From assembly GCA_026770705.1 (NCBI GenBank), contig JANJGN010000026.1:32178001-32242000 (forward strand): a stretch of 64,000 nt of DNA. The letters are read 5' to 3'. Positions 1 to 64,000 of the stretch are shown piece after piece; the first letter of the stretch is position 1, and the number at the start of each line of letters is the position of its first letter. The position numbers and the translations under genes were made by a program. Under the pieces are notes generated by a model. It saw nothing but the letters and a program-made list of their open reading frames with translations, made no database searches and was not told the DNA's origin. This DNA comes from Isurus oxyrinchus (Eukaryota).

Positions 1-24399: not shown

Positions 24400-24660
24400 A
24401 TTGGTGGAGAAATATTGTCCAGGACAATTCCCCATCTCTCCTTAAAAATAGTACTCATGTGATCCATCATGTCCACCTGAAAGGGTAGGCGGTGTCCTTC
24501 ATTTAACATCTCATCCGAAATCCGGCCCCTCTGATGGTATACCATTCCCTGAGGACTGAACTGAACTATCGTTATCTATCTTGGGGGTCAAGTCTCCAGA
24601 GAGTGACGGAATCCTGAAACGCCTTATTCAGATAAGATGGGGAGAATAACTGAGCCTCGG
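24400..24660 (-). mobile_element. Deu-domain SINE (SacSINE1/AmnSINE1-like)
   Basis: Reverse of TTTAACATCTCATCCGAAA...CCCCTCTGA matches Deu-domain core GGAGGTGCCGTCTTTCGGATGAGACGTTAAA; other copies 55530-55740 and 62960-63170. Confidence 0.7.
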
Positions 24661-25999
24661 TTGAGGAGCAGTGTATGCAGAATGGCCTTTATGTTGTCAT
24701 GCATGTGCACCTTTCTGAAAATGAATACATAGTTTACATATGCCCGTTCAGGTAAGTAAGGACAAATCTTTCATACGGGGCGCAGTGGCCTCTCGACGCC
24801 TCGATCACTGGCCCCCCCTGAACAGGAAGCCAGTGTCCATCAAGGGCTCATCAGTAAATTCCCAGATTGTTGTTTCCGATAGATTACAGGTGTCCCGTTG
24901 AGTGGACAGAATCTGTGAACGGACTGGAGACAGAATCCTCGTAATCCCAGGGCGTAGTGACCCCTGGACAACACAAGCCAGGAAAAAGGATTGAAATAAA
25001 GAGAAGGAAATGTACAAAATAAACCTTAATGTTCCCCCTGGAAACGGGGGACCATTAAATTTTACCCCGGAATTAAATATCACTCGGTAATCGTCTTTTA
25101 CAGACTCGGGATGTCAGTCAGCACTTTCCTGGAAGTTTAGTTCCAGTGTAGTCGCTGTTGTGATGTTAGAAATATTATTTACACAGAGGGCAGTGGGAAT
25201 GTTTAATTCTCTGCCTGATTGTCGCTCTGGCCCTTGTACTGGAGTGAATGGATTTGAGTGTCCAGGTATTTTCTGGATACTTTGAAGTTGTGGCCAATAG
25301 TAACCAAAATATTCGATCAGGAAAAGATAGACTCATCTCTCTCGGTCTCTATCTCGGTCTCGGTCTCTGTCACTCTGTCTCGCGCTCTCTCTCATTGTGA
25401 TAAACTTTTACTTCGGGCCATTAAATACAATGATTCATAGGGCTCTATTTCTATGTCTCTTGTATAATTAATCTATTAATTCTTGACCTATATACACTAT
25501 TTTTAGAGTGACGTTTCACGGCGCCAACATAATTCCTGTAATCCCCAGCTGTCACCTGTCAGAGCAATGAACTGACGATTTGGTGCGTTTCTCCAAAGTT
25601 TTAGGTCCTGGAGCTCCATCTAGTGGAGTCTTGTCTGTAAAACAACGACTCTCAATTTATTCTCGAAAATTGCTTCCGGATATTGACTATACTGCCACTT
25701 TATTGTGGATTTTATGGCTTTGGTTTTATTATCACTGTAACTTTTCTCTTTCCATTCTTTTGCTTCTGCTACTTTTACTATTTAATATTCAGCCCTAGAT
25801 TATTTGTCTCTGTTTTCTGACGCCTACGTCACTAAGACAGAACGTGTTTATTTGCAGAAATAGATGAATTTCTTGTTCATAAATTCTTTAACCCGCAACC
25901 GATGTGGTGATGATTGTTCATTTCGGAAGAATGTAAGGCTTGCGAATACCCTAATCATCAAAGAAGTATGTCAACTAAATTTCAGAATGCCAAGTATAT

Positions 26000-26328
26000 G
26001 CGAACATAGGAAATGGGAGCAGAAGGAGGCCTATCGGCCCTTCGAGCCTGCTCCGCCATTCAATAAGATTATGGCTGATCTGATTGTAACCTCCCACCTA
26101 CTCCCGGTTACCTTTCACTCCCTTGTTTATCAAACATCGATCTACCTCTGCCTTGAAAACATTCAAAGACTCTGCTTCCCCTGCCCTTTGAGGAAGGGAG
26201 TTCCAAGGGCTCACTACTTTCTGAGTGAAAAAAAATTCTCATCTCTGTCTTAAGTGGGAGACCCTTTATTTTTAAACAGTGACCCTTAGTTCTAGAATCT
26301 CCCACAAGAGGAAAGATCCTTTCCACGT
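26000..26328 (-). mobile_element. CR1 3' fragment
   Basis: IFPLVGDSRTKGHCLKIKG. Confidence 0.8.
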
Positions 26329-26516
26329 GTGATTTTTATTTGTACAGAGGGTTAATCTGTATGTTATATTGTCATGTTATTACAAATAATAAAAATAATT
26401 TCATTCCATTAAATTACTTGGATGATGAACTGCTTTTTTTGCAGGATTGACTTGTATCACTCTTCTTGCTTCTAAAACACATGCTCTGATTGTCTCCCGA
26501 GTCCCCATGTCGAGTG

Positions 26517-26790
26517 AGTTCTAGCACAGTCTCCTCCCCTCCTTGTCTCCCCGTGTTTCACCGCACTGTACTAAACCGCAGCATCTGAGAACTTAACCGA
26601 GTGAACGGTGATAGTGGCAGAGCCTTTCTCACCCTCCATAGATACCTTAAACCTTCCCTTAACCCTTTCATCACTGAATATGGAGCCGAGATGCTGGGGA
26701 GTTCGATTGCAGAATTGCTGATACAAGAATATAAGTTCATTTACAGCGAAAGTAGAGTTATGGTTAAGCAAAATTATTTCTGTTGCGTTC
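26517..26790 (-). pseudogene. TCR V pseudogene, FR1 partly deleted
   Basis: FLYQQFCNRTPQHLG...RVKGRFKVSMEGEKGSATITVHSVKFSDAAV*YSAVK; RSS CACGGGG-23-GCTAGAACT (26517-26555). Confidence 0.8.
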
Positions 26791-27224
26791 CTGAAAAACA
26801 GATATCTGATTTTTTTTTCCCATTGGGAGCATGTAGCTTTCAAAATAAGAAGAAAATTAACATATTGAGATACACAAGGGAAATTAAATAAAGTGATTGT
26901 GGAAATAGGTAGAATAACCTCATGAATCCACTCATCTGCCTATCCACCCTTGGTCCACCTGAGTTAGCGGTTCTGTAAGAATAGCCCATAATTATCAGCT
27001 ATAGGAACTGTAGTTCTGAGAGCTTTCATTACCTCTGTTCGCAGATCGATATTCCGGAGAGGCTCGGAGCTATTAACCCTATAAATGGCGGCGTGGAGTT
27101 AAGTTTACATATTTCCCAAAACTGCTTCTCTGTGGATTTGTTCAAGGACAAACAGGACAATAAAACTGCGGTAAATAGACCTGTCTGTTTCCCTTCTCTG
27201 GAACCCGGGAGCAAAAACCGCTCA

Positions 27225-27794
27225 GGTTTTTGTACGGTGTTGTGGCTGTGATCTAACGCTGTGCCTCATTACACAGTAATACACCGCCCCGTCCTCCACA
27301 CTCAATTCGATTATATTGAGGCAACCGTTCTTTTGAGACTGGTCAGCAGCCGCCAGATATCGTGCTGAAATGTCATCTTCCTTCAGTGCTAAGGTAACGG
27401 TAATAATCCATCTTGGTGGCTGTGCAGCTTGCTGCCGGTACCATTGCATGTAGTACATATTCCGATCTGTATACTCACAGTCTAACTGCACCGAACGCCC
27501 ATCTGACACCGTTATTGCCACTGGGGACTGAGTTACTGGATCTGCTCATAGCCTGCCTGTGAGGAAGAGAAATGAAATATCAAGCGGTTAAGCAGTGTTG
27601 ATCAAAATTTGTTTCTAGCTGTGTGAGTTTGTGGAAACTCCTATCGACCTAGCTGTCCATCATATGGATATTTCTGATCGTTAATAGTTTTAAATATTGT
27701 CGCAACCTCTTAACCGCAGATTAATCTAATCTGCCTTGATGAATTTAATCCAGTGTTTACTGTCCAACAGCGCCGCCAGTATTATCAGAAACTT
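27225..27794 (-). pseudogene. TCR V pseudogene, family C (leader 27761-27794, V exon 27264-27556, RSS 27225-27263)
   Basis: V domain open from ADPVTQ to YYCVMR, but start ATG->AAG and TGT->TGA at 27546-27548 relative to the paralogue at 32.2 kb; RSS CACAGCG-23-ACAAAAACC intact. Confidence 0.9.
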
Positions 27795-28999
27795 GTCTGA
27801 GTGAATCTCTCTCAGAGAATGTGAATGGAATGAGCCAGAGATTGAGAAGGAGAGAGGGAACCCGGGCTCTGTTCAGCTCATTGCTCCACCCATACACTGC
27901 AGGGACCGAGCCCATTGTGACTTCACTCAGGAAACCATCCCTATTGGCTTTGGCCTTTCCACCACATGACGCAGTGACTCCCATGCTTGAACTTGGCGCC
28001 CGTCGCTGGTGATTTCGGTTCAATCCGTGTTTGGATGCAGCCGTTGATTGGATTGAGGGTTTATTGAAATGCACATCAAGACACGAATGTTCCCCAGAAG
28101 CCAAAATTGGAGCTGTTTAGACACAATCATCGTTCCTACCGATGTTTATGCCGGAGCGTGATGTTAAATCTGTACGAATCATCGCTGAAGTTTTGTGTCC
28201 AAAACCTAGGCGCGACGAAGAAGAAGGAATGTCAAGATTTTGGAGAAATTGCCGGACGCTGTATACCAGAATGGCACCAGAGATGAGGAAAGTTTACGCG
28301 AATAGGCAAGAGAAACTTGGATTTTTGCCCTCGTAACAAAGACAGTAGAAGAGAGACTCAACTGATGTGCTAAAAATTATGCCCCTTTGAGAGGTTAGGT
28401 CGCAATCTCTTCCATTTTCAGAAGATTCAATAACCAAATAATTTTGATTTCATGAAAACAATAGAGAGGGAAAGATATGTTTTATTTATTACATTGTATG
28501 TGTTACCATCTAAAACACCATGCTTGAAATGATGGGGGAAGGAGATTTAATCGCAAATTTCAATACGGAGTTGTTATAAGTTGAAAAAAGAAAACAAAGT
28601 GGAAAATGCGGGGTTTGAAAGGCGATTGGTATGGGTCTTTCAAATAGACATAGATACTGCAAGTGGCGTCCTCATTCCACTTTGTAAGTTTCTATGATTC
28701 TGCTCCCTTTCTGCCCCTCCCGCATTATTTATTATTAGCCATTTGATGTGTGAAAAGGCGCAGGATGCTCACAGGCTTCTGGAGTTTCAACCATCGCTAT
28801 TTCCTCTCCATCAGTTCCGGCTGCAGCTGATCACCGCCGCGCACTTTTATCAGTTTTCAATCTGCTGCATCCCCGGCCACAGCTTCCGTTTGTTCCTCTC
28901 CTCTGACCCGATTTTGTTCTTGGAGGTATTGCTTCCCCATTCTGCCATTGGACAGATCAGCAATGCAGTGAACCAGCGACCTGATTTGAAATAGAGATG

Positions 29000-29258
29000 A
29001 TGCGAGTTTATTTTTTCACTCACAAAGTCGTGAGTATTTGAAACTCTCTCCCTGAAAAGGCGGTGGAAGCAGAGTTTTTATATATTTTAAGGTAGTTGTG
29101 GATATATCCTTGGTAAGGGAGGGAGTGAAATGTTATCGGGTGTAGGTAGGGTGCACATTTCAGATTATAATCAGATCAGCTAGGATTTTATTAAATGGTG
29201 GAGCAGGTTCGAGGGGCTAAATGGCTTATTCCTGCTCCTTGTACGTATGCTTGTATGA
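29000..29258 (+). mobile_element. CR1 3' fragment
   Basis: AATGGTGGAGCAGGTTCGAGGGGCTAAATGGCTTATTCCTGCTCC tail. Confidence 0.7.
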
Positions 29259-29635
29259 CCTGACGGATAATTACCCGCACTGAACATCGACAGACTCAAG
29301 AATTATCACTGTTAAAGTTTCGGTCAGCCGTCATACAGCAGAATCACATGTACACATGTTCAGTAAAATGTCCGAATCGACTCAACTGATTATAATCCTA
29401 CAATTAATCAACGCTGAAGATGTTCTCACAATGAAGACTGCTCTCAACGAATGACTATTTCTCCTAGCAGATACTTTATGCTGTGACTGTCACAATCTCT
29501 GATCATAGCCGCTATTTCAAGGGTTTGATAAAGCTAGCGGCAGCCTCCATTTGCTGCTCTGGTTCTGAACCATCATGCCTGCTCTGTGTTATTGGAGAGA
29601 TCGCTGCAGCAGTTCCGGGCTGTAAACAGGAGGGA

Positions 29636-30083
29636 GGTTTTTGTACAATGACTGCCGCCTTTCCTCTCAGAGTGGGGCTCTATCGCATAGTAGCACACAG
29701 CGGTATCCGCGCTCTCCGTCTTCTCAATTGGCCCCGTTTGTCCTCGGTGGAAAGTTCCAATTCGAGTCGGTCCTTTCTATCGTTACCAGCCGTTATTCTC
29801 TTCATTATCCACTCCAGCCGCTGACCGGGCTGCTGTTTGTACCAATACATTCCGTAAATGCTGGACATGTCATAGCTGCAGTTTATCTGCACGAAATCCC
29901 CGCCCTGGACTATTCTCGCATTGGGAAACTGGAACACTTGTTCCGGACGACATCGACCTGTAAGAATTTAGACAATGAGACATTGAAGCAACGTGTGTAT
30001 AAACAGATACTCTCTACAGGTTACTGAATAAAACCCCAATACTTTCAAGTTAGTAGCACTAGAATGACAGGGAGTAGATTCAT
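29636..30083 (-). pseudogene. TCR V pseudogene (leader ~30043-30083, V exon 29675-29957)
   Basis: MNLLPVILVLLT*; GRCRPEQVFQFPNARIVQGGDFVQINCSYDMSSIYGMYWYKQQPGQRLEWI...; FR3 frameshift, YYC->CYY; RSS CACTCTG-23-ACAAAAACC. Confidence 0.88.
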
Positions 30084-32162
30084 TTGTGTCGTAATGCATT
30101 CCTGCAATTAAAGTATCAGTAAGAAAAGGAAGCACAGCTCACATCAGCAGAGCACGGTTCGTCTGAGCGAAGTCAGTAGTCGGTTCATGTGACAGGGAGG
30201 GATAATGTTCCAGTCACGTGGTTTTGCTGCTGTTGGATTGGTTAGAAATAGACTTTGTTCTCGTGGCCTAAGGATGTTGTTTTTGACCCCCTTCTCATTT
30301 CTCCATCGGTTCCCATTGGAACATTTCAATTGTCGAAACTCCAGGAATTTCCTTCACTCCTTGTGGTGCGATGTGAGCGGAACGCAATAACTTTGCGGCA
30401 CTGACTCTCTAAAGGGACAAGCTTGGGCTCTGCGTCTTTGTAACCATTTGAAACTCTGTACAAAGATTGTCTTAAGGAATGAATTCAGCTTGTTGTTAAA
30501 ATCCTATCTTGTGATCTGTCGTGCTGAAATTGTACTTTTAAACTCCCATAACTGTAAGATTCCTGAATCTGCATCGGGACAGAATTGAAGGAGAAACGCA
30601 TTGGCGCTTTTCGGTGATTCATCATACACCTGTGTGTATCATACTCCTGGCAGCATTGCCCGTGGAGCTGGTTCAAACCCCCTTAGGGCGAGGGATAGGG
30701 TGGGGTCTACATAACTGGAAGAGAGTGAAAACTGAGCATGAAAGTCTTCCCTCGCAGCTTTAACATAAATTAGTCAAGGATGTGATGCAGGGAAAGAAAC
30801 CAAATGCAGGGCGGTGTCAATGTATCACTTTCCATTTTAACTTTGACCTTCAGCAAAGACACAGTTGATGCGATTTGCAAAAAAAATTCAGACAGCGAGT
30901 AGTAATGGGGTGTAATTCACCGCCGGGAAGTTTGGTCATTCCAGAGGGCATTGGATGATTAATTAAATAGAAACAATGTGCAGGATTATGATGGAAAGGC
31001 AGGAGATTGGCATTAAGTTAAAATGCTCAGAGAACCGGTGAAGACACGATGGGCTAAATGGCCTCTTTCTACACCGTAATAATTCTGTGATTCTTTATTT
31101 ATGTGATGTTGGATATTGGTGTGTGTCTTCTGTTTACACCACTTACTGTTTTATCTATCTTCCACACCCGGTGTTCAGCTGCCTCATGCTCAGCTATCAT
31201 TGTCTAATATTGGATGGAATGCGTTAGATATGATAAAGCCGTACATGTAATCATTGTTGTCTGATGTATTTGAGATAATTCAGAGATAATTCAATTCAGA
31301 GACAATTGTCAGAGAAATAATGTTTTATCCAATTGTCAAAGAAATAATGTTTTATTTATCGTATAGGACTTGATCCAAAGAATAAACATTCATATCGGCT
31401 GCCCCCTGCTGCCTGTTCTGAGGAATGACCAGATGTGGTGAGCAGGGAGTGGGAAATTGTGTCTGTGTTCAATCGCCTGTCTGCAGTCCCTCTTTAAAGA
31501 CGCTCTGTGGTAACGGCACTTGTCTGATATTCAGGTCAGAAAGAAAGGGTTTGCATCATTACTTCAAGGACTAGAATGAGGGAATGTATAGGATTGTAGG
31601 TAATGTGTGGGGTCCAGGGAAAAGATGAGACCATCAAGCATGCAAAAGGAATGGATGGAGAATAGATAAGCTCAGGTGCCACTGACGAATTTGCGAAGTT
31701 GACTTGTACTGGAAACGGAAGTTGAAAATGTCAAGTATTATATTTGTGCCGATGCACCTCGTATGAGTTATGTTGAGTGCTTTGTTCTGTTGCCTCGTTA
31801 GCAAGGGCCAGGTGACTCTTGCTCTGTAGGTTGAATCACTTGTGCTGTTCTTCTTTACCACTTTGTCAGAACTAATTGGAATTCTCAATGTGAATCTCTT
31901 TCCGGGTAATTTTCAGCCATAGCAACTAAAGTCTTTGAGCTTTAATCACCTCTGCCGGCACATCAATACTCCGGGTTTATATTGAGCTTGAAAAAGGCGG
32001 AATGGTGATAAGCCCCAAGATTTTCCAAGACGGGGCAACGACAGTAATATAACAGTACGAAAAACAGACCTGACAGCTTTTGCCTGCTGTGAACTCGAGA
32101 TCAAATACTTCCCTCCGACAAGGCACGAAAGAGAGCTGATCGGAGCTGCAAATGCTCACTGA

Positions 32163-32706
32163 GGTTTTTGTACGGGGTTCTCGCTGTGAACTGACGCTGT
32201 GCCTCACTGCACAGTAATACACCGCCCCGTCCTCCACACTCAGTTCGCTTATATTGAGGTAACCGTTCTTTTTAGACTGGTCAGCAGCCGCCAGGTATCG
32301 TCCTGAGATTTTATCCTCCTTCAGTGCTAAGACATTGGTAATAATCCAACTTGGTGGCTGTGCTGTCTGCTGCCGATACCATTGCATGTAATCCACATTC
32401 CGATCTGTATATTCACAGTGTAACTGCACCGAACCACCTTCTAACATCATTATTGCCATCGGGGCCTGAGTTACTGCGTCCTCACATAGTCTACCTGTGA
32501 GGGGAGAGGAACGAAGTGTCAAAAGGTTAAGAAGAGGTGTGCGCATGTCAAAGCTTCCGTCTAACAGCTATCAATAATATGGCAATTTATGATGGATAAT
32601 TATATTAAACGTTATTCGGAACATTTGCACTAATCTGCTAATCCGCCTTGATTGAATTAATTCAGCACTTACTGTCGAACAGCGCAGCCAGTATTATGAG
32701 AAACAT
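32163..32706 (-). CDS. TRAV/DV: Intact TCR alpha/delta V gene, family C (leader 32673-32706, V exon 32202-32494, RSS 32163-32201)
   Basis: MFLIILAALFD|SRLCEDAVTQAPMAIMMLEGGSVQLHCEYTDRNVDYMQWYRQQTAQPPSWIITNVLALKEDKISGRYLAAADQSKKNGYLNISELSVEDGAVYYCAVR; GTAAGT donor; CACAGCG-23-ACAAAAACC. Confidence 0.93.
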
Positions 32707-34044
32707 GTCTGACTGAATCTCTCTCAGTAAATGGTGATAGGATGAGTCAGAGATTGAGAAGGAGGGAACCCGGGCTCTGTTCAGCTCATCGTTCCACCCA
32801 CACACTGCAGTGGGCCAGGCCATTGTGACCTCACTCTGGCTACCACTCCTATTGGCTTCGACGCTGCGCATCACGTGACCTTGACATGACCATGCTTGGA
32901 CTTGGCGCCTTCTGCTGGCGGATTCTTTTCAGTCCGGTTGAGAAAGCGACAATTCAGCGTGTTCAGGGTGAATTGAAATCCATAGCACGACATTTATTTC
33001 ACGCAATGTTTCTGTGAAATTTAAACTGGAGCTGCTTGGACATAGTCTTTCCTTAACTCTTAATATTTATGTGATAATGCGGCGTTAACTGCGTAGAACA
33101 TTCACTGCAGTCTCCTATCCAATCCTGGGCGGGACAAATTTGAAAGAATATGAAGATTTAGGAGAACGTGTGGAGGCTGCACATCAAACTCATGCCAGGG
33201 ATGTTAGACATTAATGCGAACAGACTAAGGAAACTGCTATTCTACCCCTTATAACAACCCTATAACAAGCAGGGTGCAAGGCCGAATTAATTGACGTGTT
33301 CAAACGCATGTGGTTTTGACACAGCCTACCGCACGTGATCGTTTCCGTTAACAGAAGATTCAGTAGCGAAATCGTCCCGATTTCGTGGAAGAAAATGGAT
33401 GGGGAAAGATACATTTTATTTGTTACATTGCGATACTTTACCATCAAGAATACGGTGCTAAATTATAGGGGGAAGGAGATTCATGGGTAAATTTCTTCAA
33501 GGAGTTACAAGCTTGGAATGGGGTGGGGGGGGGGGCGGTGCGGGGTGTGGGGGAGGGAGCAATAATGAGCGAGAGGGTAGATGATTGCCATAACTCTTTC
33601 GAATAGGTACGGTAAGCCGAATTCTCACTCCATTCCATGGCTTTCAATGCTTCTGGTGCCTTCAGCCCCCTCCCGCACTATTTGTTCGCAGTCCCTTGAA
33701 AAGCGAGCATGAGCAGGATGAATGTAGATTTCCTGAGGTACAACCGTCGCTTTTTCCGCTCCAACACGCCCGGAAGCAGCTGAGCGTCAGCGCACACTCC
33801 TGTCAGTCTTGAGTCTGCACTATCCCCGGCCACTGCTTCCGCTTCCCGCTCTCGCTCTGCCCAGACTGTGGAATCGGAGAGATTGCTGCCGCTGGTCCGT
33901 TCCAGCCATTGCTTAGAACAGCAGTACAGCTGGTCGGGGATCTGCATTTCTGCTCTGAAAGATAATTTCCTGCATCGAGCAAAGACTGGCAAAGGAACTG
34001 TCATGGGGAGCCGTCTCGTACCGCTCCTCGTTAGAGAATTAAAT

Positions 34045-34500
34045 AACCAGGGTCTATCATGACTTAAACATGAAAGAGCATAATGTTTGGTGCAGCAGTA
34101 GCTGAAGCATGTCCTTGCATAGTATGAACAGAGTCATGGCATATTTTATTGATAAATTAATCAGTGCATTGTGTGACATAAGCAAATAAATTATCTAATG
34201 CAGTAACAATGAAACGGGGCCCAGTGTAATTTAACGGGAGGCAGTGAAATGTGTAATATGAACAGCGGCACGGTCTAGTGTAGCGGCAGCAAATACAGAG
34301 CCCAGAGCAATATTAACACAGGCTGGGCATTGCATAGTAATTCACGATATACTGTCTTGTGTAATATAAATAAAGGCAGGACTTGATGCAATAAAACAGG
34401 GAAATTATCAAGTGCAGTATGAGACAGGCTCCCGTGCAATACAAAGAGAGATAATTGCCTTGATAATCGAGACATATGCAAACGTGAAATATCACTCGGC
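34045..34500. repeat. Highly decayed block of the 27-bp satellite seen at 0.6-2.9 kb
   Basis: CACGGTCTAGTGTAG, GTCTTGTGTAATATAAA, GTGCAGTATGAGACAGG. Confidence 0.55.
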
Positions 34501-36079
34501 AAATGTAGATTTTGTGTCGTGAATGGATTTCAACTTCTCACGAGATCATTCCAAAGCTGATTGCGAAGTTATTGACAGGATAGGCATTCGAATCGATTGA
34601 GGTGAGAGAAATCTATATTTTTTAACCTGTGGATCTTTGGGTGTGACAAAGAGAAATGAACTGCCCAATTTAATCCAACTTGGTTCTAGAAGCGCAAGAA
34701 AAATTGAACCACTGAACTTTTGATAGTCAAGTCCAAGTCCAGGATGGATGCAGTTATCTCCATGAAGTTTAGCTGACTGACTCTATGTGTGACCTATCTA
34801 ATGTTGACAAGAGATCGGCGCTTCCACATAGAGGCTGCAGGTGATTCCTGGGGTTTTGCTGCCATCTGGAGGAGTAAATTAGAATTTCCCCCAACCAATA
34901 TTTTCATCAACTTCGAGAACGATTGTTCACAAATTTCTTTTGCAAGAAGTTCAGAAGACTATGATGATTTAATAATTGCAGTTAGTGCAATATAAAGCGC
35001 AGTTAACGAATCAAATTGCTAAGCATCTTGCAATGATTAAATGATGAAATGTTTGCGCAGATTGCCTCTTATAACAAAGTCGATCTAAAAAAAATATCGA
35101 CCCGATTTGAAAACCATCAGTTGCAATGAAGAGTTCAGTCTTTCTTTTGTATCTGTAAAGATCCCGTAACATCACTTTTGGTCCTGGGTTGTGATTTACA
35201 TCCTTGAAAATATCCTTGTTGTTTCTTCACTGCCTCAAATTCGCACATTTCACATTTGGAGATTATATGTGTTTTTTTTTAATTAAGTTTTAGGAAAGTC
35301 TTGCGGAAATGGTACCATGCCATTATGCTCTCGTTACAAATAATTAGTGCAAAACAGAAAGCCATTAATATCTCTGGGATATTTACCACTTTCTTGTGTG
35401 AGTGCGCGTGGTCTTATCTAGTCTTTGTGCACTGTCCTTTCCCTGGTTTGTAACTCATTTCCGCCGCCGTTCGGAGACTTTTGCAATCAGACTTTTGTAT
35501 TCAGTCAGTTTCTGACCATCTGTCCAGAATACACCGCACCCGGATTTATAGATTAATACTCCAATAAACATTGTTCATCAGCATTTAATCGTCTCCTGAA
35601 AATAATCTCTTTGTGCCGGTTTATATTATGGATCAGTTTTAATACGTTTAAAGCGCCTTTACTGTTTAGAAGTCTTTAATCGGGCTATTAAAATTATTAG
35701 GATCATCTCCCCCCGATCCATCCCTCTGCTAAAAACAGATATTTTAAACCTAAAATTATTTGTATGTTTTCCGTGTGTTCATTGTGAAACAGTGATACAC
35801 GGATATAACCAGTTTCAGGGCAACTGCAGGTGTTTGTATTCTCAATGGTCGCGGCGAGCTTCCAGAAATCTTCAAATAAACAGAAGCCAATTCTTCCCTC
35901 ACGCAGTGAATGTAATAATCAGACGGAGTCAGTATTCGATGTGAACGATTTTAAGTTGTCTTTGTATGGATTGTGGTCAGGTTTTGCGCGCACAAGAATG
36001 AATTCATATGTCAGTATCTCACCCGCTGTTATATACCCAGCCCTCAGCAGACAGCAGCTGTGACCCAGAAACCTGCGCC

Positions 36080-36225
36080 AGTTATTGTACGAAGCTTTCA
36101 GTCATTGTGAGGTTTTGTGCACAGTAATAGACCGCAATGTCTGACGTTTGCTGTGTCTGCTGCCATTTCCATAACCAGGACAGGAGTGTTTGTTGCAGAG
36201 AAATGAGACATTAACACCGCTCTCT
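36080..36225 (-). pseudogene. Internally deleted V relic with shortened RSS spacer
   Basis: ESGVNVSFLCN...WQQTQQTSDIAVYYCAQN then CACAATG-14 bp-ACAATAACT (36080-36109). Confidence 0.7.
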
Positions 36226-36269
36226 GCTGATCACAGGGAAACAAGAGTAAATATAGACGGTTTCACCTC

Positions 36270-36460
36270 TCAATGACCCGAGAGACAGTTAGATATCTAA
36301 TTGATCTGAGAGACAGTTTGAAATTTTATTGACATTAGAGACAGTTTGCTCTCTAATTGGTCTGAGGGATAGTTTGATCTCTAATTGCCCTTTGGATCTG
36401 TTGGTTCTTCATTTGATTAGAGAGACAGTTTGAACTTTAATTGGCCTGATCGACAGTGTC
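36270..36460. repeat. Short degenerate tandem repeat (~28-30 bp, GAGACAGTTTGATCTCTAATTG)
   Basis: About six recognisable units. Confidence 0.7.
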
Positions 36461-36788
36461 TTGATGGACTCCTCCTCTGCTGTACTGGTTCATTGATCTC
36501 CACCTGCAACTGAACCAAAACATTGTTACCTGTTCAGACCTGCCTCAATATCTCGGTAATGAATTTAATTTGGTTTAATATTTCCAACCCAACCATCAAG
36601 AGCTGATGGTTAGCGACATGAAGAGAAAACGATAGCAGTGAAATTTTAACAGGCTCCAGCCAGCCCTATTGACGCTATCCCTGCAGAATGGATGATATCT
36701 GTGCACCTGTAGTACACAAAGGAGTCAGCACATTGAGGAGAGCAGAGGCCGCTGTAGAGGTGATCTGCTCGGAATGGTTGGTTTATCT

Positions 36789-36820
36789 CTCAGTGCCTCG
36801 CTGCACAGTAATACACCCAA
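36789..36820 (-). pseudogene. Tiny V 3'-end relic (VYYCAAR + CACTGAG)
   Basis: GTGTATTACTGTGCAGCGAGG followed by heptamer-like CACTGAG; no good nonamer. Confidence 0.4.
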
Positions 36821-37819
36821 GACTAATACACCCCAGTTTTTGCTCCCACGGTGCTGGCCCTACGGGGACTGTTATAACATCTTGTTGGGTAAATAAATAG
36901 GTTGAAGAATGTGATAACAGCTGATATGATTAATTTCGAGCCACGGTTCTGTCGAATTCTTAAGCAGTGAATACTCTCAGAGTCTCTGGTGATTAGATTT
37001 TACTGCATTTCAATCGATTGTCCCTCTTGTGTAAAGATCCGCTGTGACTGGTGGATTACAGCCTCTCCACCGATAGCGGCTGTTACAAAAGAGAAGAAAC
37101 ATGTTCTAACGGCGAACACTATTCTCCACAAAGTCCTCACCTAAAGTCAAAATCAGAAGCTGTAATTCCATTCAGTGCGTTTTCCTGGTTTCTGCATTCG
37201 CGGGATCAGAAATATTACTGGAGAATTGATTTAATTTGGGGTCACTGAAATTTACAATCAAAGATATTTTTATGGTAAATACCTTTCATATCGTCAACGA
37301 CGGCAAAGGAGCAAACCGATGCTGATGTCTTTTTTCCACTGACATGCCCTCTGGAGCCAGGTTTCTCATTTTCCCTTTTTACGAAAAGATGCAACTGTCT
37401 CCCAAACCCCAGGAACTGAGGTTTATACTTTTATACAAGGATGGACATCTATTGTGTCTGATAGGGACTGATCAAATCAATTGTTTTGATGCTGCGATTT
37501 CTGCTGAATTTAATTCGAGCCCAGAAAATGAGTCGAGACCGCATTTGGTGTTGAAAATGAAGGCTTTGATATAAAATGGAGAGTTTTTGAGGCCTGTTGT
37601 TGTGGCGAGGAATGTACATGGCTTGTGTTGTTGCTGCGCCCTATTGAGTAATCTCCTCTTCTACAGCAGTAACAGGCTTCTAATCCTGAAGACTCCCCAG
37701 GGAATGGAATGCAAAAGCAACACTTGGATATTTTCAATTATTCAAATAATTACGATGGAATAGAGCGCCGCCTGGGTGGACAAATACTTGTTCTTCAAAC
37801 GTGCCTGTTAAGTGACAGG

Positions 37820-38880
37820 CAGAGGAAGAATCACATTGAGAGACAGAGAGAAAGAAAATGAGGGAGAGACAATTGCAGAAACAAAGATGGAGAAAAAGTG
37901 AGAAAGGCTGAGTGAGAGGCAGAGATGAAGGCAGATGGAGATATAGAGAGAAAAACGGGAGGAAAGGCAACGTTTGAAATGAAGGAGAGAGATGGAGGTA
38001 AACAGAGAGAGATAACAAAGGGAGAGGCATTACGAGAAATGAGAGAGAGAAGTAGGGAGAGATTTAGCGGGAGGCAATAGCCTAGTGACCTTGCCACTGG
38101 ACGAGTAATCCAGAGGCCCAGGGTTTTCCCCCGGTCACGCTCTGGGGATGCGAGTTTGAATCTGGCCATGGCAGATGGTAGAGTTTGAATTCAATTCAAA
38201 AAATCTTGAATTAAACACCTAATGATGACTGTGAAACCATGTCCGGTTGTCATAAAAACTCACCTGGTTCACTATGTTCCTTTAGGGAAGGAAATCTGTT
38301 GTCCTCACCTGGCCTGGCCTACATGTAACTCCAGATCCGCAGCAATGTGGTTGACCCTTAAATGTCCTTTGAACAAGGGCAATTAGGGTTGAGCAATAAA
38401 TGCTGGCCAAGCTAGGGACACTCACATCCCATGAATGAATAAAAAAAGTTGAAGATACAGTGAAGGAGAGAGATGCAGCAATATGAAGACATACAAACTG
38501 AGAAATGAAGAGAAAAAATTAAAAAGATAGCGAGTAAATCAGAGGCAGAGACTGTGACAGAAGTAGAGACAGAGAGGGTAAAACATATAGAGATACAGGG
38601 AGGTAAACAGGAGGGAAGGGAATGATAGAAATCAGGGAGATAAACAGTGGGCAGACAGTGAGAGAAATGAGGGAGGGGCGGAGACAGGGAGGGAAACAGA
38701 TGAAGACACATTGAAGGGAACAGATGCAGAAGTATAGAGACAATATAGACTGAGCAACGAAGAGAGACAAACCAAGAGAAACCGGCATAGTCAGTGAGGG
38801 AAACAAAGGGACATAGTGAGGAGAACAATGCTCGAAAGGGAGGCAGGAATTCCAGGAAGGGAAAGAAAAATAACATAACA
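37820..38880. repeat. GA-rich low-complexity tract interrupted by a SINE
   Basis: Purine-rich strand; explains spurious Leu/Ser/Phe-rich minus-strand ORFs. Confidence 0.8.
38068..38448 (+). mobile_element. Near full-length tRNA-derived SINE with LINE-like 3' tail
   Basis: A/B-box-like head (TAGCCTAGTG...GAGTTTGAATC); tail AAGGGCAATTAGGGTTGAGCAATAAATGCTGGCC...CATCCCATGAATGAATAAAAAAA. Confidence 0.85.
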
Positions 38881-39801
38881 TAGGACGCGATATGGAAAGG
38901 ATGATTTCCGATAGGCACTTGGCCTCCTGGATTACTAAAGCAGCCTCATAACAACCATGTTATCGTGCCCATACCCGCTGCAGTAAACACACCGGCGATC
39001 AGGGAGCTCCAATTACTGGAGCAAGATACAGTTGCACGATTATGTCACATTTCTCGAGTTCTTTTTCTTATTATTATAATGTATTTTAGTGCAGGTGAAC
39101 TTATACTCGCGCGTTAATTCAAACTTTACTCTAAATCCGGGTGGCACCCTTGTTTATTTTAATATTTTGGCCATTAAAGGTTAAAAGAAGCTTGCTTTAA
39201 TGAAGTGAAACAACCGAGATCCAGATGGGACGCCGAGCCTTAAATATCAACATAGACAAAGGATGTAATTAGGACACCTGCAACGTTTGGGATTTGAGTC
39301 TAACTGTTTCCATTTTAATGCCGCCTCTGAGCTGCGGTTAAATAATGTATGTTTTGTCACTGCTCCTATTAATTGAGCTCATTGAAATGGGAGACTGGGA
39401 TAAATTGGGTTTTCTGCACTCTGAACTTAGGGAAAGCGGGAGAAAGAAAAAGAGGCAGAGAAAGCGTGTGCAATGGAGGGTCAGAAAGGGGAGATAGAGC
39501 CACAGAGACCGAAAGTCAAAGCGAGACTGAGAGATCCCGAGACCAAGAAAGATCCAGAGAAACCAAGAAAGGCAGGTTGGAAGAGGAAGTCAGAAGAAAT
39601 AATCGGTCCAGAGCTAACACTGATGGGTGCCCAACTGTCATCTGTTCTGAGACACCAGCCAATCCTGCAGCTGGGGAACGCCCCTCCGTTTCTCAGTAAG
39701 TGAAGCCTGCCCTTGATCTGAATTTCCTGTTTAATATAAGAACAGAAGTGTCAACATATCTCAAATCTTATTTATTTCTTCAGATCTGTAATCCTGTTAT
39801 C

Positions 39802-40276
39802 ATGTGCTCCTCATGTTCCTTACTGCTAATAATGGTCTTGCTGTCCGGTGAGTCAATGTTTAAATGGTCAATGTCTGTTCCTTGTGTTACCTTCACTCCC
39901 AGATATTTGATACATTCTGTGTTTTGTTGCAGAAACAAATGGTAAAGATTCAGTGTCTCAGGATCCCCCTGAATTCACGGTTCTGGACGGACAGAGCATA
40001 AAACTGGATTGTAATTACTCTACAGCTGATGTTCCAACTCTGTTCTGGTACATCCAATACCCCGGAGAAGGTCCGAGATATTTGATGAGGATATATAGCT
40101 CGGGGGGTGCAGAGAAGTCTCCAGAATTCGCAGACAGGTTCTCTGTTGTTTCACACAAAGGAAACAAAACGGTTCTTTTAAATATCGCCGGGGCCCTTCT
40201 CTCCGACAGCGCCGTGTATTTCTGTGCCATGAGGCCCACAGTGCTACGGAGACATAGCGGATGTCGTACAAAAACC
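39802..40276 (+). CDS. TRAV/DV: Intact TCR alpha/delta V gene, family A (leader 39802-39847, V exon 39933-40236, RSS 40237-40276, 24-bp spacer)
   Basis: MCSSCSLLLIMVLLS|ETNGKDSVSQDPPEFTVLDGQSIKLDCNYSTADVPTLFWYIQYPGEGPRYLMRIYSSGGAEKSPEFADRFSVVSHKGNKTVLLNIAGALLSDSAVYFCAMRP; CACAGTG-24-ACAAAAACC. Confidence 0.93.
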
Positions 40277-41033
40277 CCACTGGGATTTCCAGTTAGTGCT
40301 CAGAAGAGGGCGCTCTCACACCGACAAACAGAAACAATAACTCGGCCTGTGAGAGCCACAGAGCCTTTAATAAAATATCAAAACAAAGACAACGCCGAAG
40401 AAGGGCGGGTGAGCAGCAACTGAGGGATTACATTAGTTGACTTTAACTTGCAAATATACTAAAAATGAATTCCACAAATAAATTTGTATTGCGCTAACTC
40501 ACATTTAGTCTTTTGATGATATTTCCTTGCTTCTCTGAACTCTTGAGCAGCCTTTTCCCCATCTCCACTCTCTCCTTCTAGTTCCCTTTGTCAAAGCCTG
40601 TACGTAGTGTCCCTTTGAACAGAGTATTTTGCTGCTTCAGAAACAGTGTGTAGAAAATAAAGACATTTCACCAACTTGTGTTTGCACTCTTTAAAACAAG
40701 CCCCGAGCATAGGTTTCGAGTGTCCGTTAAAAGTTTTCTGATACCATTAACAAACCAGTGTTTCTGCCTTGTAACAACGAGACCAGGGGATCCAGTCCCA
40801 TCCCTGCCCCTAACTACAGAACCATCCCTGTTATAAGAACACTGGCCGTAGCCCAGCTCACGTTGTTTCCATTCGCTGACAGCCGACTCCTTCCTACAGG
40901 TCTTAAAGCATCATTGGGGACAGAAAGAAGTGAGGTTAAAGGATCCTGAGACTCATCAGAAGATACTTGATGATACAAATTAAAACGAGTTTCTCCTAAT
41001 CACACTTTCTATTTTACAAAACGGACATCAGCA

Positions 41034-41450
41034 ATGCAGCCACCCAGCATCTGGGTTCAAATGGGGAGGGGGGGCGGGGTTGGTGGTGGGTGGTGATGGG
41101 TGGTTGGGGGTGGCCAGGAGCGAGGCATTTTGGATAGGTAGTTAAGAAACAAACACATTTCGTCTCTTTCCTGAATCAAGGTTTCAATCTGAATTCTAAA
41201 GAACCTCCAATCAGGCAATTTCCTGTTTGCGCATGATTTCAGATCTGAACCCTGGAGATTTTGTCACTCAGCTACAGTCCTCAAATGATTAGACTGAAGA
41301 GAAGTGGCTGCTTTAAGTATCATCTGTGATATTTCTTGTGGAGAACTGTGTTTTATTCTGGTACTGGCTGGTATTTGCAGGAAAAGTCTTACTCATGTTT
41401 TCAGGCAATCGGAGAGACAAAACAAATTAGCAACAGCACAATTCAGGCGG
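41034..41450 (+). pseudogene. Family B V pseudogene, G-rich insert in leader, 3' truncated
   Basis: ATGCAGCCACCCAGCATCTGGGTT..GCATTTTGGATAG|GT; exon from 41243 DLNPGDFVTQLQSSND*TE...WYW; family-B promoter at ~40850-40970. Confidence 0.75.
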
Positions 41451-42044
41451 CCAGATCTCTCTCTGAGCGGAGGAAGTGGACTCTAAAGAGCTGATCAGAA
41501 GCAGGACTCACAGCTGAAAGATGTTTCTGATCCTCCATCCAGACCGACTGGCGTCACACTGACTGCAGGGTGACGTCACAGAGGTTACAAGGTGATGTCA
41601 TGGACACCGCAAAATAATGTCTCATGGACGGATGCTCTGAAGTATGCGCACCCCACTCCCTCACATCCCATCAATGCTGAAGCCCCCTCGCAGCTTCACT
41701 TTGTGATCACAAGTCCCAGAGCCCCGTGTCTGGCGGACACAGTGTAACTGGTGTTGGGCTCAGTTTGATGCACAACAGCGATGACTTCAGCAGGTGACTC
41801 TCTTGGTTTCAGTCTTCCTACAGTTATTTTATTCAAGTCGATAGCATCCGACACATGAATCTGAGAATCACTTTAGTGACCATATTCCTGGATATTTTAC
41901 TCTTTCCTGCGTGTGTGTGATCACTATTTCTGACACAATATTTCACACATCAGACCCGTTATCTTCTGCTAGATGTACTTTGCTTTATTATATTTCCTTG
42001 TATGATGCTAAATTGTAATCTTTGTTCATTTTGCAGGATGTTGG

Positions 42045-43165
42045 CTAGGTCAAAATTTATTGCCCATCCCTAATTGCCCTTGAGAAGGTGGTGGCGAGCT
42101 GCCTTCTTGAACCGTTGCAGCCTGTGGTGTAGGTAGACCCATGGTGCTGTTAGGCAAGGAGTTCCAGGGCTTTGGCCCAGCGACAGTGAAGGAACGGCAA
42201 TACATTTCCAAGTTAGGATGGTGAGTGCCTTGGAGGGGGACTTCCAGGTGGTGGCGTTCCCATGTATCTACTACCCTTGTCCTTCTAGCTGGTAGTGGTC
42301 GTGGGTTTGGAAGGCGCTGCCTAAGGAGCCTTGGAGACTTCCTGCAGTGCATCTTGTAGATGGTACACATGCCTGCAATTGTTCGTCCATGGTGGAGGGG
42401 ATGAACGTTTGTGGATGGGGTGCTAATAAAGCGGGCTGCTTTGTCCTGGATGGGGTCAAGCTTCTTGAGTGTTGTGGGAGCTGCACGCATCAGGCAAGAG
42501 GTGGGCATTGCATCACACTCTTGACATGTGGACTTGTGGACAGGCTTTGGAGAACCAGGAGGTGAGTTACTTGCCGCAGGATTCCTAGCCCCTGACTTGT
42601 TCTTTTAGCCATTGTGTTTATATGGTTACCCAGTTCGGTTTCTGGTCAATGGTGGCCCCCAGGATGTTTATAGTGGGGGAATTCAGTGACTGTAATTTCA
42701 TTAAACATCAAGGGGCAATGGTTGGATTCTCTCTTGCTGGAGATGGTCGTTGCCTGGCACTTGTGTGGCGCGAATGTTACTTGGCACTTGTCAGCTCAAG
42801 CCTGGATATTATCCAAATCTTGCTGTATTTACATATGGACTGCTTCAGTATCTGAGGATTCGCGAATGGTGCTGAACATTGTGCAATCATCAGTGAACAT
42901 CCCCACTCCTGACCTTATGATGGAAGGAAGGACATTGATGAAGTACCTGAAGATGGTTGGGCCAAGGACTGTGCCGTGAGGAACTCCTGCAGTGATGTTT
43001 TGGAGCTGTGGTGATTGACCTCCAACTATCACAGCCATCTTCATTTCTGCTCGAGATGACTCCAGCCAGCGGAGAGTTTTCTCCCTGATTCCTATTGACG
43101 CCAGTTTTGCTAGTGCTCCTTGATGACACACTCAGTCAAATGCTGCCCTGATGTCCGCGGCAGTC
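42045..43165 (-). mobile_element. LINE RT/3' fragment (second family)
   Basis: GVPHGTVLGPTIF, MFTDDCTMF, WNSLP; 3' end AAGGGCAATTAGGGATGGGCAATAAA. Confidence 0.9.
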
Positions 43166-43239
43166 AGAATCTCCTCACCCTTTCACCTCAACATCCTTTT
43201 AAAATCAGTTACCTTCTGTCGAAGTCTATATCAGACACT

Positions 43240-43595
43240 ATGTGCCCTCTATGGTCCTTTCTGATAATGGTCATACTCTTGGTGATTCAATATTTAAAGG
43301 TTCATTGTCTATTCTATGTGTTAAATCCAGATTTTGACACATTCTTTGTTTTGTTACAGTAATGAGTGTTGCTGACGAAGTGTCCTTGGATCCCTCTGAG
43401 TTAACTGCGTGGAAGAACAGGGCATAATGATCAACTATAGTTATTCCATATCTTTGAGTTTTCTACAACTCTGTTGGTACACCGATATTCCAGGCAAGCT
43501 CCGAGATCTTTACTGAAGCGCTTTAATGCGGGCCATGGAGCCAAGCCTCAAGATTTACCAGACCGGGTCCCTGCTGATTTGGACAAGGCTGAAGT
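43240..43595 (+). pseudogene. Family A-related V pseudogene, 3' truncated, no RSS
   Basis: Leader MCPLWSFLIMVILL; exon from 43360 ..DEVSLDPSELT..; PGKLRDLY/QDLPDRVPADLDK. Confidence 0.75.
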
Positions 43596-43711
43596 CAGCA
43601 ATACAAATGTTTCATAATAAACCTGTCAGTTTTTGTTCACCCTCAGCCGCGGAACAAAATAAAGCAGCAGATAGACATCCAAAACACTTAACTGGGCAGT
43701 AAATACTCGCT

Positions 43712-44229
43712 GAGGTTTTATCTGACTCTGGGCCTCACAGCAATGTAAGATACCGCACCTTCCTCCACACTCAGGCCGCTTATATTGAGGAAACCAGACT
43801 GTTTAGAATTGTCAGCTGCACTAGTTATCCTCCTGAGGTTTTATCTTTTTGTCACTTTGCTAGTGATCCAACTGAGAGGCTGTGTCGGTTTCTGCCGATA
43901 CCATTGCATACTGTATGTATCCTGGTCTATATATTCACAATCTAACTGCACCAAACCCCCTTCTGACACAGTTAATGTCACCGCTGACTGAGTTACTGGA
44001 TGTGCATAGTCCGCCTGTGGAAGTAGATGAAGAAAGGAGCAGAAATTTAAAGAGGATCGATCTAAACGTGTATACTTTTGTATGAGTGTGTGTAAATTCG
44101 CATTTCCCAAACTGTCGTTAATTACATTAATTCCTAGTATAAGCTCTTTGCAACAATCTGCTAACCTATCTTGATAAACAAAGTCCAATACGTACTGTCC
44201 AACAGCGCGGCCAGTATTATCAGAAACAT
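43712..44229 (-). pseudogene. Family C V pseudogene (leader 44196-44229, V exon to 44014), RSS spacer deleted
   Basis: PVTQSAVTLTVSEGGLVQLDCEYIDQDTYSMQWYRQKPTQPLSWITSKVTKR*...FLNISGLSVEEGAVSYIAVR; second Cys lost. Confidence 0.88.
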
Positions 44230-44359
44230 GTCTGACTGAATCTCTCTCAGTTGAATGTGAATGGAATGAGCCAGGGATTAAGAAGAAGAGAGGGACCCCG
44301 GGCTCTGTTCAGCTCATTGTTACACCCACACAGCTCCAGGTCCCAGGCTCTTTGTGACC

Positions 44360-44640
44360 ATAAGGCCACAAGAGCAGAAGTAGGCCATTCGGCCTATCGA
44401 GTCTGCTCCATCATTCAATGAGATCATGATTGATGTGGCATTCTGCAACTCCACATTTCTGCCTTTACCCAATAACCCTTGATTCCTTTACTGATTAAAC
44501 ATGTGTCCATCGCAGCCTTGGGTATACTTAAGGACCCAGCCTCTACAGCCCTCTGCGGTAAAGAATTCCACAGGTTGACAGGCCTCTGAGAGAAGAAATT
44601 CCTCTTCTGTCTTAAATGGGCGACTCCTTACTCTGAGACA
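44360..44640 (-). mobile_element. CR1 3' fragment inserted into a family C promoter
   Basis: Splits TGTGACC|TCACTC, which is uninterrupted in paralogues at ~27916 and ~32824. Confidence 0.8.
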
Positions 44641-44715
44641 CCTCACTCGGGATACCATCCCTTTTGGTTTTGACGTTGGTGACGCGTGACTTTCTAATGA
44701 GCATGCTTGGGTTTA

Positions 44716-44729
44716 GCGCCCTCTGCTGG
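44716..44729 (-). promoter_or_regulatory. CTCF-binding motif upstream of a family C V (representative of ~15 such motifs)
   Basis: CCAGCAGAGGGCGC matches the CTCF core CCASYAGRKGGCRS; equivalent sites at 27996 and 32905. Confidence 0.65.
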
Positions 44730-45716
44730 TCGATTCTGTTCATTCCGGCTTAGAATCGGGGCCATCGAGTGGGTTTCGGGTTTCTTGATTTACATATCAA
44801 AACACTAATGTATTCCCAGAAATTTATATTGGATCTAATCAGACTTAGTCCTTATTTGTTAATGTTTATGGCAGAAAGTAATGATAATCATTTATAAATC
44901 ACTGTTTAGCCACCAATGATCTACCATTTACATGAATGTCAAAATATTGGAGAAAGTAAACTGGAATGGCACCAGGGCTGACGACCTTCAACGTGAGCAG
45001 GCTAGAGAAACTGTTATTAGTCTTCTTCTGTCAAATGATTAAAGGAGACATTTAATTAAAATACTGAAAATGATAAGAAATTTGATGTAATAGATTGCGT
45101 ATAACTGTTTCGATTAGCAGAAAATTCGAAAATCCAAGCGCACCAATTTGAGAGCAAAAATATAGGGAAAGATTATATTAAACTATTACATTGCCATTTC
45201 GTCAGAGCTGGAATCACTGCTAGGAGGAAAATGCGGGACGAAATGTGAATTTGATCACTCTTTCAATGAGGCATAGACACATGATAGGCCGAATGGCCTC
45301 TGTCCTTGCTTTAAGATTCCAAACCATTCCTGTCCCTCCCATTTTGTTTGTCATCAGTCAGTTGAACAGTGAACAGGTGCAGAATGGTCAGAGACTCCTG
45401 CAGATTCAACCGTCGCTCTATCCGCTCCACCAATTCGGGGTGTATCTGAGAGTCACCGCACAGTTCGCACAATATTGAGTCTGCGGTATCCCCGCCCACA
45501 GCTTCCGTTTGCTGCTGTCGCTCTGACCCGATTGTGTTATTGGAGAGATTGCTGCCGCTGGTCCATTCCTGTCATTGATTGGGTCAGCAGCGCAGTGGGA
45601 CGGGAACCTGTATTTCTGCTCAGACAGAGGATTTCTCGCACTGCGGAGTTACAGACTCAGGAAGTATCATGGGGAAAGTCTCTCTCCGCTCCTCATCATT
45701 ATCTCAATTCCGTCTC

Positions 45717-46193
45717 AGTGAAACACCATTCTCCTCTTGACTGCTCTAACCCCGATGCTACCGTCGGTAAAAAAAAATGGTGATGGTGATGACGATTATG
45801 TTTATTAATATGAGGCTGACACTGATTGTTGTTATTGCTATTGTTTTATGTTGGAATGGAGCCACCAAGACACAATGGAACAACCGGTTGCTGAAATAAC
45901 TGCGAAGACGAAATGTCACACGAACTTGCACCTTGGAAACAAGCGATTCTAACCTTAAGATGCACTGGTACAGTCAGCGCCCCAAGCAGCCTCCACAGTG
46001 CATGCCTTATATTCTGGGAGTGAAACTATCCAGACGCACCGACATCACATGTTGCTTTTCAGCTTCGTTACATAATACAGCCAAGAGTACTGAGCTATTG
46101 ATCTGCAGTACCCTGATCTCTAACAGCGCGGTATATTCCTGTGCCATGATGCCCACGCTGCTGCAGAGATACAACGAGTCCCGTACAGAAATC
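45717..46193 (+). pseudogene. TCR V pseudogene with family A-type 3' end and RSS
   Basis: MHWYSQRPKQPPQC...FSASLHNTAKSTELLICSTLISNSAVYSCAMMP; CACGCTG-24-ACAGAAATC (46154-46193). Confidence 0.8.
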
Positions 46194-47039
46194 CCACACT
46201 GAGTTCCAGTTAGTGTTCCTGCAGAGGGCGCTCTCGCACCGATAAATAGAACCAAAAACCCCAACTTCGCAGTGTGAGCCACAAGCACCGTCGTAAAATT
46301 GGAACAGAACACAAACCCTTCAAGAGCAGATAATGACCATTCAGCGCTAATATTAATGTGCGATTTCAACTGGCGTATCAATGGTGCCTTAACTCACCAT
46401 TTTTTTCTTTGGATGATTTTCCCTGCAGATTGTTTTTTTTCACCCGCTGTCGCCACCCGTTACTCAAAAATTCAGACATTCCCCCTGCCATTTTCTCCAG
46501 ACCATCGATACTTCTTTGTACACTAACTCAGGACGACTCTAACCCCACTGTCCATAGATTCAGCCTCAGTATTATCCGAGGTTGTTAATGAAGGTTTCGT
46601 TTACTATTGTTTGAGTTACTAATCCTGACATATCTGTGTTCACCCTGCACTCCGTCAATATGGAATAAATACGAAAGTACCGCAGCTCATATACAGAGAC
46701 ATGGTTATATTATTTTCAAAGGGAACATTATTATTGACGTCAGCTCCTTACAATTCGATTCAATGTGTGACGGCACCTCCTGCTGCGGCCCAGCTCACAG
46801 CTCCCGTTTGCTGCCGTCGCTCTGACCGGCTTTGCCTGCCCTGTGTTTTTGGAAAGATTGCTGCTGCTGTTCTCTGTTTGGCATTGTTTGGATCAGCAAT
46901 AAAGTGGGGCAGAGCTCGACATTTCTGCTCTGACAGACAATTTCCCGGACCGCAGCATTGTAGAAAGAAGGACCATCCTGCGGAACCATATCAGTCCGCC
47001 CCTCAACATTCTATCACTTCTCAATAAGTATTTCCTTCC

Positions 47040-47481
47040 CAGTGAAACTCCATTCACCCCATGACTGCTGTAACCCAGATGCAATCATTGATATGCTGAT
47101 GATGTTGCTGCTGATCATGAAATTATGACTCTTATTAATATTTACGTCATAATGGAGCCAGTAAGACATGGTGGAACAGTCGACAGCTGAAATCACGGTT
47201 GAAGAGGAACGTAACATCAGCCTAAACTATACCTTCAAATCAAGGTGTTCTCATGGTCACGTGTTCTGGTAAAGTAACACGCCTGGCACCCTCCACAGTA
47301 CGTGTTTGATCTCTATGGAGGAAGAACAAACTGGAACCCCAAGGTTTTCATTCCAGTTTAGTAAAACTACGAAATCAGCAAGTAAATGATCAGAAAAGCC
47401 CTGCTCTCTGACACCGCCGTGCATTTCTGTGCCGGGGTCCCGATACGGCTGCAGAAACATAGAAGACCCTGGACAAAGTCC
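47040..47481 (+). pseudogene. Tandem duplicate of the 45.7-kb V pseudogene, more decayed
   Basis: LLSDTAVHFCAG; GATACGG-24-ACAAAGTCC; upstream and leader similarity to 45490-45770. Confidence 0.7.
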
Positions 47482-47639
47482 TACACCAATTATTTCTCAG
47501 CAGAGGGCGCTCTCACACTGCAATAATTCACCCTTAAGTGTGGTTCAGAGGGGTCTTTCCAAAGCTGCAATAAAACACAAAATGCAATATTCTGAAGTTC
47601 ATGTTTACAATTATATTTACTTTTGATCTCAACTTTTTT

Positions 47640-48012
47640 ATCCTTTCATTGGATGTGGGCATCGGTAGCAAGGCCAGCATTGTCGTCCATCCGGAATTGC
47701 CCTAGAACTGAGTGACTTGTTATTCCATTTCTGAGGGCTGTTATGAGTCAACCACATTGTTGCGTGTCTAGAGTCACATGTAAACCAAACTAGGTAAGGA
47801 TGGCAGATTTCCTGGACATTAATGAACCAGATGAGTTTTTAGAACAATTCATGATAGGTTCATGGTCACTAACACTGAGATTTGTATTCTAGACTCATTA
47901 ACTGAGTTCAAAATCGGCTGCTATGTTGAGATTTGAGCGCATGTCCCCAGGTCGTTAGCCTGGGTCTCTAGATAACTAGTCCAGTGACACTGCCACTACG
48001 CCACCGTCTCCC
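47640..48012 (-). mobile_element. tRNA-derived SINE (38.1-kb family)
   Basis: Reverse-complement similarity to 38068-38448. Confidence 0.8.
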
Positions 48013-49438
48013 CACAGAGATTGCAATGACCTCGAAATTGCAATAAAATAAACTTTACAAATGCAGTTGTGGAGCCTTGACTGATTCTAGGTATTTATGT
48101 ATCTTTTCCCAGTCAATCTCTTCTCTCCCCTGGTTTCCACTCATCATTCAAAAACGTTTAATTTTCGTTGCCCCAGTCTTTAGACTGACGATAGCAAATA
48201 TTTGTTTCTGCTTGGCATAATAACTCAGAACTGCAGCAACCCGGCTTCCCACAAACAGGAACTGTCAGGTCAGGCCATTGAATAACAAAAGGATCTGTCA
48301 AACTCTGTCTACCGACATCTGAGCACGTCTCAGATTATCTACGTGATGGCGACTGATCACAATATCCCTCTTGTGGATCACAGCAAAGCATTAAGCTTAG
48401 TCCTCTGTTTCTCGAAAAAGCATAGTGTATTTGCCATAAATCGAATTCAAAGTGTTGATATCTTGCACAAAATTTGCTGAGAAAGTGCACTAATCATCAC
48501 AAAAACACATTCACATGTCGAAGGATTCGAACCTGATATTAGACAGAGCGTAGAGTAAGTGAATAGCAAGTGTGGATGCTGGGGAAAGAATGTGAAAATG
48601 TGACTGAAAGACGCTGAAGCCTTTCACTGTAATGGCTTCGGCGTCATATCCGTTAATACGATGAGTGAAAGCTACAGGGAAAGGCTTTTCTGGTGGCTGG
48701 TTTTGAGTTCCAATTAATGTCCCTTAGGCTTGTGAACCTGCTCTTTGAGCTTTGGCCCTATAAATTTGAGTAAATGGGCGTAAAATCGCTCTAAAGCGCC
48801 GATGTGGCGTTTGGGCCAATCTCTCTTATAGAAAATCCAAAATCAGAGGGTTCTGGTTGATTAAATAAACGATTACAGACACAAAAAAGGACTCTAATTA
48901 ACCAGATAGAATTTAATCATTTTAAGCAGAAGGTGATGGTGTGCGAGTACCTGCTTACATCGGGGAGGAGTTTGATCTTTAAATCTGTTCATTTGTCTGT
49001 TCAGTAACAACATTTATCGCTGTTCTAATATGACAGATTTATAAACCACTCTGACAAAATCTATAATCATAATTAGCTTACTGGTTAAGTGGTTCATGAG
49101 TAAAATCTCACTGGAGCCAGGGTCCTCTGCATACTGCTGGTAAGATTACCATCAGTGTTGAGATCAGATTGTGCCAAGTAAACTAGATCCACGAATAATC
49201 CTGTTGTGGACAGTTAGAATGACCAGACATGGACATAATTGTCACCATTCCCTCTGTAAAACGGAAACATACCCCGTATAAAGTCACTGACTGTAGTCCA
49301 GCTCATGGTGTTTCCATTAATTGACAAATGGAAGTGAGGTTAGAACATCCTGAGACATGACAGCAGATTATTGAGGGTGGGGTTTAGAATGGGTCTCTTC
49401 AAATATCCAGCTTCTCTTTTACAAAGCGGACAGCGACA

Positions 49439-49942
49439 ATGCGGCTACTCAGCATCTGCGTTGTGTGGGGAGCATTTCTGACAGGTAATTGTGGACCACA
49501 CACATTTCAGCTTTTCACACATTTTTCAAACATGGTTTAAAACTGAATTTTAAATAATTGTGTGTCTGATCTGCTTCGGCATTGAACATGTTTTTCAGAT
49601 CTGAGTCATGGAGATTCTGTCACTCAGCCTTTGTCCTCAAATGTTAAATCAGAAGGAAAAGATGTGACTTTAAGCTGTACCTATGATACCACATGGAACG
49701 ACTATTATTTATCCTGGTACTGGCAACACCCAGACGCAAAACCTGAGTTTATATCGTGGAAATACTCGAACGGTGGTGAAGATAAAGCAAATTTTGCTAA
49801 AAGCCGTTTCTCTGCAGAGCTTGAGTGCGACCAAACTCACCAGCTTAAACATCTTGTGTCTGCAGCTGACTGACTTTGCCATGTATTACTGCACTATCAC
49901 ATTCACAGCGATGGAATGCAGTCTCACACCTGTACAAAAACT
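49439..49942 (+). pseudogene. Family B V with a single FR3 frameshift (leader 49439-49484, V exon 49599-49903, RSS 49904-49942)
   Basis: MRLLSICVVWGAFLT|DLSHGDSVTQPLSSNVKSEGKDVTLSCTYDTTWNDYYLSWYWQHPDAKPEFISWKYSNGGEDKANFAKSRFSAELE/ATKLTSLNILCLQLTDFAMYYCTIT; 2-nt loss ~49825; CACAGCG-23-ACAAAAACT. Confidence 0.9.
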
Positions 49943-50980
49943 GTCTTTACTCTGTCTGTGGGAGTTCCTCTCTGATGGGGTTTATACAGAATCTCTGGCA
50001 GATGTAGCCACAATGTTCAGTGGCGCTGTCAGCCGCTCAAACACAAACCAAGGGGAAATCACATTCACCTCGGATCAAACTGTCAACAACTGTTTGCAGG
50101 AGCGGCCAAGAGAAGAAACTGCAGAATCCGATCGGACCGACGATCATCACAGAATCAGATTTGAAATGCCCACTCTCAATAACTTGTTGCTATGTCTCAG
50201 GATGCTCTCACCTCACTTCCTGGTGTCTTCATTGGTCTGTGAGATCTGTCGGTGGTGAACTGACTGACACCCCGAACTGGATTACAGTCATGTAGGGTAA
50301 TGGCTGGACTTTTAGACCCGGGTCTGAGGGGAATCAAATCCTGGTCCGTTCATTATCACCAGAAAACTCGGGATTGTTAAACTGGGATTGGGATCAAAGG
50401 TTATCCGAGTTAGACGGGAATGTGGAAATCGAAACACAAGAGGATCAGCCATGATCTTATTGAATGGTGGAGCAGGCTCGAGGAGCCGAATGGTCTACTC
50501 CTGTTCCTAGTTCTTACGTTCTTATGTTCTTAATCGTGATAGAAAACATTCCAGCATTAAGGGGACATTCTGAAGCTCAATGGTCAGTGGGAGAACTCTG
50601 AACCTGGGGCTTGTTATAGAGATCATAGTCACAACCTGATGAACGTCGCTCATTGTGTATAAACTGTCTCTGATTCATCAACACACTCTGATCAAATGAA
50701 ATCCGTGAACAGGCCACGGTCAAAGACTCCAGAAAACTGATAGGGGAGACGGGGAAGGGTTGTTCAATATGACAGACAGGCACAAAGCTACACCAAAAGG
50801 TAATAAGTAAATGAAAGTATGAAAATCGATTATGGTACAAATGCAAGTTGAATTCAGCTAATATAATTCCACAAGTGTTCCTCAGCTCTTCTTGTTTGTT
50901 GTTTGTTTTGGATGTTTTCGGAAGGTCCCTGTGACCCTCACTGTGGAGGCTGCTTTATTCTCCTGCTTATCGGTGCGAGA

Positions 50981-50994
50981 GCGCCCTCTAGTGG
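50981..50994 (-). promoter_or_regulatory. CTCF-binding motif just downstream of a family A RSS
   Basis: CCACTAGAGGGCGC 23 bp beyond the nonamer; equivalent sites at 19136, 40300, 46218, 47497. Confidence 0.65.
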
Positions 50995-51017
50995 ACACCA
51001 GATGGAACTACCAATGG

Positions 51018-51494
51018 GGCTTTTGTACGGGATCCGCTATCTCTGCAGCAGTGTGGGCTTCAAGGCACAGAAATACACGCCGCTGTCGGACAGAAAAAAC
51101 CCCGGCGATATTTAAAGTAACCGTTTTGTTTCCTTTGTTCAAATCAGCAGAGAACCTGGCTGGTAATTTTGGAGACCTTTCTTCATTCCCCGAGCTATAT
51201 ATTTTTAGCAAATATTTCGGAGCTTCCCCGCGATACTGGACGTACCAGAACAGAGTTGGGGAACTGTAGGTTGTCAAGTAACTGCAGTTCAGCGTTATGC
51301 TCTGTCCTTCCAGAATCATTAATTCAGAGGGATCCTGGGACTCTAAATCCGCGCTATTCGTTCCTGTAGCACAATTGCAAAATGTTTCAAAAGTGAGGGA
51401 GTAAATATAACCCCTGTAAATACATTGACTATGTAGACATATACTCACCAGGCAGCAAGGCTATTATTATCAGTAACGTACATGGTGAGCACAT
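51018..51494 (-). pseudogene. Family A V with a +1 frameshift in a homopolymer (leader 51449-51494, V exon 51056-51363, RSS 51018-51055)
   Basis: MCSPCTLLIIIALLP|GTNSADLESQDPSELMILEGQSITLNCSYLTTYSSPTLFWYVQYRGEAPKYLLKIYSSG...NIAGVF/LSDSGVYFCALKP; CACACTG-22-ACAAAAGCC. Confidence 0.88.
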
Positions 51495-52504
51495 GGCGTC
51501 TTGTATTGAGTTCGACAGAAAATCATAGATTATTCTAAATATGTTGATCCTCTAGTCTGATATTAAAGCGTAAGCCGGAACAGGATCAGGCTTCACTTAT
51601 TGAGAAGCAGAGGGGCGTTTACCCGAGAGGGGATTGGCTGGTCTGTCAGCGCTGATGACAGTTCCTCACCAATCAATGAGAGCCGTGGGCAGTTGCTTTA
51701 CCTCTCTCTCTCTCCCTCTTTCCTGACATGTTTAGCTTGTCTGCCTCTCTGCTGTGTCAAACTCTCCTTAAAATAAATGTTCCCTCCTCAGTAAAACGCA
51801 TTGAAATGACAAGTAAACAGGGGGTGAATACAGAATACAACAAATTTGGCAAGCATGAGGTTATGCGTGAAGACCTCCAGGCGGCGTTCCCGTCAGTCTG
51901 GAGTTTTCGCATTGAAATTGGACTCAAAGTTAATCAATAGGTGCCGTTTTTGATTGTCTCATTCAGTGAAGCCATATTGACCACAGGGTATAAGGGCAGT
52001 GCGGTAAATATAAACTGCACAGGTACGGAAAGGAAATATGAAACAAATGTGCATTTAAAGGTGAACGAGTGAAATAACTTAGGGTATCCAAGGCAGACAA
52101 TAACGAACCAGCAAATAGAGCTGTTAAATACAAACATTCTAAGCCGGTGATAACCATTGGAGTTAGACATATCCCAGAGATCAAATAATCCTGAAAAAAT
52201 AACCTATTCGCATGCAGGGAAAGAGAAATTTATTCGCAGTGATGGGTCAAGAGGTCATTGCATGGGACAGTCAATCACTGGGTGAGCAATTGAATGACGT
52301 CTGAGGGCAACATCAAATAATATGCCGATTGGTGAGGACGTCACTCATCAGTCATTCATTATATGAGGAAAATTTGAAGTTCTCCTCTCTCCCCCTCCTC
52401 TCCACCATTGAGGGTCCTGAACTCGGCAGCAAGTCCCAGTCTGGAAATCAGTCCCTGATTGATCTGCCTTTTGTCCATCTTCATCGTCCTGAACAGAAAC
52501 CCCC

Positions 52505-52956
52505 ACAAATTCCTGTTTCTAGTTGGAGCCCTGTTGCTGTTTATATTGTGTGAGTTTGCTTATCTAATCAGATGCATTATCTTACCAAACTCTTAAGAAC
52601 CTGTCGTGGTTTGAGTAATTTTTCCTTTGTTCACAGCCATTCAACGTGAGGATCAGAGCTCCCACCCTGAGTAGGTGGTGTCTCGGGAAGGGGTACGGGT
52701 TGAACTGGACTGTCGGCTCTCTGTTGGTATTGGTTATTCTGTAGCCTGATACAGACAAACACTGACAAGTGCTCCGATCTTTATCGCCTCCATATACCAG
52801 GAGAATGTGACCACAGGACGCTACACACTGTCCTTTGACCGAGCAAAGAAGTCCAATACATCTCTATAGACAACACAGCTGTCCAGGTCGCCGGAATGTA
52901 TCACTGCATGAAGCAGACACAGTGAGTCAAAGAGCGGATCCGGCTGTACAATATCT
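52505..52956 (+). pseudogene. TCR V pseudogene (distinct family)
   Basis: Leader relic LFLVGALLLFIL|GTGAGT; exon from 52637 with stops (PE*VVSREGVRVELDC..A*YRQ), AGMYHCMKQ; CACAGTG-23-ACAATATCT (52918-52956). Confidence 0.85.
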
Positions 52957-54386
52957 TCTTCACTGCCGTGTCTCCACTGAGCCTTTAACCTTTCCTCAAC
53001 CTTGAAAATGCCAACGATGTTCAGAAACGTTACTTTCCCTTTTTCAAACTTCCGTCTGGATAAAATTATAAAATCCCAAATCTGTTACTGTAGTTACTGT
53101 ATCCAGAAACATATTCCGTCCCCACACTAGGAGATGAAAGTGTTGGGGGAAGGTATAAACTATCCTGGAACCGTGAGGAAAGCTCAACCACTCTCATGCT
53201 TAACACGGTTCAACTGTTAGATGCTGCGATGTATTACAGTGCCGTGAAACAAAGAGGCGAGGATCTTGTACATGGACTCATTTGACACGGGGACTGAGGA
53301 GGCAACCAGCTCATGGGCTTTCGAAGTGCATGAGATACAAGTAAAATCAGTTTTAGAATGGTAAATTTCGTCATCAGAGCAATTTAATGGAACAAAATAA
53401 TATTTAGTTATCGGTACGACAGGAATTGACCTGTAAAAATATAAGTTAATATAATATATGTGTAAACAATGAAACGCTAAAGCAATCAGAACAATGAAAG
53501 AAGCACTGCTTGTTATTGGTACAGTTCCTGTACCTACATATTTACAGCCAGAATGACGAATACTAGATGCATCCTCACAGTTCATAGGTTAATAAGCAAA
53601 CAGGAAACAGCTGGCATTAGATGAACACGAATCGGGTGAACACATTGAGCAGCTGGATAACCAAAGAAATCAATTTAAAGTCACGTGGATTTCTGCTCTT
53701 GGATTGGTTGGAACTCTTTGCTGTTCACACGATGTCAGAAGCAGTTTGTTGATCTGCTGCTCCCTACCCCAGCGACTCATATCAGAACATATCAGTTGTC
53801 TGAAGACCAGCAAGTTCTTCTCCTCCATATGGAGAGAACGGAAAGAATCCTGTCGCTCTCTGATAGCGCCTCTGGAAAGGAACATATCAGGCGCTGGGTG
53901 TTCAGATCCAGTAAAATAATTTACTAATAGAATGGATGGAGCCTGGAGAAATTTACCCCACAACGAAATCAACATCTTGAGGCAAATCCCAGCGGTCTTT
54001 TATTCAGATGCCTGTTCCAGACAATTAAAATATCTCCAAAGGGAGAAGGGAATTCAAAAAGAAATGCAGTTTTTCTCGTTTTTGCAACTTTCTTTTAAGG
54101 CTTTCTTTTACCGTTGGTTTTCAAACTCGTCATTTGTACTTTCTTTTATTTATTTTTCTTATTTCATTAATATGCTCTCTTGACATGAATTAGCAAAGTT
54201 TTCTACCTGTTCCCTCACTCATTTTTCTCTTCTGTTGTCCGTGTATGTGTTTCCAATTCTCTTTATTTCGCACTTTTTGAACCCTGTCTGTTCTCCATTT
54301 TCTAATTGAAGCTCATTCACTGTAGCTTTCCATTATTATTACCGGATACCCCAAAACGCAGCAGAGCAGATCCCCCGCTGGGTCCA

Positions 54387-54751
54387 AGTTTCTGTACGGA
54401 CTCTCCGTCTGTTAGTTACGCTTTGGCCTCACGGCGCAGAGACCGGCGGCGCTGTCTGTCACTCGGGGGGCCCTCACTGTCATGGTGCTGAATTTAGTGC
54501 CTCCCCGGTTTGAAGCAGTGACACTTCCTTCTTAAATGTCTCATTTGTGGCCATCACCAGATGCTGGAGGGGCTGATTCGGGCGATGTCTGCCCCAGCAG
54601 TCAACGGAGCGGTAGCCGAGCAGTTCAGAGATGCGATTCCCGCTTTACGGAGAACTATCCGCCCAGGGAGCTGCACCACCTCATCCTCACTTGTCACAGC
54701 CGTGTGGAGAAGTATGTAAACCAGTACGAAAACTCGGTAAATCCGGAACAT
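54387..54751 (-). pseudogene. V pseudogene with leader fused to V in one exon (family D)
   Basis: MFRIYRVFVLVYILLHTAVTS-EDEVVQLPGRIVLRKAGIASLNC...WGRHRPNQPLQHL...TMTVRAPRVTDSAAGLCAVR; frameshifts; CAAAGCG-23-ACAGAAACT. Confidence 0.82.
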
Positions 54752-55529
54752 TATTGGACCGGATGAAATGCTGAGAGAATGAATTGTTCACGGAGTTCGG
54801 GTTAGAACTAGGATACGGATATCATGTTATATTATATTATATTATATTACATCGAGGAAAATGAACAACCAGCGGTACCACACACTCCGTCTTTCTGCAG
54901 GATACCAGCTCACATTCTAACTTCAGACCGGGCCGCCCACACTCAGTGTTTCACACTGCCCTCTTGTGGCGTGTACTACTGATTGCGATGTGCTTTTATT
55001 GCTGCTGAATTCGACAAGTTGTATTTCATAGGAGAGTTGTAAATGGGAACAGATTTTCCCTCCTTCTTGGTGTTGTTCGTTTATCCGGAGAGATCTTAAT
55101 TCCCGCCTTTCTTTGCAGACCCCAAAAATTTAGTGTGTTTCTCTCCTCCAGTCTTATTTGATTATTCCTATCATAAAATATGTTTTTACTTATTGAACCT
55201 TTGCCTTACCCGGGTGTGTGCACAATGACACCTTCTTCCTGCTGTTTCAATATATCAACAGTAGTAATAACATTGGTAAATGATAATCAAAGAGCGAAAC
55301 AAACTCTTTCATTCATTTAACATTTTTCACTATTACTGAAGCCTCGAAGGGCTTATAGTCATTGAAGCACTGATGGAAGTATGGTCATTGTTTAATGTAG
55401 GAAATGTAATGTTTAATTTCCGTTCGCCAACTCTCACATACGACAATGTGACAATGACCATATAACTTGTTTTTGTGATGTCGATTGAGGGATAAACATT
55501 GTTAATTCCAAAGCTCTTCTTCGATGCAG

Positions 55530-55740
55530 TATCATGAGACATTTTACATTCACCTCAGCAGAGAGTTTCAGACTCGGGTTAATGTCTCATCGAAAAGACG
55601 TCACCTCCGGCGATGCAGTTCACCTTCAATGATGCACCTGAGCGTCAGCCATGATTTTTGCGCTCAAGCCCTGGAGTGAGATTGAACCCAGAATCTTGTG
55701 ATTCAGTTTGGGAGTCTGGTACCGACTGAACGAGGGCTCA
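55530..55740 (-). mobile_element. Deu-domain SINE
   Basis: GGGTTAATGTCTCATCGAAAAGACGTCACCTCCGGC. Confidence 0.7.
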
Positions 55741-56014
55741 CAATATGTACGAAAATATAAAAGGATATGTACCAATTTCAAAGCAATGGTGCTATTTTTC
55801 AAAGTTCTTTGCAGCCTTCTAGACTCAAGACTGAGTCCAATAATCATAGATCATGATCTTTGCCTCCATCTTATTCATTTTTTTTTTTGCTGGTTCATCC
55901 TTGTCCCGTTTCTTTCTTTATTCCTTCAGATGGCTGTTACGGAACCATACATCTCATTTGGAGAAGTTATTAGTTTGTTTAGAATATTCATTGCCATTTT
56001 TTTGGCTTTTTAAA

Positions 56015-56382
56015 ATTATTTGATGTGATGTTGGCGTCGCTGACAGGACCCATTTGTTGCCCATTCATAATTGCCCTTGAACCGAGAGGTTCCTGAGGCT
56101 ATTTCGGAGGGCCGTTAAAATCCAACCATATTGCTGTGGGTGTGGAGTCTCATGTAGACCATACCAGGTAAAGATGGAAGATTCCCGTCCCTAAAGGATA
56201 CTGTTGAACCAATAAATGTTGCTTTCATGGTCACTATCACAAAAGTAGCTTTCGTTTCCAGTTTTTGTGATTTAAATTTAAATTTCACCACCTGCTGTGT
56301 GGAAGGTTTTAAACCCGTGCACGACACCCTGAGTCGCTCAATTACCAATGCAACAACATAACCACTAGGCTACTGTCTCCCT
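56015..56382 (-). mobile_element. tRNA-derived SINE (38.1-kb family)
   Basis: Reverse-complement similarity to 38068-38448. Confidence 0.75.
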
Positions 56383-57120
56383 ATTAAATATACCCACTAC
56401 CACAAAGCAGGCAATGAGGGTCAAAATGAATAAAATCAAATGGAACCTGTGGGCGGGTCTGCCTGTGCAGGGTTACTGCTGGTTGTCTCTATAATGCCCA
56501 GGAGTTAACAGGGAGGAACTGCGCCCTCTATCGGCACCTCTTAGAATTTTGCGCAATCAGAACAAAGAGAAAAATGAAAATGTATCCGTGGCAGAATTCA
56601 ATAACCAGATTCCGGCAACATTTTCAGAATAACCAACTGTGCAACTATGAAGGATATATGAGTGATGTTAAAGAAAAGGGAATTCTACTTTGTTTGGGAT
56701 CCTTTTCATTCATAACTTAATCCAACCTTTTAAACTCTGTTCATGACACTCGTTTTTTTTTTCCATTTTCTTTCATTTATTTTTCCATCCTTGTCGCTTT
56801 TTCTGAATTTTGCACTTGCGATTGCTGCACCGATTCGCTTTGCTTTTGTCGCTCACTCATTCTGGCTTGCGTGTTTTCTTCCTTTCCCTGCGTCTCAGTT
56901 TCCACCTCTCTTCATTTATGAACCCCTTTAAATCTTCATATATTTCCTTGCATTTGCGCTCAACGCCACTCAACCCCACACCCCCAACCCGCCCTGACCC
57001 ACCACTCCAACCCCGCCGCCCCCCCCCCCCCCACCCCCCAAACCCATATACGGCCCTCGTATTTTTATCACCGCGCCACCCGCAACGCCGATCGTGGAAA
57101 CACGGTAGAACGGAGTTCCC

Positions 57121-57490
57121 ACTCTGTGTACGAGCTCTCAGTTTGCTTGTTACACTGTGGCTGACGGCGCAGAGATAAGTGGCCGTGTCTGTAACCCCAG
57201 CGCCTCTCACAGTCAGGATACTGAGTTTGATGTCTCCCGATTGAAGCAGTGATGCTCCCGTGTTGATTAGTTCCTCTTGTGGTCATCTCTAGATGTTAGC
57301 GTGGTTGATTGGGGAGCTGCCTGTACCAACTCACCGTGTTCACTCCACTGGTGATGATGTAGTTCATGGATACGATTCCCGCTTCATTAACAACCATCCG
57401 CACTGGGAGCTGCGTCACCTCATCTTCGTATGTCACTTCAGTTTAGATCAAAACGGATAAGAAGGAATAGAATCTGCAAATCCGGAGCAT
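57121..57490 (-). pseudogene. Second family D V pseudogene, leader fused to V
   Basis: MLRICRFYSFLSVLI*TEVTY-EDEVTQLPVRMVVNEAGIVSMNY..VSWYRQLPNQPR*HL...LTVRGAGVTDTATYLCAVS; CACAGTG-23-ACACAGAGT. Confidence 0.85.
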
Positions 57491-58979
57491 TATCACGTCA
57501 CATGGAATACCGGCTGAAGCAATTGTCCACGGAGATCAGGTTCGAGCCAGGAAATGGATATTATGTTCAGAAGATTCAACAAGGAGACAAACACCCGCTT
57601 CAGGTCAAACTCAGAGACGTCTTTGTCGAATTAACGAAAGAAGCCGAGCCTTGATGTTTACCGCTTCAGGATTCACACTAACACCGGTTCACACTGTCTC
57701 TGAGCTCATAGTTGGCCAACTACAATGACTACTTCACAGTGATATCGGCTCACACTGTCTCTGAACTAACACGGGGCCGCTCACATTCAACGTTTCTCAC
57801 TGCGCTCTGGTGGTGTGTACCGGTAATTGCATGCTGCAGTTGTTCATTGGAATTCCAGCCAAGCTGCAGTTTAAATGATAGTTGTAAATGAAAGCAGCTA
57901 ATCCCGCCTCTCTGTTATACGTCTCTTAACCGTGGACGATCTACCCCGCCATATCATCTGAAACGTCCAACGCTTCCATTGCATTTTTCTGCTGCATTCA
58001 GGCTGAAGCTTCATTCTACACTGATCATTCACAGTGTGACAAGAGGAATGTCCCAATATTGATCTAAAATCTCATTTTATGGTTTGAACCAGCATGTTTG
58101 CCCATATGGATGCAGGGCGAGCTTTTCCATCGAATATTTATACCCTACCACTGACAACTCATAATAATAAATTATGTCGGACAAGCCAAAATGCCTGCGC
58201 ATGTTAAAATTATTCGTTGCTCCCACGTTCGTTTCTTAATCACCTTTTCTTCAATGAAGCTACTGAACACGTTTGAGAGTCTGGAATTCGCCCCAACACT
58301 GAGCACGTATCTCAGTGCTCTCTTCTGGCGGTGACGTGGTACTGCAAGGCATAGCTGTTCAGTAGTTTTTAGCTTTCCGAATTCCAGATACCTTTCGACA
58401 GTCTCCAAACCTAACCTAAGCGCACTATTTTCTTTTCCTTTTTTATGCTTTATCTTTGCATTTTTGCTGTTAACGTTTGCTGATGAATCCGATTTCCTAA
58501 TTACACCTTCGCCAGGATTATCATTTGTATATTTGTTTGTACCATTCCCACAGCTCTTCTCTTGGGACACCGTCCCCCTTGACATTTAACCTCTCCTGCC
58601 TTGCACCTTATTGCAGGCTTTGCTACTTGTACACTTCCGCCTTAGCCTGCATTTGTACTTGCCTAAAATCCCTTCTATTTGTACCTATATTTTCCGGCTC
58701 TGATAAACCTAACCGAATAAAACTTAGACGGTTTCTCTCTCCAAAGCTGCTGTATGCCCTGCTGAGCGTCTGCAGAATTTTGCATTTACATTTCGGACAC
58801 TATAAAGTTCCTATCGCAATGAGGGAGGCCATGCCGCCAATTCTGTCTCAATAATTCGGCAATGCATCAATTCCCTCCCCCATGTGCCCCCAAACATTTG
58901 CTTAAATTAGTTAGGTGACTAGTCAGCTTCAACTCCAGCTAGGATTTTATTTCACACATTCTTCACTTTCTGTGTGTAG

Positions 58980-60591
58980 ATCTGAGTCATGGAGATTCTG
59001 CCACCTGGCCACTGTTAAAACAGAAAGAGAAGCGGTGATCATCTTCCGAGATTCTATAGACTCTGGAACAGTTCCTACAGATGGGAGGGTAGCTAATGTA
59101 ACCCCAATATTTAAAAAGGGAGGCAGAAAGAAAAAAGGGAATTATAGACCAGACAGCCTGACGTCGGTAGAGAGGAAAATTCTAGAGGCCATCATAAAAG
59201 ATTTAGTAGCTGAGCACATTGAAAACAGAGGAAGGATCGGGAAGAGTCAGCATGGATTTATTGAAGGGAAATTATGCTTGACAAATCTACTGGAATTTTT
59301 CGAGGATATAACTAGTAAAGTTGATGAGGAGGAGCCAGTAGATGTGGTTTATTTGGGCTTTCAGAAGGCTTTCAACAAAGTCCCACATAAGAGATTGGCA
59401 TGTAAAATTAAAGTGCATGGGATGAGAGGTAGTTTATTGAGATGGGTAGAAAACTGGTTGGCAAACAGGAAACAAAGAGCAGGAATAAACGGGTCTTTCT
59501 CCGAATTGCAGGTAGTGACTAACTGGGTACTGCAGGGATCGTTGCGGGGACCCCAGATAATCACAATATCTATTAATGATTTAGATGAGGGAATTAAATG
59601 TAATATCTCCAAATTCGCAGATGACACAAAGCTGGGTGGGAGGGTAAGCTGTGAGGGGGATGCAGAGATTCTTCCGTGTGACTTGGACAAGCTGAGTGAG
59701 TGGGCAAATGCAGTATAAAGTGGATAAATGTGAGGTTATCCATTTTGGTAACAAAAACAGGAAGGAAGATTATTATATGAATGGCTATAAATTGAGACAG
59801 GGGAATCTGCAACGAGACCTGGGTGTCCTTGTACACCAGTCGCTGAAGGTACGCATGCAGGTGCAGCAGGCAGTAAAGAAGGCAAATGGTATGTTGGCCT
59901 TCATAGCGAGAGGATTCGAGTACAGGAACAGGGATGCCTTGGTGCAATTGTACAGGGCCTTGGTGAGACCACTCCTGGATTATTGTGTGCAGTTTTGGTC
60001 TCCTTATCTGAGGAAGGATATACTTGCTATGGAGGGAGTGCAGCGAAAGTTTACCCGACGAATTCCTGGGATGACAGGACTGACATATGAATAAAAATTG
60101 AATCGATTACGATTATGTTCATTGAAGTTCATAAGAATGAGGGGGGATCTCATAGAAACCTGTACAATTCTAACAGGACTAGACAGGATATATGCAGGAA
60201 GAATGTTCCCAATGGTGCGGGAGTCCAGAACCAGGGGTCACAGTCTGAGAATATGGGGTAGACTATTTAGGACTGAGATGAGGAGAAATTTATTCACCCA
60301 GAGAGTGGTGAGCCTGTGAAATTCGTTACCACAGGAAGTAGTTGAGACCAAAACATTGTATGTTTTCAAGAAAGAGTTAGATATAGTTCCTGGGGCGAAA
60401 GTGATCAAATCGTATGGGGAGAAAGCAGGAGCAGGCTATCGATTTGGATGATCAGCCATGATCATAATGAATGGTGGAGCAGGCTCAAAGGGCCGAATGG
60501 CCTACTCCTGCTCCTAGTTTCTATGTTCTATGTTGTTACTGCTCCTTGGGACTCAAAGTGAGTATAACGGCTCAATCCTCGCACAGAAACT
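58980..60591 (+). pseudogene. Family B-like V relic whose interior is replaced by a CR1 insertion
   Basis: 5' part DLSHGDSATWPL/VKTEREAV (58980-59038); 3' part CYCSLG + CAAAGTG-22-ACAGAAACT (60554-60591). Confidence 0.7.
59039..60532 (+). mobile_element. 5'-truncated CR1 LINE (RT domain to 3' tail)
   Basis: NVTPIFKKG, YLGFQKAF, KFADDTKLGG, CVQFWSP; tail CTATGTTCTATG. Confidence 0.95.
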
Positions 60592-60879
60592 CCCGCCATT
60601 ACGTACGACAGTGGTTGTTCTTGCCAACGCCGGTTCTAATGCGGATCAATTGTGAAGACCAGGACAAAATGATTATTTCAAAATTCTGCCATTTGTTTCT
60701 GGTAAATTACAATATCAGCAATAACTGTCTTTAATTGGCGCACATTAGACTGATTCCCCGACTTTCTCTGAATTCGTTTCATAACGTTTACAAGCGCTCG
60801 CTACCAGATGGCAGGAGGAAGATGTTCAGCTGCTGGTTTGATGGTCGGGACGGATTACACACTGAGTTTTTATTATTAT

Positions 60880-61180
60880 TTATTTATTTATGGATCAGCA
60901 TTCATTGCCCATCCCTAGTTGCCCTTGAGACGATGTTGGTGAGCTGCCTTCTTGAACCGCTGCACTCCATGTGGTTTAGGTACACCCACTGCGCTGTTAG
61001 GAAGGGAGTTCCAGGATTTTGACTTAGTGAAAGCGAAGGAACGGGGATATGTTTCCAAGACAGAATGGTGAATGGCTTGGAGAAGAACTTCCAGGTTGTG
61101 GTGTTCCCATCTATCAGCTGACCTTGTCCTTCAAGACGGGAGAGATTATGGGTATAGAAGGTGCTGTCAAAAGAGGCTTG
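60880..61180 (-). mobile_element. 3' end of the second LINE family
   Basis: TTGCCCATCCCTAGTTGCCCTTGAG matches 42060-42085. Confidence 0.8.
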
Positions 61181-61877
61181 ATGTGTTTATTTAATTACTT
61201 CATTTTCAATTCAGAAATCAATATCCCATGAATGTCGGTGGTTCAGTTGATTCGCTAATAAATTGCTGTGAACACCATTATTTTTAATATAAGCATGCTT
61301 TGAATATTTCTAATGATCAACTCATCCAACGTTGCTGAGCAGATACGTTGTCCGCAAACTCCCATCCTGCTAAAATCAATCAAATAGCCAAACCCCTCCC
61401 TTTCACCATTTAATTAATTTCAAATGCGGCGTTTCTCTATTGACCGCATTGTTGTATTAAAATTCCTCAGGGCCCACTGGCCGTCTGTATCTCACACTCT
61501 GAGAGCAGTTCCTCTAACTGGCTTCCCGAACAGAACAATTTTAACAGTTTTCCATCTCTGTCCCTGCCTCACAAATTGAACCTGATAAAGGACGAACATT
61601 AGGTTTAACCATCGTCCAGTGCCCAGATGTGAGATGAGCAAATTCACTTTGTCCGTTTCTCTCCGCGCCGAAGGATTTGAGATCCCAGAGGTTGTAAGAT
61701 CATAGGTTTAATTGAAGACAAAGGAGTTTTAAGCTGATTGGATGTCAGCGGATGATGCTGCCAGGAAAAAACCAATGAGCAGAACGGCGAATGTTACTCA
61801 ATCCCTTACGAATTCTTGACTAAAACAATTTCAGATTCAGCCCCTCCTGCTCAAATCTGCCCGAGCTCTCTGCAAAC

Positions 61878-62659
61878 ATGTCTCCTGTTACTTTGTATTT
61901 ATCCCTCACAGCTGCAGCTCTTTTAACCGGTAGGTTCACAAGTTGCACAACTCTGTGTTTCGCATCTTTACCAAACATTACGTTTACTGGGGCAATTCTC
62001 TCAACACATAGATAACAGTGGATTGATCCTGGGTGAGGAAATCTTCCGTATCCACTTTGCCCCAACACGGGCTTTGACAAACACTCGAGTTTTTAACCCA
62101 TAGACGGTTTTCCGTTTGCCCTCCAATTTACAGGAAACGCGTCGAAATGTCCGTTTATTTAATCGGTCCAAACAGCTTCCAGTTACAGCCCCTGAGCTGC
62201 GGGAAATCTACATCTGTTTAGCCGCCCTGATTCATTTCTCAGGTTAACGGGCCGATTCTGGCGGGGACGTAGTGAAGTGACATTGTATAATTGAATATCT
62301 CTCTGGGCTCTTACAGGACATTGTGGAGGAGATTCCGTTTCACAGACACCGGCCACAGTCACAGTGAGTGAAGGACATAATGTTCAGTTGCTCTGTAATT
62401 TTACAGCTACAACCAGCAACCCTGACCTTTTGTGGTACCGTCAGTATCCCAGCGGATCCCTGGAGTATCTGCTGCAGAGGAATAAATTTAGCGAGGACAC
62501 AGGAAGATTACCGGGAGACCGTTTTTCAGCGGCGTTTGATGATATGAATCGCACGGTCCCGCTGAAAGTGTCTAAAACTGAACTGAGCGACTCCGCGGTC
62601 TATTACTGCGCAGTGAGACCCACAGAGACACAGAGCTAGGCTGAACCTGTACAAAAACT
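61878..62659 (+). CDS. TRAV/DV: Intact TCR alpha/delta V gene (leader 61878-61929, V exon 62317-62620, RSS 62621-62659)
   Basis: MSPVTLYLSLTAAALLT|GHCGGDSVSQTPATVTVSEGHNVQLLCNFTATTSNPDLLWYRQYPSGSLEYLLQRNKFSEDTGRLPGDRFSAAFDDMNRTVPLKVSKTELSDSAVYYCAVRP; CACAGAG-23-ACAAAAACT. Confidence 0.94.
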
Positions 62660-64000
62660 GCCAGACTGTCTCTCAACATAACCGTGCAGTAGGCAAACAA
62701 TATGATCAGGGGTGAGTCTGACTTGATTCATGAATTTCCGATGTCTCGTACTTTTAACTCTATTATATAGTTCATTCGTAATATGTATATTATTAAAGTG
62801 CAGTCAGTTTCCTGATATCCCAAAGTATCTCACCGTCACTGTTATAAAGCAACTCAGAAAGCTCAGCGCCAGTTGGACCCAGCATGATCCTACATACAGT
62901 AATTTTTCAATGGCTTACCCGTTCCGGTGACGGTGATTGATGGATAGATATTGCCCAGGACAATTTCCTTCTCCTTCTTCCAAAGTGGAGCCGGAGGCAT
63001 CCTGCACAGCCGATTTAAAAGCTGGCCCCTCTGACGGTGCACCATTCCCTAAGGGCTGCATTGGGATATCAGCATTGATCCTGGGCCTCAAGTCTCTGAA
63101 AGGGGATTGGAAGCTTGAAGCTCCTGATTCAGAGGCGATAGGGCTAATATCGGAGCCTCATCTGATAAACAATGGTTTCAAATTAGCCCTTATGCTGTTA
63201 ATTCTAAGACACCTGTATTTTTATGATAGGTAATATATAATGCATATGTGCACATGCAGGTAGGTGAGTGCAAAGTTTCATAGAGGTGATCAGCCTGATG
63301 ATTCATTGGCAGATTGGCATCGGCCTCTCGGTATTTCTACCACCTCCTCTCCCTGAACAGGATGTCAGTTTCGATCAGGTTCTCCCCAGTAAATGCCCGG
63401 ACTGTAGTTCCCGACAAACTGCCGATATCCTGTTGAGCGGAAAATATCTCTGAACAGACTGGAGACCAAATCCGGGAAACCCCAGGATGTGGTGACCGCT
63501 CATCAATACAATCCAGGAAGGAGGACAGGTTGAAATAAAGAAAAACAACTAAATCATACATTACTGGTCTACGTGGAAATAAGCAGACAATAAATTTAAC
63601 CCCTGGATTGAAACATTACTCGACAAGACAAAGAAAATCTTCTCCTGATGTCGTGCTTTTCCTGACTCAGGGCGTTCGGAAGCCTTTCCAACTTCAGCAA
63701 GTACGTTTCCAGTGAAGTCACTGTTGTGATGTTAGAAGAATTATTTCCACAGTGGGCAGCAGAGATGTTTACTTCTCTGTTAGAATGGGTTGTCACTCTG
63801 ACCCTGGATTAAAGGAATTTGTGGTTCCAGGTATTTTCCGGATACTTTGAACTTGTGGCAAATGGCAACCAGAAGATTTGGTGACAACATGTCTTTCTCT
63901 CACTGTGTTTTTGCCTCATTGAGGAATATTGATCAAAAAATTATGCTGCCCTCCTTATACGGGCTACCTCGTGATAACGGACCACGAAATACAATGGCTT

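Follow-up and report, generated by a model that had tools for sequence, protein, structure and literature searches.

Copies A and B, two damaged genes in a shark receptor locus, are in our reading dead members of a large and likely functional family of T-cell receptor (TCR) alpha V genes whose leader and V domain form one coding exon, the leader intron having been lost at or near its splice sites, most likely by germ-line recombination with a reverse-transcribed spliced transcript. We hold this account as a whole with moderate confidence. The window, by which we mean the whole stretch of 64,000 nucleotides analysed here (C26:32.18-32.24 Mb in a genome of 4.98 Gb), is a cluster of TCR V genes on both strands, equipped with 23-spacer recombination signals, and the nearest named relatives of these genes are from sharks and a chimaera. 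We refer to the family of copies A and B as the one-exon V family. The features discussed below are the following, with negative positions counted from the leader ATG.

54387..54425, minus strand: degenerate 23-spacer recombination signal of copy A, heptamer without the invariant CAC
54426..54688, minus strand: V-domain pseudogene of copy A; a net 7 nt missing near 54601-54597 shifts the frame and removes the conserved Trp region; more small indels
54689..54751, minus strand: leader of copy A, ATG at 54751-54749, 21 codons, signal-peptide-like, continuous with the V frame
between 54700 and 54699, minus strand: expected old splice junction of copy A
54871..54872, minus strand: upstream deletion breakpoint of copy A, 144-145 nt absent relative to the duplicates L032 and L033, flanked by a 2-nt repeat
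54956..54969, minus strand: CTCF-like motif 5' of copy A, differing from the consensus at one position
57121..57159, minus strand: 23-spacer signal of copy B, heptamer intact, nonamer damaged
57160..57427, minus strand: V-domain pseudogene of copy B; Tyr for the first Cys, stop at codon 65 (57298), 2-nt deletion after 57239
57428..57490, minus strand: leader of copy B, ATG at 57490-57488, 21 codons, stop at codon 16 (57445)
between 57439 and 57438, minus strand: expected old splice junction of copy B
57514..57661, minus strand: putative 5' UTR intron of copy B, family-conserved, donor-like site near -172, acceptor-like site near -24
57800..57813, minus strand: CTCF-like motif upstream of copy B, one mismatch
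58918..59715, plus strand: reverse-transcriptase frame, presumed LINE-type (PF00078, E=1.8e-18), context only

Copies A and B are damaged V genes

A first-pass annotation, made from the sequence alone, had described in both copies an in-frame ATG 21 codons before the EDEV motif; this was borne out, and the peptides are as it had quoted them. It was equally right that neither copy has an AG at the expected acceptor (+52 from the ATG, with the conserved Gln codon 26 nt further on), and that both are pseudogenes, through indels in copy A and through stops, the Cys loss and a deletion in copy B. The two Cys and the Trp of the V fold, invariant in all 12 aligned relatives, are broken in copies A and B. 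Each copy has two duplicates of 98.5-99% identity elsewhere on C26. Of the claim that both keep a 23-spacer signal, the spacing stands but the intactness does not: the heptamer of copy A reads CAAAGCG and the nonamer of copy B ACACAGAGT. Heptamer and nonamer are CACAGTG and ACAGAAACC in 18 of 18 intact copies.

The CTCF motifs described upstream of both copies exist as one-mismatch sites, but they do not characterize the family, being absent by eye upstream of the intact copies L004-L007. Because the window holds 14 such matches, including those of copies A and B, where 0.44 would be expected, we regard them as a feature of the locus and not of the one-exon V family. The piece lost upstream of copy A begins with GT and ends one base beyond an AG, and the joint fits the 2-nt repeat; this loss of 144-145 nt resembles a repair deletion of recent date rather than an exact splice-out.

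Family members L004 and L023 score above the cut-off for PF07686, and the best single-stretch PDB matches of the one-exon V family are TCR alpha chains. By eye, the neighbouring V gene at window position 62328 resembles nurse shark aV1. A PF09291 search for C alpha, run without a working control, gave no match. Among other V genes of the window, a script for splice sites found a split leader in six, the acceptor only in two more and nothing in one.

The one-exon V family has intact members

We gathered the family by DNA and protein searches of the species' own genome, which gave 70 protein matches with E <= 1e-11. Counts refer to 70 distinct places, a subset of all places matched, so the number of copies is at least 70. 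A leader intron is present at none of the 70, and the distance from the ATG to the Gln codon is 78 nt in 45, shorter in 24, unmapped in one and longer in none. The frame is open from the ATG to the 23-spacer signal at 18 places, all with a signal-peptide-like start, and the search for intact paralogues elsewhere that the annotation had proposed was thus successful. C26 carries 44 of the family places between 23.9 and 40.3 Mb, 11 of them intact; this count is the safer one because the five small contigs could be unplaced sequence or belong to a second haplotype. The one-exon layout is well supported as real and family-wide, and the intact copies, judged by their sequences, are likely to function as V alpha genes. 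A decayed copy resembling the family, L066, lies on another large contig (C11:35.95 Mb).

In the 18 intact leaders, the first seven residues carry a net charge of +1 or +2, the best 8-residue hydropathy ranges from 2.0 to 3.6, and V or M occupies position -3 with G, S or A at -1; a predicted signal peptide in the intact copies is therefore likely. Pooled pairwise dN/dS was 0.58 for leader codons 2-17 and 0.52 for V (nine copies, the pairs not being independent). None of the 18 has an AG ending at +52. The hydrophobic stretch behaves as coding in the intact paralogues, supporting a single coding exon for leader and V, and a spliced upstream coding leader, the counter-evidence named by the first-pass annotation, was looked for in these paralogues and not seen.

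An intron-bearing sister family marks the expected junction

The closest family found (L061, L101-L125; hereafter the sister family) shares 39% identity and lies in the same locus; a protein search with it gave no match. Its leader intron measures 179-197 nt in all 25 copies, ending in CAG in 23 and starting with GT in 21. In 14 of 15 intron-bearing V genes, the Gln codon follows the acceptor at a distance of 26 nt (the script had fixed phase but not distance), which places the old junction of the one-exon family at +52 in phase 1. The first part of the leader is then 52 nt long, as against 58 nt for the sister first exon, and first exons of intron-bearing V genes span 34-58 nt. Beyond the junction, the 3' side lines up exactly with the sister, with 13 of 23 identities in an ungapped comparison that was the best of seven offsets. 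Read in the V frame, the last part of the sister intron (L061:700-905) is hydrophobic and free of stops and includes ATGs, and an unspliced sister transcript could in principle encode a leader-like start.

Alignments were judged by self-built shuffle tests with our own parameters, of which several were run and which resolve the junction to about 4-6 nt. When the family from -150 to +52 was aligned as an anchored profile to the sister UTR and first exon, none of 300 local shuffles was as good, and the same alignment ending at the sister donor was the best of seven families with either gap setting (z about 4). As the family end point was moved, the score peaked from +50 to +56, the family ATG fell on the sister first-exon ATG (peak -1 to +6), and the UTR alone, aligned ATG on ATG, was equalled by 3 and 5 of 300 shuffles. 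Once the script had cut out the sister intron, 134 of 229 consensus columns matched the one-exon family. The leader alone did not align significantly with either the sister first exon (58/500 shuffles) or the sister intron end (116/500), and nhmmer with the family upstream region found no match among 35 upstream regions, sisters included. Pairwise local scores were suggestive at most: for one segment the top three of 35 were sister copies, and the other segments showed no clear preference. Homology to the sister was not detected upstream of -170 (101/200 shuffles) or past the nonamer (65 and 70 of 200).

Because the anchored alignments are collinear up to the expected junction, loss of the intron at or near its splice sites is supported. 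The precise loss claimed by the annotation holds to this extent; exactness to the base lies beyond the 4-6 nt resolution, and the first leader parts differ in length. Taken together, these comparisons support an old, near-exact loss in one event, and we infer that the leader is homologous to the old first exon and that the loss has a single origin.

Relatives in other species and the V tree

From Met through the second Cys, a Chiloscyllium punctatum prediction and a JGI protein can be aligned gap-free to the family, a comparison of proteins alone. The JGI protein continues into signal-like sequence, as does read-through of the one-exon family. A search for longer proteins returned only one unrelated multi-domain protein, and two metagenome scans for DNA of the relatives gave no match. 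By its relatives, the sequence evidence suggests that the one-exon V family is old. The nurse shark families are reportedly defined by Criscitiello 2010, which may show leaders.

In a tree of 48 rows and 92 columns, pseudogenes being left out, the one-exon family was monophyletic (100/100) and grouped with the sister family, two Callorhinchus V sequences and a Scyliorhinus V (96/92). Two bird TRAV1-type sequences, one of them a partial row, fell with a lizard V (97/92). Forcing the one-exon family into a clade with bird TRAV1 cost 16.6 log units (p-AU 0.054), and a forced clade with the family of L138 and P0094 gave p-AU 0.18. The phylogeny that the annotation had suggested as a check thus places the family with its intron-bearing sister, while separation from avian V-alpha stands at p-AU 0.054.

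Among the rows of nurse shark aV9.1 cDNA in the accessible part of Ott et al. 2018, 7 of 19 resemble the one-exon family by eye, and one resembles the sister family (PMC5931798). These clones share with the one-exon family the framework and a short second loop, again by eye, and are rearranged alpha-chain cDNAs. They differ in that the aV9.1 label is a mixed bin and, in the part of the paper available, the rows begin at the mature V, without leader or gene structure.

How the leader came to be unsplit

That the hydrophobic stretch is only a pyrimidine tract, with the true coding leader exon further upstream, is barely credible. The intact copies do have candidate splice sites 5' of the ATG, a donor-like site near -172/-173 in all 18 and an acceptor-like site at -24 in 16; the latter, however, sits 24 nt before the ATG and not at V, and the upstream ATG frames listed are all short or closed before V, so none reaches it. 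Codons 14-21 hold no conserved AG, two intact copies being without any and its position differing in the rest, and the ATG and frame are retained in relatives from other species. A signal peptide built from a shrunken old intron, with the old leader exon dead in the 5' UTR, is improbable, even though this exonisation was the reading first favoured by eye. T-rich intron sequence would read as hydrophobic residues, the sister intron end is open, hydrophobic and in frame with V, and there are by-eye matches to the sister donor region as well as a 12/14 match to the sister intron end. Unanchored local profile alignments scored loss and exonisation alike (36.4 and 37.2, the latter with z=3.2). The anchored test for exonisation was not significant, however (51/300, z about 1, no better than control families), nor was the leader's match to the sister intron end reported above, and the family ATG aligns with that of the sister first exon; exonisation was dropped after these anchored tests and is largely refuted. 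Inheritance of the layout from a common ancestor with avian TRAV1 is very improbable: chicken TRAV1 has the same layout, as far as the available text of its description goes (PMC10972964), and the forced clade stays above the 5% level, but the best tree, built on 92 columns with one bird row partial, separates the two.

In the reading we prefer, the leader intron of an ancestral shark V gene would have been removed, at its splice sites or very close to them, by recombination, in the germ line, with a reverse-transcribed spliced transcript, which is the weakest step of the explanation. The template would be an unrearranged transcript, because an inherited loss must happen in germ cells, and this fits the retained recombination signal; the V gene would have stayed unrearranged throughout. 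The intronless V would then have spread by tandem and segmental duplication, and intact copies would rearrange to J like other V alpha genes, needing no leader splice. Recombination with reverse-transcribed mRNA is the usual explanation for intron loss that is near-exact, and end-joining deletion is its rival. A genomic deletion by end joining, which by chance left the frame intact and removed or added a few bases where the ends met, is rather unlikely, and we put the cDNA route at about twice its odds. Deletion would need no germline transcript, the difference between 52 and 58 nt could sit at the joint, and intron-size deletions do occur here, one of 145 nt with a 2-nt repeat having arisen recently beside copy A. 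Against it, the 3' side is in exact, ungapped register with the sister, and the 52 nt lie within the first-exon range with the right phase, two things that a random deletion would rarely meet together. A poly-A remnant was not found within 400 nt from the signal in six copies, where the longest A run was 4-6; an old tail could have decayed.

The recent, local origin implied by the first-pass annotation is contradicted by at least 70 copies and by relatives in other sharks. Its description of the locus as LINE-rich received a light test only, in which one of 18 long frames scanned proved to be a reverse transcriptase, at 1.4 kb from copy B; because the event was neither local nor recent, LINEs now in the window say little about the loss. 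A broader proposal, which we consider speculative and unlikely, is that in the germ cells of sharks cDNA of spliced sterile transcripts from unrearranged TCR V genes recombined back into the locus, and that the leader intron was removed in this way on more than one occasion, in the one-exon family, perhaps in L138-L141, and separately in birds. If true, loss of the leader intron would be a path taken repeatedly as TCR alpha evolved, and would preserve, like a fossil, the record that the locus was transcribed in germ cells.

Comparison with known systems

To our knowledge, nearly all antigen-receptor V genes have a split leader. In the available portion of the chicken study, TRAV1 comprises 48 genes, all but three of them single-exon, most TRGV1 genes also have single-exon leaders, and the single-exon leader of V-alpha-1 is called unique (PMC10972964). 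Chicken TRAV1, so described, resembles the one-exon family as a set of dozens of V alpha genes that are unrearranged and carry leader and V on one exon; the shark family differs in its place elsewhere in the V tree (p-AU 0.054) and in having an intron-bearing sister in the same locus. Marsupial TCR-mu Vj also lacks a leader intron, and retro-processing has been proposed for it in the text available to us (PMC2275272). As described there, Vj is pre-joined to D and J in the germ line, whereas the one-exon family is unrearranged and keeps its 23-spacer signal; no germline pre-joining was encountered in it, the heptamer following V in 18 of 18 intact copies. Nurse shark light-chain V genes are joined in the germ line, according to the accessible part of Lee et al. 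2000 (PMC2193156). They too are antigen-receptor V genes altered in shark germ cells, but they are joined with an intron-split leader, whereas the one-exon family is unjoined and without the intron.

We found no such family described in the available parts of reports on axolotl, duck, newt, catfish and salmonid (PMC12529555, PMC5278385, PMC12698447, PMC8656973, PMC8559430), nor a one-exon leader V family in cartilaginous fish in the literature searched, which lay mostly outside subscription journals. The shark family is probably an independent instance of a rare but known layout. As a second large, likely independent and functional case, it would indicate that the leader intron is dispensable for a TCR V family, and the mechanism of loss is testable because an intron-bearing sister still exists in the locus. 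In shark genomes, the one-exon family would be misclassified by annotation pipelines that demand a splice site in the leader.

A candidate 5' UTR intron and RNA-type contigs

The conserved donor-like and acceptor-like sites upstream of the ATG suggest that a non-coding 5' UTR intron is retained in the one-exon V family, and because of this possible intron "single coding exon" is a safer term than "single-exon gene". Acceptor-like sites 14-18 nt before the leader ATG also occur in the window V genes at 20475, 39944 and 49610, damaged in some copies; such sites suggest putative non-coding first exons in several shark V families.

Six sequencing runs of the species, five of them guessed to be RNA, were assembled against the family and gave few contigs. 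An X9 contig (depth 6) reads unspliced through the candidate UTR intron, the run being only guessed to be RNA. A second X9 contig (depth 2) lacks 300 nt that begin at -130 and end within V, a gap compatible with GT-AG in the paralogue L148, and retains part of the supposed UTR intron. A further, deep X9 contig, with a 36 nt match and loose ends on both sides, was set aside as chance. The joint of leader and V (+52) was bridged by no RNA-type contig, these stopping at +32 and starting at +61, and no V-J joint appeared in contigs from the six runs, X10 and X12 being without matches. In X11, again a run only presumed to be RNA, one contig spans the recombination signal at L023:1840-1990 and represents either an unrearranged transcript or DNA carry-over.

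Other V families of the locus and genome

L138-L141 (C131, C38, C42 and C26:5.96 Mb) form a related V family that matches Scyliorhinus P0094. L138-L140 have an in-frame ATG about 20 codons before V and a 23-spacer signal; L141 has an acceptor-like site at the ATG-to-V region and, by eye, a repeat-like end that abuts the ATG. They could represent either another family without the intron or orphans in decay. In the same family, a V pseudogene that has been truncated (L079 and L127-L137) occurs in tandem arrays on C38, C131 and C100, outside the main cluster, with a period of 1981 nt (also 3140 nt).

Within the window, one V gene has behind it three tandem 23-spacer signals 62 nt apart (window 4888, 4950 and 5012), and its relatives L063, L142 and L143 likewise carry repeated signals; a nearby leader exon was looked for in this family and not found.
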